Shown here: positions 1 through 64,000 of the stretch, one piece after another
Position numbering within the stretch: the first letter of the stretch is position 1
Layout: every line of letters starts with the position of its first letter
Source of the DNA: Dehalococcoidia bacterium
GTDB lineage: Bacteria > Chloroflexota > Dehalococcoidia > UBA2979
DNA length: 64,000 nucleotides
NCBI GenBank assembly: GCA_965219085.1
Contig: OZ244720.1
Span: 1,760,001 to 1,824,000 of the forward strand
Direction of reading: 5' to 3'
The notes under the pieces: generated by a model
What the model saw: the letters and a program-made list of their open reading frames with translations, nothing else
Told to the model about the DNA's origin: nothing
Databases searched by the model: none
Made by a program: the position numbers and the translations under genes

Positions 1-776
1 AGGAGCGTGGCTGGCAACTCGATCGCGCCTGGCTTGCGATCGCAGCGTTGTTGATGACGTGCGAGATCTGGGACGACGGCAAGTGGCGCAGCTTTCATGA
101 CGCACCCGTGCTTCGGGAATCGAACGAGTATCGCCACACGAAGCGCGGAGCGCCCAGCAAGGCCCTGACCGACGCCGTCCGCGTCAAGGAACGGCTCGCC
201 GCCGAACTCGCGATTCCGAAGCGAGAACTCTGCCCCACGCTCGGCCAGTTCTTCCGCCGCCCGGAGATCGCCCGTCTCCAGCCGAACAACCCGCGCGGAC
301 ACGCATTCCGCTCGCTCGTCGCCGAGACGGTCGCGCGGTTCGGCGATCCCGCGCTCGACGTGATCGAGGCGGTCTCGCCGCGCGACCTCTTTCCCGGCTT
401 CGACCCGCGTGTCCACGGCCGGGACACGCGCATCGACATCGTCGTGCGGCGCGGCGACCGCCCCGTCGCGCTCATCACCACACACTGGACGTACCGCCAC
501 ACGCGCGTGGGGATGCTCCGCGACGGGGAGGCGTACACGCCCGCGGCTCGGCAACTGAACAACAATTGCCGGTTCTTCGGAGTGACAGCCGAATTCGCGA
601 CCGCGCGGCTGAAGAAAGTGATCAGCGAGACATCGCCGATGCGCCGGAACGCCACCATCGACCGGCTCGTACACCTCAACCCCGAGTTACCGGGCGCGCT
701 CCTCGGACGCAGCGATGGGCTGCGCGAGATGTGGTCGCTTGAGCAGATGGTCCGGGACTCGTACAACTGGCGCTGA
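1..776 (+). CDS. PD-(D/E)XK-fold, type II restriction-endonuclease-like protein (5' end lies outside the window)
   Basis: Frame is open back to base 3 (ERGWQLDRAWLAIAALLMTCEIW). RIDIVVRRGDRPVALITTHWTYRHTRV resembles the D..x(n)..ISCKWSxRxDR core of type II REase-like nucleases. Confidence 0.5.
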   Translation, partial: ERGWQLDRAWLAIAALLMTCEIWDDGKWRSFHDAPVLRESNEYRHTKRGAPSKALTDAVRVKERLAAELAIPKRELCPTLGQFFRRPEIARLQPNNPRGHAFRSLVAETVARFGDPALDVIEAVSPRDLFPGFDPRVHGRDTRIDIVVRRGDRPVALITTHWTYRHTRVGMLRDGEAYTPAARQLNNNCRFFGVTAEFATARLKKVISETSPMRRNATIDRLVHLNPELPGALLGRSDGLREMWSLEQMVRDSYNWR

Positions 777-782
777 GGTAGC

Positions 783-876
783 GTGACCACAATCCTCCAG
801 ACCTTCGAAGCCCTCCACCCCACCTCCCGCACCCTCCACCAACGCGCCCGCCGCCCGCGCCTTCTGGCCCTGGCCC
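783..876 (+). pseudogene. Degenerate copy of the 5' end of the aminotransferase gene at 1918
   Basis: 783-854 encodes MTTILQTFEALHPTSRTLHQRARR, matching 1918-1989; 856-876 is identical to 2020-2040. Confidence 0.85.
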
Positions 877-1153
877 CGATCTGCGTGATCAGCCCCATGG
901 CCGCCACGAAGTCGGCGGGCTGCACCTCGCGCACGATCTCATCGCGCTCGCGGCTTACCCGTCGAGGCCAGCGAGCGCCTCCTCGATCGCGGGCGTCGTT
1001 GAGCTTGTTCGCCGGCGTGTCGGCCCCCGCTCGGCGCGGTGTGGGGGGAGCGTAGGAGGGTGTCGGCGAGGGGTGCAGGGGCGTGCCCCGACCCGCCGGG
1101 GGCGGCAGGTCCGCGTGCTACCATCGCCGCGCGAGGACTGAAGGGCAGTAATC

Positions 1154-1462
1154 GTGACCGGCACGGCAGAGCAGGGCTCCAACGGCGAGACCTCCGATCC
1201 CTCGCTCGACGTCGAACGCTGGAGGATGGTCAAGGCCGACCGCGATGCGGCCTGGGAGTACGTGAAGACGTGCCGCGACGAACTCGTCGACAGCTACCCC
1301 GGCGAGGAGATCGCGCTGCACCGCGACCGCATCGTTGCACACGCCGCCGATTCCGCTGACTTTGAACGCCTGGTGGAGGAATACGTGGCGGCATCGGGCG
1401 CGGATCGAAGCAGCCTGCACTTCGAGTACCTCGATCCCGATCCACCGTTCTTCGCGGGCTAG
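1154..1462 (+). CDS. DUF5678-like small acidic protein (putative antitoxin-like partner)
   Basis: ELVDSYPGEEIALHRDRIVAHA matches the DUF5678 pattern; it precedes a retropepsin gene, as is typical for this family. Confidence 0.65.
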   Translation: MTGTAEQGSNGETSDPSLDVERWRMVKADRDAAWEYVKTCRDELVDSYPGEEIALHRDRIVAHAADSADFERLVEEYVAASGADRSSLHFEYLDPDPPFFAG

Positions 1463-1481
1463 ACTCCCGCAGGCGCCGACC

Positions 1482-1889
1482 ATCTTTGGGTTCCGCGACG
1501 CCGCAGGCCGCCCGCGTGTTCGTGCGCGAGTGAGGCTGCCCGGCTTCCGCGAAGAGGCGGCCATCGACTTCGTCGTCGACACTGGCGCCGACCGGACACT
1601 CATCCATGGGCGTGACCGTTCGCGGTTCGGTACCGAGCGCGTCCGCACGGGGTCGGGCCTCACTCCCCGCGCGCGCGTATCCGGGATCAGCGGCACTTCC
1701 CTCGCGTATGCGGTCGAGGAGGCCGAGTATGTCTTCGAGGAGGCGGATGGCGCGCTCTGGGCGCTCCCAGGTCGTGCGCATATTGCCCTGGACCCCGCCG
1801 CACGAGGAGTGCCTTCGCTGCTCGGCCGCGATCTGCTGGACCTGATGTTGTTCTGTATCTCCGATCGCGAGATCACGCTGGACTGGTAA
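1482..1889 (+). CDS. Retropepsin-like (clan AA) aspartyl protease; start uncertain
   Basis: FVVDTGADRTLI catalytic motif and C-terminal LLGRDLL. The expected N-terminus (IFGFRDAAGRP) begins at ATC 1482. Confidence 0.75.
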   Translation: MFGFRDAAGRPRVRARVRLPGFREEAAIDFVVDTGADRTLIHGRDRSRFGTERVRTGSGLTPRARVSGISGTSLAYAVEEAEYVFEEADGALWALPGRAHIALDPAARGVPSLLGRDLLDLMLFCISDREITLDW

Positions 1890-1917
1890 CGACCGACCGG
1901 AGGGAGCGAGGGCTACA

Positions 1918-3267
1918 GTGACGACGATTCTCCAGACCTTCGAGGCCCTCCACCCCACCTCCCACACCCTCCACGAACGCGCGCGCCGCGTCTTCCCCTC
2001 CGGCGTCACCCACGACATTCGCGCCTTCTGGCCCTGGCCCGTCTACGTCGAGCGCGCCGAGGGGGCGCGCAAGTGGGACGTCGACGGGAACGAGTACGTC
2101 GACTACATCGGCGGGCACGGGGCGCTGCTGCTGGGGCACAACCGGCCCGAGGTGATCGAGGCCGTGCAGGGGGCGCTCGCGCTCGGCTCGCACTTCGGCT
2201 CCTCGCACGAGCTCGAGGTCGAGTGGGGCGAGCAGGTGCTGCGCATGGTGCCGTGCGGCGAACGCGTGCGCTTCACCTCCTCGGGCACCGAGGCGACGAT
2301 GATGGCGCTGCGGCTGGCGCGCGCCTTCACCGGCCGCCACCGCGTCGTGAAACTGCAGGAGCACTTCCACGGCTGGCACGACCTCGCCGTCGGCCACCCC
2401 GGCGTCGACGAGGCCCGGCCCGAGTCGGTCGGCGTCCCGCCGGGGTTCTACGAGGACCTGACGATCGTGCCGGCGGGCGATGTCGACGCGCTCGAGGAGG
2501 CGCTGGCGCCCCGCGACGTGGCGGCGGTGATCTTCGAGCCGACGGGCGCGCACTGGGGCACGCACCCCCTCGCCCCCTCGTACCTCTCCGCGGCGCGCGA
2601 GGCGACGAGCGCGGCCGGCACGGCGCTGATCTTCGACGAGGTGATCACGGGGTTCCGGATGGCGCCGGGCGGCGCCTCGGAGCGCTACGGCGTGACGCCG
2701 GACCTCTCGACCCACGCCAAGATCCTCGCCGGCGGCCTGCCGGGCGGGTGCGTGACCGGCCGCACCGAGTTCATCGAGATGATCGAGATGCGCGAGGACG
2801 ACGCGGCGTGGAACGCGCGCCGCCGCGTGTCGCACCAGGGCACGTACAACGCGCAGCCGCCCGCGGCCGCGGCGGGCATCGCCGCGCTCCGCATCATCGA
2901 GGCCGGCGGGGAGGTCGAGCGCGCCGACGCCACAACGGCCGAGCTGGTGCGCGGGCTGAACGCGCTGTTCGAGCAGCGCTCGGCGCCGGGTTCGGCGTGG
3001 GGTGTCTCGTCGATGTGGCACCTCAACCTCGGCTCCGGCGCGCCCCGTCCGTCCGACGTGGAGTGGGACGCAGCCGAGGAGCCGCGCGGCGTGGACGCCA
3101 CGCTCGTGCTACCGCTCAAGCAGGCACTGCTCAACCACGGCGTCGACCTGATGGGGACGGGTGGGATGGTCTCGTCGGCGCACGGCAGCGCCGAGGTCGC
3201 CGGCACCATCGAGGCGTTCGCCGCGGCGATCGATGACCTGCGGTCCGAGGGTCTGCTGGACCAGTAG
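1918..3267 (+). CDS. Class III PLP aminotransferase (glutamate-1-semialdehyde aminomutase-like)
   Basis: DVDGNEYVDY, SGTEA, FHGWHD, LIFDEVITGFR, PLP lysine in THAKILAGGLP, GTYN. Confidence 0.9.
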   Translation: MTTILQTFEALHPTSHTLHERARRVFPSGVTHDIRAFWPWPVYVERAEGARKWDVDGNEYVDYIGGHGALLLGHNRPEVIEAVQGALALGSHFGSSHELEVEWGEQVLRMVPCGERVRFTSSGTEATMMALRLARAFTGRHRVVKLQEHFHGWHDLAVGHPGVDEARPESVGVPPGFYEDLTIVPAGDVDALEEALAPRDVAAVIFEPTGAHWGTHPLAPSYLSAAREATSAAGTALIFDEVITGFRMAPGGASERYGVTPDLSTHAKILAGGLPGGCVTGRTEFIEMIEMREDDAAWNARRRVSHQGTYNAQPPAAAAGIAALRIIEAGGEVERADATTAELVRGLNALFEQRSAPGSAWGVSSMWHLNLGSGAPRPSDVEWDAAEEPRGVDATLVLPLKQALLNHGVDLMGTGGMVSSAHGSAEVAGTIEAFAAAIDDLRSEGLLDQ

Positions 3268-3316
3268 CGCACGCTCGCGCCCCGTCGCGACGATGCCGGT
3301 GTCTCCCGGACGCACT

Positions 3317-3343
3317 CACACGTTATCCACAACGTGTGGACAC
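3317..3343. promoter_or_regulatory. Perfect DnaA box TTATCCACA (3323-3331) plus inverted 7/9 box TGTGGACAC (3335-3343)
   Basis: Direct match to the consensus; also inverted repeat CACACGTT (3317-3324) / AACGTGTG (3331-3338); intergenic. Confidence 0.55.
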
Positions 3344-3451
3344 TAAGTACCCGGACGCGTAGAACTCCACACCGTTGCGCGTTCTGCAGGGTTCGCGCCG
3401 GTAGTCTCGGCCGCGCGCTCCGCCGACACGCGCTCGGGCCGTCAGGATCGA

Positions 3452-4240
3452 ATGGTTGCTTCCCAGGTCTGGAGGCCGGGTCACCCCGGCCAACTCGTCC
3501 TCGCCGTCATTGCGTTCCTCGTTGCCGTGGCTGCGGTGTGGCATGGCACGCTGTCCCCGGTCGAGCCGCGCTCGGTCACCCGGTCCGAGGATGCGGGTGC
3601 GCAAAACTCGCTTGAGGCGGTGCGGTCGTTGATGATTCGCACCCCCGGCAGGGGCGCGCTCCCGCGTGCATCCCGCCTGACTCCCGCGGCGGAACCAGTG
3701 GCGGTACGAGCCGCCGCCGCCACACCACAGGTGTTCGGTCCGGCCGCAGACCCATCGTCGCAGACGGCGGTCACCGCGGCCGACGTGCGAACCGTCGCGC
3801 TTCCGAAGCCGCTCGCGCCTCCGCTCTTCGAAGCGAGGTCGGCGAGCGGTGCAGCCGCTGAGTCGCCGGGCCGCGAGAGCCTCGCGACGGCCGTGCATTC
3901 GACGGCGACTCCCGAACTGGGCCCCGGCGACCGCGTGGTCGCGACCGTGAGCTTCTACTACTGTGCCTCGGGCTCGGGTCCGTCGGGCGACGGCGGGTCG
4001 TGGTGTGGGGTCATGCGCGACGGCAAGGTCGTCTATCCGGGCGCCGCGGCGTGCGACTATGCCTATATCGGGCAGCAGTTCCGCATCGAGGGCGACCCGT
4101 CGGGCCGCGTGTACACCTGCAACGACACGGGGGGCGCGGTGCATGGGTTGCACCGCGACATCTGGTTCCGGACGAACGACGAGGGCTGGCGCTGGCAGCG
4201 AGAAATAGGGCGGCGTGTTGTCATCGAGATCGTGAACTAG
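3452..4240 (+). CDS. Exported protein with C-terminal 3D (MltA-like double-psi barrel) domain
   Basis: N-terminal hydrophobic segment, Ala/Pro linker, then VSFYYC..GAAACD..YTCNDTGGAVHGLHRDIWF. Confidence 0.7.
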   Translation: MVASQVWRPGHPGQLVLAVIAFLVAVAAVWHGTLSPVEPRSVTRSEDAGAQNSLEAVRSLMIRTPGRGALPRASRLTPAAEPVAVRAAAATPQVFGPAADPSSQTAVTAADVRTVALPKPLAPPLFEARSASGAAAESPGRESLATAVHSTATPELGPGDRVVATVSFYYCASGSGPSGDGGSWCGVMRDGKVVYPGAAACDYAYIGQQFRIEGDPSGRVYTCNDTGGAVHGLHRDIWFRTNDEGWRWQREIGRRVVIEIVN

Positions 4241-4379
4241 CAGGTTTCGTCGCTGCTTGTGCTTGTGCGCACAGGGGCAAACTCGTTAATCTGATTACAT
4301 CGCATGCCCACAGCACGCGTCGATGCGAAGGCACGACGCGCTCGGCCGCTCCCACCGCGACGAAAGGGCGGCTCCAGCG

Positions 4380-5144
4380 ATGCGGAACGATCCGCAAGCG
4401 CCACTACCACGTGCGGAGGTCGGGAAGCGGTTGCGTGAGATTCGCCGCGAGAGTGGTCTCACACAGTCACAGCTTTCGCGAGCAGCCAGGATCGGACAGG
4501 CCTCACTCTCAAACTACGAGCACGGTAAACGCGACCTGCCCCTGGCGACCGTTGTGCGTTTGACCGGCGCGCTGGGAATCTCAATCAGCGACCTGTTGGA
4601 AGTGCCCGGGATCATGGTCATTCGCGATGCCGGGATGGGTCGGGCCGTGCGTGTGCTCGCCCAGTCGCCGGAGTTACTCGACTCGATCGTTGAGCCGGTG
4701 CAGGACACTGACGCGGAAGAGCAGGACGCTGACGCGGAAGAGCAGGACGCTGCTACGGAAGAGCAGGACGCTGCTACGGAAGAGCAGGACGCTGCTACGG
4801 AAGAGCAGGACGCTGCTACGGAAGAGCAGGACGCTGCTACGGAAGAGCAGGACGCTGCTACGGAAGAGCAGGACGCTGCTACGGAAGAGCAGGACGCTGC
4901 TACGGAAGAGCAGGACGCTGCTACGGAAGAGCAGGACGCTGCTACGGAAGAGCAGGACGCTGCTACGGAAGAGCAGGACGCTGCTACGGAAGAGCAGGAC
5001 GCTGCTACGGAAGAGCAGGACGCTGCTACGGAAGAGCAGGACGCTGCTACGGAAGAGCAGGACGCTGCTACGGAAGAGCAGGACGCTGGTACGGAAGAGC
5101 AGGACGCTGGTACGCAAGAGCAGGACGCCGGTACGCAAGAGTAA
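4380..5144 (+). CDS. XRE-family HTH regulator with long acidic (QDAATEE)n tail
   Basis: VGKRLREIRRESGLTQSQLSRAARIGQASLSNYEHGKRDLP HTH; start could be 4323 or 4380. Confidence 0.8.
   Translation: MRNDPQAPLPRAEVGKRLREIRRESGLTQSQLSRAARIGQASLSNYEHGKRDLPLATVVRLTGALGISISDLLEVPGIMVIRDAGMGRAVRVLAQSPELLDSIVEPVQDTDAEEQDADAEEQDAATEEQDAATEEQDAATEEQDAATEEQDAATEEQDAATEEQDAATEEQDAATEEQDAATEEQDAATEEQDAATEEQDAATEEQDAATEEQDAATEEQDAATEEQDAATEEQDAGTEEQDAGTQEQDAGTQE
4701..5141 (+). repeat. Tandem repeat, 21 copies of a 21-bp unit (CAGGACGCTGCTACGGAAGAG); central 16 identical
   Basis: Counted directly: 441 bp; 2 degenerate copies at the start and 3 at the end. Confidence 0.95.
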
Positions 5145-5199
5145 GTGCGGGCAATCATCGCTGGGTTGCGATGCGCGCAACGAAGGGGCAAACAAAACC

Positions 5200-5538
5200 A
5201 TGGGGGAGTCTCAGACCATGAGCCGCCGTATTGAGGTTGGGCGGCGGCTGCGCGCGGAGCGCCACCGGCGCGGCCTCTCGCAGTCCAAGGTCTCACGGTC
5301 AGCGGGCATCACGCAGGCGTCCCTCTCGAACTACGAGACGGGTAAGCGCGAGCTCCCCCTGTCCACCGTCCTGAATCTGGCCGCCGCGCTCGACGTGTCC
5401 CTCGGCGACCTGATGGAAATCCCCGATGTCATCGTGCTGCGCGACTCCCGGCTCGCCGACGCGGTGCGGGCGCTCACCGACTCGCCGGAGTTGCTGGAGT
5501 CGGTGATCAGCAGCGAGGCCGTCGGCGCGGCCTCGTAG
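5200..5538 (+). CDS. XRE-family HTH regulator, paralog of the upstream gene
   Basis: VGRRLRAERHRRGLSQSKVSRSAGITQASLSNYETGKRELP; ATG at 5200 or 5218. Confidence 0.85.
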   Translation: MGESQTMSRRIEVGRRLRAERHRRGLSQSKVSRSAGITQASLSNYETGKRELPLSTVLNLAAALDVSLGDLMEIPDVIVLRDSRLADAVRALTDSPELLESVISSEAVGAAS

Positions 5539-5748
5539 CGACTCTCCCGACCCAGGACCCATGAGCGACTGAGTCCGAGCCGCCACTGGGCGGCGTGGCG
5601 GACCACGTTCGCCGCGCACCCGTATACTATCTGCGTCCCGGCGGGTCCCGAACGGATCGATCGCTGCCGCGGCTGACGCCCGTGGCAGGTTGGAGCCGCA
5701 GCGCGACCTCGCCGCCGTGGCCGTCGCATGTGAAGCAAGGAGGCGGCA

Positions 5749-7149
5749 TTGGCTAGCGATCACCCGACCACCCTCGGAGCGTTGCGCCAGTCCGGCTACC
5801 GCGTCCGGCCGGTCCGCGAAGAGGTGCGCGCGAACCTCATCGAGGCCCTGCGCACCGGCGTCGACATGTTCCCCCACATCCAGGGCTACAGCGACACCGT
5901 CATCCCGCACCTTGAGAACGCCATCCTCTCCGGCCACGACATCATCCTGCTCGGCGAACGAGGCCAGGCGAAGTCGCGGCTGATCCGCAGCCTGATCGCG
6001 CTGCTCGACGAATGGGTGCCCGTCATTGGCGGCGCCGAGATCCCGGAGAACCCCTTCGCTCCCATCAGCGAGCAGGCCCGCCAGATCGTCCAGGAGCACG
6101 GCGAAGACACCCCCATCGAGTGGGTGCATCGCGATGACCGCTACGGCGAGAAGCTCGCCACCCCCGACATCACCATCGCAGACCTGATCGGCGAGGTGGA
6201 CCCGATCAAGGTCGCCGAGGGCCGCTACCTGGGCGACCAGCTCACCATCCACTACGGCCTGATCCCGCGCACCAACCGCGGCATCTTCGCCATCAACGAG
6301 TTGCCGGACCTCGCCGAGCGCATCCAGGTCGGCCTGCTCAACGTCATGGAGGAGCGCGACGTCCAGATCCGCGGCCACAAGATCCGGCTTGAGCTGGACG
6401 TCTTCATCCTCGCCACCGCCAACCCCGAGGACTACACGAACCGCGGCCGCATCATCACGCCGCTCAAGGACCGCTACGGCTCCCAGATCCGCACCCACTA
6501 CCCGCGCACCATCGACGACGAGCTCGAGATCGTGCAGCAGGAGCGCGCGCACCTCGACATGGCGGGCAAGAACGCGGTCGTGCCGCGCTACATGGAGGAG
6601 ATCATCGCCGAGATCACGCGGCTCGCGCGCCGCTCGCCGGACGTGAACCAGCGCTCGGGCGTCTCGGTCCGCGCCTCGATCTCCAACTACGAGGCGATGC
6701 TGGCGAACGCACTGCGGCGCGCCATCCGCCTCGACGAGCCCGACGCCGTGCCGCGCATCTCCGACCTCAGCTTCCTGCGCGCCTCGCTCGAAGGCAAGGT
6801 CGAGCTTGAGACGGTCGACGAGGGGCGTGAGGACCAGATCATCGATCGGCTCATCCAGGGCGCCGTCGTCGCGGTCTTCAACCGCCACTGCTCCATTACC
6901 GATATGGAGCCGCTGATCGAGGAGTTCAAGACCGGCGCCAGCGCCGAGGTCGGCGAAGACGCCGGCGTCGCGGTATACGACGAGCTCGTGGGCCGCATCG
7001 ACTCGCTGGCGGACGCCATCGCGGACATCCGCTCGAACGGCTCGGCGGCCGAGCAGGCCGCCGCAGTCGAGTTCGTGCTGGAGGGCCTGCACCTCAACAA
7101 GCGACTGAACAAGGACGCTGTCGGCGGAGGCGCGCACTACCGGGGGTAG
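5749..7149 (+). CDS. AAA+ ATPase, Mg-chelatase subunit I / MoxR-like
   Basis: Walker A GERGQAKS, FAINELPDL, ATANPEDYTNRGRIITPLKDR. Confidence 0.85.
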   Translation: MASDHPTTLGALRQSGYRVRPVREEVRANLIEALRTGVDMFPHIQGYSDTVIPHLENAILSGHDIILLGERGQAKSRLIRSLIALLDEWVPVIGGAEIPENPFAPISEQARQIVQEHGEDTPIEWVHRDDRYGEKLATPDITIADLIGEVDPIKVAEGRYLGDQLTIHYGLIPRTNRGIFAINELPDLAERIQVGLLNVMEERDVQIRGHKIRLELDVFILATANPEDYTNRGRIITPLKDRYGSQIRTHYPRTIDDELEIVQQERAHLDMAGKNAVVPRYMEEIIAEITRLARRSPDVNQRSGVSVRASISNYEAMLANALRRAIRLDEPDAVPRISDLSFLRASLEGKVELETVDEGREDQIIDRLIQGAVVAVFNRHCSITDMEPLIEEFKTGASAEVGEDAGVAVYDELVGRIDSLADAIADIRSNGSAAEQAAAVEFVLEGLHLNKRLNKDAVGGGAHYRG

Positions 7150-7152
7150 CAC

Positions 7153-9396
7153 ATGCCATTCACGATTCGCTACTCCGCCTGGGACGGCACCCAGGAGATC
7201 GGCGACCTCGAGGCCGGCGACATCCTCGAAGCCCTCTCCGACGACCTGATGAACTTCGGCGACCTCCAGCACGCGCTGCGCAACCTCATGCAGCGCGGCA
7301 TGCGCGGCCCCCACGGCATGCGCACGCCCGGCCTGCGTGACCTGCTCCACCAGCTCCGGCAGCAGCGCCGCGAGCGCCTGGACCAGTTCGACCTCGGCGG
7401 GGTGATGGAAGACATCGCACGCCAGCTCGAGGAGATCCTGGACCTCGAACGATCCACGCTCGACGACCGCATGGAGGAGGCCGGCGGCCCCCGCGAACCG
7501 CAGCCCCAAGCCGAGGGCCAGGAGCCCGAGGGCGAGCAGCCCGGCGCCGCGGGCGAGCAGCAAGGCGCCGACGGCGACGAGGCCTCCGGCCTCGCGGGCG
7601 GCGGCGAACAGGACGGCGGCGGCGAACAAGACGGCGAGATGGCCGCGCAGCAGTCCTCGGGCGGCGCGTCAGGCGGGCAGCAGGGCGGCGGCCAGCCCGG
7701 TGCTGCGCAGCCCGGTCAGTCCGAGGGCGGTGAGGAGGACTTCTCCGACATGCTGCGCCGCATCGTCGAGCGCAAGCAGGACTTCCTCGAGCAGTTGCCC
7801 CCGGAGCCCGCCGGGCAGGTGAAGGAGCTCCAGAACTACGAGTTCCTGAACCCGGAGGCGCAGGAGAAGTTCCAGCAGCTCGTCGACCAGCTCAAGCAGG
7901 CGATGACCGAGTCGTTCTTCAACGACGTCCAGAAGATGGTCGAGGAGATGTCCGAGGGCGACATCGAGCGCATGAAGGACATGCTGCGCGACCTCAACGA
8001 CATGCTTATCCAGCGCATGCGCGGCGAGCAGCCGGACTTCGACTCGTTCATGGAGAAGTACGGCGACATGTTCGGGGACAACCCCCCGCAGTCGCTCGAC
8101 GAGCTCATCGCCCAGATGCAGGCGCAGACGCAGGCGATGCAGTCGCTCATGGAGTCGCTGCCCTCGAACCAGCGCCAGCAACTGCAGTCGCTCATGGCGG
8201 ACAAGCTGGGCGACCCGGAGCTCGAGGGCGAGCTGAGCCAGCTCGCCGCGAACCTCGAATACCTCAACCCCGGCGCCGAGCGCGCTCCCGGCTACCCCTT
8301 CCGCGGCGACGAGGAGATCGACCTCCAGGCCGCGATGCAGCTCATGTCGGAGATGCAGGACATCGACGGCCTCGAGCGCCAGCTCGAACGCGCGCAGTAC
8401 GACGGCGAACTCGACGGCATCGACCTCGACCAGCTGCGCGAGCTGCTCGGCGACGACGCGTCCGACGCGATCGACCAGCTCGGGGACCTGCTCGACATCC
8501 TCGAGCAGGCGGGCTACATCCGGCGCGACGGGGACACCTGGGAGCTGACGCCGCGCGGCACGCGGATGATCGGCCAGCGCGCGCTCGCCGAGATCTACGC
8601 GCAGCTCAAGCGCCAGGGCATCGGCAACCACCCCGTGCCCGAGTCCGGCCGGTACGGCGAGCGCATGGACGACTCCAAGGAGTACGAGTTCGGCGACCCC
8701 TTCCACCTCGACATGGGCCGCACGCTGATGAACGCCGTCGAGCGCGAAGGGCCGCAGACGCCGGTGCGCCTCATGCCCGACGACTTCGAGGTCTTCCGCT
8801 CGGAGTTGCTCACCCAGACGGCCACCGTGGTGATGGTCGACCTCTCATGGTCGATGGCGCTGCGGGGCTCGTTCCAGTCGGCGAAGAAGGTGGCGCTCGC
8901 GCTGCACAACCTGATCAAGGCGCAGTACCCGCGCGACCAACTCTACATCCTCGGGTTCTCCGCGTACGCGCGGCAACTCGAGATCTCCGAGCTGCCGTAC
9001 GTGCGCTGGGACGAGTCGGTGCTGGGCACGAACATGCACCACGCGCTGATGCTCGCGCGGCGGCTGCTCGCGAAGCACACCGGCACGCGCCAGATCATCA
9101 TGATCTCGGACGGGGAGCCCACGGCGCACCTCGAACGCGGGCGCTCGCAGTTCTCGTACCCGCCGAGCCCGACGACGATCCGCGAGACCCTCAAGGAGGT
9201 GCAGCGCTGCACCCGCGAGGGGATCACGATCAACACGTTCATGCTGGACCGCAACTACTACCTGAAGGAGTTCGTGAACCAGCTGGCGAAGATCAACAGC
9301 GGCCGCGTCTTCTTCACCACGCCCGACAAGCTCGGCGAGTACATCCTCGTCGACTACGTGCAGCACAAGCGGCAGCACATCGGCCGCAGCGCCTGA
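7153..9396 (+). CDS. VWA-domain protein, partner of the AAA ATPase
   Basis: MIDAS motif DLSWSM, GTNMHHAL, ISDGEPTAH; starts 3 bp after the ATPase stop. Confidence 0.85.
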   Translation: MPFTIRYSAWDGTQEIGDLEAGDILEALSDDLMNFGDLQHALRNLMQRGMRGPHGMRTPGLRDLLHQLRQQRRERLDQFDLGGVMEDIARQLEEILDLERSTLDDRMEEAGGPREPQPQAEGQEPEGEQPGAAGEQQGADGDEASGLAGGGEQDGGGEQDGEMAAQQSSGGASGGQQGGGQPGAAQPGQSEGGEEDFSDMLRRIVERKQDFLEQLPPEPAGQVKELQNYEFLNPEAQEKFQQLVDQLKQAMTESFFNDVQKMVEEMSEGDIERMKDMLRDLNDMLIQRMRGEQPDFDSFMEKYGDMFGDNPPQSLDELIAQMQAQTQAMQSLMESLPSNQRQQLQSLMADKLGDPELEGELSQLAANLEYLNPGAERAPGYPFRGDEEIDLQAAMQLMSEMQDIDGLERQLERAQYDGELDGIDLDQLRELLGDDASDAIDQLGDLLDILEQAGYIRRDGDTWELTPRGTRMIGQRALAEIYAQLKRQGIGNHPVPESGRYGERMDDSKEYEFGDPFHLDMGRTLMNAVEREGPQTPVRLMPDDFEVFRSELLTQTATVVMVDLSWSMALRGSFQSAKKVALALHNLIKAQYPRDQLYILGFSAYARQLEISELPYVRWDESVLGTNMHHALMLARRLLAKHTGTRQIIMISDGEPTAHLERGRSQFSYPPSPTTIRETLKEVQRCTREGITINTFMLDRNYYLKEFVNQLAKINSGRVFFTTPDKLGEYILVDYVQHKRQHIGRSA

Positions 9397-9460
9397 CGGC
9401 GCGCCGCCGTCCGCGTCCCGCCGCGGCCGACGAGCCGGGGCTTGCCGACAGGGACCGCCG

Positions 9461-10210
9461 ATGCCCTTCCGGATCCCGCCGCGGCTGCTCGTCCTTGCCG
9501 TTGGACTGACCGCGATCGTGCTCGGCGCTGCGGCCTGGTACGCCTGGGTCGAAGAGTTCGGGGCGTTTGACGGGCTGTACATGGCCGTCATCACGCTCAC
9601 CACGGTCGGTTACGAGGAGGTCGAACCCCTCGACCGTGGCGGGCGCCTGTTCACGATGCTCTACATCAGCACCGGGGTCGGGGTGCTGTTCTACACCGCC
9701 GGGACTATCGTGGAGGAGGTGGTCGCGGGCAGCATCGCCGAGGCGTTGGGCGTGCGCGGCCGCAGCCGGAGAGCAGGCAGGATGCGCGATCACATCGTGG
9801 TGTGCGGGCTCGGCCGCGTCGGCAGCGCGGTCGTGCGCCAGCTGCACGAACGAGGCGAGCGGGTGCTCGCCATCGACTTCGACGAGGAACGCCTCGAAGT
9901 CGCTCGCGAGATGGGCGTCGCCTACCTGTTCGGCGACGCCACCGAACAGGCGCAGCTCGAACGTGCGAATCTCGACCACGCGCGGGCGCTGATCGCGGCG
10001 GTACACAGCGACGCCGAGAACACGTTCATCGTGCTCACGGCGCGCGCGCTTAACCCGGACCTCTCGATCACCGCGCGCGCGATCTCGGATGCCGCGGTAC
10101 CGCGCCTGGAGGCGGCTGGCGCCGACCACGTGATCTCGCCATACCGCATCGCCGGGGAGCGCATGGCGGAGGCGGCCCTGGAGCCCCACGCAAACGCCCG
10201 AGGCGGCTAA
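9461..10210 (+). CDS. Potassium channel protein with TrkA-N (RCK) domain
   Basis: Selectivity filter TTVGYEE, two TM helices, GLGRVG and GDAT motifs. Confidence 0.85.
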   Translation: MPFRIPPRLLVLAVGLTAIVLGAAAWYAWVEEFGAFDGLYMAVITLTTVGYEEVEPLDRGGRLFTMLYISTGVGVLFYTAGTIVEEVVAGSIAEALGVRGRSRRAGRMRDHIVVCGLGRVGSAVVRQLHERGERVLAIDFDEERLEVAREMGVAYLFGDATEQAQLERANLDHARALIAAVHSDAENTFIVLTARALNPDLSITARAISDAAVPRLEAAGADHVISPYRIAGERMAEAALEPHANARGG

Positions 10211-10245
10211 CCGCCCCGGGCGCAGGTGGTGGGCTCGCGTCGGAC

Positions 10246-11139
10246 TTAGACCCAGATGCCGGGGCGCTCCTGCCAGAAGAACTGCACCAGCATCCCGCCG
10301 GTCTGGCGCGGGTGGATGAAGCCCTCGATCCAGCGCGCGCCGTCCGTCACGCCCTCGCGCTCGCCGAAGGGGCGGATGCCGCGGGCGGCGCAGGCGGCGA
10401 CGGCGGCCTCCCAGTCGGCCACCTCGAACGTGACGTGGTGGATCGTCGGGCCACGGCGCTCCAGGAAGCTCGCGATGAACGAGGGCTCGCCGAGCGGCTG
10501 GATGACCTCCCAGCGCATCTGGCGCGTGGGGGTCTCCATCACCTCGGTCACGAATTCGCGGCCCGGGTCGTCGGAGCGGTAGAAGCTCTGCATCCCGAAG
10601 ACGCTGCCGTACCACCCGGCGAGTTCGTCGCGGTTGCCGTGCGCGTGCGAGAGGTGGTTGATCGCAGTGATCCCGAGGGCGCCCTCGCGCATCGGCGGGG
10701 GGCCCACGCGGGGCATCGCGCCGTTGGCGCTGCGGAAACGGAACTGGAAGCCGTGCCCGCCTCGCCACGGGTGGATGAGGATCTCCTCCACCGGCTGCTC
10801 AGGCGTGCCCTGCTGCTCGCTCCATGGCTCGATGCCGAGCCCGCGCAGGTCGTTGACCGCTGCCGAGAGGTCGCGCACGTACAACAGCACGTACTGGAGT
10901 CCGGGCCCGAGCGGGCCGTCGATGAAGCTCTGCAGGTAGGAGTCCGGGCGCGTCGGCGCGGAGACTTCCCAGTCGATGTCCGAGAGGCCGGGCACTGACA
11001 TCGACGCGCGCTCGACGCCGATCGCGTCGTCGCGCGTGCGCTGGATGGTGGTGAAGCCGAAGAGGCCCTCGAGCAGCTCGACCTGTGGTTCGAGCTGCGC
11101 CACGACCATCCCGATACGATCGATTCGCTCGATATCCAC
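10246..11139 (-). CDS. Two-domain VOC / methylmalonyl-CoA-epimerase-like protein, copy 1
   Basis: GPTIHHVTFEV, FIHPRQTGGMLVQFF; GTG start at 11139 preceded by GGGAG. Confidence 0.8.
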   Translation of the reverse strand: MDIERIDRIGMVVAQLEPQVELLEGLFGFTTIQRTRDDAIGVERASMSVPGLSDIDWEVSAPTRPDSYLQSFIDGPLGPGLQYVLLYVRDLSAAVNDLRGLGIEPWSEQQGTPEQPVEEILIHPWRGGHGFQFRFRSANGAMPRVGPPPMREGALGITAINHLSHAHGNRDELAGWYGSVFGMQSFYRSDDPGREFVTEVMETPTRQMRWEVIQPLGEPSFIASFLERRGPTIHHVTFEVADWEAAVAACAARGIRPFGEREGVTDGARWIEGFIHPRQTGGMLVQFFWQERPGIWV

Positions 11140-11248
11140 ACGCCGCTCCCTTGCTCGTCGCGCCCTCGGTGACACCATCATAACGAGACCGCGCCCTAAT
11201 GCCTCGCACCGGTGGTCGGCGCGCGTCTCATCGGGCTAGCATCCCCTG

Positions 11249-12193
11249 ATGCTACCCGGTCGCGTGCTGTTGTTGCGCAACCCGAAATCCCGCCGTGCGC
11301 TCTCGGAAGCCGCGCTCCGCGAGGCCGCCGCGCCGCTCGTCGAGCGCGGCTGGCGCTTCGACATCGAGTCGACGACCGGCCCGGGCGAGGCGACGCGGAT
11401 CGCCGCGGCGGCGGCCGCGAGCGGCTACAACGCCGTCGTCGCCGCCGGCGGCGACGGCACCGTGCACGAGGTGGTGCAGGGCCTCGTGGGCGCCTCGACG
11501 GCGCTCGGAGTCGTCCCGGCGGGCACCGCCGATGTGTGGGCGCAGGAGGCCGGCGTGCCGGGCGGCGCCACACGGGCGCTCGCCTTCCTCGCCCGCGCGC
11601 GCACCGCAGGCATCGACGTGGGGCGCGTGACGTTCGAGGACGGGACGGCGCGGCGCTTCCTGCTGATGTGCAGCGTCGGCCTCGACGCCGAGGTCGTGCG
11701 CCGCGTCGGCGCGGGGGGCGCACCCAAGCGCCTCGTCGGCGGCGCGTGGTACGCGGCAGCCGGGCTCGCGCTCGGCGCGCGAGCGGCGCCGGTGCCTACG
11801 ACTATCGTGGTGGACGGCGTGCGGACCGAGCGGGACTTGTACCTCGCGGTGGTTGGCAACACCCGGCTCTACGGCGGGCTCGCGCGCATCACAGCCGCCG
11901 CGCTCGCCGACGACGGCGCGCTCGACGTCTGCGCGTTCTCCGGCCGCGGCCTCCGCGACCGCCTCGCGCTGGTCGCGCGCGCGCTGCGCGGCGGGCTCGA
12001 CCGCCGCGCGGGCGGCGGCGTCGACTACGCGCGGGGCGTCGAGGTGCGCATCGCGCCCGCCCGCCCGCTGGCGGTGCAGGCCGATGGCGAGTACATCGGC
12101 GAGACGCCGGTCACGATCACCGTCGAGCCCGGCGCGCTGACCGTGCTGCTCGCCCCCGAGCCGAACCCGCTGCTGAGCGGCGAGGTGGACTGA
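11249..12193 (+). CDS. Diacylglycerol/lipid kinase (YegS/DagK family)
   Basis: NPKS, AAGGDGTVHEV, PAGTAD, QADGE motifs. Confidence 0.9.
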   Translation: MLPGRVLLLRNPKSRRALSEAALREAAAPLVERGWRFDIESTTGPGEATRIAAAAAASGYNAVVAAGGDGTVHEVVQGLVGASTALGVVPAGTADVWAQEAGVPGGATRALAFLARARTAGIDVGRVTFEDGTARRFLLMCSVGLDAEVVRRVGAGGAPKRLVGGAWYAAAGLALGARAAPVPTTIVVDGVRTERDLYLAVVGNTRLYGGLARITAAALADDGALDVCAFSGRGLRDRLALVARALRGGLDRRAGGGVDYARGVEVRIAPARPLAVQADGEYIGETPVTITVEPGALTVLLAPEPNPLLSGEVD

Positions 12194-12205
12194 CGCGCCC
12201 GCGGA

Positions 12206-13114
12206 TCAGTCGGTCGGGCCCTGAACCCAGATGCCGGGGCGCTCCTCCCAGAACAGCTGCACCAGCATGCCGCCGGTCTGGCGGGGGTGGATGAAGCCCT
12301 CGGTCCAGCTTGCGCCGTCCCTCACGCCCTCGCTCTCATCGAAGAGGTCGATGCCGTGCGCGGCGCAGGCCGCGGCGGCGGCGTCCCAGTCGGCGACCTC
12401 GAACGCGACATGGTGGATCGCGGGGCCGCGGCGCTCGAGGAAGCTTGCGACGAACGAGTCGTCGCCGCGCGGCTGGATCACTTCCCAGTGCATCTGACGC
12501 GTCTGGGTCTCCAGCACCTTGGTGGCGAATCCGCCGCCCGGTTGGTCGGAGTAGTAGGAGCCTTCCATCCCGAAGACGCGCCCATACCACCCCGTCAGCT
12601 CGTCGCTGCTGCCGTGTGCGTGCGAGAGGTGGTCGATCGCCGTGACCCCGAGGGCGCCCTCGCGCATGGGCGGCGCTTCGAGGGGGGGAGCCGCGCCGTC
12701 GACGCCGCGGAAGCGGAACTGGAAGCCGTGCCCGCCTCGTCGCGGGTGGATCAAGATCTCCTCGACTGGCCGCTCGGACGTCCCGCCCAGCTCGCGCTCC
12801 GGCTCGATCCCGAGCCGCCGCAGGTCGCCGGCGGTGGCCGAGAGATCGGGAACCAGCATCCCAACGTGGTGTAGCCCCGGCCCCAACGGGCTGTCGAGGA
12901 AGCCCTGCAGGGAGGAGTCCTCGCGGGTCGGCGCCGTGACCTCCCAGTCGATCTCTGAAGTGCCCGGCACGGCCAGCCGCACGCGTTCAACGCCTGCTGC
13001 TTCGTCGCGTATCTGGCGCCCGGCGGCGAAGCCGAACACGCCCTCAAGCAGCTCGACCTGTGGCTCGATCTCCTCGACGACCATCCCGATATGATCGATG
13101 TGCTCGATATCCAT
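12206..13114 (-). CDS. Two-domain VOC protein, copy 2
   Basis: Colinear paralog of 10246-11139 (IDHIGMVV, GPGLHHVG, GPAIHHVAFEV). Confidence 0.8.
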   Translation of the reverse strand: MDIEHIDHIGMVVEEIEPQVELLEGVFGFAAGRQIRDEAAGVERVRLAVPGTSEIDWEVTAPTREDSSLQGFLDSPLGPGLHHVGMLVPDLSATAGDLRRLGIEPERELGGTSERPVEEILIHPRRGGHGFQFRFRGVDGAAPPLEAPPMREGALGVTAIDHLSHAHGSSDELTGWYGRVFGMEGSYYSDQPGGGFATKVLETQTRQMHWEVIQPRGDDSFVASFLERRGPAIHHVAFEVADWDAAAAACAAHGIDLFDESEGVRDGASWTEGFIHPRQTGGMLVQLFWEERPGIWVQGPTD

Positions 13115-13228
13115 ACACCGCTCCCTGTAGTCGTTTCGTTGGTTGGCCGACCCCATCATACCGATGCAGCGCCGACGGGTAGCCCACACGCGCTCAACGG
13201 CGAGGTGGACTGACCGCGCCGACCGAGG

Positions 13229-14428
13229 TCACTCGGCGGGGCGCAGCTCGCCCTCCTCGATCCGGAAGCGGCGCGCGCCGGGCAGGTCGCTGGCGCCCGG
13301 GCGCTCCTCGTCGGCCGAGGTGATCACGACCTGGTCGACGCCGTAGGCGGCGGCCAGCACGCGCTCGCGACGCTGCCCGTCGAGCTCGGACAGGATGTCG
13401 TCCAGGAGCAGCAGCGGCGCGTCCCCCGTGCGGTCGCGGGAGAGCGCGACCTCGGCGAGGCGCAGCGCCAGCGCGGCCGTGCGCTGCTGGCCGCGCGATG
13501 CGAATGCAGCGGCGTCGTTGCCGTCGATCTCGAAGCGCATGTTGTCGCGATGCGGCCCGCTGCGCGTCATCCCGGCCACAAGGTCGTCGCGGCGGCGCGC
13601 CTCCAGCACCTCGCGGAACGCGCCTTCGACGCCCCCGACGCTCCCCGTGTCGAGCACCGTCGACGCGGTGGGCGCGGGCAGCGCGGGCTCGTAGCACACC
13701 GCGAGCGGCTCGACGCCCGGGGCGAGGTCGGCGTAGTGCTGCGCCGCGCCCTCGGCGAGCGCGCGCACGGCCAGCGCGCGGCCGTGCAGCACGACGGCGC
13801 CCGAAGCGGCGAGCTCCTGGTCCCAGAACGCGAGCTCGTCGCCGGGTCGAGCGCGGCGCTCCTGCAGGCTGCGTAGCAGGCTGTTGCGCTGCTGGAGCAC
13901 CCGCTGGTAGCGCTGCAACGCCCGCACGTACTCGCGGTCGAGCTGCGAGATGGTGATGTCGAGGTAGCGGCGTCGCCGCGACGGCGAGCCGTCGATGATC
14001 TGCAGGTCGGCGGCCGAGAACATGACCACGCGCAGCCGTCCGATCAGGTCGGAGGCGCGCCGCGCGACTCCGTCGACGCGGAAACGGCGGCTCGTCGGCG
14101 GCAGCGCTCCCTCCTCGGCGGCGGCCCGGCCGCGCACCTCGAGGCTGCTGACCACGATCTCCACCGTGACCGGCTCGGCGGCCGTGACCACCTCCGCGTG
14201 CAGCGTCGCCGCCGGCAGCGGCTCCTCGCGCAGCGCCGCCTGCGAGATCACCTCGGCGTCCGCGCCCACGCGCCCGCTCCGCGTGGTGGCGAGGAGGCCG
14301 ATGGCCTCGACAAGGTTGGTCTTGCCGGCGCCGTTGGGCCCGGTGACGACGCTGATGCCGCGCTCCAGCGGGGTGTCGAGCCGCCGGAACGTGCGGACGT
14401 TCGTGAGCGAGAGACGCGCGATGTGCAT
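13229..14428 (-). CDS. recF: DNA replication/repair protein RecF
   Basis: GPNGAGKTNL, GSPSRRRRYLD, GPHRD, SRGQQR, LLLLDDILSELD. Confidence 0.95.
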   Translation of the reverse strand: MHIARLSLTNVRTFRRLDTPLERGISVVTGPNGAGKTNLVEAIGLLATTRSGRVGADAEVISQAALREEPLPAATLHAEVVTAAEPVTVEIVVSSLEVRGRAAAEEGALPPTSRRFRVDGVARRASDLIGRLRVVMFSAADLQIIDGSPSRRRRYLDITISQLDREYVRALQRYQRVLQQRNSLLRSLQERRARPGDELAFWDQELAASGAVVLHGRALAVRALAEGAAQHYADLAPGVEPLAVCYEPALPAPTASTVLDTGSVGGVEGAFREVLEARRRDDLVAGMTRSGPHRDNMRFEIDGNDAAAFASRGQQRTAALALRLAEVALSRDRTGDAPLLLLDDILSELDGQRRERVLAAAYGVDQVVITSADEERPGASDLPGARRFRIEEGELRPAE

Positions 14429-14591
14429 GCCGGGCTCCAGCCGCCTCGATTATCCCCCGGATCGACGCATGACCGCCTCGCTGCCCGGTGCGGCTGACGC
14501 GGTGGTAGGTCGGGGCTGCCGCTGACGATCGCGCCCGGTAGGGTGGACGCGGGGACCGGCGGCGGCGCGCCCCGGCCGGAAGGAGCACCCG

Positions 14592-15638
14592 ATGAGCGAC
14601 CAACCCATCCGCGTCGGCCTGATCGGCGCCGGCGAGAACACGCGTGTGCTCCACATCCCCGGCTTTCAGGCCATCGACGGCATCGAGGTCGTCGCCGTCT
14701 GCAACCGCTCGCAGGAGAGCGGGCAGCGCGTGGCCGACGCGTTCGGCATTCCTCGCGTGGTGACGGATCCCGAGGCGATCTTCGCGGCCGACGACATCGA
14801 CGCGATCTGCATCGGCACGTGGCCGTACCGCCACCGCGACTTCACCGTGCGAGGCCTCGATGCCGGCAAGCACGTGCTGTGCGAGGCGCGGATGGCGTCG
14901 AACGCCGCCGAGGCGCGCGAGATGCTCGCCGCCTCCGAGGCGCATCCCGACCTCGTCGCGCAACTCGTGCCCGCGCCGATGGACTTCGCGACCTGGCGCA
15001 CCGTGCGCCGCCTCGTCGCCGACGGGACGCTCGGCGAGCTGCGCGAGGTGCACGTGGCCTTGCTCGGCGGCGGCGGCCTCAACCCCACAAGGCCCATCCA
15101 CTGGCGGGAGCAGAGCGAGTACTCCGGCCACAACATGATGGAGTTCGGCATCGCCGCCGAGGTCGTCGGGCGCTGGCTGGGAGCGACCGAGCGCGTGGTC
15201 GCCGACGCGGCGACGTTTACGACGTCGAGGAGCAACCCGGAGACGGGTGGCGACGAGGCCATCGAGATCCCCGACAGCCTCGGCGTGTTCGCGCGGATGA
15301 CGAACGGCGCGCGGGTGACCTACCAGGTGAGCAGCGTCGCGGCGTCCCCCCACGTAGCCCACGGCATCGCGCTGCACGGCGCCGAGGCGACGCTGCACTG
15401 GTGGCGCGCCGGTGACCGCCTCGAGCTCGCCCGACGCGGCGAGGAGCCCCAGCCGCTCGAGCCCGATCCGGGCACGGCGGGCTCATGGCGCGTCGAGGCC
15501 GACTTCATCGACTCGATCCGCGAGGGCGCGCCGGTCGAACTCACGAACTTCGCGGACGGAGTGCGCTACATGGAGGTCACCGAGGCGACGTGGCGCAGCT
15601 GGTCCGAGGGCCGCCCCGTCGACATCGCCTCGCTGTAG
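14592..15638 (+). CDS. Gfo/Idh/MocA family oxidoreductase
   Basis: IRVGLIGAG Rossmann fold; GKHVLCEARMA. Confidence 0.85.
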   Translation: MSDQPIRVGLIGAGENTRVLHIPGFQAIDGIEVVAVCNRSQESGQRVADAFGIPRVVTDPEAIFAADDIDAICIGTWPYRHRDFTVRGLDAGKHVLCEARMASNAAEAREMLAASEAHPDLVAQLVPAPMDFATWRTVRRLVADGTLGELREVHVALLGGGGLNPTRPIHWREQSEYSGHNMMEFGIAAEVVGRWLGATERVVADAATFTTSRSNPETGGDEAIEIPDSLGVFARMTNGARVTYQVSSVAASPHVAHGIALHGAEATLHWWRAGDRLELARRGEEPQPLEPDPGTAGSWRVEADFIDSIREGAPVELTNFADGVRYMEVTEATWRSWSEGRPVDIASL

Positions 15639-15665
15639 CCCGCGGACGGCGACGAGGCCTCGGCG

Positions 15666-16100
15666 ATGCGCATGGTGGTGGTCGGCGGCCCGCGAGAGCG
15701 GCGTCCGCCGTCGCCGTGGGATCTGCTGCTGCGGCTCGTCGTCAACGCCGTCGGGCTCTGGCTCGCCGCCATCCTCGTGCCCGGCATCCAGATCGATGAC
15801 GTGCCCTCGCTGGTCGCCGCGACGGCGCTGTTCGCGCTCGTGAACACGGTCGTGCGGCCGCTCGCGTTCCTCGCGTCGGCGTGCGCGATCGTGCTGACGT
15901 TCGGGCTGTTCATCGTGGTCATCAACGCGCTCATGCTCGCGCTGACGGCGTGGATCGCGGGACAGCTCGGCCTCGGCTTCCGCGTCGACGGCTTCGCGTC
16001 GGCGATCTTCGGCGCGCTGATCGTGGCGCTGCTCTCGCTGCTCGTGTCGTCGGTGCTGCGCTGGCGTCGAGGGCCCCCGAACGCGGGCGGACTCGCGTAG
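15666..16100 (+). CDS. YvlD/DUF360 (4-TM holin superfamily) membrane protein
   Basis: VNAVGLWLA..PGI; ALVNTVVRP; TFGLFIVVINALML; GFASAIFGAL. Confidence 0.8.
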   Translation: MRMVVVGGPRERRPPSPWDLLLRLVVNAVGLWLAAILVPGIQIDDVPSLVAATALFALVNTVVRPLAFLASACAIVLTFGLFIVVINALMLALTAWIAGQLGLGFRVDGFASAIFGALIVALLSLLVSSVLRWRRGPPNAGGLA

Positions 16101-16127
16101 TCTCGGGCGCGGGACGGAGCGCATCGC

Positions 16128-16937
16128 ATGACGCTGTGGATCTGCCGCACCTGTGGCGTCGAGTACGCCGACACCGCGCAGCCGCGCGCGCGCTGCGTGA
16201 TCTGCGAGGACGACCGCCAGTACGTCGGGTGGGGCGGGCAGGAGTGGACTACGCGCGAGGAGCTGCTCGCGCGCGGCCATCGCAACGATGTGCGCGAACT
16301 CGAGCCGGGGCTGACCGGCATCGGGATCGCGCCGCCGTTCAGCATCGGACAGCGCGCCCTGCTCGTGCAGACCGACGCCGGCAACGTGCTCTACGACTGC
16401 GTGAGCCTGCTCGACGACGAGGCCCGCGCGGCCATCGAGGCGCGCGGCGGCATCGACGCGATCACGCTCTCGCACCCCCACTTCTACGACGCCATGGTGA
16501 GCTGGAGCCACGCCTTCGGCGGCCGCCCAATCTACGTCCCGGACCTCGACCGCGACTTCGTGACGCGCCCCGACCCGGTGATCGAGTACTGGGACGGCGT
16601 ACCCCTCGAGCTGGTGCCAGGCGTGACGCTCGTCCAGACGGGCGGGCACTTCGCGGGGAGCGCGGTGTTGCACTGGGCCGGGGGCGCCGAGGGCCGGGGC
16701 GCACTCCTCGTCGGCGACTCGATCACGGTGGTGCCGGACCGCCGCTACGTGAGCTTCATGTACAGCTACCCGAACCTCATCCCCGCCTCGGCCGAGTCGG
16801 TCCGCGCCATCGTCGCCTCGGTCGAGCCGTACGCGTTCGACCGCATCTACGGGGGGTGGTGGGACCGCGACGTGATGGAGGGCGGCAAGGACGCCGTCCG
16901 CGCATCCGCGGAGCGCTACATCTCGTATCTCCAGTGA
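16128..16937 (+). CDS. MBL-fold metallo-hydrolase with N-terminal CxxC..CxxC
   Basis: CRTCG..CVICEDDRQYV, SHPHFY, GGHF, FMYSYPNLIP. Confidence 0.85.
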   Translation: MTLWICRTCGVEYADTAQPRARCVICEDDRQYVGWGGQEWTTREELLARGHRNDVRELEPGLTGIGIAPPFSIGQRALLVQTDAGNVLYDCVSLLDDEARAAIEARGGIDAITLSHPHFYDAMVSWSHAFGGRPIYVPDLDRDFVTRPDPVIEYWDGVPLELVPGVTLVQTGGHFAGSAVLHWAGGAEGRGALLVGDSITVVPDRRYVSFMYSYPNLIPASAESVRAIVASVEPYAFDRIYGGWWDRDVMEGGKDAVRASAERYISYLQ

Positions 16938-16944
16938 GAGCGCC

Positions 16945-16975
16945 GCTGAGCCGGAGCCCCGCCGCACGGCTCAGC
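16945..16975. terminator. GC-rich hairpin between convergent genes
   Basis: GCTGAGCCG (16945-16953) / CGGCTCAGC (16967-16975); no U-tract. Confidence 0.4.
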
Positions 16976-16989
16976 CGCTCACGAACTCG

Positions 16990-17778
16990 CTACTCCGCCA
17001 GGAACGCGGCGAGTTCCTCGTCGTACTGCTCCGGGAGCGTGCCCCGCATCATGTGGCCGACGTTCGGCCACGGCCGGAACGACAGCTGCGGCGACGCGAT
17101 TGAGCGGTAGTAGTCGAGCTCCTCGGGCAGCATGTAGCCTCCAGCGTCGATGTCGCCGACGAGCACGAGCGTCGGCACGGCCACGCGGCGCATGTGGTCC
17201 TCGCAGCGGAACGCCCAGTCGCGGTTGTCGGTGAGCAGACGCGTCACCGCGTGCGGCGAGAAGTGGTGGTGGGCGTAGACCTCGGCGTCGATCTGCTCTG
17301 CGGTGAGGCCGCTCGCCTCGCCTTCGGCGCGGATCTCGGCCTCCGGCCGCTCGTGGCGCGCCATCGCCTGGCGCAGGCTCGTGACGAAGGCGTTGACCAT
17401 CTTCCAGTAGACGGGGTCCTCGAGGAACGCGCGCGAGATCGCGTCGGGGTGCGTCGCCGCCATCATCGTGCCGATGTTCCCGCCCCACGAGTGGCCGACG
17501 TACGCCGGCCGGTCGAGCCCGAGGTTGTCGATGAGCTCGGCGAGGTCGGCGACGAAGTCGCGCAGGTGGTAGCCGGTCCGCGGCTTGTCGGTCTCGCCGT
17601 GGCCGCGATTGTCGGGCGCGATGATGTGGTAGCGATCCTCGAACGCGGGGACGACGGTGTCCCAGTTCCCGCCGTGGCCCGTCCAGCCGTGGACGAGCAG
17701 CAGGTCGGGGTGGGCGGGGTCGCCCCACTCGCGGTAGTGCATGCGCAGGCCCTGCACCTGGGTGTAGCTGTGTTCCAT
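16990..17778 (-). CDS. Alpha/beta hydrolase
   Basis: LLVHGW, DNRGHG, nucleophile GHSWGG, catalytic His in VGH. Confidence 0.85.
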   Translation of the reverse strand: MEHSYTQVQGLRMHYREWGDPAHPDLLLVHGWTGHGGNWDTVVPAFEDRYHIIAPDNRGHGETDKPRTGYHLRDFVADLAELIDNLGLDRPAYVGHSWGGNIGTMMAATHPDAISRAFLEDPVYWKMVNAFVTSLRQAMARHERPEAEIRAEGEASGLTAEQIDAEVYAHHHFSPHAVTRLLTDNRDWAFRCEDHMRRVAVPTLVLVGDIDAGGYMLPEELDYYRSIASPQLSFRPWPNVGHMMRGTLPEQYDEELAAFLAE

Positions 17779-17957
17779 CGCGCTGCTCCATTCACTGTGA
17801 TGTTCGTTCGGCAGGATGTATCGAACCCTGACTACCGAGCGTACGACGGATTTCGGTGCGCCAAGAGCTCTTTGTCTCTGCATTCTGCGCTAGCATATTC
17901 GTGGTGCGCCCCACCAGCACCACCGCGCCAGTTTCGTTCACGCCGGAGGACGGCTAG

Positions 17958-19637
17958 ATGCGAATCGTCCGACTCTCAGTTCGGAACTTCAGGGGTATAC
18001 GCTCTCTCAAATGGGATCTACCTAGCAGCGTCACATGTCTTGTGGGCCCCGGAGATTCGGCGAAGACGACCATCCTCGACGCGATCGAACTCGCGTTGCT
18101 TCCGAGGTCTCAGGCTCAATTCGTTGACGCCGATTTCTGCGCCGAAGCGACCGAGCGGCGAATAGAGATCGAGGTGACGCTCGTCGATCTGCCGACTGAT
18201 CTCCTCACGCAGGCGAAGTTCGGTTTGGAGCAGCGTGGCTGGACACTGGAAGGCGCAATTCGAGACGAGCCACAAAACGACGACACGCCTGCGCTCACAG
18301 TCCGACTGCAGGTGGATGAGTCGCTGGATCCAGTCTGGCATGTCATAAGCGATCGAAACCCGGATGGTCGCGCAATTGGCGTTCGAGACCGGGCCGCCAT
18401 CGGCGCCGCTCGTCTAGGTGAGGGCGACCGGCGTCAGCTGTCTTGGGTTCGGGGTTCGTCGCTGGCGAGAGTGACCGACTCACCGGACGCCATCGCGGCT
18501 GTTCTGAATCAGGCACGCAGGAGCGCTTGGCTGGCGATGAACGACCTCGACTTTGAGGAACTGGCTCAGACTGCCAGCACTGCTGGTGAGTGGGGAGAGC
18601 GGTACGGATCGTACGCAGCCCTGCCACTTGACGTCGGCCTCGACCCCCGGAATCTCAACATTGGCGCAGGGGCTCTCAGCCTGCGCCAAGAGAATGGGAT
18701 ATCGGCATCTGCCCTCGGAACTGGGAGCCGCCGTTTGCTGGGCCTCGCGATCCAGCGGCAGGTGATCGGCCAACCTGTAGTCACGCTAGTTGATGAGGTC
18801 GAGACCGGACTCGAGCCGCACCGGCTCCGACATCTGTTGAGTCAACTACGGGAATCAGACAACCAGGTCGTCCTGGTCAGTCACTCACCAGTTGCGGTGG
18901 CTGAGCTCGGGGTTACCGGACTCGGGCTCGTCCGTCGTGACAGTGAGGGAAATGTCTCGGTTCGCCACCCCGCCGAGAGCTTGCAAGGTGTGATTCGCGC
19001 GATGCCGGAAGCGGTCCTCTCACGCCGTGTTGTCGTCTGCGAGGGACAGACCGAGTACGGAATTGCGAGGGGACTCGTGGCCCACTGGGATCAACTGGAG
19101 GGTTTCCCGTTGGCGTCGATCGGAACTGTGATTATCTCAGGCAACGGTAGCGAAGCACCGGGGCGTGCTGCGGCGCTGAGGGATCTCGGATACGAATGCG
19201 TTTACTGGGCGGATGCCGATGTCGACGTGGAGCCCTCGTTGCCTGAGCTTCAAGCGGCTGGTGTCGACACCGTGACATGGGGAGAGGGCAAGAACACTGA
19301 GCAGCGGATCATGGCGGATGTCAGCGAGCGGCTACTCGACGTGCTCTGGGGTATAGCTACTGATGAGCGAGGGTTGGAGGGCGTATCAGCTCAACTGGCG
19401 ACGGCTATTCACCACACTGGGCGCCCCCCGCAGAGCTGGAGCGAATGGGCTGCGGCCTACTCGATCGAGGATCTTCGTCGTGCTTTGGGCGAGGCTGTAG
19501 CGAACCGCGGTTGGTTTAAGAGTGTGAGCCTCGGCGAGCGTGTCGGCGAGGCGATTGCACCGGAGGTCACCGCTGCTGACGATACGGATCTTGGAAAAAA
19601 GCTGGGGAAGTTGCGACGCCTTGCCTACCGAGACTGA
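17958..19637 (+). CDS. gajA: OLD-family ATP-dependent endonuclease (ABC ATPase + TOPRIM), GajA-like
   Basis: RNFRGI, Walker A variant GPGDSAKT, LVDEVETGLEP, SHSP, TOPRIM CEGQTE..DAD; RBS GGAGG; visibly lower GC than flanks. Confidence 0.7.
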   Translation: MRIVRLSVRNFRGIRSLKWDLPSSVTCLVGPGDSAKTTILDAIELALLPRSQAQFVDADFCAEATERRIEIEVTLVDLPTDLLTQAKFGLEQRGWTLEGAIRDEPQNDDTPALTVRLQVDESLDPVWHVISDRNPDGRAIGVRDRAAIGAARLGEGDRRQLSWVRGSSLARVTDSPDAIAAVLNQARRSAWLAMNDLDFEELAQTASTAGEWGERYGSYAALPLDVGLDPRNLNIGAGALSLRQENGISASALGTGSRRLLGLAIQRQVIGQPVVTLVDEVETGLEPHRLRHLLSQLRESDNQVVLVSHSPVAVAELGVTGLGLVRRDSEGNVSVRHPAESLQGVIRAMPEAVLSRRVVVCEGQTEYGIARGLVAHWDQLEGFPLASIGTVIISGNGSEAPGRAAALRDLGYECVYWADADVDVEPSLPELQAAGVDTVTWGEGKNTEQRIMADVSERLLDVLWGIATDERGLEGVSAQLATAIHHTGRPPQSWSEWAAAYSIEDLRRALGEAVANRGWFKSVSLGERVGEAIAPEVTAADDTDLGKKLGKLRRLAYRD

Positions 19638-21045
19638 CGCAGCGACGCTTGCGGCGGCGGAGCGCGCGTTCGTGGTCGCGCCCGCAGGTTGCGGCAAGAC
19701 GGAATTGATCGCCCGAGCGATCGGCATTCAGAATGGTCGCAGCCTTGTCCTTACACACACACACTCTGGAGTGAGCGCCCTCCGCTCGCGTTTGCGCAGG
19801 CTTGGCATACCGCGTGAGAAGTTTCATGTCGCCACGATTGCGGGCTTGGGATTCCAATACGCTGCCGCGTTTCCGTCTCTGTCTGGACTTTCCGTGACCT
19901 CGCCGACAGGTAGCGAGTGGGCGCGAGTTTACGAAGCGGCTATCGAGGGCTTACGACATCGTGCGCTGAGAGACGTTCTCAAGCGGTCGTTCACAGGGGT
20001 CTATGTCGATGAGTATCAGGATTGTAACCTTGCCCAGAACGAAATCGTTCAGGCGATTGCTGAAGTCCTGCCGTGCCGTCTCCTTGGCGATCCCATGCAA
20101 GGAATCTTTGATTTCAACGAACCAACGGTCGACTGGCGAGACGACGTGGTACCGCATTTTGAGCGTCTTCCCGATCTCTCGACGCCATATCGATGGCTGG
20201 ATTCGAATCCAAAGCTAGGGGAGTGGCTTGAGGAAGTGCGAACCCGTCTGATTGCGGGAAGGCCCATCGATTTTCGCGACTCACCCGCCCGCTGGCACCC
20301 GGCGACACGCCCCAATCAAGTCGCGGTCTGCCGGAGAGTAGCTGCCGACGAGACGGGCAGTGTTGTAGCGATTGGCAAGTGGCCGAATGACTGTCACGAT
20401 CTTGCGAGCCAGCTCGGAGGCGCCTACGGGTCGATGGAGGAGCTCGACTGCCGTGGTCTGATGGAGTTTGCTCGGAAACTCGATGACACCGACAGCGGGC
20501 ATCGCTGGGCCACATTGATGATTGACGTTGCCAAGGAATGCTTCACCGTGGTCGGCTCGCGGTTGGCGGCATTCCGCTCGCAGTACGCAGCTGGATCGAC
20601 ACCGCAGACGAAGAGGCTCACCACAAACAAGACGGTTGTCGAGGCCTTCAACCGTGTTGCATCTGAGGCGACAGTAGGCGCGCTCATCGAGGCGAGTCGA
20701 GCCGTGGAACGCATTCCCGGCGCGCGCCTCTATCGGAGAGAGTTGTGGCAGGAGATGAAGACTACACTCCTCACCTGCCGATCAGGCGGGTACGCGAGCA
20801 TCGCGGACGCCGCCTGGTATGTCAGAGACCGTTCACGCCACCACGGGAGACCCACCGAGGATCGAGTCGTTTCGCGGACGCTCTTGGTGAAGGGTCTTGA
20901 GTTCGAGCACGCCATCGTGACGGACGCTGACAAGCTCACCTCCAAGGAACGCTACGTCGCAATGACGCGTGGGCGTACGGGCCTGAGCGTCCTCTCCGCC
21001 GAGCCGGTCTGGCAGAGGGAGCCCGCGGTTAACGTGCTCGACTGA
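19621..21045 (+). CDS. gajB: Short UvrD/SF1 helicase, GajB-like
   Basis: APAGCGKT, VDEYQD, LGDPMQGIF, KGLEF, YVAMTR; overlaps the OLD stop; TTG start at 19621 is inferred. Confidence 0.7.
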   Translation: MPTETDAATLAAAERAFVVAPAGCGKTELIARAIGIQNGRSLVLTHTHSGVSALRSRLRRLGIPREKFHVATIAGLGFQYAAAFPSLSGLSVTSPTGSEWARVYEAAIEGLRHRALRDVLKRSFTGVYVDEYQDCNLAQNEIVQAIAEVLPCRLLGDPMQGIFDFNEPTVDWRDDVVPHFERLPDLSTPYRWLDSNPKLGEWLEEVRTRLIAGRPIDFRDSPARWHPATRPNQVAVCRRVAADETGSVVAIGKWPNDCHDLASQLGGAYGSMEELDCRGLMEFARKLDDTDSGHRWATLMIDVAKECFTVVGSRLAAFRSQYAAGSTPQTKRLTTNKTVVEAFNRVASEATVGALIEASRAVERIPGARLYRRELWQEMKTTLLTCRSGGYASIADAAWYVRDRSRHHGRPTEDRVVSRTLLVKGLEFEHAIVTDADKLTSKERYVAMTRGRTGLSVLSAEPVWQREPAVNVLD

Positions 21046-21138
21046 TCTGTCACCGGCCTGCCGAGCGCGGCCACCGCTGCTGCGGCTCGTCCCCGACGGG
21101 ACCGGACGCCTGCGGGGAAGCATCGCATACTGGCTATC

Positions 21139-22404
21139 GTGCGCGACGAGAGAACGGCGACGCTGATCGACGTGGGCGGAGGCAGGTCTTCGCCCGTCGC
21201 GAACGTGGTCACGCCCCTGCGCGACTACCCCGACTTCCGCGCGCTGTGGTGGAGCACGCTATACGCCTCGAGCGCGTGGTGGGCGCAGAACGTCGTGCTC
21301 GCCTGGCTCGCCTTCGACCTCACCGGCTCCGAGCTCGCGGTCGCCGCTGCGGCGGCGGTCGGGTTCGCGCCGATGCTGCTCGGCCCGCTCGGCGGACTGC
21401 TGGCGGACCGGATGCACCGCCCGAGGCTGCTCATCGGCTCGCAGCTGGTGGCGCTGCTGGCCGGCGTCGTGATCGCCGCGCTGGTCATGTTCGGCCTCGC
21501 CGTGTACTGGCACGTGCTCGTCGCGGGCGCGCTGGTCGGGCTGACGATGGCGCCGCTGCAGCCGGTGCGCTTCACGCTCACCATGGACCTCGTGGGCGAG
21601 CGCCGCGTGTCGAGCGCGAACGCGGTCAGCGCCGTCGGGATGCTCGGCAGCCGCGTGGTCGCCCCGGCGATTGCCGGGGCGCTCATCGCGCGCTACGGCG
21701 CCGACGTCGCGCTGTGGTTCAGCGCGGCGTGGTACATCCCGGCCTGCTGGGTGCTCGTGCGCCTCGACGACGACCGCCGGGCGGGGAGCGCGAACGCGGT
21801 GATGGTGCTGGGCGAGATCGCGCAGGCGTTCCGCCACGCGCTGGCGAACCGCGCGCTGCGCGCGCTGCTCGTCGTGACGGTGCTGGCGAACACCTTCGCG
21901 TGGCCGGTGATCCTCGGCTTCCTGCCCGTCTTCGCCGAGGAGGTCTTCGACGTCGGGCCGGCAGGACTGGGTCTGATCGTCGGGGTGAACGGGATGGGCG
22001 CGCTGATCGGCGCGGTCGGGATCGCGTCGCTGGGCGACTTCCGCTCGAAGGGGCTGCTCTACCTGGTGGCGACGGCGCTGTTCGGGGTGGCGCTTTCGGC
22101 GTTCGCGGTCAGCGGCGTGTTCGGGCTGGCGCTCGTGCTGGTCTTCATCGCGGGTGCCGGCAGCGCGGGCTTCGGGGTGATGCAGAGCACGCTCACAATG
22201 CTGCTCGCGCCCCCCGAGGCGCGAGGCCGCGTGCTCGGCGTGCTGATGCTCTCGATCGGCGTCCTGCCGGGCGCGATGCTGGTACATGGCGCGGTTGCCT
22301 CCTCGATTGGCGTGGTCGCGACGACGGCCGTTTCTGGCGTGCTCCTCGGCGTGCTGACGATGGCGGTAGCGGCGTCCTCGCCGGAGTTGCGCAGGGCAGG
22401 CTGA
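21139..22404 (+). CDS. MFS transporter
   Basis: About 12 hydrophobic segments; GGLLADRMHRPR motif A; PEARGRVLG. Confidence 0.9.
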   Translation: MRDERTATLIDVGGGRSSPVANVVTPLRDYPDFRALWWSTLYASSAWWAQNVVLAWLAFDLTGSELAVAAAAAVGFAPMLLGPLGGLLADRMHRPRLLIGSQLVALLAGVVIAALVMFGLAVYWHVLVAGALVGLTMAPLQPVRFTLTMDLVGERRVSSANAVSAVGMLGSRVVAPAIAGALIARYGADVALWFSAAWYIPACWVLVRLDDDRRAGSANAVMVLGEIAQAFRHALANRALRALLVVTVLANTFAWPVILGFLPVFAEEVFDVGPAGLGLIVGVNGMGALIGAVGIASLGDFRSKGLLYLVATALFGVALSAFAVSGVFGLALVLVFIAGAGSAGFGVMQSTLTMLLAPPEARGRVLGVLMLSIGVLPGAMLVHGAVASSIGVVATTAVSGVLLGVLTMAVAASSPELRRAG

Positions 22405-22503
22405 GGCCGCGGCCTCGGCGCACCGGGGTCGCATCGGTTCCGGATTACCGATAGTTGCGGGGCGGGTTATCGTGGTTGCGGGACGAGAAGCGGGACCCTC
22501 GGC

Positions 22504-23292
22504 ATGCGTGCAGCAGCCATCCTGTTGGTAGTCGCCATCCTGGGCGTGACGGGCTGTAGCGAGTCCCCCGCGGACCCGGACGCGGCTGTCGCGGACACCC
22601 GGGCGCCCGCAGCCGAGACCGGGGCTTCGAGCACCGACACCGGCCGTCCCGCGACCGCGACTCCTGCACAGACTGCGGCCCCTGCACAGACTGCCGCGCC
22701 GGCGACACCGGCTGCGACCGCGACGACCATGACGGCCACGCCTGAGCCAACGCGGGCCTCGGTGGTTGCGGTAATCGTAGAGACCGCTAGCCCGGCGACA
22801 GCGACGAGGGCCGAGGAGCCGGACGAGGATCCGAAGGGCGCCTCCGAGCTCACGCCGCGGGACCCGAAGCCACCTCGGCCCCAGCCCACCGCGGCTGCCG
22901 CGGCCGTGGCGGGAGCGAGCGCGGACAGCGCCACCACGGAGAAGGAAGAGCGACCGTACATCTGGTACGACGGCGACCGCACCATGACAGTCTGGCTGGA
23001 CGCGGAGGATCCTGGGCCCGTGTTCCGCACATCGTCCGGCTCGTTGATGACGCTGCCTGGCGGAGTGCTCCTCAAGCTCGACGGCTCGTGGGATGAGACG
23101 AGGGTCGTGAGCTTCTTCGCAGCGCATGACATCGAGCGGAGCCGAGTCACCGAGCGGTCGTTCGGCGTGAACGCCTTCTTTGTGGAGACCGCCCCCGGCT
23201 TCGCGTCGCTCGACCTGGCAAACGCGCTCGCCGTGCAGGACGGGGTCCTGATCTCGAGCCCGAACTGGCGGAGGGAAGTCACGACGCGGTGA
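22504..23292 (+). CDS. Lipoprotein with C-terminal subtilase-propeptide / external-chaperone-like domain
   Basis: Lipobox VTGC, Thr/Ala/Pro linker, then GGVLLKL..NAFFVET..SLDLANALA..VLISSPNWRREVTTR; stop overlaps the protease start (GTGA). Confidence 0.6.
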   Translation: MRAAAILLVVAILGVTGCSESPADPDAAVADTRAPAAETGASSTDTGRPATATPAQTAAPAQTAAPATPAATATTMTATPEPTRASVVAVIVETASPATATRAEEPDEDPKGASELTPRDPKPPRPQPTAAAAAVAGASADSATTEKEERPYIWYDGDRTMTVWLDAEDPGPVFRTSSGSLMTLPGGVLLKLDGSWDETRVVSFFAAHDIERSRVTERSFGVNAFFVETAPGFASLDLANALAVQDGVLISSPNWRREVTTR

Positions 23293-26200
23293 GATGGCTG
23301 TCACTGCTGGCAGGCTGTGCCGCGATCTGCCTCCTGATCGTCGCCGGCCGGGCGTGGGCGCAGGGCACGCTCGGGGCGCCCTCCATCACGCAAGTATTCA
23401 CTGGCACGAACTACATCGATGTGTTCTGGAGCGCCCCGGCCGACAATGGCGGCTCCACGATTGTCGCCTACGACCTCCACTACATCCGCAGCGACCATCC
23501 GGACAAGACCGACGACGCCAACTGGACCCTCGAGGAGGACGTGTGGGAAACCGGTGACAGTGCCCTCGCCCACGACCTGAAGGGCCTGCCCGACGGCACG
23601 AAGTACGACTTGCAGGTGCGCGCGGACAACGGCAGTGACGGCCCCTGGTCCGACACACGCGAGGTGTCGACGAACGACCATTCCAATACACGGTCCGGCG
23701 CGACCACGCTCTCCCCCGGCTCCTCGGTGCGCGGCAGCATCGACCCTGCCGATGAAGAGGACTACTTCCGTGTCGTGCTGGGAACCGATGGGGACCTGTG
23801 GGTCTACACCACCGGCAGTGACGACACCGTCGGGGTCGTGCTGAGTACGGGCGGAAGCGTCCTTGCGGGTGACGACGATGGCCAACTCCTGGATGGCCCC
23901 CTCAACTTCTCGATCCGCGAAGAGCTGCTCGCAGGTGCGTACTACGTCCGGGTCACGAGCTTCGATGCCCTCGAGACGGCGTCGTACACGATCCACGCCC
24001 AGTTGGCGACCGACCCGGGCGACACCAAGGACACCGCCACGACCGTCACGCCCGACTCCATCACCCCGGGGCGCATCGGCCCTGAGGGGGGCGTAGACGG
24101 CGATAAGGACTACTTCAAGCTCGAGCTGTCCGCTGCGGCAGATGTCTGGGTGATGGCCGTCGGTGACCTGGACACGGTGGGAGCACTCCTCGATGCCAGC
24201 GAGATGGTGCTCGAGGAAGACGACGACAGCGAGTACATCAATAACGAGACAGGGTTCATGCTCCGTCGCGAGCTCGGAATGGGTACGTACTACGTCCGCG
24301 TCACCAGCTACGACGAGGACGATACCGGGCCGTACACCCTGTTCGTCCGCACCGCGACCGATCCCGGAAGCTCCACCACGACCGCGACGCCGATCACCCT
24401 CGGTACGCCGGAGTCTGGACGGATCCGGCCCAGCAGCGACCAGGACTACTTCAGCCTGACGCTGGACGAGGACACGTACGTGTATATGTACGGTCTCTCG
24501 TTCGGCGGCGCGCTTCCGCTCACCGCGACCGTGACCGACTCATCGAACACGGTGCTCGATGACCTGTACGTCATCGCTCACGAGCACTGGGCTCATAGCG
24601 GACTTCCCGAGGCCAGCTTCGGCGTGTGGGGCAAGCTGGAAGCGGGCACGTACTCCATTCGCGTCCAGGCGCCCTCGGGCGGGACGGGCGGGCCGTACCT
24701 GCTCCACGCACTGGAATCAACCTACGGCCGGACGGTCGAGCGCTGCACCGGCATCACGACTGCCCAGAGCGACCCCTGGTACGGCTGCGCGTGGCACCTC
24801 AACAACACCGGGCAGTTCCCCGGCGGGGCGGGCCACGACATCAACGTCGAGGAGGTCTGGGCCACGACGATGGGCGCGGGCATCAACATCGCCATCGTCG
24901 ACGATGGGTTGCAGTACGCGCACGAAGACCTCGCCGACAACGTCCTCACTGCGCGCAACCACGACTACTTCGGCAGCGACATCTTCGACCCGCTCGAGAC
25001 CCACGGGACGCAGGTGGCGGGCATCATCGCGGCGCGCGACAACGACGTCGGGGTGCGCGGGGTGGCGCCGAGGGCGAGCATCTACGGCTACAACCTGATC
25101 GACCGAGGCCGTGCCGACGCCGTCGATGAGGAGGACGCCATGACCCGCCACATGGGCGATACAGCGGTCTCCAACCACAGCTGGGGTCCGACCGATGTCC
25201 TCGGCTTCGCGTACGCCGCGGCGGTAGACGCGATCCTCAACGGCGTGACGAGCGGCTTCGGCGGCAAGGGTGTGTTCTACGCGTTTGCCGCGGGGAACGA
25301 CTTCATCGGGGGCTTCGACGGCAACCTCAACGAGTACGCGAACCACTACGGTGTGACCGCCGTCTGCGCGGTGAACTACAACGATGTGCGGGCCACCTAT
25401 TCGGAGACGGGCCCGCACCTCTGGGTCTGCGCTCCGTCGAGGGACCGGACGCTGAGCCTGCCCGGGATTGCGACGACGCGGAACGGCGACCGCTACACGG
25501 ACTCCTTCTCGGGCACCTCGGCCGCTACCCCCATCGTCTCCGGCGTGGCTGCGCTCGTGCGCGCAACCAACACCAGCCTGACCTGGCGCGACGTCAAGCT
25601 CATCCTCGCCGCCTCCGGGCGCAAGAACGACACCGGCGACCGCGGTACCGGCACCCCTTACAGCGGCTGGGAGTCGGGCGCACTGCAGTACGGCTCGACG
25701 ACCCGGCGCTACCAGTTCAACCATCAGTACGGGTTCGGCGTGGTCGACGCCGGCGCTGCCGTCGCCCTGGCCGATGGCTGGACGAAGGCGCCCGAACTCC
25801 GCGAGATCGAGGTGGAGTCTGGCGACCTGGAGCTGGCGCTACCCGAGTCTCCGTCGTTCGGTAGCGGCACGACCGTCTCGACCACCCTCACGGTCGATTC
25901 ATGGGTAGGGTTCACCGAGTTCGTTGAGATCAACGCTACGTTCGACCACCCGTCCTTCCGCGACGTCCGGATCGACCTCGTATCGCCCTCGGGCGCCAGA
26001 TCGCAGCTGGTCCGTGCCGTGCGACGGACCCTCCCTCGCTCCGACGGCACGACCGAGAAGCTCACCGCCGCGTTGACCACGAGGTTCCGATTCGGCTCGG
26101 CTCGGCATCTTGGCGAGAACGCCGCCGGCACATGGACGTTGCAGATCATCGACCTCGTCCCGGCAGACGCCGGCATGCTGAAGTCGTGGAGCCTCAAGGT

Positions 26201-29200
26201 CTACGGGCACGGCTTCACCCCCGCGGCGCCCACGGTCAGGACGACACCGGTGAACCGTGCGCTCGCGGTGGAGTGGACCGCCCCGGCCGACACCGGCGGG
26301 TCAGACATCACCGCCTACGACGTGCGTTACGTGCCGGAGAGCTCTACCGACGGTTCCTGGAGGGTCGTGAGCAACGCCTGGCGCACCGGCGGTGGCGACC
26401 TCCGCTACGTCATCCGCAACCTCGCGAACGACCAGGAATACGACGTGCAGGTGCGCGCGGTGAACGACTCGGGGCGTGGGCGGTGGTCGGAGAGCGTCGA
26501 CGGCAAGCCGGAAGAGGTCAACAGCGATCCCGAGTTCCCCGGGAGCGAGACCGGCGAACGCAGCGTCGACGAGAACACGCTGGCGGGCCGCAATGTCGGA
26601 GCCCCCGTGGCCGCGCGTGACGATGACAATGATGCGCGCACCTACACGCTCAGTGGCAACGCCGCGAGCGTCTTCGACATCGTCGAAGGCACAGGTCAGC
26701 TGCGGACCACCACGGAGCCCCTCAACCACGAGGATACGGATACCTACACCGGCGCCGTCGCGGTCACCGACGGCAAGAACATGGTCGGAGAGGCCGACCC
26801 GGACATCGACAACACCATTGTCGTCACAATCACCGTTGGTGATGTCGACGAGGCCCCGGAGATCACGGGCCTGTCCAGCGTCGATGTACCTGAGGACAGT
26901 CGCCGTGTCGTCGGCTTGTACAGCCCGACCGACCCTGAAGGCGAAGTAGTCGGGCTGTCGCTGAAGGGTACGGATCAGGACGACTTCGAACTCGATGGTG
27001 GTGTGCTTCGCTTCCTGGCTGCGCCCGACTACGAGGCGTCGACAGACTCGAACCGGGACAACGTGTACCTCGTGACTCTGGAGGCTTCGGACGGCGCCCT
27101 GAAGAGCACCCTCAGCGTCACGGTGAACGTCGAGAACCTCGAGGAACGCGGGACAGTGACGCTGCCGTCGCAGCCCCAGGAGCGCACGCCATTCACTGCC
27201 TCGTTGACCGACCCCGACGGTCGCGTCTCGGGCCTGACGTGGGAGTGGGAGCGGTCGTCGAATGGCTTCTCAAACTGGTCCCCCATCGACGCAGCGACGA
27301 GCTCGACGTACACGCCGGACAGCAATGACATAGGCCTGTACCTGCGCGCCACTGCTTCGTACGCGGACGGGCTTGGCAGCGGAAAGAGCGCCGACGCGAC
27401 ATCGGACAGCGCGGTGCGGGCAGCACCAGTGACGAATCAGGCTCCCGATTTCCTGTCGACTGAGACCGGCCAGCGCAGCGTCCTCGAGAACACCCAGGAC
27501 GGGGTACCCATTGGCTCCCGCGTGGAGGCCATCGACGATGATGTCGGCGACACGCTGACCTACACCCTCGATCGCACCGGGTCGACGCTCTTCGACATCG
27601 GCGAGCAGGGACAACTCTTCACGAAGGCAGCGCTCGACCGAGAGCAGCGAGCGAGCTACCGCGTGACGGTCACCGCGACCGATCCATCTCGCGCCTCGGA
27701 CTCGATCGCCGTGACCATCACCATCGAGGATGTCGACGAAGATCCGACGCTCTCGGGCGACAGCGTGTTTACGTTCGCCGAGGGCAGCACCCGCCAGGTG
27801 GGCCGATTCACCGCGACCGATCCCGAACGAGCCGCTATCACGTGGTCGCTGACCGGACGCGACGACAGCCTGTTCAGCTTCACCAACGGGACGCTCGCGT
27901 TCCTCGCGGCGCCCGACTACGAGATGCCCGGGGATGCGGGTGGCGACAACGTGTACGAAGTCACGGCGACCGCCGCCGATCCGGACGGGAACCGCGACTC
28001 CATCGACGTGACCGTGCGGGTCACCGACGTGGATGAGACCCGTCCGCCCCCGCCTCCTCCGCCCCGGATCACCACCTCGTTCGTTGGCTTCGGAGGCGGC
28101 GGCGGTGGGGGGTCTTCCGGGCCCACCCCCAGCGACCAGGACTTCCACTGGAACGTCGACCGGGACATCAAGGAGCTGGACTCCGCCAACGACCGGGCCA
28201 CCGGCCTGTGGTCGGACGGCACGACGCTCTGGGTCGCTGACAACGCGGACGGCGCCGGCGACGCGGTCTACGCTTACGACCTCGAGACCGGCGAGCGGGT
28301 GGAGGACCGCGAGTTCGCCCTCGACAAGACCAACCTTGCGCCACGGGGTTTCTGGTCCGACCGCACTGTCGTCTGGGTCTCCGACAGCGGGAGGGAACGC
28401 CTCTTCGCGTACGACCTCGAGAGCGGCGAGCGGGTGGAGGACCGCGAGTTCGAACTCGCCCGGCGCAACCGCGACTCCCGTGGCATCTGGTCGGACGGCG
28501 TGACGATGTGGGTGCTGGACGACCGCAACGACGCCCTCTTCGCGTACGACCTCGACAGCGGCGAACTCATCGCGGAGTACGAACTCGACTCCGACAACAA
28601 CCGCCCGCACGGCGTGTGGTCCGATCGCTTCACTATCTGGGTCTCCGACCACGACCGGAAACGGCTCCTCGCCTACCGGCTGCCCAGGCGCGAGGAGGCA
28701 GAGGACGTCGACGAGGATGACACCGGGGAGCTCGAGCGCGTCAGCGACGAGGACTTCAGGCGACTGAGCCGCGCCTCCAACAACAGCCCGCGTGGCATCT
28801 GGTCTGACGGCGAGGTGATGTACGTGGCGGACCAGAGCGACGACAAGGTCTACACGTACAACATGCCCGATGCCATCGACGCCCGTCTCTCGACGCTGAC
28901 ACTGAGTGACATCGACATCGGCGAGTTCTCGCCCGGCCGGACCGAGTATGCCGGCGTCGCCGCCGAGGGCGCGACGGAGACCACGGTGGAGGCGACGGCG
29001 GTGCAGGACGACGCTACCGTCGCCATCGAGCTCTCGCGTGCCGGCGCGGAGACCGACGGCCAGCAGGCAGCGGCAGACGGGGGCGTCACGGTCATCGTGA
29101 CAGTGACCTCGGCGGATGGCACCCGTATCAGGACCTACCGCGTCAACATCGGCACCGTGGCGGACCCGAAGCCCTCCGGCGACTGCCTGGTTGGGCTCAC

Positions 29201-29441
29201 CGAAGGCCGGTTCAGCAGCGTCACCTACGAGGGCGGCGCCGTCGCCGATCTCGAGGCGTGCGCTCGCCACCTCGGCATCTCGGCCCTCTACGTGCTCGTC
29301 GAAGCGCGGTATGTATCGCTGATCCTGGGGGCGCCGGACTTCGTCAACCGGTGGTTTGTCGAGCGGTTCAGCGACGGGGTGCCCGCCGGAACCTCGATGC
29401 TCGCGCAGCGAAGCGTGCCGGAACCGGTCACCACGCCCTAG
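23289..29441 (+). CDS. Giant secreted kexin-like S8 protease: signal peptide, FN3, 3 PPC-like domains, S8, P-domain, FN3, cadherin-like repeats, beta-propeller-like repeats
   Basis: Catalytic motifs AIVDDG / THGTQVAG / AAGND / FSGTSAATP; FNHQYGFG; P-domain LVSPSG..GENAAGTWTL; FN3 WSAPADNGGS..YDLQVRA; PDYE and LDRE cadherin motifs. Confidence 0.9.
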   Translation: MRWLSLLAGCAAICLLIVAGRAWAQGTLGAPSITQVFTGTNYIDVFWSAPADNGGSTIVAYDLHYIRSDHPDKTDDANWTLEEDVWETGDSALAHDLKGLPDGTKYDLQVRADNGSDGPWSDTREVSTNDHSNTRSGATTLSPGSSVRGSIDPADEEDYFRVVLGTDGDLWVYTTGSDDTVGVVLSTGGSVLAGDDDGQLLDGPLNFSIREELLAGAYYVRVTSFDALETASYTIHAQLATDPGDTKDTATTVTPDSITPGRIGPEGGVDGDKDYFKLELSAAADVWVMAVGDLDTVGALLDASEMVLEEDDDSEYINNETGFMLRRELGMGTYYVRVTSYDEDDTGPYTLFVRTATDPGSSTTTATPITLGTPESGRIRPSSDQDYFSLTLDEDTYVYMYGLSFGGALPLTATVTDSSNTVLDDLYVIAHEHWAHSGLPEASFGVWGKLEAGTYSIRVQAPSGGTGGPYLLHALESTYGRTVERCTGITTAQSDPWYGCAWHLNNTGQFPGGAGHDINVEEVWATTMGAGINIAIVDDGLQYAHEDLADNVLTARNHDYFGSDIFDPLETHGTQVAGIIAARDNDVGVRGVAPRASIYGYNLIDRGRADAVDEEDAMTRHMGDTAVSNHSWGPTDVLGFAYAAAVDAILNGVTSGFGGKGVFYAFAAGNDFIGGFDGNLNEYANHYGVTAVCAVNYNDVRATYSETGPHLWVCAPSRDRTLSLPGIATTRNGDRYTDSFSGTSAATPIVSGVAALVRATNTSLTWRDVKLILAASGRKNDTGDRGTGTPYSGWESGALQYGSTTRRYQFNHQYGFGVVDAGAAVALADGWTKAPELREIEVESGDLELALPESPSFGSGTTVSTTLTVDSWVGFTEFVEINATFDHPSFRDVRIDLVSPSGARSQLVRAVRRTLPRSDGTTEKLTAALTTRFRFGSARHLGENAAGTWTLQIIDLVPADAGMLKSWSLKVYGHGFTPAAPTVRTTPVNRALAVEWTAPADTGGSDITAYDVRYVPESSTDGSWRVVSNAWRTGGGDLRYVIRNLANDQEYDVQVRAVNDSGRGRWSESVDGKPEEVNSDPEFPGSETGERSVDENTLAGRNVGAPVAARDDDNDARTYTLSGNAASVFDIVEGTGQLRTTTEPLNHEDTDTYTGAVAVTDGKNMVGEADPDIDNTIVVTITVGDVDEAPEITGLSSVDVPEDSRRVVGLYSPTDPEGEVVGLSLKGTDQDDFELDGGVLRFLAAPDYEASTDSNRDNVYLVTLEASDGALKSTLSVTVNVENLEERGTVTLPSQPQERTPFTASLTDPDGRVSGLTWEWERSSNGFSNWSPIDAATSSTYTPDSNDIGLYLRATASYADGLGSGKSADATSDSAVRAAPVTNQAPDFLSTETGQRSVLENTQDGVPIGSRVEAIDDDVGDTLTYTLDRTGSTLFDIGEQGQLFTKAALDREQRASYRVTVTATDPSRASDSIAVTITIEDVDEDPTLSGDSVFTFAEGSTRQVGRFTATDPERAAITWSLTGRDDSLFSFTNGTLAFLAAPDYEMPGDAGGDNVYEVTATAADPDGNRDSIDVTVRVTDVDETRPPPPPPPRITTSFVGFGGGGGGGSSGPTPSDQDFHWNVDRDIKELDSANDRATGLWSDGTTLWVADNADGAGDAVYAYDLETGERVEDREFALDKTNLAPRGFWSDRTVVWVSDSGRERLFAYDLESGERVEDREFELARRNRDSRGIWSDGVTMWVLDDRNDALFAYDLDSGELIAEYELDSDNNRPHGVWSDRFTIWVSDHDRKRLLAYRLPRREEAEDVDEDDTGELERVSDEDFRRLSRASNNSPRGIWSDGEVMYVADQSDDKVYTYNMPDAIDARLSTLTLSDIDIGEFSPGRTEYAGVAAEGATETTVEATAVQDDATVAIELSRAGAETDGQQAAADGGVTVIVTVTSADGTRIRTYRVNIGTVADPKPSGDCLVGLTEGRFSSVTYEGGAVADLEACARHLGISALYVLVEARYVSLILGAPDFVNRWFVERFSDGVPAGTSMLAQRSVPEPVTTP

Positions 29442-29528
29442 CTGTACTGACTCCGCGCTTCACCCGCACGGGACGCGCCGGGGGCGAAGGCGCGCCTCAC
29501 GCGTCGCCGTCGCCGTGCGTGTCCCAAC

Positions 29529-29556
29529 CTTAACCGCTCGGTTACTGGCGCTTAAC
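29529..29556. promoter_or_regulatory. Putative operator: TAACCG-CT-CGGTTA palindrome with CTTAAC direct repeats 22 bp apart
   Basis: Palindrome at 29531-29544; CTTAAC at 29529 and 29551; AT-richer intergenic patch. Confidence 0.4.
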
Positions 29557-29688
29557 GAATGAGCAGGACGCTGGATGTGGAGGTGTCGCAGCGAGGGGCC
29601 GATGCGCGCTCGGCAGACGGATCGGATGCGGCACCACGAATCGTGAGCACCGCCCCGCGCAGGCGGGGCACGGACAGGAGGAGTACCA

Positions 29689-29829
29689 ATGAAGATCACC
29701 AGCTTCATCGAGGCGGTACGCCGGGCGGACGGGTCGGCGCAGCCGCAGCAACTCTCGCCGCGCGACCTGCAGGTCGCACTCGCGCAGCTATGCGCAGTGG
29801 TGCCGGACCAGTACTTCGGCTTCAACTAG
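29689..29829 (+). CDS. 46-aa small protein not in the ORF track (MKITSFIEAVRRADGSAQPQQLSPRDLQVALAQLCAVVPDQYFGFN)
   Basis: Strong RBS AGGAGG at 29676-29681, ATG at 29689, TAG at 29827; GC3-rich codons. Confidence 0.6.
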   Translation: MKITSFIEAVRRADGSAQPQQLSPRDLQVALAQLCAVVPDQYFGFN

Positions 29830-30024
29830 GGCAGGGCGGGCGCGGGGACAGCGCACGACCGGGGCAGCAGACTTCGCACCGGCATATGCGCTACAGGCGC
29901 GCGAGGTCCGAGCAGGCGGTACGGCCCCGGTGGCGGAAACGTCGCCGGGGCGTCCTGTGTTCGGCAATGATCCCGGGTGCGCGACCGTCGGCCGCGGCGG
30001 GCCGGAGCCTGGGCTCTACCAGCC

Positions 30025-30702
30025 CTATGGCTCCCGGAGGATGCCCAGCCGCATGGCGGTGAGGACGGCTTCCAGCTTGGTTCTGGCGTCGAGCTTCCTG
30101 CGGAAGTGGCGGACGTGATTGCGCACGGTGTGCGGGCTGATGCCGAGCTGGTCGGCTATCTGTTGCGTTCCCCGACCCGAGGCGACCAGGCGCAGCACTT
30201 CCAGTTCCCTGGGGGCGAGCTTCACCGCGTCGGCCGTTCCCGGCGGGACAGGCGGATGGTCGGAAATGACCTCGGCTCCCTGGTCGCGGAGCTCACTTCG
30301 CAGTGATTCGGCTGAGTGCTCCGCCGTGGCTTCCGCACGATCGTCAAGCACGTGTACGAGTAGCGGAGCGTCGTGGTCCGCGCTGGCCACCACCATCGGG
30401 GTGAGGAACACGGCTTTGCGCTCACCCGACGCGCTGAGCATCCGCATGCTGACCGCGTTGGGAATCTGCCCGCTGCGCAGGGCGCGGATCGACGGACAGC
30501 CCTCCAGACACGACGGAGTCAGGGCCCCGGGCCGTACCCCGGCGAACACGTCGTAGCAGCGGCGGCCGATCACATCGTCCGGCGAGTGACCCAGCATCCG
30601 CGCCGCGGCCCGGTTCCAGAGCACCACGGTCTGGTCCGCGGAGACAGCGTACGCGGCGACGTCTGCCTCTTCCAGCGCCGCGAAGATGGCCTGTGTGGTC
30701 AA
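30025..30702 (-). CDS. PAS-domain LuxR/NarL-type HTH regulator
   Basis: WNRAAARMLG..VIGRRCY PAS; LAPRELEVLRLVASG..IADQLGISPHTVRNHV; TTG start 9 nt after GGAGG. Confidence 0.85.
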   Translation of the reverse strand: MTTQAIFAALEEADVAAYAVSADQTVVLWNRAAARMLGHSPDDVIGRRCYDVFAGVRPGALTPSCLEGCPSIRALRSGQIPNAVSMRMLSASGERKAVFLTPMVVASADHDAPLLVHVLDDRAEATAEHSAESLRSELRDQGAEVISDHPPVPPGTADAVKLAPRELEVLRLVASGRGTQQIADQLGISPHTVRNHVRHFRRKLDARTKLEAVLTAMRLGILREP

Positions 30703-31064
30703 GACGTTCAACCTCCGGACGTTCTCGGCTGCCGAGACGCGCTCTTGAGCGGTGTCCGCCCGCGGGCGAACCTCCCCCGCTCGTGAGCAGCGCCACCACC
30801 GAGCCGAATCGAATCCCCGGTCACCCCGCCAGTGGGATGCATGCGGGCCGTATCGCACGAACGTGGCTATTCTATTCCGAATACCGGTTCGCGACAGTCC
30901 GCTTGTTAGCACCATGATTGTGATAAGTGACCACCTACCCTGTTGGTCTCTTCGTGGCCTCTCACTGGCTGCCCCAGGCGCGCGCTATCGCTTGCGTACG
31001 CGATGGGCGGGCGTGTTTCCGCACAATGTGGACAGTCAACGAAGCCTGCATGGGTCGGGATTGA

Positions 31065-31919
31065 CTACGCGTCGAGGAAGTCGAGGACGATCCGGGCGAA
31101 GCGCTCCGGGTTGTCGTTGATGTTGAGCAGACTCTGGCTCTCCGGCCGCATCCCGGTCGCGTGGGGGACGCCCTCAACGAAGCGCTCGTGCTGTTCGGCG
31201 AGCGGCGAGCCCGAGCCGTGCAGCACCAGGGTGCGCGCGCGGATGCGCGGGAGGGCGGCCCAGTAGTCGTAGTGCAGCATGCCGTAGCCCGCCGACCCCT
31301 CCCACCCGGCATCGCCGTAGAGCTCCTGTACGCCCTCGTCCGAGTTGATCTTGAGGTGCTCGACCACCGTCTCCATGACGCGATACAGATCGGCGCCGGG
31401 CGCGTCGCCCCCGTGGCGCTGCCAGATCTCGAGCAGGTGTCCGCCATCGGGTCGCAGCGGCGCGAAGTGGTGCGCGCGATGCAGCCGCGCGCGGCCATCC
31501 TCGGTCGCGCCGTAGTTGAAGACCTCCTGCACCACCATCGAGCCGATCCGGTCTGGATGGTTCGCCGCGAGCGCGATGGCGACCGCGGACCCGGTGTGCG
31601 TCGCGAAGACGTCGGTGCGCTCGATGTCGAGACCGTCGAGGAGCCAGACGGCGGCCAGCGCGAATTCGTCGAGGCTGGTGTAGGGCGTCGGCGGCCGGTC
31701 GGAGTCGCCGCACGCCGGCATGGTCCAGGCGACGGTGCGGCGCTCCTGCGAGAGCCGCTCCAGGTGCGGGAGGTACATGCGGGAGGATTGCGGCAGGGCA
31801 TGCAGCAGCAGGAGCGGGGACTTGCCGCCCTCTCGCTGCGGACCGGCCTCGCGGTACTCGATGTGGCCGTCGGGACCGAGCACGAAGCCGCGCCGCACCT
31901 GCACGCCTGTCGCCGCCAT
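31065..31919 (-). CDS. Alpha/beta hydrolase fold protein with non-canonical nucleophile elbow
   Basis: LLLLHAL, PACGDSDRP, ATHTGS in place of GxSxG. Confidence 0.7.
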   Translation of the reverse strand: MAATGVQVRRGFVLGPDGHIEYREAGPQREGGKSPLLLLHALPQSSRMYLPHLERLSQERRTVAWTMPACGDSDRPPTPYTSLDEFALAAVWLLDGLDIERTDVFATHTGSAVAIALAANHPDRIGSMVVQEVFNYGATEDGRARLHRAHHFAPLRPDGGHLLEIWQRHGGDAPGADLYRVMETVVEHLKINSDEGVQELYGDAGWEGSAGYGMLHYDYWAALPRIRARTLVLHGSGSPLAEQHERFVEGVPHATGMRPESQSLLNINDNPERFARIVLDFLDA

Positions 31920-32068
31920 CTCGTCACCCCCGCCGTCGTCGATACCTCGCCCGCCCCAGGGCGTCCTGTGGGTGCGGCGGGACGGTAGCACAGCGGCTCA
32001 CCGGAGGATCGGACCGAGCGGAGGCCCGGTGCTGCGCCGCGGCGCTTCCCGCCTCACGCGCCCGGTCG

Positions 32069-33952
32069 TCACCGTTCGAGGAAGGCCAACTCTTCCTCCA
32101 CCAGCGAGACGACCAGATCGTCGAGCTGTTCCACGGTGTAGCGGCTGACGTTGTGGGGCGTCGCGCCTCCCGCGCCGTACACGATGAAGATGAAGCGGCC
32201 CATCGTGTGCTGGGCGATCTGGCGGAAGACGTACTCGCCCTGCTGATCCAGCCCGCTGGAGGCGATGGAGAAGATCTTGATGCCCCGCCGGTGGGCTTCG
32301 ATCATCTCGTCGGCGTAGCTGTAGTCATCCTCGTAGTCCAGGTGGGGCGGGGCGTCGGCGATCAGGAAGATCAGCCGTATCGCGTCCCCCTGCCGCCACT
32401 CGGGCTGGTGCACGGCCACATGCAGGGCCTCGTTGAGGGACTCGGGGTAGTCCCCTCCCCCCTCCGCGACCACGCCTCGAATCGTGTCGAGGAAGCGTTG
32501 CGCGTCCGGCTCGAAGTCGTACACGCGGGTCACGAACGCATCGCCGCGGTCACGGTAGGCGACCATCCCGAAGCGCAGGTCGGGTTGCGACGGCAGTGCA
32601 TTGATCCGTGACGAGATGGAAAGCAGGGTGTCCTTCACCTGCTCGATCTCGTCGGCCATGCTGCCCGTCGCGTCGAGCAGGAACAGGATGTCGAGCGGCA
32701 CGCCGCCGTCGGCGACGGACTGTTCCGCGTCGAGCGTGACGTTCCAATGCCGCTCCCCTCCGCGGGCGAACTCAAGCTGCCGGCTGGCCTCGTCCTGCTC
32801 GACGTGCAGGGTGAAGGACTCGGCGCCCTCGCTGCCGGCGAAGGCCAGGGGGAAGAAGAGCGTCTGGCCGTTCGCGTACGTGCGACTCTCGAACAGCGCG
32901 GTTTCACCCGCGGAGACCCGGACCCGGGCGTTGTGCACGGGCTGGCCGGCTGCGTCGGTGACCGTGATCACGTATCGCTCCGAGACATCCACGTCATGGA
33001 CAGGGGCGCCCGAGTACTGCCGTCGATACAGCAGGTACTCGTCCCAGAGCTCGTTGTCGTTGACCTCGCCGGCGGAGAGGGCGGGCCGTCTGCTCTCGCG
33101 CCCACCGTCCGAGCGCGCGGAGGACGAACTGGACTCCGCGTCGTCGGCGTCCTCGGCGGCCATGCCGTCGTAGTCCGCCTCGTCGCTGTCGCCGCCCACG
33201 CCGACGCCGACGTCCGTCGCTTCGTACTCGGCGTCGTCGCCGCCCTTGCCGGTGCCGTCGTCCATCGCGTCGTAGTCGGCGTCGTCACCGCCCATGCCAT
33301 CGCCCTCGTCCGGGGCGTCGTAGGCCGAGTCGGCCTCGGCTGCCGCCTCGCCCTCGGGCGCCAAGGAAGCGCTGGAACTGGATGTCGCAGCGGTCGTGTC
33401 CGCGCGCGCGGGCTCGGGCTCGGGCACGGGCTCGGGCGTGGCGCTGTGCTCGGGCACGACGGCGGGCACCGGCGTCGCGGTGGGTGTGGGGAGCGGCACG
33501 GACGTTGCGGTGGGGCGGGCAGGCACAGGGGTCGCGGTGGCAATGGGCTCGGGTGTGGCGGTCGGCCGAGCAGTCGCCGGGGTCGCGGTCGCCGTAGCGG
33601 TCGGCTCGGGTGTTGAGGTGGGTGTCGCGGCCGTCGGGGTGGCCGTGGTGGTTGGCCTTGGTGTCGCGGTGGCCGTAGCCGTAGCCGTAGCCGTAGCCGT
33701 CGGGGTCGCGGTCGCGGTCGCGGTCGCGGTCGCGGTCGCGGTCGGGGTCGCGGTTGCGGTGGCGGTTGCGGTCGCGGTTGCGGTGGCAGTGGGCGCTGGC
33801 GGCGACGTGGCCGCGGTTTCTGCCACGACGGGCGTTGGATCGGCGTCGCCGTCCCGCTCATCGGCGCCGAAGCACGCGACCGCCGTCAGCGTGAGGAGCG
33901 GGATCGCGACGATCCACGCGAACGTGCGCCAGGTTCGCATCGGTAGTGGCAC
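32069..33952 (-). CDS. VWA-domain lipoprotein with Thr/Ala/Pro stalk and acidic repeats
   Basis: Lipobox AVAC, FLLDATGSM, GGGDYPE, IADAPPH; GTG start 6 nt after AAGGAG. Confidence 0.85.
   Translation of the reverse strand: MPLPMRTWRTFAWIVAIPLLTLTAVACFGADERDGDADPTPVVAETAATSPPAPTATATATATATATATPTATATATATATATPTATATATATATATPRPTTTATPTAATPTSTPEPTATATATPATARPTATPEPIATATPVPARPTATSVPLPTPTATPVPAVVPEHSATPEPVPEPEPARADTTAATSSSSASLAPEGEAAAEADSAYDAPDEGDGMGGDDADYDAMDDGTGKGGDDAEYEATDVGVGVGGDSDEADYDGMAAEDADDAESSSSSARSDGGRESRRPALSAGEVNDNELWDEYLLYRRQYSGAPVHDVDVSERYVITVTDAAGQPVHNARVRVSAGETALFESRTYANGQTLFFPLAFAGSEGAESFTLHVEQDEASRQLEFARGGERHWNVTLDAEQSVADGGVPLDILFLLDATGSMADEIEQVKDTLLSISSRINALPSQPDLRFGMVAYRDRGDAFVTRVYDFEPDAQRFLDTIRGVVAEGGGDYPESLNEALHVAVHQPEWRQGDAIRLIFLIADAPPHLDYEDDYSYADEMIEAHRRGIKIFSIASSGLDQQGEYVFRQIAQHTMGRFIFIVYGAGGATPHNVSRYTVEQLDDLVVSLVEEELAFLER
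33661..33790 (-). repeat. 6-bp (Thr-Ala)n coding microsatellites
   Basis: Runs of GCCGTA, GGTCGC and GCGGTT/GCGGTG on the + strand. Confidence 0.8.
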
Positions 33953-34301
33953 GTGCGACTCCTTCGCCGTGAGGGTAGCGTCCAAGCCGTCCCACTGAGA
34001 GATACGCGCTTCCCGCCGGGATCGTTCCACAACTGCCGATGCTCATCACGGGCGCTCGGGTGCGCTCTCCTTTGTGAAGGTCTCGACAAACTCTCTTACG
34101 GTGCTCGCCTCGATCCCCGTCGGGGTGATCTCGGCGGTGCGACAGGACACGGGGATTGGAGCGTGAACATGTTCGGTGACGCGCTGCGCGATGTCCGGAC
34201 CCGAGGCCGCGGGGAGCCGGCACGAACTAGACTGCGAGGCGGAAGCCGCCTCGGGCGACCCGGGTGACCGTGGTGTGCGACGGTGCGCACGGGGAGGAGC
34301 C

Positions 34302-35492
34302 ATGACGAACGAGAACGGCGGCCTGCCGCTCGAGGGCATCCGCGTCTGCGACTTCACGTGGATCGTCGCCGGACCGCAGGCGACACGCATCCTCGCCGAC
34401 ATGGGCGCCGACGTGATCAAGGTGGAGAACGAGGGCATCGCCGACGCGCTGCGCGCCGTCCCCGGCCTGCACAGCAACTTCCACCGCAACAAGCGCTCGA
34501 TCAACGTCAACATCCACCACCCCGACGGCCGCGAGGTCGTCGACCGCCTCATCCGCTGTTCTGACATCGTGATTGAGAACTTCAGCACCGGCACGCTCAC
34601 GCGCATGGGCTACCCGTACGAGCGGATCCAGGAGCTGAACCCCAACGTCATCTACCTTTCCCTCTCCGGCTACGGGCAGATCGGCCGCGACGCGATGTAC
34701 GGCACGTGGGGCCCGACGGCCCAGGGCGCCTCGGGTCTGACGGCGATGTCGAGCCTGCCCGGGCAGCCGCCCGCCGGCTGGGGCTACTCCTACCTCGACC
34801 ACACGGGCGGGTTCTACGGCGCGATCGCCGCGCTGATGGCGCTCTGGCGCCGCTCCCAGACCGGCGAGGGCCAGCACATCGACATGTCGCAGGTCGAGAC
34901 CGGCATGGTGCTCGCGGGCCTGCCGATGATCGACTCGCAGGTCAACGGCCGCCCGTACGAGGCGATCGGGAACCGCTCGCGGTGGCCCGCGGTCGCGCCG
35001 CACGGCATCTACCGCTGTGCCCGCGACGACCGCTGGATCGCCATCGCCGCCGAGGACGACGCGCAGTGGGCCGCGCTCTGCGCGGTGCTCGGCCTCGACG
35101 CCGCCGACGCGCGCTTCGCCACCGCTGAGGCGCGCCTCGACGCGCAGGACGATCTCGACGCCGCCATCGAGGCGGTGACGCGCGGCCGCAGCGCCGAGGA
35201 GCTCGCGGCACAACTCGTCGAACGCGGCGTCCCGGCGGGCGTCTGCCAGACCGCCGAGGACCGCCTCGAACACGACCCGCAGCTCGCCGACCGCGGCTTC
35301 TACCCGCGCGCCGACCACCCGTCGCTCGGCGAACACCGTTTCGAGGGGCTGCCGATGCGCTTCGACGGCGAGCGGCCGGGGGTGCGCGCCGCCGGGCCGG
35401 ACCTCGGCGGCGACCGCGAGAGCGTGCTGCGCGACCTGCTCGGCTTCACCGACGACGAGATCGCGCGGATGCTCGCAGAGGCGGCGATCTGA
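34302..35492 (+). CDS. Class III CoA-transferase (CaiB/BaiF), catalytic-type subunit
   Basis: LEGIRVCDFT..AGP..GADVIKVE, NKRS, ENFS, catalytic Asp in YLDHTGG; RBS GGAGG. Confidence 0.9.
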   Translation: MTNENGGLPLEGIRVCDFTWIVAGPQATRILADMGADVIKVENEGIADALRAVPGLHSNFHRNKRSINVNIHHPDGREVVDRLIRCSDIVIENFSTGTLTRMGYPYERIQELNPNVIYLSLSGYGQIGRDAMYGTWGPTAQGASGLTAMSSLPGQPPAGWGYSYLDHTGGFYGAIAALMALWRRSQTGEGQHIDMSQVETGMVLAGLPMIDSQVNGRPYEAIGNRSRWPAVAPHGIYRCARDDRWIAIAAEDDAQWAALCAVLGLDAADARFATAEARLDAQDDLDAAIEAVTRGRSAEELAAQLVERGVPAGVCQTAEDRLEHDPQLADRGFYPRADHPSLGEHRFEGLPMRFDGERPGVRAAGPDLGGDRESVLRDLLGFTDDEIARMLAEAAI

Positions 35493-36775
35493 TGCCCGGC
35501 CCCATGACCGGCGTGCGCGTCGTCGAGGTGGGCGACCTCGGCGAGGTGGCGGGCAAGCTGCTCGCCGACGCGGGCGCCGACGTGATCCGCGTCGAGCCGC
35601 CACGGGGGGCGCGCACGCGCCACACCGGCCCGTTCGTCGACGACCGCGCGGACCCGAACGCCTCCCTGCGCTACGCCTACCTCAACACCAACAAGCGCGG
35701 CGTCACGCCCGACCTCGCCGCGCCCGGCGCTGCCGACGTGTGGCGCCGGCTCATCGAGACCGCCGACGTGGTCATCGACGCGGCGGGGCCGGGCGTGCTC
35801 GATGCCCTCGGCGTGGGGCACGAGGCGGCCGGGGACCTGGAGCGGCTCGTGTGGTGCTCGATCACGCCGTTCGGGCTGACGGGGCCGTGGCGCGACCGAC
35901 CCACGAACGACCTCGTGAGCATCGCGCTTGGCGGCATCGCGATGATGAACGGCTACGACGACCACGAGCTGCCGCCCGTGCGACCCGACGGCGAGCACTC
36001 GCTCGCGATGGGCGGTGAGTACGCATCGATGGGCATCATCGCCGCGCTGCTCGAACGCGAGCGCACGGGCCGCGGCACGCACCTCGACGTCTCGATTCAC
36101 GAATGCGTGGCCGGGACGACCGAGGGCGCGTTCTGGAACTGGGAGTACAACGGGGTCAACCCGGAGCGGAAGACCGGACGCCACGCCGGCACGGTCGAGG
36201 AGTGGCAGATGGCCTCCGACGAGGGCGGCTACGTCGTCGTCTTCGGCGGTGGCGTGCCGCGCTCGCGCAACTCGCTGCGCGCTCTGCTCGCCTGGATGGA
36301 CGAGCACGACGCCGCCGGCGACCTGCACGACCCCCGGTACGAGGAGCTGCTGACCACTTCGCCGCTCGAGGCGGGCGAGCTGCGGGCGGAGTTCGGCCAG
36401 ACGGTGATGGCGTTCCTGCGCTCGCGCCCGGTGGACGAGGTCTACCGGCGCGGGCAGGCGATCGACATGGCTTGGGCGCCGGTGCGCGCACCCGAGGACA
36501 ACCTCGACGACCCGCACTGGGCGGACCGCGAGTTCTTCGTCGAGGGCGAGGCGCCCGGCTTCGACGGCACGATCCGCTACCCGCGCGCCGGTTACAAGTT
36601 CACGCGCACGCCGGTCGAGATGCGCCGTCGCGCGCCGCTGCTCGGTGAGCACAACAGCGAGGTGTTCGAGGGCGAACTCGGCCTGAGCGCCGCCGAGGTC
36701 GCCGCCGTCACGGGCCTCGCGGGAGACCAGGGGGGCGGCCCAGCACCGATCGGCTGCCCGGGAGGATCACCATGA
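35492..36775 (+). CDS. Class III CoA-transferase, BbsE-like subunit lacking the catalytic Asp
   Basis: GADVIRVEPPRG, NTNKRG, SITPFG, APLLGEH; TGATG coupling to the previous gene. Confidence 0.85.
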   Translation: MPGPMTGVRVVEVGDLGEVAGKLLADAGADVIRVEPPRGARTRHTGPFVDDRADPNASLRYAYLNTNKRGVTPDLAAPGAADVWRRLIETADVVIDAAGPGVLDALGVGHEAAGDLERLVWCSITPFGLTGPWRDRPTNDLVSIALGGIAMMNGYDDHELPPVRPDGEHSLAMGGEYASMGIIAALLERERTGRGTHLDVSIHECVAGTTEGAFWNWEYNGVNPERKTGRHAGTVEEWQMASDEGGYVVVFGGGVPRSRNSLRALLAWMDEHDAAGDLHDPRYEELLTTSPLEAGELRAEFGQTVMAFLRSRPVDEVYRRGQAIDMAWAPVRAPEDNLDDPHWADREFFVEGEAPGFDGTIRYPRAGYKFTRTPVEMRRRAPLLGEHNSEVFEGELGLSAAEVAAVTGLAGDQGGGPAPIGCPGGSP

Positions 36776-39393
36776 CCAAGCGGCCACTCGAGGGCGTACG
36801 CGTACTGGACTTCACGTGGGTGCGCGCCGGGCCGTGGGCCACGCGCTGGCTGTCCGTGATGGGCGCCGAGGTGATCAAGGTCGAATGGCCGGACCCGCGG
36901 CTCGCCTTCACGGGCCGCACGGGCAGCCTCGGCGACGCGAGCGCGGGCCCGAACTCGAACGGCCACTTCAACGACCAGAACGCCGAGAAGCTGAGCATCA
37001 CCATCAACGTGCGCAGCCCGAAGGGCCTGCAGATCATCAAGGACCTGCTGCGCTCGACGGACATCGTGATCGAGAACTTCAGCGCCGGCGTGCTGCGCGA
37101 CTGGGGCCTCTCCTTCGACGAGATGCGCGCGATCAAGCCCGACCTCATCTACGTCTCGATGGCCGGCTTCGGCCAGACGGGGCCGCACGCGCACTACACG
37201 ACGTTCGGACCCTCGGCGCAGGCGCTGTCTGGCCTGACGTTCCTGTCGGGGCTGCCCGACGCGCCGCCCGCCGGGTGGGGCTGGTCGTACATGGACGACA
37301 CCGGCGGCATGCACGGCGCGATTGCCGCGCTGACCGCGCTTCACCACAGGCGCGCCACCGGCGAGGGCCAGCACGTCGACCTCTCGCAGGTCGCGACCGG
37401 CATGACGCTGACCGGCCCGGCGCTCCTCGACCTCAGCGCCAACGGGCGGGGGTCGAGGCGATCCGGCTACCCGCCGGGCAACCGCACGCACTGGCCGGGC
37501 AGCGAGCTGCTCAACAACTACCGCGGCCGCCACGCAGCGCCGCACAACGCCTACCGCACCCTGGGCGATGGACACCACGACTGGGCCGTCATCGCCTGCT
37601 TCTCCGACGAGGAGTGGCGCACCCTCGTCGACGTCATGGGCTCGCCCGAGTGGGCGACCGCCCCGCAGTTCGACACGCTGCGGGGTCGCCTCGCGCACCA
37701 GCTCGAGATCGACGAGGGCATCGCCGCGTGGGCGGCGACCATCGAGAAGTACGAGCTGGCCGACCGCTGCCAGGCGGCAGGCGTGCGCGCCGCGCCGGTG
37801 CAGAGCAACCAGGACCGCGTCGAGCACGACCCGCAGCTGCGCCACCGGGGGATGTTCGAGCCGGTGCTGCATCCTGTCATCGGCGAGCACGCGATGCAGC
37901 AGGCGCCGTTCAAGCTCTCAGCGACGCCGGTGCCGGTGGAGACGGGGGGGCCGCTGCTCGGAGCGGACAACGTCCCGATCCTCGGCGGCATGCTCGGCAT
38001 GACGTGGGACGAGATCGCCGGCGGTTACGAGGACGGCACGCTCTGGCCCGCGGGCCAGCCGGTCGAGCGCTACCTGCTGGAGCCGCCGGCGCAGATGCCG
38101 CCACCGCACGTCGAGGATCCACTCCCACCGGTGACGGTCGAGCGTCGCCACTCCGGCGGCGCCCTCGGCGACCTGCGCGTGATCGAGATTGGGGGCGAGA
38201 TCGGCGAGTGGGCCGCGAAGCTCATGGCCGACCAGGGCGCCGACGTGATCAAGATCGAGCCTCCCCGCGGCTCAGCCGAGCGCGAGATCGGCCCGTTCTA
38301 CGAGGACGTGCCGGACGCCGAGCGCAGCCTCCACTTCTGGCACTACAACACCAGCAAGCGCGGTATCACCCTGGACGTGACGACCGAGGACGGCCGCGCC
38401 CTGTTCCGCCGCCTCGTCGCCAGCGCGGACGTGCTCATCGACTCGCTGCCGCTCGGCGAGCTCGACTCGCTCGGGCTCGGGTACGAGGCGCTGAGCGCCG
38501 GCAACCCGGGCCTCATCATGTGCTCGATCACGCCGTTCGGGCAGAGCGGGCCGTGGACCGGCTGGCGCACCTCGGACCTCATCCAGCTCGCCGTAGGCGG
38601 GCAGATGGGGGAGTGTGGCTACGACGAGGTGGACGTGCCCGGACGCCCGCCGATCGCGCCCGGCGGCGGCAACGCCTGGCACATCGGCAGTCACTACGCC
38701 TACATCGCGATCATGGGCGCGGTGTTCCACCGCGGCGTCACCGGCGAGGGCCAGTTCATCGACGCCTCCGTCCACGATGCCTGCGCGCTCACGACCGAGG
38801 GCGGCGTGACGGAGTGGATCTACGGTCGGACGGTGCGCCAGCGACAGACCGGCCGCCACGCGTCGTCGAGGCCCACGCCGCCCTCGCAGTACCGCTGCGC
38901 CGACGGCATCTACGTGAACACGCTGGCGTTCCCGCTGCTCATGAACCCGGCGGGCATCCGCCGCCTCGCCGAGTGGTTCGACGCGCACGGCCTCGCCGAC
39001 GACCTGCTCGACGACAAGTACGCCGACCCGGAGGTCATCGCGGCGAACGAGCAGCACGTGAAGGACGTGCTGCGCGAGTTCATCGCCTCGCAGCCCTCGG
39101 AGACCGTCTACCACGAGGGCCAGAACCGCGGCTTCTCGATGGGCCCGGTGCGCGCACCCGAGGAGGTGATGGCGGACCAGCACTTCCACGAGCGCGGCTT
39201 CTTCGTCGAGGTCGACCACCCCGACATCGGCCGCACGCTCACGTACCCGGGCGCGCAGGCCGTCTACGGCGCGTCGCCGTGGCGCATCCAGCGCCGCGCG
39301 CCGCACATCGGCGAGCACAACGCCGAGGTCTACGGCGACCTCGGCCTCTCCACGCTGGAGCTGGCGGCGCTGCGCGAGGGCGGGGTGCTGTAG
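36772..39393 (+). CDS. Fused two-domain class III CoA-transferase
   Basis: N-half contains YMDDTGG; C-half contains GADVIKIEPP/NTSKRG/SITPFG; ATGA overlap with the previous gene. Confidence 0.9.
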   Translation: MTKRPLEGVRVLDFTWVRAGPWATRWLSVMGAEVIKVEWPDPRLAFTGRTGSLGDASAGPNSNGHFNDQNAEKLSITINVRSPKGLQIIKDLLRSTDIVIENFSAGVLRDWGLSFDEMRAIKPDLIYVSMAGFGQTGPHAHYTTFGPSAQALSGLTFLSGLPDAPPAGWGWSYMDDTGGMHGAIAALTALHHRRATGEGQHVDLSQVATGMTLTGPALLDLSANGRGSRRSGYPPGNRTHWPGSELLNNYRGRHAAPHNAYRTLGDGHHDWAVIACFSDEEWRTLVDVMGSPEWATAPQFDTLRGRLAHQLEIDEGIAAWAATIEKYELADRCQAAGVRAAPVQSNQDRVEHDPQLRHRGMFEPVLHPVIGEHAMQQAPFKLSATPVPVETGGPLLGADNVPILGGMLGMTWDEIAGGYEDGTLWPAGQPVERYLLEPPAQMPPPHVEDPLPPVTVERRHSGGALGDLRVIEIGGEIGEWAAKLMADQGADVIKIEPPRGSAEREIGPFYEDVPDAERSLHFWHYNTSKRGITLDVTTEDGRALFRRLVASADVLIDSLPLGELDSLGLGYEALSAGNPGLIMCSITPFGQSGPWTGWRTSDLIQLAVGGQMGECGYDEVDVPGRPPIAPGGGNAWHIGSHYAYIAIMGAVFHRGVTGEGQFIDASVHDACALTTEGGVTEWIYGRTVRQRQTGRHASSRPTPPSQYRCADGIYVNTLAFPLLMNPAGIRRLAEWFDAHGLADDLLDDKYADPEVIAANEQHVKDVLREFIASQPSETVYHEGQNRGFSMGPVRAPEEVMADQHFHERGFFVEVDHPDIGRTLTYPGAQAVYGASPWRIQRRAPHIGEHNAEVYGDLGLSTLELAALREGGVL

Positions 39394-40050
39394 CAGGGTG
39401 CTGAAAAAGGCGCGGCCATCTGGCAGGATAGCGAAGGCGGCGGGGGCGTAGCCTGGGAGGCAGCCCCGTGCGAGGCGACGCTGAGCGTCAGACCAACATG
39501 TTGCTGGCGGTGACGCCGGACTCCTTCATCCCGGACGACCACCCGATCCGACGCATCAAGCCGATCGTCGATGCAGCGCTGCAGCGGCTCTCGCCGCTCT
39601 TCGGCACGATGTACGCAACGAGCGGGCGGCCCTCGATCCCGCCCGAGCACCTGCTCAAGGCGAGCCTGCTGATCGCGCTCTACTCGATCCGCAGCGAGCG
39701 CCAGTTCTGCGAGCGGCTGCGCTACGACCTGCTCTTCAAGTGGTTCTTGGACCTCAACATCTCAGACGCGCCGTTCGACGCCTCGAGCTTCTCGAAGAAC
39801 CGCGAGCGCCTGCTCGCAGCCGATGTCGCGCGCGCCTTCTTCGCCGAGGTGGTGGCCGAGGCAAAGCGCCGCCGGCTGCTCTCGGCCGAGCACTTCACGG
39901 TGGACGGGACGCTGCTCGAGGCGTGGGCGTCGCTCAAGAGATGGCATGAGGGCCGGTCTCTTCCTCAAGGGGGATACTCGCCCCCGAAACAGCGGCCTCG
40001 ATGGGCCAGAACGGCTCTTTGCGGAGCTTTGACGAGGTAGGAGACCGGCC

Positions 40051-41139
40051 GTGCAGCAGGATACCGCAACGACGTGGAGCATTGAGGGCAAGGAAGGGTC
40101 AGGGGTCACCATCGGCCTCGACGTGGGCGACCGCTACACCCACGTCCACGCCCTCGGCGCCGGCGGGGAGGTGGTACGTGAGAGGCGCGTCCGCACCACG
40201 ACGGCAGCGCTGGGCATGGTGCTGACCGGCCTCCCCCCATCGCGGGTCGTGATCGAGGCGGGGCCGCGCTCGCCGTGGCTGAGCCGCCTCATGGCGGACC
40301 TCGGCCACGAGGTGGTCGTCGCCAACCCGCGCCAGGTCGCGCTGATCGCCGGCAGCCAGCGCAAGACCGACCGGCTCGACGCCGAGTGGCTGGCGCGGCT
40401 GGGGCGCTTCGACCCCCAGTTGCTCGCCCCGATCCGCCACCGCAGCGAGGCGAGCCAGCACGACCTCGCCGTGGTGCGCGCCCGCGACGCGCTGGTGCGC
40501 TCGCGGACGCTGCTCATCAACCACGTGCGCGGGGCCGTCAAGGCCTGCGGAGCCGCGTTGCCGTCGTGCACGGCCGAGGCGTTCCACCGCAAGACGGCGG
40601 ACCACATCCCCGACGGGCTGCGCCCGGCGCTGCTGCCGCTGGTGGAGGCGATCGGCGAGCTGACCGCGCGCATCGCGGCGGCCGGCCGCGAGATCGAGGC
40701 GTTGTGCGAGGCTCACTCCGAGACCGCGGCGCTGCGCCAGGTCACGGGCGTCGGGCCGATCACCGCGCTCACGTTCGTGCTGACGATCGAGGATCCTGGG
40801 CGCTTCCCGAAGAACCGCGAGGTCGGCGCCTACCTCGGGCTCGTGCCGAGGCAGCGCGACTCGGGCGAGCGCACGCCGCAACTCGGCATCGGCAAGAGCG
40901 GCGATCCGCACCTGCGGCGGCTGCTGGTGCAGGCCGCGCACTACATCCTCGGCCCCTTCGGGCCCGACACCGACCTGCGCCGCTGGGGTGAGCGCTACAC
41001 CGCTACGGGGGCCGGTAACGCGAAGAAGCGCGCCGTCGTGGGCGTCGCGAGGCGGCTGGCGGTGCTGCTGCTCGCGCTGTGGAAGACCGGCGAGGTCTAC
41101 GAGCCGTTGCGCGACGCCGCGGCGCAGGAGGCCGCGTAG
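40051..41139 (+). CDS. IS110/IS1111 DEDD recombinase-transposase
   Basis: IGLDVG, VIEAG, KTDRLDA, GVGPITA, YLGLVP..DSG; RBS GGAG. Confidence 0.95.
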   Translation: MQQDTATTWSIEGKEGSGVTIGLDVGDRYTHVHALGAGGEVVRERRVRTTTAALGMVLTGLPPSRVVIEAGPRSPWLSRLMADLGHEVVVANPRQVALIAGSQRKTDRLDAEWLARLGRFDPQLLAPIRHRSEASQHDLAVVRARDALVRSRTLLINHVRGAVKACGAALPSCTAEAFHRKTADHIPDGLRPALLPLVEAIGELTARIAAAGREIEALCEAHSETAALRQVTGVGPITALTFVLTIEDPGRFPKNREVGAYLGLVPRQRDSGERTPQLGIGKSGDPHLRRLLVQAAHYILGPFGPDTDLRRWGERYTATGAGNAKKRAVVGVARRLAVLLLALWKTGEVYEPLRDAAAQEAA

Positions 41140-41222
41140 CAAGGCGCGGCGCCGAAGCAACCGACCAGGAGAGCGAGACTGAGACGGACCTGGGAGGAGG
41201 CCCAGCAAACCAACCACTGCAC

Positions 41223-41370
41223 GTGATGCCGGGCAACGGGCGACTGCGAGGCGGTAGCGGTCCAACAAGGACGTTCAAGAGTTGGCAGCGCCCCCTGGAA
41301 GCAGGATGTGCCTTCATGCACCGGGCCCGATACGTGGCCCATCAAAGAGTGCGGATAGAAGCTCGGCACA
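41223..41370 (+). ncRNA. Predicted seekRNA/bridge RNA of the IS1111-type element (bounds approximate)
   Basis: Target matches at 41250-41258 and 41272-41281; donor matches at 41339-41343 and 41355-41361; closing stem TGCCGGGC / GCTCGGCA. Confidence 0.75.
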
Positions 41371-41631
41371 GGCTCCGTCAGGGGACATCACGAGCGGATC
41401 GGCCCCGATGTCGAGGAGCGCCACGCCCCGAGGAGGAGGCCGCCACGTCGGCCTTGCAGAAAGACCGTCCCTCATAGAAGCTACCGCCCGCGCGACGAGC
41501 AGGAGCCACCCCTGGGCGGACGCAACCCGGATGTCGACTTCCGCGGGCGGCGGCGCAGCCGCGATACGCATAGTTCCGGCACGGACCCGGAGGCGCGGCT
41601 GTACACGAAGACACCCCAGGACGCTAAGGGG

Positions 41632-42855
41632 TCAAGCAGCGAGGTCCTCGTGGGTGTAACGGTGTCCCCAGGCGGTCGTCTCGTCGTAGGGCAAGCGGCG
41701 CTTCAGGCAGCCATGTAGGTAGCCGACGAGACGGTTGCCGAGGGCGCGGAGCGCCTGGTGGTGGAGGTCGCCCGCGGCGCGCCGCCGATCGTAGAACTCG
41801 CGGCAGCCGGGGCTGGCCTGCAGGGAGCACAGCGCCCACTGGTCGACTGCGTCGTAGAGGCGCCGGTTGCGGACGAAGCGGGCTTTCACGGTGTGCTTGC
41901 GGCCGGATGCTACCGTCAGCGGCGACGTGCCGGCGTAGTTCCTGCGGGACTTCGCCGACTCGTAGCGTTCGGGGTCATCCCCGAACTCGCCAAGCACCCG
42001 GGCGCCGAGGACCACGCCGAGACCGGGCAGGGAACGGTAGATACCGGCGTCCGGGTGCTGCTCAAAATGGCTCGCGAGCTCGGCCTCGAGCTCCTTGATC
42101 TGACGGTTGATCTCGCCGATCACCCTCATTGCCGCACTGGTGCTCGCGGCGAATGCCTTGCTCACCGCGGGCGGAGCCTCGAGCTGCGGTGAGCGCAGCG
42201 CGTCGCGGACCTCGGCGGCGCGCCGCTCGATGTTGCGCCGGCGGCCGCCGCGGCGCAGCGCGGAGCGGATCTGGGTGATGCTCAGCCGCGCCGCCTCGCG
42301 CGGGCCAGGCGCTGTCGCCAGCACGCCCACCGCGTCGTCGTGCGCGAGGTCGGGGAAGGCCTCCAGCGCACCCGGAAAGTACTCCCTGAGCGCGTTGCGC
42401 AGCCGGTTGGTCTGGCGGACGCGGTCCCAGATCAACTGCTGGTGGGCGCGGGCGAGGATGCGCACCGCGGCGGCTTCGTCGCTGTCGCCGGCGACCTCCC
42501 GGTGGTTGTGCCGGTCGGTGCGGACGAGGTCGGCGAGCAGCTTCGCGTCGCCGGCGTCGGACTTGGCGCCGCCGACGTGGTGGCGGTCGCGGTAACGCGA
42601 CGCCGAGCGCGGGTTGATGGCGTAGACGTGGTAGCCGGCCGCGAGCAGTGCCGCGACCCAGGGGCCGCGGTCCGTCTCGATGCCGACGATCACCTCACCC
42701 GGTCCTGAGGCGTACCCGGCGACCAGTCCGTGCAGGGCAGTGATGCCCTCCACCCCTTCGGGCAGACGCCGGGCGGCGAGCCGCTCGCCCGCGTCGTTCA
42801 TGAGATGGACGTCGTGGTGGTCTTCGGACCAGTCATCGCCCAGGTACAAGGCCAT
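41632..42855 (-). CDS. IS110 DEDD recombinase-transposase
   Basis: YLGDDWS, GIETD, KSDAGDA, LPGLG..GARVLGE, AGTSP..ASG. Confidence 0.95.
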   Translation of the reverse strand: MALYLGDDWSEDHHDVHLMNDAGERLAARRLPEGVEGITALHGLVAGYASGPGEVIVGIETDRGPWVAALLAAGYHVYAINPRSASRYRDRHHVGGAKSDAGDAKLLADLVRTDRHNHREVAGDSDEAAAVRILARAHQQLIWDRVRQTNRLRNALREYFPGALEAFPDLAHDDAVGVLATAPGPREAARLSITQIRSALRRGGRRRNIERRAAEVRDALRSPQLEAPPAVSKAFAASTSAAMRVIGEINRQIKELEAELASHFEQHPDAGIYRSLPGLGVVLGARVLGEFGDDPERYESAKSRRNYAGTSPLTVASGRKHTVKARFVRNRRLYDAVDQWALCSLQASPGCREFYDRRRAAGDLHHQALRALGNRLVGYLHGCLKRRLPYDETTAWGHRYTHEDLAA

Positions 42856-42899
42856 CGTGTTTCAGTTCCTCTCCCGCTTCGCGCTGCTCGGTGCGACCC

Positions 42900-43090
42900 G
42901 GCGGGTTGGTTCCTGCGACGGCCTAATGGATCAGTGCTCGATGGCACGACACCCCATGAGTGCTGCAGAACAACCCGGAATACCAGCAGGGGCTCGGTCT
43001 TCGTGAAGCGGTCCAGAAGCCGCAGGGATCAGCTGAGAGCTCACCGGCTGGGCAGGGTCCAGAACCAGTCTGCCAGAGAACCTCTGGCCG
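42900..43090 (-). ncRNA. Predicted bridge RNA of the second IS110 (bounds approximate)
   Basis: Left target guide 43032-43024, right target guide 43007-42999, left donor guide 42956-42948, right donor guide 42929-42923; each pair is separated by a short hairpin. Confidence 0.8.
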
Positions 43091-43541
43091 CTGGTCGGGC
43101 CCCATTAGGGGTCGGGGCAGACGGCGAAGCTCAGCTACATGGGCCATCTGCTCACCGAGAACCGTCACGGTCTGGTGCTGGACGTGGAGTTGACCGAGGC
43201 GAACGGGTACGCCGAGCGCGAGGCGGCGGTCACGATGCTGGAGCGCAGCGTGAGCGGCTGCGGGACGCTGGGCGCCGACCGCGGCTACGACACGCGCGGC
43301 TTCGTGGCGGCGCTGCGCGCTCGCGGCGTGACGCCGCACGTGGCGCAGCACGACCGCGGCCGCCGCAGCGCCGTGGATGGGCGCACCACGCGGCATCGCG
43401 GCTACAGGCAGAGTCAGAAGCGGCGCAAGATCGTGGAGCAGGTCTTCGGCTGGATGAAGACCGTGGGCGGCGGGCGCAAGCTGCGTTTCGTGGGCCGCGA
43501 GCGCAACCGCTGTTGGCTGGAGCTCACCGCCGCCGCCTACA

Positions 43542-45176
43542 CCCGAATCCACCGATCGAAGCTTGACGGGGCGGGATGCCGGGCTGCCGGAGAGTTCGGC
43601 GGGCGTGCCGGTGTTCGCGGGGCGGGCCGGAGCCAGGAGCGGTCGCTCAGCGCAGCTCGGGGGCGCTGAGGGCGCGGGCGCAAGGCGTGCGCGGGCATGC
43701 TGGCGCGAGCCTCGGAGGGGGGCCGGCGCTGTGAGCGGTCGTCAGGCCGGGAGCGGTAACGCCCGTAGTCGCGCGAGCGCGGCTGCCAGCTGCCCGGCCC
43801 AGGGCCAGCGCCTGGGGAGGTGCAGGGTCCAGCGCCGGGCCGAGTGGGTGAGCCGTCCGGCGAGGGCGAAATAGCGCCGCCTGAGCGTCCTGGTGGTGAC
43901 GATTCCCTCGCCGAGCCCGAGCCGCGCCGTCCAGCGGGCGAGGTGTGCGCGATCACCTGCACCGCGAGCCATGCCGCGTTCGCGGCGAAGCGGCCCGAGG
44001 GGAGATGGTTGAGCCCGACGCCGTACTTGAGGTCGCGGATCGCGTTCTCGATCTCGGCGTGACGGCGATGGTCGGTCTCGAGCTCCAGCAGCTCCCCCGC
44101 GCGGTCGCTGATGAAGGCGTGGTAGCTGTACGTCGCGAAGAGCGCGAGCTGTGAGCCGGGCGTCGGCTGGACGCGCCGCACGATGAGCCGCACCGGGGTG
44201 GCGTCCTTCGCGTGCCGGAACGGGGTGTAGGTCGTCTCGGCGACAGCGGCGCCGCCCGGCAGCCAGTACGGGATCGGCGTCCAGTCCGCTTCCGGGATCG
44301 CCTCGATCAGCGTGCGTACGTTCGGTTGCTGGCGAATCGTGACCGAGAAGCGGACATCCAGCGCGCGGCAGACGGCGACGACAGCGTGGTTGTAGAAGCC
44401 GCTGTCGGCGCGCACCGTGAGCTGCCCGCTCGCCCCGGCGTCGCGCACCCGCGCCACCGTCTCACGCAGGAAGTGGGCGGCGCCGCGGGCAGTGTTGGCG
44501 CGGCCCTCGCGCAGCCGCGCCATCAGCACGTCACCCGTCCCGGCCGCAACGGCGAGCAGCGGGTGGTAGCCGTGCACGCCCGTGTAGCCGTGGTGGCGGG
44601 CGCCCTCCTTGGCCAGGCCGTAGGTCTCACAGATCGTCGAGTCGAGGTCGATCGTGAACGGCGCCGCGCCGGGTCCCGCCCCGGCCGCCCATGCGCGGGC
44701 GAGCAATGCGCGGCTGAGGCGGTCGAGCTGGCGGACGTGGCCCCAGCGGAAGCTGCGCAGGAAGGTCCCGAGGGTGGACGGCGCCTTGACCGTGCAACCC
44801 AGCACGCTCGCCGTCCCGCCGGCGCGCAACGCATCGGCGTCGTCGATGCAGTCACCGCCCGCGAGCGCCGAGGCGATGAGGGTCAGCAGCTTGTCGCCGG
44901 CGTTCGCCCGGCCCGGCGCGTCACCGAGGTCGACGCAGCTGTCGGCGAGCTCTTGCAGACCGAGATGCTGGGCGAGCGTGGCCGGGAGCAGCAGGCCCGC
45001 GTGGTCCACGAGGCGGTCGTCATCGAAGGCGATGTCTATCCGGTCGGGGTCGCTCGTTGGTAGCATCGAATGGGTGCTCCCTGTGGCTGTGACGTGATTC
45101 GGCAAAACCCATTGTCCCAGCTACAGCGGAGCACCCAACCGCAGCCGCTCGCACGCCCTTCTTCGGTGGATCAAGG
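43542..45176 (-). mobile_element. IS1380-family element (1635 bp) with 5-bp TSD CTACA
   Basis: IRs CCCGAATCCACCGA / TCGGTGGATCAAGG; CTACA at 43537-43541 and 45177-45181. Confidence 0.9.
43742..45066 (-). pseudogene. IS1380 transposase with a 1-bp frameshift near 43944
   Basis: IDLDST, GYHPL, VRADSGF, AEIENAIRDLKYG; the expected IAHNLARW continues as LARWTARLG..RLRALPLPA in another frame. Confidence 0.85.
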
Positions 45177-45508
45177 CTACAACCTCGTGCGCATGGCCAC
45201 GCTCGAGACCGCCGCGGCGTAGGCGCAGTGCGCCCTCCGCCCCGCCAGGGAGCCCTCAGAGGCCCCCGGGGGCCGGTCAGGAGGCCACGATCACGAACCC
45301 GGAGGCGGCTTGAAGCCGCCTCTCGCCACTCCGAGACCCCGGAAGGCGCTTCTTCAGCACCCTGCTAGCTCCGCCTGGCACGCCCCGTGCCGCCGTCATG
45401 TGGGGGCTCGTCGTCCCCGTCGCCGAGGTCAGGCAACCTCGATCGACGGCGATGCCTCGCGGCACGAAGGTGCGGGGGATCCGTCGCTCGGCGGCGACCG
45501 GTGGCGCC

Positions 45509-45684
45509 TCAGCCCCGAGCTTTGCGGGAGCGCGCGCCGTACATGATGCTCCCGTAGTAGCTGAATGACCGCCGTGCCTCGGCGTCCGCGAACGGATAGT
45601 CCGCGCCGAGCTGCCTCGCGGCGGCGAGCCCACTCACGAGGCAGGTTTCCTGACTGCTGATCAGCGTATGCGCGCCGCAGTGGG
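45509..45684 (-). pseudogene. C-terminal remnant resembling an FAD-dependent oxidoreductase
   Basis: HCGAHTLISSQETCLVSGLAAARQLGADYPF..YYGSIMYG resembles the end of amine-oxidase-like flavoproteins; no N-terminal part is present. Confidence 0.45.
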
Positions 45685-45795
45685 AGGTCGGCGATGAGGC
45701 GATTGCCGCGAGCGCTCGCGCGAGGCGCTCCCAGCCGCGAAGATGAAGCGACCACCGCGTACAGCCATCGCCACCGGAAGACCTCGCACCCACGC

Positions 45796-47748
45796 ATGAT
45801 CACGATCAACGACGTCACGATGCGCTTCGGCGGACAGCTCCTCTACGAGGGCGTCAACTGGCAGCTCCGGCCCGGCGGCCACTACGGCCTCGTCGGGGCG
45901 AACGGCTCCGGCAAGTCCACGCTGATTCGGCTCATGACCGGCGAACTCACACCGGACGCGGGCGCCATCGTCCAGCCGGCCGCGCTCCGCCTCGGCACGC
46001 TCGGCCAGGACCAGTTCCGGTTCAACGAGATGCGGCTGATCGACGTCGTGCTCATGGGCCGCCCCCAACTCTGGACCGCCATCGAGGAGCGGACGCGGCT
46101 GCTTGGCGCGTCCACGGAGACCCGGCCCGCGGAGACACTGACCGCCGAGGCCGGTGAGCGCCTCGCCGACCTCGAGCTGACGATCGCCGAGTTGCACGGG
46201 TACGAGGCGGAACCGCAGGCGGCCGCGCTGCTCGTCGGCCTCGGCATTGAACACGCGCGCCACGAGCGGCCGATGCGCGAGCTGTCGGGCGGCTTCCGGC
46301 TGCGCGTGCTGCTGGCGCAGGTGCTCTTCGGACAGCCCGACGTGCTGCTGCTCGACGAGCCGACGAACCACCTCGACATCGCCTCGATCCAGTGGCTCGA
46401 GGGCTACCTGCGCGAGTTCGCGGGCGCCTTCGTGGTCGTCTCGCACGACCGCCACTTCCTCAACGCCGTGTGCGACACGATCGCAGACCTCGACTACTCC
46501 GAGCTGCGGCTCTACACCGGCGACTACGACGCGTTCGAGCGCGCCAAGCACCTCACCGTCACCCAGAAGGACGCCGAGATCGCGCGCGCCGAGGGACGCA
46601 TCGAGGAGATGCAGCAGTTCATCGACCGCTTCCGCGCGAAGGCCACCAAGGCTCGCCAGGCATCCGCCCGCAAGAAGCAGGTCGAGAAGATCGAGATGCC
46701 CGAGGTCCGCCGCAGCTCGCGGCGCGCGCCCGGCTTCGCGTTCGGCCAGCGGCGCCCCTCGGGCCGCACGCCGCTGCGCGTCGCGGGCCTGGCGAAGAGC
46801 TACAACGGGCAGGCCGTGCTCGACGATGTCTCGTTCGAGTTGGAGCGCGGCGACCGGCTCGCGGTCGTCGGGCCCAACGGCGTCGGCAAGTCGACGCTGC
46901 TCAGGGTGGTCAGCGGCATCATCGAGGCCGACGGCGGTACGTCTGAGTTCGGCTACGAGACGCACCTCGGCTACTTCGCGCAGGATGTCGGCGACGAGTT
47001 GCACGGCGAGCAGCCCGTCCTCGACTGGCTGGGCGGCGCCAGCGGCGAGGCCGACCTCGGCAAGCTGCGCGCGGCCCTCGGCCGCGTGCTCTTCAGCGGC
47101 GACGACGTGCACAAGCGGATCGGGAGCCTCAGCGGCGGGGAAGCCGCGCGGCTACTGCTGGCCGCGCTGATGCTGCGCCGGCCGAACCTGCTCGTCCTCG
47201 ACGAGCCCACCAACCACCTCGACCTCGAGGGCCGCGAGGCGCTGATGCACGCGCTCCGCGACTACCCGGGCACGCTCGTCTTCGTCAGCCACGACCGTCA
47301 CTTCGTCTCCAACGTCGGGACCCGTGTGCTGGTGCTGCGCCCCGATGGCTTCGAGGACGTGGCGGGCGCCTACGAGGAGTACCTCGAACGCCGCGGCGGC
47401 GACTTCCTGTCGACCAGCATCGCCGCGCCGCGGACCCGGCGGAGCGGGAACGGCGCAGGCAAACAGCACGGCAGGCACGCTCGGGCCGCGAGCAAGGAGC
47501 AGCGCCGGCGCCAGGCGCGGCTCGCTCGCCGCGTCGAGGAGCTGGAGCGCGAGATCGCCGAGGTCGAGGCGCAACTGGCCCCGATCGCCGCGCGCTTCGC
47601 CAACAACGACTACTACTCGCGCGTCTCGCTCGACGAGATCCGCGCCGACGAGGGCCGCCAGATCGAGTTGCAGACCCGCCTCGACGCCGCGATGCAGGCG
47701 TGGGAGGCCGCGGCACACCAACTCGAAGCCACCGAGGCGCCGGTCTAA
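45796..47748 (+). CDS. ABC-F family ATPase
   Basis: Two ABC cassettes (GANGSGKST, LSGG, DEPTNHLD twice), linker FIDRFRAKATKARQA, C-terminal coiled coil, no TM segments. Confidence 0.92.
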   Translation: MITINDVTMRFGGQLLYEGVNWQLRPGGHYGLVGANGSGKSTLIRLMTGELTPDAGAIVQPAALRLGTLGQDQFRFNEMRLIDVVLMGRPQLWTAIEERTRLLGASTETRPAETLTAEAGERLADLELTIAELHGYEAEPQAAALLVGLGIEHARHERPMRELSGGFRLRVLLAQVLFGQPDVLLLDEPTNHLDIASIQWLEGYLREFAGAFVVVSHDRHFLNAVCDTIADLDYSELRLYTGDYDAFERAKHLTVTQKDAEIARAEGRIEEMQQFIDRFRAKATKARQASARKKQVEKIEMPEVRRSSRRAPGFAFGQRRPSGRTPLRVAGLAKSYNGQAVLDDVSFELERGDRLAVVGPNGVGKSTLLRVVSGIIEADGGTSEFGYETHLGYFAQDVGDELHGEQPVLDWLGGASGEADLGKLRAALGRVLFSGDDVHKRIGSLSGGEAARLLLAALMLRRPNLLVLDEPTNHLDLEGREALMHALRDYPGTLVFVSHDRHFVSNVGTRVLVLRPDGFEDVAGAYEEYLERRGGDFLSTSIAAPRTRRSGNGAGKQHGRHARAASKEQRRRQARLARRVEELEREIAEVEAQLAPIAARFANNDYYSRVSLDEIRADEGRQIELQTRLDAAMQAWEAAAHQLEATEAPV

Positions 47749-47780
47749 CGTCCGGGGCGCCAGCAGCTCGCCCACGCCGG

Positions 47781-48305
47781 TTAGTCCCCTGGCCAGCGCT
47801 CCCCGTCAACCTCGAGGTACTTGATGCGGGCGACACCGTCCCGCGATACCGCGATGTGGACGTCCGGCGGCACCGGCAGCACGCCCGTGCCCTGGGGCAC
47901 GAAGTACTCGCCCAGATCGGGATACTCGACGCGGAGCGGCTCCTCGTGGACGACGCGCGCACGGATCGCGACTCGCCCGCGGTCCCACTCGTCCCGCGCT
48001 GGGTTCCGGGCGCCGAGGGCTGTCGGCTCCCAGTAGCGGCCCCGCTGCTCGAAGGTCACGTAGACCTCCTCGCCAACTCGCGGTCGGGCGCCGGGCAGGC
48101 CGTCCACTTCCTCGGCGCGGTAGCGGAGGATCACGTAGTCGCCGCGGAGCGGATCACGCGGGTCGACCGGGAGTGACTCGAGCACGATCTCGACGCCTGT
48201 CTGACGCCGTTCTTCGATGAAGATGACGCCGAGCACCAGCGCGACCTGCAGCCCGACAATCAGCGCGAAGATCGCGAGCCGGCGCCGGCCGATCAGCGCG
48301 CGCAT
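47781..48305 (-). CDS. GDYXXLXY domain protein
   Basis: PVDPRDPLRGDYVILRY and YFVPQGTG. Confidence 0.85.
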   Translation of the reverse strand: MRALIGRRRLAIFALIVGLQVALVLGVIFIEERRQTGVEIVLESLPVDPRDPLRGDYVILRYRAEEVDGLPGARPRVGEEVYVTFEQRGRYWEPTALGARNPARDEWDRGRVAIRARVVHEEPLRVEYPDLGEYFVPQGTGVLPVPPDVHIAVSRDGVARIKYLEVDGERWPGD

Positions 48306-48306
48306 C

Positions 48307-49539
48307 TCAGCCACCCACCTGGGCGTCACCGGCCGGCGCACTTATGCGCCGGCTGAGCCGGCGTCGGCTCAGCTCGATCAGGAAGGCGAGCACGAGGAAG
48401 AGCAGACCGGCGCCCGCGAACACCGCTCCGGTCTGGGCGTAGTCGCTGAAGAGATCGAAGTACCTCGACAGGATGAACAGGCCGAGGAAGACCAGCGCGG
48501 CGTTGACCCACGACTCCCGCTGCAACGCGAGTCCAAGCCAGACGATCGAGCCGGCCAGCAGGCATGCCCCCAGCCAGTAGCCGATCGTCGTGAGGATGAA
48601 CTCCCCCTCCGCGTAGCCCCGGGGATAGAGCGCCGCCACGAGCGTCCAGATCAGCAGCAGCAGCAGCGTCAGCTGACCCAGCAACAGGGCCGGACGCAGC
48701 CGATCACCGACCGGCGGCCAGCCGAGACGCGCTTCGGCCCGCATGCCGGTCGCCAGCAGCGCCGGAACCACGAGGACCATCGGCGCAAGCAGGAGCAGGG
48801 CGGCGGGGACGAGGGACACCGCGCTCTCGATGTCGAAGTGGCGGTAGAAGCCGAGCAGGTAGACGGCGCCGGCGATCAAGATCCCGCCGACCAGTTCGGC
48901 GGGGGGCGAGAGTGGCGCGAATGCGCTGCGCCTCTGGAGCGCGGAGACGGCGACCAGCCACGCACCGGCCCCGAGCAGCAGCAGCAAGATCGTCTCGCTC
49001 GCGGCTTCGAGCGGGGAGCCGGCTCGCTGGCTCTCCGCGATCAGCCACGCCGCAAACAGCACGGCCGCGACGAAGGCGTGGCTGCGCGAGACGAAGAGGT
49101 AGGCGAACGCGATCGCCGAGCCGAGCACCGGCAACAGCAGCGGCGCGGGATTGAACGCGATGTGGTACTGCTGGCTGATCAGCGCGAGGTTGCCGAGGAG
49201 CACGCCGGTGCCGAGGAGCAGCAGCGCCTCGCCGGTGCGCACCAGCCCGAGCGGTCCGTTGCGTACCCAGTATCCGCCGGCGTTGCAGGCGATCAGCAGC
49301 GCGATCCCCGTGGCCAGCTTCGGCAGTGTCCCGATCTGGTCCCAGTTCTGCGAGATCACGAGCACGAGCCCGAGGACGACGAGTGCAGCCCCGAGCACCG
49401 CCAGGATGGTGACGAGGCGAGGCCCGCGGTCGGATGCCGCGGCTTCGAAGTCGAGGATCTGTTGACGCTGATCGGCCGAGACGATCCCGGCGTCTACCCA
49501 TCCCGCCGTCCGGCGCTCGAGTCCCCCGCGCAACGGCAT
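48307..49539 (-). CDS. DUF2157 multi-TM membrane protein
   Basis: WVDAGIVSADQ, ISQNWDQI, ALISQQYHI; usual neighbour of GDYXXLXY genes. Confidence 0.8.
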   Translation of the reverse strand: MPLRGGLERRTAGWVDAGIVSADQRQQILDFEAAASDRGPRLVTILAVLGAALVVLGLVLVISQNWDQIGTLPKLATGIALLIACNAGGYWVRNGPLGLVRTGEALLLLGTGVLLGNLALISQQYHIAFNPAPLLLPVLGSAIAFAYLFVSRSHAFVAAVLFAAWLIAESQRAGSPLEAASETILLLLLGAGAWLVAVSALQRRSAFAPLSPPAELVGGILIAGAVYLLGFYRHFDIESAVSLVPAALLLLAPMVLVVPALLATGMRAEARLGWPPVGDRLRPALLLGQLTLLLLLIWTLVAALYPRGYAEGEFILTTIGYWLGACLLAGSIVWLGLALQRESWVNAALVFLGLFILSRYFDLFSDYAQTGAVFAGAGLLFLVLAFLIELSRRRLSRRISAPAGDAQVGG

Positions 49540-49691
49540 GTCGCGTCTCCTCGCGCCCGGACAGCGGCGCACCGTGCGCTGATACCAGGCTCAGCATGCA
49601 CCGTACGCGGTCGTCGCGCCGCTGGGCGAGGCCGCGCCGGCGCCGCGGCACACATCAGTGGGGCGAGGGGGAGTGTGGATCGCTGCACGCT

Positions 49692-50293
49692 CTAGCGGCG
49701 GGAGGAGGGCGGGGTGAGCAGTGCGCCGCCGGCCTGGAACTCGTAACCCTCAGGCGGCCAGCGCGCGCCCGGCGTGATCTCGGTCGGGTCGACGTAGATG
49801 CCGCCGTCGCGAACCTCGACCGCGAGACGGTCGAGACCGCGCGGCGAGGGGCCGAAGACGCGCTGGCCCGCCATGTCGTAGGTCTCGCCGTGACAGGGGT
49901 TGCGGAACCATCCTGTCCTGCCGTCGAAGACGAAATCGGGACGGTACGCCACGGCGCAGCCAAGGTGGGGATCCTTGTCGAGGAGCGCCAGCAACTCGCC
50001 GTCGTCGAGACGAACGATGTGAAAGCCCGGGCGTCCGTCAAAGCCGCAGATGGCGGCGAAGGACGTGACCGTCCCCGGGGGGAACTGCTCGGCGCGGCCG
50101 GCATAGACGAGCCGATGCTCGTATACGGTCCACGGCCACGCGAAGTTCGCGGCCATCGCCACTCCGGCGGCGGCAAGCAGCGCCAGCAACGATACGAGGG
50201 CGAGCCGCTGCCGGCTGGGCGCGCTCCGCCTGCCCCGGTGCGTCCGCGACGGGGGCGGCAGACCGGTCTTCGGCGTCGGCGGTGCGTAGCCAT
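49692..50293 (-). CDS. Membrane-anchored Rieske-like protein with atypical ligand boxes; start uncertain or frameshifted
   Basis: DKDPHLGC..FRNPCHGETYD..GPSPRGLDR; the ATG at 50293 is one base out of frame with the body. Confidence 0.65.
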
Positions 50294-50392
50294 TCCCTAC
50301 ATAATACGCCGCACCATCGCGCGGAACCGCGACGTGGACGCGCTGTCCCCGGAGCCGCAGTGAGGCGGGTCGAGGCGCCTGGGAATGGCGGC

Positions 50393-51448
50393 TCAGGCCG
50401 CGCGCATCGACTCGAGCACACGGCCGGTGGCGGCGACCGCCGCGACGATGGCTGCGTCGTCGACGCCGAGGTGCGTGACCATCCGCAACCGCTGCGCGCC
50501 GGTCCCGCTGCACAGCACGCCCTCGGCGGCGAGGCGCTCGCGGAACTCGATCCCGTCCAGCGCGCCGTCGAGCTCGAAGAAGACGATGTTGGTGTCGGCG
50601 CCGGTGAGCTCCAGGGCGTTGCCCGCCAATCTCGAACTCGGGAGCGCGGCCAGCCCGTCGGCGAGGCGCGCCGCGCGCTCGTGATCCTCGGCGAGGCGCT
50701 CGACGTGGTGTTCGAGGGCGTGAAGCGCGCCGGCCGCGATCACGCCGGCCTGGCGCATCCCGCCGCCGAGCTGGCGGCGCAGCACGCGCGCACGGTCGAT
50801 GACCTCGCGAGGTCCCGTCAGCACGGAGCCGACGGGCGCGCCAAGGCCCTTGGAGAAGCAGAACGACACGGTGTCGGCGAGCGCGGCGATCGTGGCGGCG
50901 TCGGTCTCCAGCGCCAGCGCGGCGTTGAAGATGCGCGCGCCGTCGAGGTGCACGGCGGCGCCGGCGTCGCGCGCGACCTCGGCCACACCGCGCATGCTGT
51001 CGAGCGGTATGGCCGTGCCGCCGCAGCGGTTCTGCGTGTTCTCCAGGCACACCAGCGCGGTCCGAGGCGCCGAGCCGGGGGCGCGGATCAGCGGTCGCAG
51101 CTCGGCGGGCTCGATGCGGCCTCGGTCGTCATTGGGGACGCTGCGCAGGCTGATGCCGCCCAGCGCCGACGCGCCGACCGCCTCGTGGTGGAGGATGTGC
51201 GACTCCGAACCGACGACGGCTTCGTCGCCGCGGCCGCAGTGCACGAGCAGCGCGAGCAGGTTCGCCATCGTGCCGCTTGGCACGTAGAGCGCGGCCTCCT
51301 TCCCGACACGCTCGGCCGAGGCCTCCTCGAGGCGCTGCACCGTCGGGTCGTCGCCCAGCACGTCGTCACCGACCTCGGCGCGCGCCATCGCGTGGCGCAT
51401 CGCGTCGGTGGGCTGGGTGACCGTGTCGGATCGCAAGTCGATGACCAT
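50393..51448 (-). CDS. ltaE: Low-specificity L-threonine aldolase
   Basis: [48 protein letters not shown]. Confidence 0.9.
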
Positions 51449-51529
51449 GCCGAGCCTCCTGTCGCCCTCGGGCCGGGCCATGATGACCCGCTCGTGCCCT
51501 CCGTGACAGGACACCCTCGGGCGCTACTC

Positions 51530-52822
51530 CCTCGCCACGGGGATCGCGCGCCGTGGTTCCGGCCGAAGCCGACGAAGAGCGCGTCGCCCATCTCGACGAG
51601 AGCACTGACATAGTCCGCGCTCCGCCAGCCGTACGCGTCCCGGACACCGCCCTCCCCATCGACGACGGCCAGGAGCAGGAGCGACTGGCCGTACTCCCAT
51701 GCAGACCAGGCCGTTGACCCGTCGCGGCGGGTCTGGGCTGGCGTCCACGTCCAATCCGTCAGCTCGGACAGCGCGGGCGGTGCGGGAGGGACCTCGTGCT
51801 CTCCCCAGACGGGCGCATCGCCGTCCCAGCCCGAGGGCCAGCCAGGCGCGCCGGCGCCGGGTGCGGGGAACACCGTGCCGGAGCGAATCCAGCGGACCTG
51901 AACCGCCGAGTCCCACGACGTGGTGTCGGTCCGCTCCCGGACGGACCCGTCGCGCCCCAGCTCACCCACGTACTGCCGCCGTCACGCGAGACCCAGACTT
52001 CCTGCTCGGCATCGTCACTGGCCTCGTCGACGCCGCCGCAGTCCCCCACCACGCAGAGCGAAGCCGCCATCAGCCTCCCGCTCTCGCTCACGTCGAAGCT
52101 GACGAGGTAACCGAGGTCGTCCAGGGGAGCCAATGGATCGTCCACCAGCAACTCGCCGTCCCGCTCACTGAAGACCGTCCGCGGGACACCAACCGACCCG
52201 GCATCGCAGCGCCAGAAGCAGCCGCGAGCGGCTGAAGAGCGCATAGCCGGCTGGCTGGTAGCGCGGCTCACCGAGAGGCAGGTCCGTGAACGCCAGGAAC
52301 GGCGGGGATGCCTGGCCGAGAGTATCGCCCCCCAGCAGACGACACTGGAGTCCGAGCGTTGCCCGCATGTGTAGTCGGCCCCTCCGGCAAGAGACGTGAA
52401 GCGCTCACCCGTGGGCGGCGATGCCTGGCCCTCGTTGTCTTTGCCCCAACAGATGGCGCTGCCATCTGCGCGCAGTCCGCAGCTGTGAAACGAGCCCGCG
52501 GCCAGGGCGATGAAGCGCTCACCCGCGGGTGGCGACGCCTGGCCCGAGTAGTTGTTGCCCCACCACACAGCCTCGCCGGTCTCGATCAGCCGGCAGCCGT
52601 GGTACGAGGTCGCCAGGACGATGAATCGCTCACCCTCGAGCGGCAACCCTGGACCGCCGGCACCCCAGCAGACCGCGCTGCCATCCTCACGCAGGCCGCA
52701 GGTGTAGGTGCTCCCCACGCTCAGAGAGACAAAGCGCTCAGGTTTGCTTCGGGGGACTCGCGAGCGCTGCACACTGCAAGCAGCGCCGCGGGCAGAACGA
52801 GGACGAGCCATTCTCTGACCAT
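51530..52822 (-). pseudogene. Multiply frameshifted exported protein with RCC1/BLIP-II-like repeats
   Basis: Repeats such as LAAGSFHSCGLRADGSAICWG..GQASPP..ERF are spread over several frames; the signal peptide is in another frame. Confidence 0.7.
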
Positions 52823-52865
52823 CCGTCGAGGCTCCGCGCAGCATGCGTCGCGCAGGCAGCGACGG

Positions 52866-53747
52866 TCAGGCGACCTCCAGCGGCAGCGACGGATCGGCGG
52901 CGTACTCCGACATCGAGGCGTCGTAGACCGCGACGTTCTCGTAGCCCAGCAGCGAGAGGACGAGGGCGTCGTTGGATGCGGCGATGCCGCCGCCGCAGTA
53001 CGTGACCACACGCTGCGCCCGCCCCGCGCCCGCCTCTTCGAAGAGCGACGCGAGTTCGTCCGCCGGCCGGTAGAGGCCGGTCTCGGGGTCGGTCAGCTCC
53101 ATCGACGGCACATTGGTCGCGCCGGGAATGTGCCCGGGACGCCCGTAGGCCCCTCCGCCGTCGGCGCCCGAGTGTTGTTCCCGACTCAAGGCGTTGATCA
53201 GACAGCTACCACCCGTCTCGCTCGCGTCGATGAACGCCCTGACCTCGCCGAGGTCGGCGAACCGGGCCGGATCACGAGCAGGCACGAACGTCGTGGGCTC
53301 GTACGTCCCTGTGTCCGTCGACACAGCCCGGCCCTCGGCGCTCCAGCGACGCCAGCCACCGTCGAGCACGGCCGCGCCTTCGCAGCCCATCGACCGGAAC
53401 ATCCACCACAGTCGCGCGGCCCACGCCGACCCCGAGCGGTCGTACAGGACCAGCTTCGACGACTCCGAGATGCCATGCCGTGCGGCCGCCTCGGCGAACG
53501 CCTCGGCCGAGGGCATCATGAAACGCAGGTTGTGGTCGTTGTCGGAGAAGTCGCCCTGCAGGTCGAGGAATCCCGCGCCGGGCACGTGTCCCGACTCGTA
53601 CTCCGCCCGTCCCGGCTCGACCTGAAAGCCGCCGCCGTCGCGGGGACGCAGGAAGACGGTCGTCTCGAAGACGCGGACGTCGTCATCCGCCAGATGCTCC
53701 GCCAGCCAATCGGTCGAAACGAGGAACTCCGGGTGCGCGAATGCCAT
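52866..53747 (-). CDS. Two-domain rhodanese / mercaptopyruvate sulfurtransferase
   Basis: LVSTDWL, GHVPGA, LDGG, GHIPGA, active site YCGGG, YDASMSE. Confidence 0.9.
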   Translation of the reverse strand: MAFAHPEFLVSTDWLAEHLADDDVRVFETTVFLRPRDGGGFQVEPGRAEYESGHVPGAGFLDLQGDFSDNDHNLRFMMPSAEAFAEAAARHGISESSKLVLYDRSGSAWAARLWWMFRSMGCEGAAVLDGGWRRWSAEGRAVSTDTGTYEPTTFVPARDPARFADLGEVRAFIDASETGGSCLINALSREQHSGADGGGAYGRPGHIPGATNVPSMELTDPETGLYRPADELASLFEEAGAGRAQRVVTYCGGGIAASNDALVLSLLGYENVAVYDASMSEYAADPSLPLEVA

Positions 53748-53949
53748 GATCTACTCCAGCCGATCTGAGCGTGCCTTGCGTGTGCCTGTTCGCGCCCCAG
53801 TATCCGCGCCCCGCGGATCGTTTGCGACTGGTTCCTCGATCGCCCGGCGTCGCCCGCGGGCCGATGGGCGATGCGGGATGCTCGACAGCGAGATGCCGGC
53901 GACGCAAGACTGCGCGGGACACCCGTGTGGCAGCAGAGTGGAGCAGAGC

Positions 53950-54378
53950 GTGACTCAGTACGTGCCGAGCCCAGCCGAGTGGGTCAGGAACCAGGTCGAG
54001 CTCTACGAGAGCACCGACGGCGCCGAGGGGTGGGAGTTGCGCGGGTTGCCGATCGTCATCGTGACGCACCGCGGGCGCAAGACGGGCGCGACCCGCAAGA
54101 CGCCACTGATGCGCGTCGCCGATGGTGACGGCTACGTGCTCGTGGGATCGCTGGGCGGTGCGCCGCGGAACCCCGTCTGGGTCTACAACCTCCTCGCCGA
54201 GCCAGACATCGAAGTGCGCGACCGCGCCGTGGTCCAGGCGATGCGCGCCCGGCTGGTCGAGGATCCCGACGAGCGCACGCGGCTCTGGAGCGTCGCCGTC
54301 GAGGCGTACCCGGACTACGCGGACTACCAGGAGCGCACCGAGCGCGTGATCCCGCTCTTCCGGGCCGAGCCCGTCTAG
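53950..54378 (+). CDS. F420-dependent (Ddn-like) deazaflavin oxidoreductase
   Basis: GRKTGATRKTPL, SLGGAPRNPVWVYNL, YADYQERTERVIP. Confidence 0.85.
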   Translation: MTQYVPSPAEWVRNQVELYESTDGAEGWELRGLPIVIVTHRGRKTGATRKTPLMRVADGDGYVLVGSLGGAPRNPVWVYNLLAEPDIEVRDRAVVQAMRARLVEDPDERTRLWSVAVEAYPDYADYQERTERVIPLFRAEPV

Positions 54379-54595
54379 ACGGTCCTCTTCCTCGGTAGCC
54401 GGGTGGGACGCTGCTACGCCATCGATCCCACCGTTCGCGGTCGACGCACGCGAGTTGAGTGCAGGCAGTAGCGAGGAACCCCCCGCCCTCGCTGTTCTAC
54501 GATGCCCCCCATGGAGCGTCGCGCGAGCAGTGCGGCGTGCCCCGGCTGCTCGAATACCGAGTGCCGAGGGCCTGAGCCGACCGGACGAGGTGCGG

Positions 54596-57500
54596 ATGAG
54601 GACACGGCTGGCGATGCTACTGGCGGCGATCCTGCTCGCCGTGGCGGGCGCGCATCCCATCAGCGCCCAGGGCACGAGCGGCGATGGACCGGCCGTCGAG
54701 GTGCGGGTTGCGGCCCGGCGCCTCGCGAGCGGAAGTACCGAGTTCGCGCTCCAGCAGCGGAGCGCCGACGGAGCGTGGGACGAGCGCCAACTGCCGCGGT
54801 CGCGGTTCTTCCCGGCAACCACCGGGGTGGGGCGCTGGCTGGCGAGTTCACCGCTCACGGTGAGCGGGCCGACGGGGCGGGAGAGGCCGAGGTGCGCGTC
54901 GCCGCACGGTTGCTCGCCGACGGACGCATGGAGTTCGCGGCGCAGCAGCGCGGCGCGGATGGGGAGTGGGGCGAGCGGCTGCTCCCGCGGGCGCGCTTCT
55001 TCCCCGCGAACGCTACGGTCGGGCGCTGGTTGGCGAGCACGCCGCTCACGGTGACGTTGCCCGCCGCGAGTTCCGCGGCCTCAGACCGTGCCGCCCTCGT
55101 CGCCCTCTATCGGGCGACGGACGGCCCGAACTGGCGCGATAGCTGGAACTGGCTGACCGACCAGCCGCTCGGCGAGTGGTACGGGGTGCAGACCGACGAC
55201 GCGGGCCGAGTTGTGGCACTCAGCCTCTTGGCGAACGATCTGGCGGGGTCGCTCCCGCCCGAGCTGGGCAGGCTGACCGGCCTGCAGGAGCTCGAACTCG
55301 GGTACAACCTGCTGGAGGGCCCGCTCCCGCCTGCACTGGGTGAGCTCCCGAACCTCGAGCTCCTCGATCTCGCGGTCAACCCCCTGTTGGAGGGGCCAAT
55401 TCCTGCCGAATTGGGTCGCCTGACGAACCTTCGCGTCCTGGATCTGTCCTCGACCTATCTGGGCGGGCTGATCCCGGACGAGTTCGCGAACCTCACGAAT
55501 CTGGAAGCCCTCTACCTGGATCACGCCGGGTTGGTCGGGTGCGTCCCACCGAACCTGCGGGGCGTGCCCTACATAGACGTGCCCCAGCCCGGGCTGGCGT
55601 TCTGCCTGGTTGGCGTGCTCACCCCCAGCGCGGACCGGGCCGCGCTGGTCGCCCTCTAAGAAGCCACCGACGGGTCAAACTGGACCGACAACACGAACTG
55701 GCTGACCGAGAAGCCGGTCGGGCAGTGGTACGGCGTCCTCGCGGACGACGACGACCGGGTCGTGGGCCTGTATCTCTGGGAGAACGGGCTGGCGGGATCG
55801 CTCCCGGCTGAGTTGGGCAGCCTGATCCGTCTGAGGGAGCTGGCCCTCCCGGAGAACCAGATCGGTGGCGCGCTCCCGGCCGAACTGGGCGCCCTCGCCA
55901 GCCTGCGCACGCTGAGCCTTGGCTACAACCAGTTGACCGGGCCGATCCCGGCCGAACTGGGCGCTCTCGACAACCTGCGTGGCCTCGCGCTGTTCTACAA
56001 CCGCCTGAGCGGCCCCATCCCCGCCGAGCTGGGCAGCTTGCCCTACCTGGAAAGGCTGAGCCTGTAGTTCAACCAGCTGAGCGGTCCGATCCCGCCCGAG
56101 CTTGGCGGCCCTTCCAACCTGTCCCAGCTGTACCTGGCCGGCAACAACCTGAGCGGTCCGATTCCCGCAGAGCTCGGCAGGCTCGAGAGCCTCCGACGGC
56201 TCGAACTCGGGGGCAACGAGTGGAGCGGCTGCGTACCAGCGGAGCTCCAGCACGTCGAGGGCGGCGACCTCGACCGGCTCGGCCTGCCGTTCTGCGGTTC
56301 GCCGGGGGAAGCAGCAGTGCGCTCAGACCGAGCCGCGCCGGTCGCACTCTACGAGGCGACGGACGGGCCCAACTGGACGAACAGCACGAACTGGCGCACC
56401 GACAAGCCACTCGGCACATGGCACGGCGTCACCGTCGGTGGCGATGGCCGTGTCACCGAGCTGCAACTGCAGTCGAACCAGTTGAGCGGCCCGATCCCGG
56501 CCGAGCTGGGCAACCTCACCAGCCTGCGCCAGTTGTCGCTTGGCAAGAACCGGCTCAGTGGCCCTCTTCCAGCGGAGCTGGGTGAACTCGCCAGCCTGGA
56601 AATGCTGGTGCTCAACGATAATCAGTTGAGCGGGCCGCTACCGGCCGAGTTGGGCAAGCTCGTCAAGCTGGAACACCTGGGACTCGGATCCAACGGGTTG
56701 AGCGGGCCGGTCCCGGCCGAGCTGGGAGGCCTCACCAACCTCACCTACCTCAGCTTCTGGCGCAACGACCTGAGTGGGCACATCCCGGCCGAGCTTGGCG
56801 ACCTCTCGAGCCTCGAGTACCTCACCTTCAGGGACAACAACCTGAGCGGGCCAATCCCGGCGGAGCTGGGCCGTCTCGCCAACGTGCGAACACTGGATCT
56901 CGAGGGCAACGACTTGAGCGGGCCGATCCCGCCGGAGCTGGGGGGACTCACTAGCCTGTTCCAGTTGAATCTCGCCGAAAATGATCTCAGCGGGCCGATT
57001 CCGGCGGAACTCGGCGGCCTCACCGGCCTGTGGTGGCTGTACCTCTGGAGCAACGAGCTGAGCGGGCCGATCCCCGGGGAACTCGGCGGCCTCAGCGGCC
57101 TGCGCCGGCTGTACCTCGCCGACAACAACCCGGACGGGGGGATCCCCGGGGAACTGGGTCGGCTCGCCAACCTGACGACGCTCGACCTCTGGGCCAACCA
57201 GTTGAGCGGGCCGATCCCCGCGGAGCTGGGCAGCCTCACGCGGCTGGAGACGCTGAACCTGCACACCAACCAGTTGAGCGGCCCGATTCCGCCTGAGCTG
57301 AGCGGCCTGACCGGCTTGCAGACGCTCGTGCTCTCCACGAACGAGTTGAGCGGGCCCGTCCCGGCCTGGCTCGGCAGCCTCACCGAGTTGCAGGCGCTGC
57401 GCCTCAAGAACAACCAGTGGACCGGCTGCGTCCCCGACGAGCTGCGGCAGATATCGCAAAACGACGTTGCCGAGCTCGGCGTCCCGTTCTGCGAGGCGGG

Positions 57501-58329
57501 GGGCTCGGTGGCTTCTGACCGGGCGGCGCTGGTCGCGCTCTACGAGGCGACGGACGGCCCCAGCTGGAAGACCAGCACGAACTGGCTCACCGACAAGCCA
57601 CTCGGCGAATGGCACGGCGTGTGGACCGACCCGTTCGGCCGCGTCACACAACTGCTCCTCAATGACGAGGGGTTGAGCGGGCCGCTCCCGCCCGAGTTGG
57701 GGAACCTCACGAGCGTGAACTATCTGGCGATCCGCGGCAACAAGCTGACCGGGCCGATCCCGCCCGGACTGGGCAAGCTCGTTGACCTCACCCAGTTGTT
57801 ACTCGACAGAAACGAGTTGAGCGGGCCCATCCCCACCGAACTCAGCAAGCTCGTCCGGCTGTGGGTGCTCGACCTCTCGTCGAATGCGTTGAGCGGGCCC
57901 ATTCCGACGCAGCTGGCCGACATGCCTGTCTTGGGCTCGTTGTACCTCCGCGAGAACAACCTGAGTGGGCGGATCCCGCCTGAACCGGGCGCCCTCTCTC
58001 ACCTGACCTGGCTGGACCTCGGAGGTAATCAGTTGACCGGCCCGATCCCGGCCGAATTCGAGAGCCTCACCGGTCTGTACGTGCTGCATCTCTAGGGGAA
58101 CGAGTTGACGGGACCGATCCCGGCCTGGCTGGGCAGCATCGCCAGCCTGCAGTCCCTGCGTCTCCATGTAAACGACTTCAGCGGCCCGATCCCGGCGGAG
58201 CTGGGAAACCTCACCAACCTGACCGAGCTGCGGCTGTCCGGCAACGAGTTGAGCGGTTGCCTTCCGGCCGCGTGGCGAAACGTCCAGCACAACGACGTCG
58301 CGGACCTGGGCCTCCCCGACTGCGACTGA
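54596..58329 (+). pseudogene. Secreted plant-type LRR protein gene with one frameshift (about 54880) and three in-frame stops (55657 TAA, 56065 TAG, 58093 TAG)
   Basis: 24-aa LxxLxLxxNxLSGPIPAELG repeats in four capped modules (DRAALVALYEATDG..W..WL..W.GV); a single frame runs from about 54880 to 58329. Confidence 0.88.
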
Positions 58330-58364
58330 GCACCCGGGCGGGTCCTCGGGGGCAGCCGCCCGGC

Positions 58365-58811
58365 CTACGCGTCGGCGAAGACTGCCTGCATGTTCCTGGC
58401 GAAGTCACGGACCATCGCGTCGGCCTTGCGGCGGATCAGCGGCTGACCCAGCTCCGCGAGGCGTCCCGAGAACTGGACATCGGCCGTGACGCGCAACTCG
58501 CTATCGCCCGGACCCAGCGGCTCGACGCGCGCCTCGATCACGGCGTCCACGCCCGCGCCGATGCGCCGGTCGCGTCCGCCGCCGCGTGCGTGCAGCGTCC
58601 CGTCGTCGCCGCTGTGCACCTGCGCCTGGCCGGACAGCGAGAATCCGACGGGGCCGAGCCGCACCCGCAGCCGGCCCTCGTACTCGTCGTCGCCGACGAG
58701 GGTCACGCCCTCGACGCCCGGCACGCAGGCCGCGACGCTCGGCACGTCGGCCAGGAAGGCCGTGACGGCATCCGGCGTTGCGTCCACGGTGATGGTGTGC
58801 TCGAAGATCAT
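58365..58811 (-). CDS. coxG: CoxG/SRPBCC family protein
   Basis: VAACVPGVE, VRLGPV, GRLAELGQPLI; ATGA overlap with the FAD subunit. Confidence 0.75.
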   Translation of the reverse strand: MIFEHTITVDATPDAVTAFLADVPSVAACVPGVEGVTLVGDDEYEGRLRVRLGPVGFSLSGQAQVHSGDDGTLHARGGGRDRRIGAGVDAVIEARVEPLGPGDSELRVTADVQFSGRLAELGQPLIRRKADAMVRDFARNMQAVFADA

Positions 58812-59674
58812 GCATTCCCCGCCAGCAGCGTCCGCTCGAGGGCGCGGCGGGTGAAGACGACGGCCATCTCGCGCTTGTAGTCCGCCGAGCCGCGGAAGTC
58901 GTCCAGCGGATCGACGTGGTCTCGCACCGCCTCGGCTGCGAGCCGTACCGCCTCGGCGCTCACGGGCTGCCCCGTGAGCGCGCGCTCGACCTCGGTGGCG
59001 CGCACGGGTGTCGGGCCGGCCGCGATGAGCGCGACGCGCACGCTGGTGCACGTCGCGTTGTCGACCTCGCCTAGCGCCGCGACCGCGACCGTCGCGTAGT
59101 CGTCCTCGGTGCGCGGCAAGAACTTGAGGTATACCGAGCGCGCCCCCGCGGCCGGCCGCGGCACGGTGATCGACTCGATGACCTCGCCCGGGTCGAGGGC
59201 GCCCTCGTAGTAGTCGACGAACAGGTCCTCGACCGCGATGGTGCGGGCGCCGCGGCTCGACACGGCCCGCACGCTCGCGCCGAGCGCGATCAGGGCGGCG
59301 GGCGGATCCTGCGCCGGGTCGGCGTGTGCGAGGCCGCCACCGACGGTCGCCATGTTGCGGATCCGCACGGTCGCGACGCGTGCGTACGTCTCCGCGAGCA
59401 GCGGCGCCGCCTCGCGCACCAGCGGCGACGTCTCCACCTCGCGATGGCGCACGAGCGCGCCGATATGGAGCGCGCCGCCGTCCAGCCGGATCTCCGACAT
59501 CCCCTCGATGCGGTCGAGGCTGACGAGGTGCCCGGGGAGCGCGAGCGACTGCTTCATCAGCACGACCAGCGCCGTCCCCCCGGCGAACGGCCGGGCGTCC
59601 TCGCCGTGCTCGTCCAGGAGCGCGCACGCCTCCGGCAGTGTGCGGGGCCGGTGGAACGTGAAGTCGTGCAGCAC
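58808..59674 (-). CDS. Xanthine dehydrogenase family FAD-binding (medium) subunit
   Basis: AGGTALV, IRNMATVGG, HADPAQD, DFRGSADYK. Confidence 0.9.
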   Translation of the reverse strand: MLHDFTFHRPRTLPEACALLDEHGEDARPFAGGTALVVLMKQSLALPGHLVSLDRIEGMSEIRLDGGALHIGALVRHREVETSPLVREAAPLLAETYARVATVRIRNMATVGGGLAHADPAQDPPAALIALGASVRAVSSRGARTIAVEDLFVDYYEGALDPGEVIESITVPRPAAGARSVYLKFLPRTEDDYATVAVAALGEVDNATCTSVRVALIAAGPTPVRATEVERALTGQPVSAEAVRLAAEAVRDHVDPLDDFRGSADYKREMAVVFTRRALERTLLAGNA

Positions 59675-59675
59675 C

Positions 59676-60140
59676 CTACGCCTCGCCGTGCGAGGCGGCA
59701 TCGGCGATGGCCTCGAGGATCTGGTAGTAGCCCGTGCAGCGGCAGAGGTTGCCGGTCATCCAGCGCTTCGCCTCGTCCTCGGTGGGCGCCGGGTTCACGT
59801 CGAGCAACGCGCGCGCCGCGATCAGCTGGCCCGGCGTGCAGATCCCGCACTGCAGCCCGCCGCGCTCGAGGAAGCTCACCTGGATCGGGTCCAGGCGGTC
59901 ATCCTCCGCGAGGCCCTCGACGGTGACGACGTCGGCCCCGTCGGCCTGCGCCGCGAGCGTCAGGCATGACGCCACCATGCGGCCGTCGAGGAGCACCGTG
60001 CAGGCCCCGCACACGCCGACCGAGCACGCTTCTTTCGTGCCCGTCAGCCCGAAGCCTGCGCGCAGCAGGTCGATGAGCAACTCTCCGGCCGGGGGATCGG
60101 CCTCGACGGGCTGGCCGTTCACGGTCAGGCGCATGGTCAC
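59676..60140 (-). CDS. Xanthine dehydrogenase family 2Fe-2S (small) subunit
   Basis: CSVGVCGACTV, QCGICTPG, NLCRCTGY. Confidence 0.92.
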   Translation of the reverse strand: MTMRLTVNGQPVEADPPAGELLIDLLRAGFGLTGTKEACSVGVCGACTVLLDGRMVASCLTLAAQADGADVVTVEGLAEDDRLDPIQVSFLERGGLQCGICTPGQLIAARALLDVNPAPTEDEAKRWMTGNLCRCTGYYQILEAIADAASHGEA

Positions 60141-62395
60141 CTCGTCGCTCCGCCCGGGCTGTCGGCGCGGCCGCCGCGGGACTCCTGGTCCCTCAGCGCG
60201 CGGTAGACCTTCTCCGAGGTGAGCGGGAGCTCGGCGATGCGTACGCCGGCCGCGTCCGCGACCGCGTTCGCGATCGCCGCGGCCACCGGCACGTTCGGCG
60301 TCTCGCCGATGCCCTTGACGGCGTAGGGACCGACCCCGGTGTCGGACTCCAGGAGCACCGTCCGCAGCTCGGGGATGTCGAGGCTGGTCGGGATCTTGTA
60401 GTCGCCGAACGACAGCGTCACGACACGCCCGTCCTCGACGGTGAGCTCCTCCATGAGTGCGTACCCGAGGCCCTGCACGACCCCGCCGTTGATCTGGCCC
60501 TGGTGTCCCACCGGGTTGAGCACGCGCCCCACGTCGTGGGCCGTGGTCAGCCCGAGGACGCGCAGTTCACCCGTCTCCGGGTCGACCTCGACCTCGGCGA
60601 TCTGCGCGACGAAGCCCGTCACGCGCACGGGCTCGGTGTCCTCGATGTAGGCGCGGCCGACGACGCGCTCTTCCCATTCGGCCAGCAGCTCGGGCCAGCG
60701 CAACGGCTCCTCGCGCCCCTCGACGCGGATCTCGTCGCCGTCCAGGGTGATCGTCGCCTCGGGCTCGCCGAGGCGCTCCGCGGCCAGCCGTACGAGGTTG
60801 CGACGCGCATCCTGTGCGGCCTCGTAGGCCACGGCGGTGTTCACGCGCGTGGCGCGGCTCCCGCCGATGCCAGAGTCGTCCACCGTGCCGTCCGTGTCCC
60901 ACACCTCGAGCCGGATGCGGTGCAGCGGCGTCCGCAGCTCCTCAGCCACCACTTGCTGGAGCGTGGTGTGGGTGCCGCTTCCCTGGTCAAAGATCGCCGT
61001 CCCCAGCACCACCGCGCCGCCCGGCTCCAGTGCGACCTCGGCGTTGCCGATCCCGCCGCCGGACCCGTGGTCGCCGATGGCGATGCCGCGGCCGACGAAG
61101 GGGCCCCTGGCCTCCGCGTAGCCGGCGGCGTCCGCGGCAGCCTCGAGGGTCTCCTTCACCCGTACGTGCTCGAAGCGCTGGCCCCACGCGGTCTCCTCGC
61201 CGTCCTCGATGAGGTTCCGCATCCGGAAGTCGAGCGGGTCGAGGCCGAGCCGGTGCGCAACCTCGTCGAGGTGGCTCTCCAGCGCGAAGACGGCCTGCGG
61301 GGATCCGGGAGCTCGCATGTGGCCTCCCGGCACGGTGTTGGTGTAGACGTGAATCGACTCGATGCGGGTGTTCGGCACCCGGTACGGCCCGGCCGCGCGC
61401 GGCGCGCCGCCGATCACGCCGGCCGGCTTGTACCCGGCGTACGCGCCGCTGTTTACGAAGAACTGCACGTGGTGCGCCCGGATCGAGCCGTCCCGCATCA
61501 CGCCCGTTCGCAGCCGGGTGCGCGTCGCGTGGCGCGGGCTGCCCGCCATGAACTCCTCGATGTAGTCGGCGACCATCCGGACCGGGCGGCCGGCGGCGCG
61601 GGCGAGGAAGTAGCAGACCGGCAGGTCCAGCGGCGTGCCTTTGCCGCCGAAGTCCCCGCCGATGTGCGAGTGATGCAGCACGATGTCGTCGCGCGAGAGG
61701 CCGACGGTGGCGGCCAGGTCGTCGCGGATGTTCTGGGGCACCTTCGTGTTGGTCCAGACGTGCGTGCGGCCGCCCTCGATCGACACCAGCGAAGCGTGCG
61801 GCTCCAGGTAGGCCTGGTGGTGGCGCTGCGTCTCGTACTCGCCCTCGACGATGATGTCGGCCTCGGCGAAGCCGGCGTCGAGGTCACCGCGTTCGTTCAC
61901 CGTCCACTGGTACGCGTTCGACGGCTCGCTCAGGGGTCGGGCCCCGGGGTACGCGTTGAAGCCGGGGTGCAGCAGCGGCGCATCCGGCTCGAGCGCGGCG
62001 TCCAGGTCGAGGACCGCGGGGAGATCCTCGTAGGTGACGTCGATCAGGTCGGCCGCGTGGCGGGCGATCTCCTCGGTCTCCGCGGCCACGGCGGCGACGC
62101 GCTCTCCCGAGTAGCGCACCACGCCACGCGCGAGCACCGGTATGTCCTTGATGCGACGCCCGTACAGGTACGCGCCGACGTCCTCGCCGGTGATCACCGC
62201 GTGGACACCCGGCAGGGCGCGCGCCGCGGCGGTATCGATGCCGAGGATGCGCGCGTGCGGGCGCGTGCTGTGGACGAGCCTGCCGGAGATCATGCCGGGG
62301 ATCGTCTGGTCGGCCACGTAGCGCGCGGTACCCGTGACCTTCGCCAGCCCGTCGACGCGCGGCGTTGGCCTCCCGAGCTCCACGTAGTCCGCCAC
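60137..62395 (-). CDS. Xanthine dehydrogenase family molybdopterin-binding (large) subunit
   Basis: KVTGTARY, GGDFGGK, MRAPG, QGSGTHT, GQINGG, KGIGE. Confidence 0.92.
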   Translation of the reverse strand: MADYVELGRPTPRVDGLAKVTGTARYVADQTIPGMISGRLVHSTRPHARILGIDTAAARALPGVHAVITGEDVGAYLYGRRIKDIPVLARGVVRYSGERVAAVAAETEEIARHAADLIDVTYEDLPAVLDLDAALEPDAPLLHPGFNAYPGARPLSEPSNAYQWTVNERGDLDAGFAEADIIVEGEYETQRHHQAYLEPHASLVSIEGGRTHVWTNTKVPQNIRDDLAATVGLSRDDIVLHHSHIGGDFGGKGTPLDLPVCYFLARAAGRPVRMVADYIEEFMAGSPRHATRTRLRTGVMRDGSIRAHHVQFFVNSGAYAGYKPAGVIGGAPRAAGPYRVPNTRIESIHVYTNTVPGGHMRAPGSPQAVFALESHLDEVAHRLGLDPLDFRMRNLIEDGEETAWGQRFEHVRVKETLEAAADAAGYAEARGPFVGRGIAIGDHGSGGGIGNAEVALEPGGAVVLGTAIFDQGSGTHTTLQQVVAEELRTPLHRIRLEVWDTDGTVDDSGIGGSRATRVNTAVAYEAAQDARRNLVRLAAERLGEPEATITLDGDEIRVEGREEPLRWPELLAEWEERVVGRAYIEDTEPVRVTGFVAQIAEVEVDPETGELRVLGLTTAHDVGRVLNPVGHQGQINGGVVQGLGYALMEELTVEDGRVVTLSFGDYKIPTSLDIPELRTVLLESDTGVGPYAVKGIGETPNVPVAAAIANAVADAAGVRIAELPLTSEKVYRALRDQESRGGRADSPGGATR

Positions 62396-62526
62396 GCGCC
62401 GATCCTCTCCCACGTCGCGACGCCGGCCGCATTATCGCACCCGCAAACGGGGAGCGCCGCGCGGCGAGACGCGGCGAGGTGACGGCGTTACGGGCTGTTC
62501 CCGGCCGCTCCGATCGGGGCCGTGCC

Positions 62527-63501
62527 CTACTCGCTGTCGAGCGCGCGCTCCATCGCGGCGTACTCGTCGCGCCGCCAGCGCCGCGAAAGCGGCGCGCCCG
62601 GGATCGAGCCGTGTGCGCCGTGAAACGCGCCCGGGTAGACGTGCAGTTCGACCGGAACTCCGGCGTGCGCCAACGCCTGTGCGTACTCGATGTCCTCGTC
62701 CAGGAAGAGGTCGAGCGTGCCGACGCTGATGTATGCGGGCGGCAGCCCTTCGAGGTTCGAGGCGCGAGCCGGGGCCGCGTACGGCGAGATGTCGTCTGCG
62801 CCCGCGCGCCCGTCGAGGTAAGCGCTCCAGCCCAGCTCGTTGAGCGCGCGGTTCCACAGCCGCGGGTCCGTGATCGCGTGGCTGCTCGGCGTGACGTTTC
62901 GATCGTCGAGCATCGGGAACACCAGCGTCTGGTAGCAAATGCTGACCTCGGCGCGGTCGCGGGCGAGCAGCGCGAGGCCGGCGGCCAGCCCGCCGCCGGC
63001 GCTCCCGCCGCGAATCGCGATGCGTTCGCGGTCGATGCCGAGCGCATCGGCCTGCTGCCAGAACCAGAGCAGGCCCGCGTAGCAGTCCTCGAGCGGGGCC
63101 GGGTAGGGATGCTCGGGCGCGAGCCGGTACTCGACCGACGCAACGAGCACGCCAAGGTTGGCGGCGTACGCCATGCAGTCGAGATCCGAGCCGGGGACGT
63201 CCCCGGCGATCATCCCGCCGCCGTGGACGTTGTAGACGGCTGCCGCCGGCTTTGGCAGCCCGTCCGGCTCGTACACGCGCACCAGCACCTCGGGGCCGCC
63301 GTCGGGTCCGGGTGCGAAGTGGTCCTCGAAGGTCACGCCCGCGCGGGGCGGGGTCGCAACGGCCGGCATCCCCGTATCGCGAAACGCCGTCACGGCGCCG
63401 TGGACGTCTGTCAAGTCGACCGTACGGGCGGGCATGGCCGCCAGCGCGTCGCGGTACGCGGGGTCGACCAGGGCGTCGATATCGAGACTTCCGGTTGCCA
63501 T
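62527..63501 (-). CDS. HSL-family (family IV) esterase/lipase
   Basis: HGGG, YRLAPEHPYPA, GGSAGG, DLFLDE, HG. Confidence 0.9.
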   Translation of the reverse strand: MATGSLDIDALVDPAYRDALAAMPARTVDLTDVHGAVTAFRDTGMPAVATPPRAGVTFEDHFAPGPDGGPEVLVRVYEPDGLPKPAAAVYNVHGGGMIAGDVPGSDLDCMAYAANLGVLVASVEYRLAPEHPYPAPLEDCYAGLLWFWQQADALGIDRERIAIRGGSAGGGLAAGLALLARDRAEVSICYQTLVFPMLDDRNVTPSSHAITDPRLWNRALNELGWSAYLDGRAGADDISPYAAPARASNLEGLPPAYISVGTLDLFLDEDIEYAQALAHAGVPVELHVYPGAFHGAHGSIPGAPLSRRWRRDEYAAMERALDSE

Positions 63502-63592
63502 CGAGGGCTCCTCTGCGTCGTTGGGCTACGTACGCGCGATGATACAAGCTGCGTGGGGCGGGCCCGGGCAGCGCCCGCCAGAGGAGGCCGGA

Positions 63593-64000
63593 ATGAAGCT
63601 CAACAGCGACGAGGTCGAAATCCCCGCAAGCGCTGTCAGCGTCTATGACGCGATCTTCCGCAGACGCAACGTCAAGGAGTTCACCGGCGACGCGGTTTCC
63701 CGAGAGACCCTGGATCGGCTGTTCTCCGCCGCGATCTGGGCGCCCAATCACCGGCTCACCGAGCCCACGCGATTCTTCGCGGTCCAGAAGGACGGTCCCA
63801 TGCGGACGAGCATCGCCGCAGCCGCATGGCAGGTGGCATACGACGAAGCGGTCAATCCGAGCCCGGAGCAGAAGCGCCGCGCGGCGGATGCCAGGCGGGA
63901 TCGCGTCCTGAACGCCCCCGCGATGGTCTACGTCTACAGCCTCGCCGGAGATACCGACGAGGTCACACGGGAGAACTACGCCACCTCCTGCTGCGCTATC
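63593..64000 (+). CDS. Nitroreductase family protein (3' truncated by the window edge)
   Basis: Manual translation MKLNSDEVEIPASAVSVYDAIFRRRNVKEF..AAIWAPNHRLTEP; RBS GAGGAGG. Confidence 0.85.
   Translation, partial: MKLNSDEVEIPASAVSVYDAIFRRRNVKEFTGDAVSRETLDRLFSAAIWAPNHRLTEPTRFFAVQKDGPMRTSIAAAAWQVAYDEAVNPSPEQKRRAADARRDRVLNAPAMVYVYSLAGDTDEVTRENYATSCCAI

Follow-up and report, generated by a model that had tools for sequence, protein, structure and literature searches.

IS1383, an insertion sequence (IS) of the IS110 family, is reported to use the inverted repeats of IS1384 as its integration site in Pseudomonas putida H, a finding that is said to go back to Mueller, Lauf and Hermann in 2001. 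IS1384 is itself a member of the IS5 family. Likewise, the IS110-family elements IS4321 and IS5075 are said to insert into the ends of Tn21. For the IS110 family, guidance by RNA has been demonstrated experimentally (PMC11208160, PMC11187229). The family is characterized by a two-loop RNA and a core dinucleotide, and the RNA is located at the left end in the IS110 group and at the right end in the IS1111 group (PMC11208160). Members of the IS1111 group carry subterminal inverted repeats of 7–17 bp, and the longer of their non-coding regions follows the transposase gene (PMC11208160, PMC11187229), and close relatives have been found to be naturally retargeted (PMC11187229). The locus described here lies within a 64,000-nucleotide stretch of DNA, hereafter the window. 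With a probability of roughly 85%, we read it as a real nest of four insertion sequences, two of which are IS110-family members that were guided by RNA into the transposase gene of an IS5 element (Table 1).

The host is an IS5-family element (39393-45365), which consists of 1295 bp of its own sequence and 4678 bp of inserts and is flanked by a TA duplication. Its family assignment is based on the NCBIfam model NF033581, scored on an intact sister copy (254 bits, cutoff 140); the IS1182 model reached 215 bits on the same copy, under its cutoff of 270. In the window itself, the fragments gave the Pfam domains PF01609 (DDE) and, N-terminally, PF05598. As the preliminary description had stated, both terminal inverted repeats are intact (39393-39409 and 45349-45365; 17 nt, 1 mismatch; TA-flanked). 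The same ends occur in all complete copies, and in the genome 6/6 intact and 6/6 complete interrupted copies combine them with TA flanks of their own. The target duplication is ambiguous and comprises either 2 bp (TA) or 3 bp (TAG). Its left TA is part of the stop codon TAG with which the upstream CoA-transferase gene (36772-39393) ends, and the empty site of a related strain is found on a contig of run X13 that connects 39394 to 45374. A 4-bp CTAG duplication, as would suit the copy at 1180078, was rejected, as it is contradicted by the window copy and by the X13 empty site. The four fragments of the transposase gene do join in frame as previously claimed, giving 1077 nt that encode 358 aa plus stop codon without internal stop. 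The open reading frame of the intact sister copy (L013, 576-1652) is likewise 358 aa long, and the two translations differ at 13 of 358 residues. In the empty element, the two IS110 sites lie at positions 546/548 (insA) and 678 (insB), so the earlier estimate of about 130 bp between them corresponds to a measured 132 nt.

Table 1. Coordinates of the nested elements and of their putative RNA guides; positions are those of the window.
Feature	Position	Strand	Basis or remark
IS5-family element, interrupted	39393..45365	+	PF05598 + PF01609 on fragments, ends, junctions
Left TA target duplication of IS5	39391..39392	.	flank comparison among copies
Right TA target duplication of IS5	45366..45367	.	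flank comparison among copies
IS5 transposase fragment 1, N-terminal, DUF772 domain	39468..39938	+	ORF, Pfam
IS5 transposase fragment 2, 132 nt linker region between the two IS110 sites	41479..41610	+	
IS5 transposase fragment 3, DDE domain	43109..43541	+	Pfam
IS5 transposase fragment 4, C-terminal end and stop codon	45182..45222	+	
insA, IS1111-group IS110-family element	39939..41478	+	junctions, domains, non-coding ends
insA DEDD transposase, 362 aa	40051..41139	+	PF01548, PF02371, NF033542
insA left subterminal inverted repeat ATGAGGGCCGGTC	39946..39958	+	partner 41463-41475
insA putative RNA, right target guide GGCGGTAGC	41250..41258	+	reverse complement of IS5 GCTACCGCC
insA putative RNA, left target guide TCAAGAG	41275..41281	+	equals IS5 left flank + core
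insA partial right donor match TCATGC	41314..41319		
insA putative RNA, left donor guide ATAGAAG	41355..41361	+	equals right end of the element + core
insB, IS110-group IS110-family element	41611..43108	-	junctions, domains, non-coding ends
insB DEDD transposase, 407 aa	41632..42855	-	PF01548, PF02371, NF033542
insB putative bridge RNA, left target guide GATCCCT	43024..43030	-	IS5 target GACCCCT, 1 mismatch
insB putative bridge RNA, right target guide CACGAAG	42999..43005	-	reverse complement of CTTCGTG
insB putative bridge RNA, left donor guide TGGGGTGTC	42948..42956	-	equals right end + first core base
insB putative bridge RNA, right donor guide CCATTAG	42923..42929	-	reverse complement of left end CTAATGG
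insC, IS1380-family element, 1635 bp	43542..45176	-	PF13701, ends, 5-bp duplication

The element had been described as hit by three unrelated IS. The number of inserts stands, the lack of relationship does not: insA and insB both possess PF01548 and PF02371, and both exceed the cutoff of 140 bits for NF033542, 'IS110 family RNA-guided transposase' (240 and 191.6 bits). Their proteins are nevertheless distant, with 29% identity over 161 aligned residues of the N-terminal domain, the only significant alignment. insA comprises 1540 bp if one copy of the shared core AG is counted, its non-coding ends measure 112 nt (left) and 339 nt (right), the longer one downstream of the transposase gene, and its subterminal repeats (39946-39958 and 41463-41475) agree at 12/13 positions. 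insB comprises 1498 bp, again with one core copy counted (CT in its own orientation), and its non-coding ends measure 253 nt on the left (43108-42856), upstream of the transposase gene, and 21 nt on the right; it lacks long subterminal repeats, which fits the IS110 group. Neither insA nor insB has terminal inverted repeats. At both IS110-family junctions the overlap with the empty site is exactly AG, without target duplication, and the boundaries of each element are ambiguous by this common dinucleotide. The third insert, insC, is of a different kind. It was assigned to the IS1380 family by PF13701 and NF033539 (280.6 bits, cutoff 180), has the ends CCTTGATCCACCGAAG / CTTCGATCGGTGGATTCGGG and is flanked by the duplication CTACA (43537-43541 and 45177-45181); 5-bp duplications were found at 4/4 full copies. 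The segment 43542-45181 that had been cut out before thus corresponds to the 1635-bp insC plus one CTACA copy. A 1-nt deletion near 43943-43945 puts the insC transposase out of frame after about residue 390, so that insC is not an autonomous copy. Two other genomic copies encode an intact IS1380 transposase of 459 aa, and contigs of other copies from public runs contain an extra base at 43943.

Such nests might be stitched together from separate repeats during assembly, in particular if the assembly is derived from a metagenome. The closest named relatives are indeed metagenome-assembled genomes, and among the short contigs listed from public runs none spans the stretch. However, the genome is a single contig of 3,305,961 bp with no N, and the IS5/insA junction and the IS5/insB junction are each found, identical to the base, at 5 loci whose flanks differ. 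Furthermore, once each insert is taken out, the element reads exactly like uninterrupted copies, the 5-bp duplication around insC is clean, and contigs of runs X9 and X11 show 0 differences over the right IS5/chromosome junction (45341-45864). We regard an assembly artefact as very improbable, and treat the nest as real.

From the non-coding ends of both IS110-family elements, putative guides can be read that match IS5 on either side of the respective insertion point. For insA, the reverse complement of the right target guide (GCTACCGCC) is located directly right of the insertion point, and the two target guides are separated by a conserved GUCC/GGAC hairpin; the predicted target is TCAAG-AG-CTACCGCC. 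Matches of 9 nt and 7 nt that adjoin the insertion point around the hairpin occurred in 0/20,000 shuffles of the right end. The left donor guide is kept in 6/7 aligned family copies, the seventh being truncated there. We also considered that the left IS5 target is recognized as a donor through its likeness to the right end of insA, and discarded this idea as the 7-nt stretches differ. For insB, the target would be GACCC-CT-TCGTG, on the opposite strand to that of insA and 132 nt away. Its right guide matches exactly over 7 nt, its left guide over 7 nt with 1 mismatch, and both are separated by a GCGG/CCGC stem (GAGA/UCUC in relatives). The corresponding test is weaker for insB: a combination of exact 5-nt and 7-nt matches was passed by 46/20,000 shuffles.

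Searches for the RNA structure as such were of little help. A Rfam scan of 39000-46000 gave no bridge-RNA family, its sole hit being Ms_AS-4, antisense inside the insB transposase gene, and single-sequence folds of both non-coding ends did not surpass those of shuffles in stability (z +1.71 and -0.12). Consequently, we relied on covariation instead. Three insA relatives (85-88%) in the same genome sit in IS1380 copies at CCGGGC(C/A)G-AG-TGGGTGAG and carry GGCAGAG and CACCCACT at the guide positions of insA. Relatives of insB in three other genomes are flanked by different sequences, which their right guides match (ATGAAG/CTTCAT, GGGAGAG/CTCTCCC), and the stem between their guides changes compensatorily from GCGG/CCGC to GAGA/TCTC. 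The donor guides and the element ends are constant across the relatives of both elements. One insA relative at genome position 340394 is a mosaic, located at IS5 site A yet equipped with IS1380-type guides, which can be accounted for only by assuming later recombination. One might argue that the recombinase protein or the structure of the DNA alone picks the site and that the guide-like matches are incidental. The insignificant folds would agree with this, as would the fact that equally matched 12-mers elsewhere are empty. However, the guides shift with the target among relatives whose recombinases are 83-88% identical at the DNA level, the anchored insA matches appeared in none of the 20,000 shuffles, and the experimental evidence on the family (PMC11208160, PMC11187229) speaks for an RNA. 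Such protein- or DNA-based site choice is thus very improbable, and predicted RNA guidance of insA and insB toward IS5 is supported by the guide matches and their covariation with the target.

The genome-wide distribution of copies is consistent with this reading. All insA copies (5/5) are located within IS5 at position 546/548 and are 99.8-100% identical, while 5/6 insB copies are located within IS5 at position 678 and are 99.87-100% identical. Both elements thus lie mostly inside IS5, the opposite of the distribution named beforehand as an objection to a multicopy IS5 colonized by RNA-guided elements, and their near identity bears out the suggestion that the insertions are recent. The IS5 backbones that host the inserts are 93-100% identical, each with its own TA duplication and flanks, which argues for at least three independent hits per IS110-family element. 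At site B, IS5 copies with CTTCGTG are occupied in 5/5 cases and those with CTTTGTG in 0/7 (Fisher P 0.0013, from copies that are not independent of each other). Elsewhere in the chromosome, 21 other 12-mers with at most 1 mismatch to the guide-defined insB target are all empty, so the IS5 sites are over-occupied. The very 12-mer of the IS5 target and the 12-mer of the sixth, non-IS5 insB site each occur once more in the chromosome as an empty copy. Given these empty identical 12-mers and the left-guide mismatch, the 12 nt identified are not a full account of insB site choice. As for insA, 6 empty IS5 copies retain its target intact and 2 further ones deviate from it at 1/15 positions, so that insA does not saturate its sites.

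Whether each of these loci was hit separately is a different matter. An IS5 carrying insA and insB might have been moved as a 4.3-kb composite by the transposase of the intact copies, and the three loci with both inserts (genome 1202027, 1799393 and 3274436) would then reflect one insertion history. Their backbones are 99.5-99.7% identical with own TA duplications and flanks, all three have both inserts while 8 other IS5 copies, in which the insA target is the same or almost so, are empty, two of the three have an extra C at the insB end in common, and the terminal sequences match those of the intact lineage exactly. However, 7 differences in 1295 nt of backbone face 5 in 3038 nt of inserts (Fisher P 0.052), a ratio contrary to that expected if both were equally old, though gene conversion between the insert copies could yield such an imbalance. 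Even if composite copying took place, insA and insB would each reside in at least three distinct IS5 backbones. The genome data do not separate composite mobilization from repeated independent insertion; we consider the former possible, on the doubtful side. Since the ends equal those of the intact lineage, the earlier proposal that the whole unit may be mobilized in trans is mechanistically possible. The proposed reversibility would in turn extend at most to insA and insB, as insC, a DDE element flanked by its 5-bp duplication, has no scar-free exit. For IS621, one 2026 paper reports that the element is excised with lower efficiency than it is inserted, and another that excision in a cell-free system mostly leaves the donor site intact; both call efficient, donor-restoring excision in the IS110 family into question. 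Contig joints from four public runs that skip insA, insB or insC were rejected as a signal of excision, as other IS5 copies give the same joints. The small shares found in sponge metagenome runs are no evidence of habitat.

Taken together, the following history can be envisioned for the nest. The IS5 element would have transposed into a CTAG-like site at the CoA-transferase stop codon, and its transposase gene would subsequently have been struck by two different IS110-family elements. Each of these presumably employs its own DEDD recombinase together with a non-coding RNA (bridge RNA, synonymous with seekRNA), which we infer to be made and used: one loop would pair with both halves of a specific IS5 sequence and the other with the ends of the element itself, and insA and insB would enter as circles at the shared core dinucleotide without duplication. 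Because IS5 is numerous and presumably cost-free to the host when hit, copies of insA and insB may accumulate there and thereby disable IS5. The IS1380 element, now frameshifted, probably landed later in the same IS5 copy through DDE transposition, which left a 5-bp duplication. Within the 12-nt insB target, the only IS5 lineage that is intact, present in 5 identical copies, shows three derived substitutions, a pair of synonymous ones and a third that replaces Ser by Ala. One might speculate about an arms race, in which this recently active lineage escaped insB via the three substitutions, the copies with the ancestral target were all disabled, and IS110 sisters were retargeted to IS1380; together with a group II intron that in turn entered the IS110, and with an insA relative that lies within an insB relative in a related genome, this would amount to a multi-level network of mobile elements nested in each other. 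We judge this scenario unlikely.

One genome thus offers occupied and empty targets, the guides of two predicted RNA-guided IS110-family elements and a retargeted sibling, so that a single chromosome may reveal the rules of targeting, the tolerance of mismatches and what becomes of the host IS. The near-identical pair CTTCGTG (5/5 occupied) and CTTTGTG (0/7) would lend itself to specificity assays, and the idea that bridge-RNA elements have low-cost landing sites in multicopy IS gains support from this case. The targeting of other mobile elements by the IS110 family is already described, and our case is a natural example rather than a new system or mechanism. Our literature search found no IS110-family insertion into internal IS5 transposase sites, and the supplementary target lists (PMC11208160, PMC11187229) may contain some.

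Like IS1383, insA and insB are IS110-family elements that have another insertion sequence as specific target. However, IS1383 targets a terminal inverted repeat, whereas insA and insB hit two internal sites of the IS5 coding sequence and spare the ends. In its subterminal repeats and the long non-coding region that follows the transposase gene, insA resembles IS1111-group elements aimed at other mobile elements; those target transposon ends or cassette recombination sites, while insA targets an IS coding sequence. insB resembles IS621 (Durrant et al., 2024, PMC11208160) in its putative left-end RNA, its CT core, the putative left and right target guides on either side of one stem and the left and right donor guides on either side of another, and a target length of about 11-12 nt. 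In E. coli, IS621 is directed at REP elements (PMC11208160), while the predicted target of insB is an IS5 gene in a Dehalococcoidia-like genome. Finally, insA and its relatives parallel ISEc11 and ISXne4, IS1111-type elements that differ mainly in two target-matching stretches and use different sites (Siddiquee et al., 2024, PMC11187229). In contrast to that pair, insA (IS5) and its 85-88% relatives (IS1380) share one genome, each aimed at a different resident IS family.

The stretch 39393–45365 is one IS5 element whose 17-nt terminal inverted repeats have 1 mismatch and which has TA on both sides. It is located in a source genome that consists of one contig of 3,305,961 bp with zero N; the window is 1760001–1824000 of this contig. 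If the three blocks listed in the table are removed, 1295 bp remain, in which four coding pieces join to one stop-free frame of 358 aa. The genome also contains six uninterrupted IS5 copies, five of which share 99.9–100% mutual identity and 96.4% identity with the emptied window copy. At all three junctions the uninterrupted copies match the in silico excised window copy exactly, and the protein of an intact copy, likewise 358 aa long, differs from the joined window frame at 13 residues. Thus, block removal and intact sister copies both confirm what the preliminary description had claimed, namely one IS5 with three inserts that can be restored to a 358-aa ORF. Within the 64-kb window, the nest is the only stretch that is repeated elsewhere in the genome. 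The IS5 insertion point (39391–39393) is precisely the TAG stop codon of the gene at 36772–39393 (873 aa, two CoA-transferase domains), and this stop is retained because IS5 starts with G.

Features of the IS nest, candidate insB guide stretches and inserts in other insA copies (window positions unless marked otherwise)
Feature	Position	Strand	Size	Remarks
insA block	39939–41478	+	1540 bp	AG dinucleotide overlap with empty site
insA ORF	40051–41139	+	362 aa	PF01548 + PF02371
insB block	41611–43108	-	1498 bp	AG dinucleotide overlap with empty site
insB ORF	41632–42855	-	407 aa	PF01548 + PF02371
insC block	43542–45181	-		1635-bp insC + one copy of 5-bp duplication CTACA
insB stretch 1				GATCCCT; IS5 target is GACCCCT
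insB stretch 2				CACGAAG; reverse complement of CTTCGTG
insB stretch 3				TGGGGTGTC; right end + first core base
insB stretch 4				CCATTAG; reverse complement of left end
Insert in insA	L095:2572–3497 (genome 1972909–1973834)		~911 nt	
Insert in insA	L096:2572–3497 (genome 1859038–1859963)		~911 nt	

The host belongs to the IS5 family (PF05598 and PF01609; NF033581 with 254 bits, cutoff 140, scored on an intact copy). Its three inserts had been called unrelated, which holds for insC, a member of the separate IS1380 family (PF13701; NF033539 with 280.6 bits, cutoff 180) whose frame, compared with that of two other, intact copies in the genome (459 aa), is broken by a 1-nt deletion. It does not hold for insA and insB. 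Judged by sequence, these are distinct members of one family, because they have both domains in common, exceed the cutoff of the NCBIfam model 'IS110 family RNA-guided transposase' and align with each other in the N-terminal domain (29% identity over 161 aligned residues, the sole significant alignment). By the criteria given in passages of PMC11208160 and PMC11187229, the ends of insA (right 339 nt, left 112 nt; 13-nt subterminal inverted repeats with 12/13 positions matching) mark it as IS1111 group, and those of insB (left 253 nt, right 21 nt) as IS110 group. An Rfam match to the actinobacterial sRNA Ms_AS-4 (window 41950–42031, plus strand; 63.9 bits, gathering score 50) lies antisense within the insB transposase gene and is probably due to conserved IS110 coding sequence within the seed of this Rfam family.

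For a census of the source genome, every nest part was searched by blastn, and junction reading and pattern scans were added. The left half of site A, where insA is inserted, is kept in 14 IS5 or IS5-like copies: five contain insA (99.8–100% identical), one diverged IS5 contains an 86% insA relative and eight are empty. Site B, the insB insertion point, is kept in 12 IS5 copies, and insB is present in 5/5 copies of the type ...CACGAAG/GGGTCG... (slash at the insertion point) and in 0/7 of the type ...CACAAAG/GGAGCG.... A sixth insB copy (genome 166284–167780) is flanked by unrelated ORFs; its right target CTTCGTG is that of IS5 and its left target GATCTCT has one mismatch to the guide. The preliminary description regarded this IS5 as a safe harbour, a reading that presupposes IS110 copies lying mostly inside it, and indeed 5/5 insA and 5/6 insB copies do so. 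One IS5 copy that carries insB (3088355–3092522) is also interrupted by a 1363-bp element (3090783–3092145) with nine further copies in the genome at 83–99.7% identity; its 425-aa frame presumably encodes an IS256-type transposase.

The occupied IS5 copies have backbones of 93–100% identity, each with its own TA duplication and flanks. Since backbones, duplications and flanks differ, insA and insB have each inserted into IS5 on at least three separate occasions. The three loci with IS5, insA and insB together (backbone 99.5–99.7% identical, each with its own duplication) have ends identical to those of the intact IS5 lineage and might instead have spread as a 4.3-kb composite mobilised by that lineage; however, 7/1295 differences in their backbones against 5/3038 in the inserts (Fisher P 0.052) lean against this scenario, unless gene conversion homogenised the inserts. 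We consider it less likely than not.

How both elements may find IS5 can be read from candidate guides, stretches of their non-coding ends that would pair with the target or with their own (donor) ends. The left end of insB contains four such stretches in the order of an IS621-type bridge RNA (see table). In three other genomes, insB relatives (83–85% identical) have different flanks, yet their guides match them (ATGAAG/CTTCAT, GGGAGAG/CTCTCCC); the stem between the guides changes compensatorily from GCGG/CCGC to GAGA/TCTC, and the donor stretches are unchanged. If the insB ends (43108/41611) are joined as a circle, TTGACC, an 18-nt spacer and TCTAAT come to lie over the junction. This arrangement resembles a putative promoter that would be reconstituted only in circular form, and a junction promoter is described for the IS110 family in a passage of PMC11208160.

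For insA, seven family copies, all from the source genome, were aligned. Two short right-end stretches vary among them, separated by a conserved GUCC/GGAC hairpin. The first, GGCGGTAGC, is the reverse complement of IS5 just right of the insertion point, and the second, TCAAGAG, equals IS5 left of it plus the core; both matches jointly occurred in 0/20,000 right-end shuffles. ATAGAAG, which lies further on, equals the right end of the element together with the core and is the same in all copies that extend so far. Three relatives of 85–88% identity reside inside IS1380 copies (genome 1259819–1261333, 1333208–1334571 and 1936775–1938289) at the common site ...CCGGGC(C/A)G-AG-TGGGTGAG..., and their guide positions read CACCCACT and GGCAGAG, matching that site. 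The window insC has the same site, unoccupied, at about 43841–43845. In the family copy at 2848474, the guide CCGCATAG matches its own left flank.

Further insA-family copies deserve mention. The relative at genome 340394–341911, within a diverged IS5 (339850–342536), sits at site A yet has IS1380-type guides; it is a mosaic whose first ~150 nt are 95% like the 2848474 copy and whose remainder is 99–100% identical to the IS1380-targeting copies. Partial right ends follow full elements in tandem as solo-right-end arrays (2850056–2850738, 893331–893395 and the right flank of 1259819–1261333). Two of the five insA copies contain an ORF-less element 15 nt from the insA right end (see table), whose opposite strand gives hits to group II intron models (RF02003, 95 bits; RF00029, 44.8 bits). 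Both insA-plus-intron units are identical, and the first 548 nt of their host IS5 copies are 96.9% and 93.1% identical to the window copy; since identical units thus lie in differing IS5 copies, insA may have carried the intron along when it moved.

Single-sequence folds of both non-coding ends were not better than shuffles, and an Rfam scan gave no match to the candidate insA or insB guide RNAs. The chromosome holds no perfect match to the guide-defined insB target and 21 uninterrupted 12-mers within one mismatch of it; among these empty 12-mers, one equals the IS5 12-mer and one that of the sixth site. Possibly insB reads more than 12 nt, selection removes insertions outside IS5, as the safe-harbour reading has it, or some of the occupied IS5 copies derive from one another. 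The 15-nt insA target is unchanged in six empty IS5 copies and differs at one position in two more; thus, insA is not saturating its sites.

IS5 copies of related genomes (L015, L016, L026, L019) have the occupied type of site B, and the empty type is therefore derived. Of 30 lineage-specific changes of the intact IS5 lineage over 1294 aligned positions, three fall within the 12-nt insB target, where 0.28 would be expected (binomial P 0.0027), although changes cluster elsewhere too, with at least three in 30/1284 12-nt windows (2.3%). Of these three target changes, two are synonymous and the third replaces Ser with Ala. The pattern is no more than suggestive of an escape of the intact lineage from insB by target changes. 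As for reversal of the insertions, passages of PMC11208160 describe scarless excision of IS110 elements as circles. Two other publications qualify this: in PMC13626964, IS621 is reported to excise less efficiently than it inserts, and a 2026 preprint describes mostly single-strand excision in a cell-free system, with the donor left intact. As a DDE element flanked by a 5-bp duplication, insC would leave a scar on departure.

Nest parts match in 27/41 genomes searched (source genome included), among them 18/18 of the same genus. Outside the source genome the matches end at element boundaries, and none of those listed crosses an IS5/IS110 junction by more than ~13 nt. One genome of the genus (G012, = G041) has at least nine uninterrupted IS5 copies with the occupied-type site B and insB relatives located elsewhere. 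The nearest named records to the IS5 transposase are, by title, Dehalococcoidia MAGs. A contig of public run X13, from a related strain whose chromosomal site is empty, joins 39394 to 45374; in runs X9 and X11, contigs span 45341–45864 with 0 differences. In related genomes (G041/G012, C1:1995524–1998402; G044/G017, e.g., C4:297813–301179), an insA relative adjoins an insB relative cut at ~position 145 (own orientation), and six copies of a 76% insA relative each adjoin an IS1380 copy. Within this genus, insertion of one IS into another seems to be frequent.

There are precedents for IS110-family elements aimed at other mobile elements. IS1383 reportedly targets the inverted repeats of IS1384, IS4321/IS5075 are said to be directed at the ends of Tn21, and attC sites are reportedly the target of the IS1111-attC group. 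Our literature search, which covered article texts, did not find the exact arrangement described; natural retargeting among close relatives is reported for ISEc11 and ISXne4 in a passage of PMC11187229. In contrast to IS1383, IS4321/IS5075 and IS1111-attC, the targets here are internal coding sites of the IS5 gene. Also particular to this case are the convergence of two different IS110-family elements on sites separated by 132 nt, the presence in one genome of a sibling retargeted to IS1380, and the further layers of nesting.

What the first reader, a model, noticed from the sequence alone, without database searches (positions are those of the whole stretch)
39939..41478. IS1111-type element with a 3' seekRNA matching its insertion site beside the IS5 catalytic motif
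Seen: the empty site is CGCTCAAG-AG-CTACCGCC, in the codons for ASLKSYR just after TVDGT. Downstream of the transposase, GGCGGTAGC (41250-41258) is the exact reverse complement of the right flank GCTACCGCC. CGTTCAAGAG (41272-41281) matches the left flank 9/10 (C>U) and lies essentially in the loop of a CCAAC/GTTGG stem. Further on, CCATC (41339-41343) and ATAGAAG (41355-41361) match the two sides of the predicted circle junction CATAGAAGATGG. Bottom-strand matches come before top-strand matches, the reverse of the neighbouring IS110. Established: IS1111-type elements have sub-terminal IRs and a downstream guide RNA. Inference: a second, architecturally different RNA-guided recombinase aimed at the same IS5 family.
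Basis: partly seen in the sequence, partly recalled or inferred. Interest (0 to 1): 0.85.

Follow-up and report, generated by a model that had tools for sequence, protein, structure and literature searches.

The report
RNA-guided IS1111-type element inside IS5
This is a jumping gene of the known IS1111 type that carries, behind its transposase gene, a short guide RNA gene whose two loops spell out the exact spot inside another jumping gene (IS5) where it sits; it is a clear new example of a mechanism described in 2024, not a new mechanism.

Summary
The core observation holds. Window 39939-41478 is a 1540-bp IS1111-type insertion sequence. It has a DEDD transposase, 13/14-bp subterminal inverted repeats with 7-bp and 3-bp terminal extensions, and a 339-bp 3' non-coding region. 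It splits codon S157 of an IS5-family transposase gene, 11 codons after TVDGT. Six exact empty sites, CGCTCAAG-AG-CTACCGCC, exist in the same genome.

The 3' region holds GGCGGTAGC (complementary to the right flank) and UUCAAGAG (equal to the left flank). They lie on the two sides of a conserved internal loop. Across 15 guide variants in related genomes these loops change together with the flanks. A match of 6 nt or more was found in 26 of 34 own pairings against 61 of 1042 foreign ones.

The CCAAC/GTTGG stem is not conserved. CCATC is a chance-level match; UGCCUUC at 41309-41315 is the better left-end guide.

The order (top-strand-complementary guide first) and the architecture match published IS1111 seekRNAs. 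No RNA data could be obtained.

Verdict: a new member of a known kind. Useful extras are natural retargeting to IS5, IS1380, IS3 and IS256 elements, and copies sitting in a sister lineage's target.

The parts
39391..39938 (+). Left part of the host IS5-family element. Its transposase gene starts at 39468 and is cut within codon S157.
   Evidence: blastn to an intact IS5 copy; intact ORF of 358 aa matches NF033581, DUF772 and DDE_Tnp_1
39939..41478 (+). IS1111-type insertion sequence, 1540 bp. The core dinucleotide AG is counted at the left end; the boundary could equally be 39941-41480.
   Evidence: 5 near-identical and 6 diverged (85-88%) copies in the genome with the same ends; empty sites carry a single AG
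39939..39945 (+). 7-bp left terminal extension AGATGGC (includes the core AG)
   Evidence: position relative to the IR; 7 bp left and 3 bp right is the IS1111 rule (PMC11187229)
39946..39959 (+). Left subterminal inverted repeat ATGAGGGCCGGTCT
   Evidence: the repeat finder I11, 14 nt, 93% complementary
40051..41139 (+). DEDD transposase/recombinase, 362 aa from GTG. Contains GLVPRQRDSG, which fits the GL-P----SG motif.
   Evidence: PF01548 1e-18, PF02371 3.8e-20; NF033542 3.1e-71; translation
41224..41374 (+). Predicted seekRNA/bridge RNA core: target loop, small hairpin and donor-binding multiloop
   Evidence: covariance model R1, 161.4 bits; consensus fold; pair counts
41238..41293 (+). Target-binding module. 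Outer helix GGGCG-A-CUGC (41238-41247) pairs with GCAG-CGCCC (41285-41293). Inner hairpin GUCC..GGAC lies at 41260-41272.
   Evidence: RNAalifold; the inner hairpin has compensatory changes in L118 and L120
41250..41258 (+). Right-flank guide GGCGGUAGC on the 5' side of the internal loop. It is complementary to top-strand G|CTACCGCC.
   Evidence: exact reverse complement; changes with the right flank in 15 of 15 guide classes
41274..41281 (+). Left-flank guide UUCAAGAG on the 3' side of the internal loop. It equals top-strand TCAAG+AG.
   Evidence: changes with the left flank in 13 of 15 guide classes
41309..41315 (+). Candidate left-end donor guide UGCCUUC, 6 of 7 complementary to core G + ATGGCA
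   Evidence: by eye: this loop reads CCCCAUC where the left end is ATGGG, and GUCCAUC where it is ATGGA. Suggestive only.
41318..41352 (+). Hairpin GCACC-GGGCC...GGCCC...G-GUGC inside the donor-binding multiloop
   Evidence: 4 of the 5 GGGCC/GGCCC pairs show compensatory changes
41355..41361 (+). Right-end donor guide AUAGAAG, identical to the right end plus core
   Evidence: relatives whose right end is CATGGAAG carry AUGGAAG here
41454..41459 (+). TTGCAG, a weak -35-like hexamer. It lies 17 nt upstream of the hexamer GAAG|AT that would form only at a circle junction.
   Evidence: read by eye; no promoter-like site in the linear element; L120 has TTGACC 18 nt upstream of the same hexamer. Inference.
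41462..41475 (+). Right subterminal inverted repeat AGACCGTCCCTCAT
41476..41478 (+). 3-bp right terminal extension AGA
41479..41610 (+). Middle piece of the host IS5; begins with the core AG and CTACCGCC
41611..43106 (-). Neighbouring IS110-type element. Its ORF is 41632-42855 on the minus strand; its long non-coding region (42856-43106) lies upstream of the gene. It sits at a fixed second site of IS5.
   Evidence: same junction in L054 and L057

Best explanation
Window 39939-41478 is an autonomous insertion sequence of the IS1111 type. Its DEDD recombinase is guided by an RNA transcribed from the 3' non-coding region (core about 41224-41374). One internal loop of that RNA reads both strands of the target around a central AG. 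Its 5' side (GGCGGUAGC) pairs with the top strand of the right half-site. Its 3' side (UUCAAGAG) pairs with the bottom strand of the left half-site. A second, multiloop region (UGCCUUC and AUAGAAG) reads the element's own joined ends. The element therefore inserts, in one orientation and without target duplication, at CGCTCAAG-AG-CTACCGCC inside the IS5-family transposase gene, 11 codons after the probable first catalytic Asp. Shown here: the anatomy, the empty and filled sites, the conserved RNA scaffold, and the joint change of loops and flanks. Inferred from published family members: that the region is made into an RNA bound by the recombinase, that a circular intermediate forms, and that the circle junction makes a promoter.
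For: Family and anatomy.
- Protein domains PF01548 and PF02371 and NF033542 'IS110 family RNA-guided transposase' at 3.1e-71.
- Subterminal IR with 13 of 14 matches at 39946-39959 and 41462-41475, with 7-bp and 3-bp extensions as defined for IS1111 in PMC11187229.
- GLVPRQRDSG motif.

Empty and filled sites.
- 6 exact and 2 one-mismatch empty sites lie in IS5 copies of the same genome.
- 6 occupied IS5 copies sit at different chromosomal places, all in the same orientation.

Guides and flanks.
- The two guide strings occur together once in the window and in 0 of 100 shuffles.
- Within the genome, four guide classes sit at four different sites, and each matches its own flanks. L006/L007: CACCCACU with AG|TGGGTG. 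L008: CGAGCUGCU with AG|CAGCTCG. L010: CAGGCUGCU with AG|CAGCCTG.
- I examined 56 copies from 7 genomes; 48 had both ends, giving 34 distinct guide/flank combinations. The longest right-guide match was 6 nt or more in 26 of 34 own pairings against 61 of 1042 foreign pairings. For the left guide it was 22 of 34 against 24 of 1046.
- 15 of 15 guide classes have at least one copy with a right match of 6 nt or more; 13 of 15 do for the left.
- A 52%-identical homologue in an Acidobacteriota MAG (L120) keeps the scaffold, the AG core and a 7-nt left-flank match.

RNA scaffold.
- RNAalifold gives 31 pairs.
- On 22 distinct sequences, 98.1% of cells pair against 35-45% when partners are slid. 7 of 31 pairs show compensatory changes, reached by 0 of 500 shuffles.

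Donor guides.
- Relatives with right end CATGGAAG have AUGGAAG in the loop.

Order of guides.
- The top-strand-complementary guide comes first, as in ISEc11, ISPa11 and ISKpn4 (PMC11187229 section 9).
Against: - No RNA evidence. The one metatranscriptome that held any of the stretch was low-depth contigs only.
- The single-sequence fold is not clearly more stable than shuffles: z = -1.46, and 15 of 200 shuffles fold as well.
- The two main helices (the outer target helix and GCACC/GUGC) never vary, so they carry no covariation evidence. The alignment used for the pair counts was fitted to the model.
- 8 of 34 combinations have right-guide matches under 6 nt. L009, L024, L039 and L074 sit in sites that fit another lineage's guides, not their own.
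- The sequences are close kin, so the counts overstate independence.
- The left-end donor guide is only 6 of 7 complementary. Its joint change with the left end fails in the L069, L073 and L026 group.
- The junction promoter is weak (3 of 6 in each hexamer) and was read by eye.
Confidence: 0.88

Rival explanations
1. The element belongs to the IS110 group proper, some of whose members also have a 3' non-coding region, and not to the IS1111 clade. The mechanism would still be RNA-guided, but the family label would be wrong.
For: PMC11187229 (section 6) notes IS110-family members with a downstream non-coding region. The NCBIfam and Pfam models do not separate the two groups. I built no tree with reference transposases, because the script machine was lost. 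The ORF is 362 aa from GTG, slightly above the 330-350 aa quoted for IS1111.
Against: The 14-bp subterminal IR with the exact 7/3-bp extensions, the GL-P----SG motif and the order of the guides are all IS1111 traits. The profile match starts at residue 20, which leaves about 343 aa.
Confidence: 0.07
2. The flank-like strings in the 3' region are DNA relics, such as captured target fragments from imprecise excision or end duplication, or protein-read DNA motifs. On this view they are not RNA guides.
For: Several copies do carry tandem partial duplications of their 3' end (L007, L008, L010, L048), so the region is recombinogenic. No RNA has been seen.
Against: The strings sit at fixed positions inside a conserved, structured scaffold, one on each strand. 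They are 8-10 nt long and change together with the flanks in 15 guide classes. The same layout was shown experimentally to be an RNA guide in family members (PMC11187229, PMC11208160). Relics would not keep a reverse-complement right half and a direct left half separated by a hairpin.
Confidence: 0.03
3. The matches are chance in a 70% G+C genome.
For: The single 9-mer is not rare: 3 sites against 0.95 expected. CCATC occurs 103 times in the window.
Against: The joint pattern appears in 0 of 100 shuffles. Own pairings far exceed foreign pairings. Predicted right flanks of L008 and L010 were found only after looking past the duplicated ends.
Confidence: 0.01

Closest known systems
ISEc11, ISPa11, ISKpn4 and ISPst6 (IS1111 family; seekRNA shown experimentally; Siddiquee et al. 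2024, PMC11187229; sections 6, 9, 12, 13, 14 and passages read)
   Same: DEDD transposase, subterminal IRs with 7/3-bp extensions, guide RNA gene downstream of tnp, top-strand-complementary guide 5' of the bottom-strand-complementary guide, guide matches that overlap at the insertion point, and no target duplication.
   Different: Very distant protein: the best plasmid-borne relatives are 32-36% identical. The host is a Dehalococcoidia-type MAG lineage, and the target is an IS5-family transposase gene. The RNA is not demonstrated here.
[quoted passage not shown]
   Same: An RNA-guided IS whose chosen site is a conserved coding motif of another IS's transposase.
   Different: ISEc21 has its guide RNA upstream and the opposite guide order. 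Here the site lies 11 codons after the probable first Asp of an IS5-family enzyme.
IS621 bridge RNA (Durrant et al. 2024, PMC11208160, passages read; PDB 8wt6)
   Same: A two-part RNA, with one loop reading both strands of the target and another reading the joined IS ends around a shared core dinucleotide.
   Different: Only weak C-terminal similarity (E 6.4e-7). The RNA is at the 3' end. The donor-binding bases lie in a multiloop rather than a simple internal loop, as Durrant et al. noted for many IS1111 elements. The core is AG.
IS4321 and IS5075 (IS1111 family; target the terminal IRs of Tn21-family transposons; Partridge and Hall 2003, seen only in a reference list, text not held)
   Same: IS1111-type elements that live inside other mobile elements.
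   Different: They target transposon ends, not a transposase coding motif.
ISPpu9 and ssr9 modular transposition (PMC12288879, abstract read)
   Same: The 3' RNA module can occur as extra copies separate from the transposase gene. Compare the extra 3'-end modules after L010, L007, L008 and L048.
   Different: Here the extra modules are tandem and directly behind a full element. No solo module was found elsewhere in this genome (13 R1 hits, all at the 11 elements or in the L010 array).

Membership tests
IS1111 family (IS110 superfamily) | DEDD (RuvC-like) N-terminal domain plus PF02371 C-terminal domain | tested here: met
   PF01548 1e-18 and PF02371 3.8e-20; NF033542 3.1e-71
IS1111 family (IS110 superfamily) | Subterminal inverted repeats, usually 11-13 bp, perfect or near-perfect | tested here: met
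   14 nt with 13 matches, 39946-39959 and 41462-41475; kept in relatives down to 52% protein identity
IS1111 family (IS110 superfamily) | Asymmetric terminal extensions: 7 bp left, 3 bp right | tested here: met
   AGATGGC (39939-39945) and AGA (41476-41478), given the single AG in the empty sites; rule quoted
IS1111 family (IS110 superfamily) | Longer non-coding region downstream of tnp | tested here: met
   339 bp downstream (41140-41478) against 112 bp upstream (39939-40050)
IS1111 family (IS110 superfamily) | Guide complementary to the top strand lies 5' of the guide complementary to the bottom strand | tested here: met
   41250-41258 then 41274-41281; rule in PMC11187229 section 9
IS1111 family (IS110 superfamily) | Site- and orientation-specific insertion without target duplication | tested here: met
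   Empty site has one AG; 6 occupied IS5 copies are all in the same orientation
IS1111 family (IS110 superfamily) | C-terminal GL-P----S(t)G motif | tested here: met
   GLVPRQRDSG in the translation; motif quoted
IS1111 family (IS110 superfamily) | Transposase groups with IS1111 over its full length in a phylogeny | not tested
   No reference IS1111 or IS110 sequences were at hand, and the script machine was lost
IS1111 family (IS110 superfamily) | RNA from the non-coding region co-purifies with the transposase and is required for transposition | not testable with these tools
   Needs experiment; the only RNA run held next to nothing of the region
IS1111 family (IS110 superfamily) | Circular intermediate with abutted ends that creates a promoter | tested here: inconclusive
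   No go-back joint from right end to left end among the joints listed (contigs only). TTGCAG-17 nt-GAAG|AT is weak and was read by eye. No promoter in the linear form.
IS621-type bridge RNA | Target loop and donor loop are both simple internal loops, 5' of the recombinase gene | tested here: not met
   The RNA is 3' of the gene and the donor-binding bases lie in a multiloop. It works like a bridge RNA but is not of the IS621 type.

The most novel reading that the evidence does not exclude
This Dehalococcoidia lineage of IS1111-type elements lives almost entirely inside other transposable elements. It changes host element by rewriting two loops of about 9 nt in its guide RNA: in this one genome the four guide classes sit in IS5, IS1380, IS3 and IS256 elements. 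Its guide RNAs also act in trans between sister lineages. On this reading an element's position is sometimes set by a neighbour's guide, as in L024 and L039, which are identical over their whole length to copies at their own site yet sit in the co-resident 74% lineage's target. Tandem duplication of the guide module (L010, L118, L120) would be the raw material for new specificities.
Probability: 0.3. Interest if true: 0.55.

Novelty: new member of a known kind. Interest (0 to 1): 0.35.

Why it matters
The mechanism itself, seekRNA or bridge RNA guidance in IS110/IS1111 elements, has been in print since 2024. The family model in NCBIfam is already named 'RNA-guided transposase'.

The locus adds a natural retargeting series for the less studied IS1111 architecture. 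It comprises 15 guide classes on one conserved scaffold, each with known filled sites and, for this class, eight empty sites in the same genome. That is direct material for working out the pairing rules (length, register, tolerated wobble, AG core) and the donor-binding multiloop of IS1111-type RNAs.

It also shows two unrelated RNA-guided recombinases independently colonising the same IS5. All four occupancy states are present: neither, either one, or both. Finally, it offers candidate natural cases of guidance by a sister lineage's RNA.

Tried and rejected
RNA evidence. The look-up of sequencing runs gave one metatranscriptome with a 0.05 share of words. Laid, it gave low-depth contigs only, with none over 41107-41374, so expression remains untested either way. 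A 1540-bp skip (39938 to 41479) appears in contigs of two runs. It is uninformative, because empty IS5 copies exist in the genome anyway. No right-end-to-left-end circle joint was among the joints listed.

Covariance model beyond the family. R1 was searched in 150 other genomes drawn evenly from the class, and only the window's own genome matched (1 of 151). The model is narrow (effective sequence number 1.29). The more distant homologue L120 was reached through the protein instead.

Other searches.
- Rfam has no family for this RNA. The only window hit is Ms_AS-4, inside the neighbouring element.
- Plasmid collection: nothing above 36% identity.
- PDB: only weak C-terminal matches to ISCro4 and IS621.
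- Single-sequence fold: z = -1.46, not informative.
- Promoter and terminator scan of the linear element: none found.

Rejected readings.
- I considered that L009 refutes guidance, because its guides do not fit its IS5 site. I rejected this because L009 is a mosaic. From about alignment column 300 to the right end it is 100% identical to L006/L007, while the first 260 bp or so differ. That pattern fits gene conversion.
- Whether L001, L002 and L003 are independent hits or one composite IS5 moved in trans could not be settled.

Partridge and Hall 2003 is not held. Supplementary figures of PMC11187229 (folds, target logos) were not seen and may bear on how close the fold is to published seekRNAs. 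Literature search for this particular case used. I saw no paper describing an IS1111-type element aimed at an IS5-family gene, but three keyword searches do not show that none exists.
Full report
WHAT IS THERE. The window is 70% G+C. Between 39939 and 41478 lies a 1540-bp element. It has one long ORF (40051-41139, + strand, 362 aa from GTG). The ORF carries the DEDD_Tnp_IS110 and Transposase_20 domains and matches NCBIfam NF033542, 'IS110 family RNA-guided transposase', at 3.1e-71. Its translation contains GLVPRQRDSG, which fits the GL-P----S(t)G motif quoted for IS1111 transposases (PMC11187229 section 6).

The ends carry a 14-nt inverted repeat with 13 matches, at 39946-39959 and 41462-41475. 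This leaves 7 bp (AGATGGC) beyond it on the left and 3 bp (AGA) on the right. That is exactly the asymmetric extension given as the IS1111 rule. The non-coding region is 112 bp upstream of the gene and 339 bp downstream.

THE SITE. The element interrupts an IS5-family transposase gene. An intact copy elsewhere in the genome is 358 aa and matches NF033581, DUF772 and DDE_Tnp_1. The break falls within codon S157 of ...HFTVDGTLLEAWASLKS|YR, 11 codons after D146. That D146 is the first catalytic Asp is my inference from the usual position of this motif behind DUF772; I did not test it.

The predicted empty site CGCTCAAGAGCTACCGCC occurs 6 times exactly and twice with one mismatch in the genome, all inside IS5 copies. 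It contains a single AG, so there is no target duplication and AG is the shared core.

Six IS5 copies are occupied (L001-L005 and L009), all in the same orientation. Their IS5 hosts lie at six different chromosomal places.

THE GUIDE MATCHES. GGCGGTAGC followed within 8-20 nt by TTCAAGAG occurs once in the window and in none of 100 shuffles. The 9-mer alone would not be remarkable.

The decisive test is variation. The genome holds 5 near-identical copies and 6 copies that are 85-88% identical. The diverged copies sit at other sites, and their two loop segments differ in exactly the way their flanks differ:
- L006/L007 have CACCCACU and GGCAGAG, at GGGCAG-AG-TGGGTG.
- L008 has CGAGCUGCU and CCACCAG, at CCCACC-AG-CAGCTCG.
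- L010 has CAGGCUGCU and CCGCAUAG, at CCCGCAT-AG-CAGCCTG.

For L008 and L010 I predicted the right flank from the loop. I then found it only behind tandem duplicated right ends.

Relatives from five other genomes of the same genus and one further genus added more classes. Of 56 copies examined, 48 had both ends, giving 34 distinct guide/flank combinations in 15 guide classes.
- The longest right-guide match was 6 nt or more in 26 of 34 own pairings against 61 of 1042 foreign pairings.
- The longest left-guide match was 6 nt or more in 22 of 34 against 24 of 1046.
- Some of the high foreign scores come from different lineages that share a target.

These copies are kin, so the counts overstate independence. 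Even so, every one of the 15 classes has at least one copy whose right flank fits.

A homologue only 52% identical in protein, in an Acidobacteriota MAG (L120), has the same scaffold, the same AG core, the same end sequences and a 7-nt left-flank match.

THE RNA FOLD. RNAalifold on 17 variants gives this layout:
- an outer helix GCCG/CGGC that closes a multiloop;
- a target module in which GGGCG-A-CUGC pairs with GCAG-CGCCC and a GUCC/GGAC hairpin sits inside, leaving the two guides on opposite sides of an internal loop;
- a small CCUG/CAGG hairpin;
- a GCACC-GGGCC...GGCCC...G-GUGC hairpin flanked by single-stranded AUGUGCCUUCAU and GGAUAGAAGCU.

A covariance model built from this (R1) finds the region at 41224-41374 with 161 bits. 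On 22 distinct sequences, including L099, L118 and L120, 98.1% of cells pair against 35-45% when the partners are slid. Seven of 31 pairs show compensatory changes, which 0 of 500 shuffles reach.

There are caveats. That alignment was fitted to the model. The two largest helices never vary. The single-sequence fold is not significantly stable (z = -1.46).

DONOR RECOGNITION. AUAGAAG (41355-41361) equals the right end plus core. In the 69%-identity group the right end is CATGGAAG and the loop reads AUGGAAG. This is one joint change, probably a single event.

It occurs 103 times in the window.

The single-stranded stretch 5' of the hairpin is a better candidate. UGCCUUC (41309-41315) is 6 of 7 complementary to G+ATGGCA. 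It reads CCCCAUC where the left end is ATGGG, and GUCCAUC where it is ATGGA. The fit fails at the fifth position in the L069, L073 and L026 group, so I call it suggestive. Donor bases in a multiloop are what Durrant et al. describe for many IS1111 elements (PMC11208160).

COMPARISON WITH THE LITERATURE. Siddiquee et al. showed for four IS1111 members that a 3'-encoded seekRNA co-purifies with the transposase and is needed for transposition. It contains a top-strand-complementary segment 5' of a bottom-strand-complementary one, with the reverse order in the IS110-type ISEc21. The present element has the IS1111 order.

By eye, the neighbouring IS110-type element has the opposite order in its upstream non-coding region: GGACCCU, then a hairpin, then CACGAAG.

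ISEc21 targets the second-D codons of IS3 transposases, so an IS aimed at another IS's catalytic region has a precedent. The element is therefore a new member of a known kind.

I did not see the RNA and did not build the tree that would fix the clade.

THE TWO RECOMBINASES ON ONE IS5. The window's IS5 copy (39391-45372) is broken three times: by this element, by an IS110-type element at 41611-43106, and by an IS1380-type element at 43542-45176.

The two DEDD proteins share only 29% identity over 161 residues. The IS110-type element sits at the identical IS5 position in L054 and L057, whose IS1111 site is empty. L004 has the IS1111-type insert but reads through the IS110 site. Six IS5 copies have neither. 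Both elements thus hit IS5 independently and site-specifically.

EXCEPTIONS AND WHAT THEY SUGGEST.
- L009 sits in an IS5 site but carries L006-type guides. It is a mosaic, 100% identical to L006/L007 from about alignment column 300 to the right end and different before that. This fits gene conversion.
- L024 and L039 (genome G017) are identical over their whole length to L047 and L081, which sit in the fitting site. Yet L024 and L039 lie in the site that fits the guides of a co-resident lineage with a 74%-identical protein. This could be guidance in trans by the sister RNA, or half-matched off-target insertion of the kind reported for IS621 (bioRxiv 10.64898/2026.08.31.748434, abstract read). 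I cannot decide between these.
- L074 is another mosaic in a foreign site.

WIDER PATTERN IN THIS GENOME. All four guide classes lie in other insertion sequences:
- an IS5 gene;
- an IS1380-family gene near its C-terminus (NF033539, 1.3e-89);
- an IS3-family gene at ...EYNTKRPH| (NF033516, 2.8e-52);
- about 70 bp behind an IS256-family gene (NF033543, 4.6e-51).

VERDICT. The kind is known. Interest is moderate, mainly as a natural retargeting series for the IS1111 architecture.

Noticed in passing
window 41611-43106 (- strand); L054:1640 onward; L057:1643 onward: An IS110-type element (407-aa DEDD protein, 251-nt upstream non-coding region) sits at one fixed position of IS5 (...CTGTACACGAAG|ACACCCCAGG...). 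It is found in the window copy and in two IS5 copies whose IS1111 site is empty. Candidate guides GGACCCU and CACGAAG flank a hairpin in its upstream region.
   Followed up: partly
window 43542-45176 (ORF 43537-45105, - strand): A third insert in the same IS5 copy: an IS1380-like element (DDE_Tnp_1_4, 5.5e-45). The same IS family is itself the target of the L006/L007-type variant of the IS1111-type element.
   Followed up: partly
window 41950-42031 (+): Rfam Ms_AS-4 (an Actinobacteria sRNA) scores 63.9 bits, above its gathering score. It lies inside the IS110-type transposase gene and antisense to it.
   Followed up: no
L004:3026-3937 and the matching stretch of L005 (G000, about 1972909 and 1859038): Two copies of the IS1111-type element carry an ORF-less group II intron of about 910 bp on the opposite strand (RF02003 95 bits, RF00029 45 bits). 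It is inserted inside the right inverted repeat (GCAGAAAG|...|ACCGTCCC). This gives an intron inside an IS inside an IS5.
   Followed up: partly
L010:3031-3765; L007:3016-3074; L008:3038-3113; L048 (three right ends): Tandem partial copies of the element's 3' end follow the first right end. In L010 there are four extra right ends and a second complete guide-RNA module. Every junction joins ...CATAGAAG to sequence that follows an internal AG of the 3' region. This would fit self-insertion at pseudo-sites followed by deletion, or half-matched recombination.
   Followed up: partly
L120:2574-2696 and 2750-2917; L118:2580-2731 and 2823-2962: Two distant homologues carry two tandem copies of the guide module. 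In L120 the copies differ by one base in each guide. This is a possible route to new target specificities.
   Followed up: no
L021, L029, L045, L022, L072 (left junction): In these copies the left end lacks its first bases and reads ...CCAGTTAGCCGGGCGCTC|TGGCATGAG. The same CCAGTTAGCCGGGCGCTCTGG string occurs uninterrupted next to L073. It may be another element's terminus abutting or inserted into the left end. Unexplained.
   Followed up: no
window 39912-39929 and 41485-41502: The IS5 sequence on the two sides of the insertion site forms an 18-nt inverted repeat (83% complementary), so the empty target could form a hairpin around the core. This may be chance in G+C-rich coding DNA.
   Followed up: no
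window 41282-41287 and the same columns in relatives (alignment A2): Directly after the left-flank guide and the core AG, the RNA reads xUGGCA (AUGGCA in several variants). This resembles the element's left end ATGGCA. It might pair with the left end after strand exchange, as the handshake bases of IS621 do (recalled, not checked in a paper). It might instead only reflect the conserved helix.
   Followed up: no
L005 / L044 (G000, about 1859038): This copy has the IS5 left flank, but its right flank (AG|TGACCGCTGCGG) is not IS5. This suggests a rearrangement between copies.
   Followed up: no

Follow-up and report, generated by a model that had tools for sequence, protein, structure and literature searches.

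An IS110-group element with a predicted bridge RNA and a natural target in an IS5-family transposase gene of a Dehalococcoidia genome

The closest described system to the locus examined here is IS621, whose catalytic residues are D11, E60, D102, D105 and S241 and for which the concept of handshake guides has been set out (Hiraizumi et al., 2024; PMC11208158). Bridge RNAs are not confined to this element: for the IS110 group as catalogued in ISfinder, they were predicted in 85.7% of elements (Durrant et al., 2024; PMC11208160). So far, the family has been studied almost wholly through IS621 and a few Proteobacterial elements. Natural targets within other mobile elements occur in the same family, where IS4321 and IS5075 (IS110 family, IS1111 group) insert into the terminal inverted repeats of Tn21-family transposons.

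Within the window (the whole stretch of 64,000 nucleotides that was analysed) lies an IS110-group insertion sequence that very probably works like IS621, being guided by an RNA from its left end. In the mechanism that we propose, the 253-nt left end would encode a bridge RNA made up of a 5′ stem-loop, a target-binding loop and a donor-binding loop, with UGGGGUGUC and CCAUUAG in the donor loop reading the right and left ends as they are joined in the excised circle. The DEDD/Ser recombinase, once loaded with this RNA, would exchange strands at the CT core, and the element would thereby enter CCGACCC-CT-TCGTGTA in the IS5-family transposase gene, with no further duplication. A first-pass annotation of this DNA had regarded the mechanism class as known, and we agree that it is that of the IS621-type bridge recombinases; the element is a further documented example and leaves the understanding of that mechanism as it was. 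What it adds is a natural case, resolved in detail, from bacteria of high GC content that are mostly uncultured.

Boundaries, copies and recombinase of the element

The junctions of the element read CCGACCC-CT|AATGG... and ...TGGGGTGT|CT-TCGTGTA. Eight IS5 copies without the element are present in the same genome and carry a single CT at the corresponding place, so that the insertion is exactly 41611-43108 (Table 1); these uninterrupted copies confirm both the boundaries and the target CCGACCC-CT-TCGTGTA that had been read from the window by itself. An empty site has a single CT core and a filled site has one at each junction, with no terminal inverted repeats and no further duplication, and the two ends are unequal, with 253 nt on the left and 21 nt after the stop codon on the right. 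The target gene encodes an IS5-family transposase (NF033581, 254 bits against a cut-off of 140), which bears out the proposal that the natural target lies inside another transposon. The neighbouring element at 39941-41480 is IS1111-like, with apparent guides in its right end against a different site in the same IS5 transposase gene. A 79%-identical relative from another genome is directed at a third site, which lies in a homologous IS5.

Table 1. Positions of the element, its recombinase gene, its target halves and the predicted parts of its bridge RNA
Feature	Positions	Strand	Remarks
Complete IS110-group element	41611..43108	-	1498 bp including one CT core copy (43108-43107); basis, empty IS5 sites
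Left target half CCGACCC	43109..43115	-	within IS5 transposase gene, antisense to gene
CT core copy 2 (41610-41609) and right target half TCGTGTA	41602..41610	-	
Recombinase gene	41632..42855	-	407 aa; catalytic D8, E60, D100, D103, S317-G318
Left non-coding end	42856..43108	-	253 nt; predicted to encode bridge RNA
5′ stem-loop (ACCAG..GCCAG / CTGGC..CTGGT)	43064..43095	-	minimum-free-energy fold
Target-binding loop basal stem, 5′ arm	43037..43053	-	consensus fold with compensatory changes; window copy with one extra C
Left target guide CUGAUCCCU	43024..43032	-	same sense as left target plus core; predicted pairing with bottom strand (rule from PMC11208160)
Target-binding loop hairpin GCGG-CUUCUGGA-CCGC	43008..43023	-	3 of 4 pairs changed on both sides among 33 relatives
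Right target guide UUCACGAAG	42999..43007	-	predicted pairing with top strand CTTCGTG(T)A
Target-loop handshake guide AC	42997..42998	-	complementary to last two element bases GT before core
Target-binding loop basal stem, 3′ arm	42982..42995	-	consensus fold
Donor-binding loop basal stem, 5′ arm	42963..42978	-	
Left donor guide UGGGGUGUC	42948..42956	-	9/9 match to right end plus first core base
Donor-binding loop hairpin GUGC..GCAC	42934..42947	-	stem invariant among relatives
Right donor guide CCAUUAG	42923..42929	-	7/7 antisense match to CTAATGG at left end
Donor-loop handshake guide G	42922..42922	-	complementary to target base immediately 5′ of core
Donor-binding loop basal stem, 3′ arm	42901..42917	-	
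Proposed -35 TTGACC	41630..41635	-	overlaps stop codon

The genome holds six copies of the element at an identity of at least 99.8%, differing pairwise at 0-2 of 1498 bases. Rather than being scattered over unrelated sites, five of the six lie at the same IS5 site and the sixth at a related site sharing GATC..CT-TCGTG. The 407-aa reading frame is present in 6/6 copies with its catalytic residues kept, in keeping with the earlier description of the element as intact. The window copy carries a private extra C in the C-run at 43050-43052, which neither the other five copies nor any of the 32 aligned relatives nor the metagenome contigs have. This raises the possibility that the family is active while the window copy is impaired and depends for its movement on RNA that the other five provide in trans. 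We consider such an impairment unlikely, as the extra C would bulge as a single base where a 15-pair stem has its outer end, and the guide segments are unchanged.

The recombinase is recognised by the profiles PF01548 (128.4 bits), PF02371 (43.5 bits) and NF033542 (191.6 bits against a cut-off of 140), and its family already bears the NCBIfam name ‘IS110 family RNA-guided transposase’. Its similarity to the IS621 protein in structure 8wt6 is remote (E = 5.6e-08). Residues D8, D100, D103 and S317-G318 align directly to 8wt6; E60, within VGIETD, is displaced by three residues in the phmmer alignment, and its assignment to the I-E-A/T motif was made by eye.

Guides, predicted structure and transcription of the left end

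Four guide segments had been picked out on the minus strand in the first-pass annotation, namely CTGATCCCT (43032-43024), TTCACGAAG (43007-42999), TGGGGTGTC (42956-42948) and CCATTAG (42929-42923). Their coordinates proved exact, and recomputation returned the same match counts of 7/9 for the left target, 8/9 for the right target, 9/9 for the left donor and 7/7 for the right donor. The arrangement of a target loop and a donor loop around a CT core also held, with hairpins between the members of each guide pair and a guide polarity equal to that published for IS621. How often such matches arise by chance was estimated by shuffling the left end 20,000 times at the mononucleotide level. Taken alone, the left target match was reached in 10,390 of these (52%), which is chance level and not significant, while the right target match was reached in 331, the right donor match in 177 and the left donor match in 20; all four jointly were reached in 0/20,000. 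The CT core is covered by three of the four guides, and the left donor guide stops at C, since the RNA continues with the G that opens the hairpin stem. This G is invariant among 33 relatives. The left target guide of relatives ends in U, C or A. Predicted handshake guides accompany both loops; in the target loop, the bases facing GT are AC in 66 loci and AU in 7, and in the donor loop G faces C in 73 loci and T in 2, with C facing G in a further 2.

The guide segments are placed not in stems but in internal loops bounded by covarying stems, and in the alignment with relatives the left target guide sits immediately 5′ of the covarying target-loop hairpin. In the consensus fold of the left ends, both sides have changed in 12 of 40 predicted pairs, with compensatory changes in the basal stem and the hairpin of the target loop. 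This fold also contained a helix between the right donor guide and the first 7 bases of the element, which we rejected, since it only reflects the complementarity of guide and donor. Even with the first 12 columns left out, the fold did not show the donor-loop basal stem, owing to a compensating one-base indel that MAFFT had misplaced, and this stem was therefore tested without an alignment. It forms in 25/25 distinct arm pairs, with -19.3 kcal/mol for a sequence's own arms against -17.1 for crossed pairs, and none of 5,000 permutations reached the observed total. A closing donor stem is likewise seen in the per-sequence folds of all distinct segments printed except one (L054). The fold of the window's left end as a single sequence is uninformative, its stability not exceeding that of shuffles (z = -0.30). 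A scan of 38000-46000 against Rfam 15 at E<=1 gave no match in the left end, the only match being Ms_AS-4, within the recombinase gene on the opposite strand.

The bridge RNA would be made, probably from a promoter that arises at the circle junction and has the form TTGACC-18 nt-TCTAAT; its predicted start lies some 7-12 nt downstream of TCTAAT, which would leave CTAATGG outside the RNA. A promoter and terminator scan of the integrated element found none, with no sigma-70-like promoter among its results, and the candidate -10 is completed only in the circle, where T(41611) is joined to CTAAT(43108-43104), 18 nt from TTGACC. The motif TTGACN-17/18-TCTAAT occurs in 71 related loci, those in which both ends were found, but the second base of the proposed -10, usually a conserved one, is C here, and the proposed -35 overlaps the stop codon, so that the conservation of the two is not independent evidence. 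Two metatranscriptome contig sets contain only parts of the gene, at the 90-99% identity of relatives, with the left end uncovered, and are uninformative on expression. The joint of a circle junction was found in none of the contigs of four runs, although contigs cannot exclude a circle. We infer that the element forms such a circle and that a change of its guides would retarget it.

Target choice among relatives and within the genome

Guides and flanks were compared across 80 related loci, which fall into 22 guide classes and 62 distinct insertion instances, with two loci without a scaffold match (L007 and L071) and a few without one flank treated as missing. The closest relatives are from Dehalococcoidia genomes assembled from metagenomes. 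The left guide agrees with its own flank at 5.05 of 7 positions and with the flanks of other classes at 2.51, and the right guide at 4.85 and 2.49 of 7, respectively. When guides and flanks were permuted, the observed score of 217.7 compared with 114.9 +/- 10.0, and 0/10,000 permutations reached it; the guides thus covary with the flanks in homologs. Targets vary among the relatives while the element ends stay constant; one of the classes, for example, targets CAACAAC-CT-ACGT. Many of these relatives have a repeated palindromic sequence as their insertion site. The first-pass annotation had also called the recombinase reprogrammable, for which the support is comparative, namely the existence of 22 natural guide classes on one scaffold.

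These observations bear on an alternative in which the protein itself selects the site, or the choice follows from a DNA-DNA similarity of target and element ends, with the left-end segments not acting as RNA guides. Such a choice would fit with no RNA having been seen in the Rfam scan or the metatranscriptome contigs, and with the left half of the sixth copy's site, GGGGATCT, which is also similar to the right end of the element, GGGGTGT. It is nonetheless hardly credible in the face of variable segments that hold fixed places on a conserved, covarying RNA scaffold, that change together with the flanks in 22 classes, and that have exactly the polarity of IS621, one guide being same-sense and one antisense, all with ends that remain constant as targets change.

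For guidance by the left-end RNA within this genome, 335,608 CT sites were ranked after in silico removal of the six element copies. The best guide identity, 11/14, was attained at 11 CT sites, of which 5 are the occupied IS5 sites (joint-first), and when G:U or G:T pairs are allowed, 13/14 is attained at 6 sites, 5 of them occupied. The site of the sixth copy scores 10/14, with 77 sites scoring equal or higher. Empty variant IS5 sites score 10/14 (12/14 with wobble) against 11/14 (13/14) for the occupied ones, and six non-IS5 sites at 11/14 are all empty; the three high-scoring empty sites that were examined are not IS5. With a gap of one pair and six empty sites at 11/14, the pairing score by itself does not account for occupancy. 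Every IS5 copy with the matching site is interrupted by the element (5/5), and every element-free IS5 copy differs at guide-contact positions (8/8), mostly through synonymous changes. The empty variant departs from the occupied site at two positions of the left half and one of the right. Between occupied and empty IS5 copies, the 16-bp site thus holds 3 differences and the 39 bp around it hold 4, too few to judge clustering. Among the metagenome and metatranscriptome contigs of four runs, the sole joint across the element is an empty variant IS5 site, in X1.

A preference for the IS5 site could also be historical, if a single insertion had been followed by spread of the composite through IS5 transposition or duplication and the guide matches were incidental. 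Of the five copies borne by IS5, the window copy, C1:3276654 and C1:1202645 show 0 differences from one another over 390 bp of flank, and each is accompanied by a second IS110-family element; these three may therefore be copies of one composite. Copies C1:2245423 and C1:3089035, however, lie in IS5 variants without the second element and with 10-26 flank differences in 390 (up to 6.7%), compared with 0-2 in 1498 between the inserted elements, and the sixth copy lies outside IS5. Near-identical elements in divergent IS5 hosts and at a non-IS5 site indicate at least four independent recent insertions. Together with the joint-first rank of the IS5 site by its guides and the covariation among relatives, this largely refutes the historical account, which we regard as very improbable.

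The guides against two sites in the same IS5 gene, the third site in a relative, the 5/5 copies knocked out and the 8/8 copies differing could be read as an RNA-guided conflict, in which two unrelated IS110-family elements would act as hyperparasites limiting IS5, and IS5 would escape by mutation of its target sites. We advance this as a doubtful suggestion; if true, IS5 would be more than a harmless multicopy landing pad. Whatever the cause, the 22 natural guide classes on one conserved scaffold form a ready specificity data set, and the occupied and empty variants of one target in a single genome form a second, both of which bear on tolerated mismatches, G:U pairs and the weight of the base adjoining the core.

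Comparison with known systems

Our literature search found no treatment of this orthologue, and the supplementary bridge RNA predictions of PMC11208160 may include the element or close relatives. IS621 from Escherichia coli shares with the present element a DEDD RuvC-like domain, a Tnp domain with Ser-Gly and a CT core (PMC11208160, PMC11208158). Both have a long left and a short right end, a left-end RNA with target and donor loops that each hold one bottom-strand and one top-strand guide, and handshake guides (PMC11208158). A promoter across the right-left junction is described for IS621 (PMC13626964), its counterpart here being a candidate from sequence alone. The differences are that the protein is 407 aa long here and 326 in IS621, with remote similarity between the two, and that the host here is high-GC. 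In addition, a transposase coding sequence is targeted here, in contrast to a REP element in IS621, the left donor guide reaches no further into the core than its first base, and the left target guide ends in a base that varies among relatives.

IS1111-group elements have the same recombinase family and the same guide logic, but differ in carrying the RNA 3′ of the gene and in having long sub-terminal inverted repeats (PMC11208160). The neighbouring element has the IS1111 layout, whereas the studied element does not. A natural target in another mobile element is a property shared with IS4321 and IS5075, although here the target lies inside the reading frame of an IS5 transposase. ISPpu10, ISPpu9 and other REP-targeting IS110 elements resemble the present one in their multicopy targets and differ from it in that the element studied here targets the coding sequence of another insertion sequence.

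The element, its recombinase and its copies

The genome, a single 3.3-Mb contig, holds six copies of the element with at least 99.8% identity. The full 407-aa reading frame is present in 6/6, and 5/6 lie at an identical position and orientation within copies of an IS5-family element, which when uninterrupted encodes a 358-aa protein that passes NF033581 (254 bits, cut-off 140). Because eight element-free IS5 copies contain a single CT where occupied copies read CT-element-CT, the insertion spans exactly 41611-43108, with CT as its core. One metagenome contig bridges the element, joining 41610 to 43113 with the empty variant's four letters in between. The sixth copy (L004, G000:C1:166284-167780 on the same contig) is located outside IS5 at GGGGATCT-CT-TCGTGGAT, where the right half agrees with its guide at 6/7 positions. 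The left half agrees at GATC only and is also similar to the right end of the element itself (GGGG..T), which recalls the 'half-match' off-target insertions described for IS621 in a preprint (10.64898/2026.08.31.748434).

The recombinase matches both IS110 transposase Pfam domains (PF01548, 128.4 bits; PF02371, 43.5 bits) and the NCBIfam 'IS110 family RNA-guided transposase' model (191.6 bits, cut-off 140), and among proteins of known structure it is related only to the IS621 recombinase (8wt6, E 5.6e-08). In this alignment, D8, D100, D103, and S317-G318 lie opposite IS621 D11, D102, D105, and S241-G242, of which D11, D102, D105, and S241 are shown to be essential in PMC11208158. E60 (motif VGIETD) is the counterpart of IS621 E60 following a three-residue by-eye shift of the automatic alignment.

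Features of the element and its neighbours
Feature	Window position	Strand	Description
Whole element	43108-41611	minus	1498 bp
Left end	5′ part of element	minus	non-coding, 253 nt
Recombinase gene	42855-41632	minus	407 aa
Right end		minus	only 21 nt past stop codon
Second element	39941-41480	plus	IS110-family, same IS5 copy
Second element's gene	40051-41139	plus	362 aa, NF033542 at 240 bits
TCAAGAG	41275		second element right end, left-flank sense
GCGGTAGC	41251		second element right end, antisense to right flank
ATAGAAGCT	41355		second element right end, element end + flank
Ms_AS-4 match	41950-42031	plus	Rfam, Actinobacteria sRNA
Further transposase gene	43537-45105	minus	522 aa, PF13701 DDE_Tnp_1_4

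Guide segments and the predicted bridge RNA fold

The first-pass annotation had read four guide segments in the left end, and we recover them at exactly the same positions with the same match counts: 7/9 for the left target, 8/9 for the right target, 9/9 for the left donor, and 7/7 for the right donor. By the rule given in PMC11208160, left guides are top-strand sense and pair with the bottom strand, and right guides are complementary to the top strand; 4/4 segments obey this rule. The left-target match is weak taken alone, since 52% of 20,000 left-end shuffles match or better it; the corresponding values are 1.7% for the right target, 0.1% for the left donor, and 0.9% for the right donor, and all four jointly are reached in 0/20,000. 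Both left-target mismatches place a guide U facing a bottom-strand G, and the left donor guide covers the first core base only.

Scanning one genome per species yields 80 related loci (66-86% protein identity), hosted mostly by metagenome-assembled Dehalococcoidia and by some Actinomycetota, including Smaragdicoccus. Their common left-end scaffold runs from ...GGTGAGC(A/T)C through ~11-15 variable bases, a 4-bp stem, a loop, and the stem's other half to 9 variable bases with an AG end, followed by AC(C/T)G..GCCCC; almost no variation is seen in the donor loop or at either element end. Extraction of guides and flanks gives 22 guide classes and 62 distinct insertion instances, with L007 and L071 lacking a scaffold match. 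With the core left out, guides agree with their own flanks at 5.05/7 (left) and 4.85/7 (right), versus 2.51/7 and 2.49/7 for the flanks of other classes. When flank sets are permuted among classes, the observed total of 217.7 compares with 114.9 +/- 10.0 and is reached in 0/10,000 permutations, where the one repeated target common to several guide classes can only weaken the test. The covariation of guides with flanks in homologs that the annotation had proposed as a check is thus borne out.

The handshake positions agree with those of IS621 (PMC11208158). In the target loop, an AC directly after the right target guide is complementary to the GT ending the element's right end, with AC in 66 loci and AU in 7 more. 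In the donor loop, the right donor guide is followed by G when the target has C (73 loci) or T (2) next to the core, and by C in two loci with G there, a switch that belongs to one lineage and is counted as one event. The second core base appears dispensable for bottom-strand guides in this clade, because the left target guide has U, C or A opposite it depending on class, with a CT core everywhere, and no left donor guide pairs with it.

Folding 33 distinct left ends jointly gives a consensus in which a 15-pair basal stem closes the target loop, with a 4-pair hairpin inside it, and these stems carry two-sided changes at several pairs (e.g., A-U in 24 sequences versus U-A in 8). The donor hairpin stem is invariant, and hence uninformative on covariation. 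The donor-loop basal stem is missing from the alignment-based fold; it forms in 25/25 distinct arm pairs tested without alignment, with own arms at -19.3 versus -17.1 kcal/mol for crossed arms (0/5,000 permutations). As the target-loop and donor-loop stems enclose them, the guides are placed in internal loops by the consensus fold and arm-pair test, and not in stems, a location that the annotation had named as counting against its reading. The fold also pairs CCAUUAG with the element's first seven bases, which is the guide-donor complementarity itself, and this suggests an RNA start downstream of these bases.

Target choice, recent movement and a proposed junction promoter

With the six copies removed in silico, 335,608 CT sites on both strands were scored against the two target guides. 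The top identity, 11/14, occurs at 11 sites, five being the occupied IS5 sites; with G:U and G:T pairs allowed, 13/14 is reached at 6 sites, 5 of them occupied. A simple reading of the score as a target predictor is challenged by the six other 11/14 sites, which are empty (the three looked at are outside IS5), and the sixth copy's site, at 10/14, is equalled or exceeded by 77 sites. The seven common-variant empty IS5 sites score 10/14, or 12 with wobble, one pair below the occupied sites; the bases that set the two groups apart are left-half positions 4 and 5 and right-half position 2. Either left-half position 4 weighs more than the plain pair count suggests, or history contributes.

Most relatives (L014-L020, L031-L052, L055-L056, L062-L077, and others) are inserted in a repeated palindrome of type CCCCTCACCCCCGCC-CT-CTCCCGCGAGGGGAGAGGG, which looks like a REP-type repeat of their genomes. 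L053 and L054 (79% protein identity, other target guides) are inserted in sense orientation at residue 344/358 of a homologous IS5 transposase, 68% identical to that of this genome, with the IS5 flanks at ~700-1753 and after 3270. Judged from these sequences, they are a second independent instance of IS5-gene targeting in this clade.

Between any two copies of the element, 0-2 of 1498 bases differ, while pairwise comparison of the IS5 flanks of the window copy and of those at C1:2245423 and C1:3089035 gives 10-26 differences in 390 bases. Three copies with identical flanks all carry the second element as well, and may be one composite copied three times. Counting this trio once, the distinct IS5 flanks and the non-IS5 site give at least four separate insertions, all of which postdate the divergence of the IS5 hosts. 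Two differences are unique to the window copy: one is synonymous, at 42703, and the other adds a C to the C-run 43050-43052, in the outer portion of the target-loop basal stem.

In IS621, a right-left junction promoter drives expression of the bridge RNA (PMC13626964). Here, TTGACC lies in the right end, overlapping the stop codon, and TCTAAT, composed of the last right-end base, the core, and the first three left-end bases, would be 18 nt from it in the circle. The 71 loci for which both ends could be located show the same pattern (spacer 17-18 nt), and a scan of the integrated element found no promoter-like site. We go no further than to infer a bridge RNA promoter formed at the circle junction, because the hexamers are also under stop-codon and recombination constraint. 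The contigs of sequencing runs in which the sequence occurs contain no circle junction, and two metatranscriptome contig sets cover gene parts alone, from relatives.

Neighbouring elements and comparison with known systems

The second element has an IS1111-type layout, with a left end of 110 nt, a right end of 341 nt, and sub-terminal inverted repeats ATGAGGG/CCCTCAT. Since segments of its right end match its flanks and element end, it apparently encodes a guide RNA of its own, directed at a different site in the IS5 gene. It has five copies with at least 99.8% identity and further relatives at ~89%. A relative of it ends ~110 bp before L007 (G000:C1:893433-894622), a locus with 83% DNA identity to the gene portion only of the first element. 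No bridge-RNA scaffold was found upstream of L007, which is probably a truncated relic within another IS nest. The further transposase gene, itself repeated in the genome, starts where the window's IS5 copy ceases to match other IS5 copies (after 43541), so that at least four insertion sequences are nested here. The Ms_AS-4 match (63.9 bits, gathering score 50, E 2.2e-08) is antisense to the recombinase gene across its conserved PGLG...GEFGDDP region, and may reflect a conserved antisense RNA or mere coding conservation.

There are precedents for IS110-family elements directed at other mobile elements, as with IS4321/IS5075. The family is already annotated as RNA-guided in NCBIfam, and bridge RNAs are predicted for most catalogued IS110 elements in PMC11208160. 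Among the papers listed by literature searches, none treats this orthologue. The first-pass reading of an IS621-type mechanism was correct and unusually clean, the mechanism itself being already known. On sequence grounds, the element's mechanism is IS621-like, with every feature of IS621-type elements testable in silico present bar the reach of the left donor guide. In contrast, its sequence is distant from that of IS621, its host is from a different phylum, and its target is a transposase coding sequence, whereas that of IS621 is a REP element; many of its relatives reside in repeated palindromic sequence, as is usual for the family.
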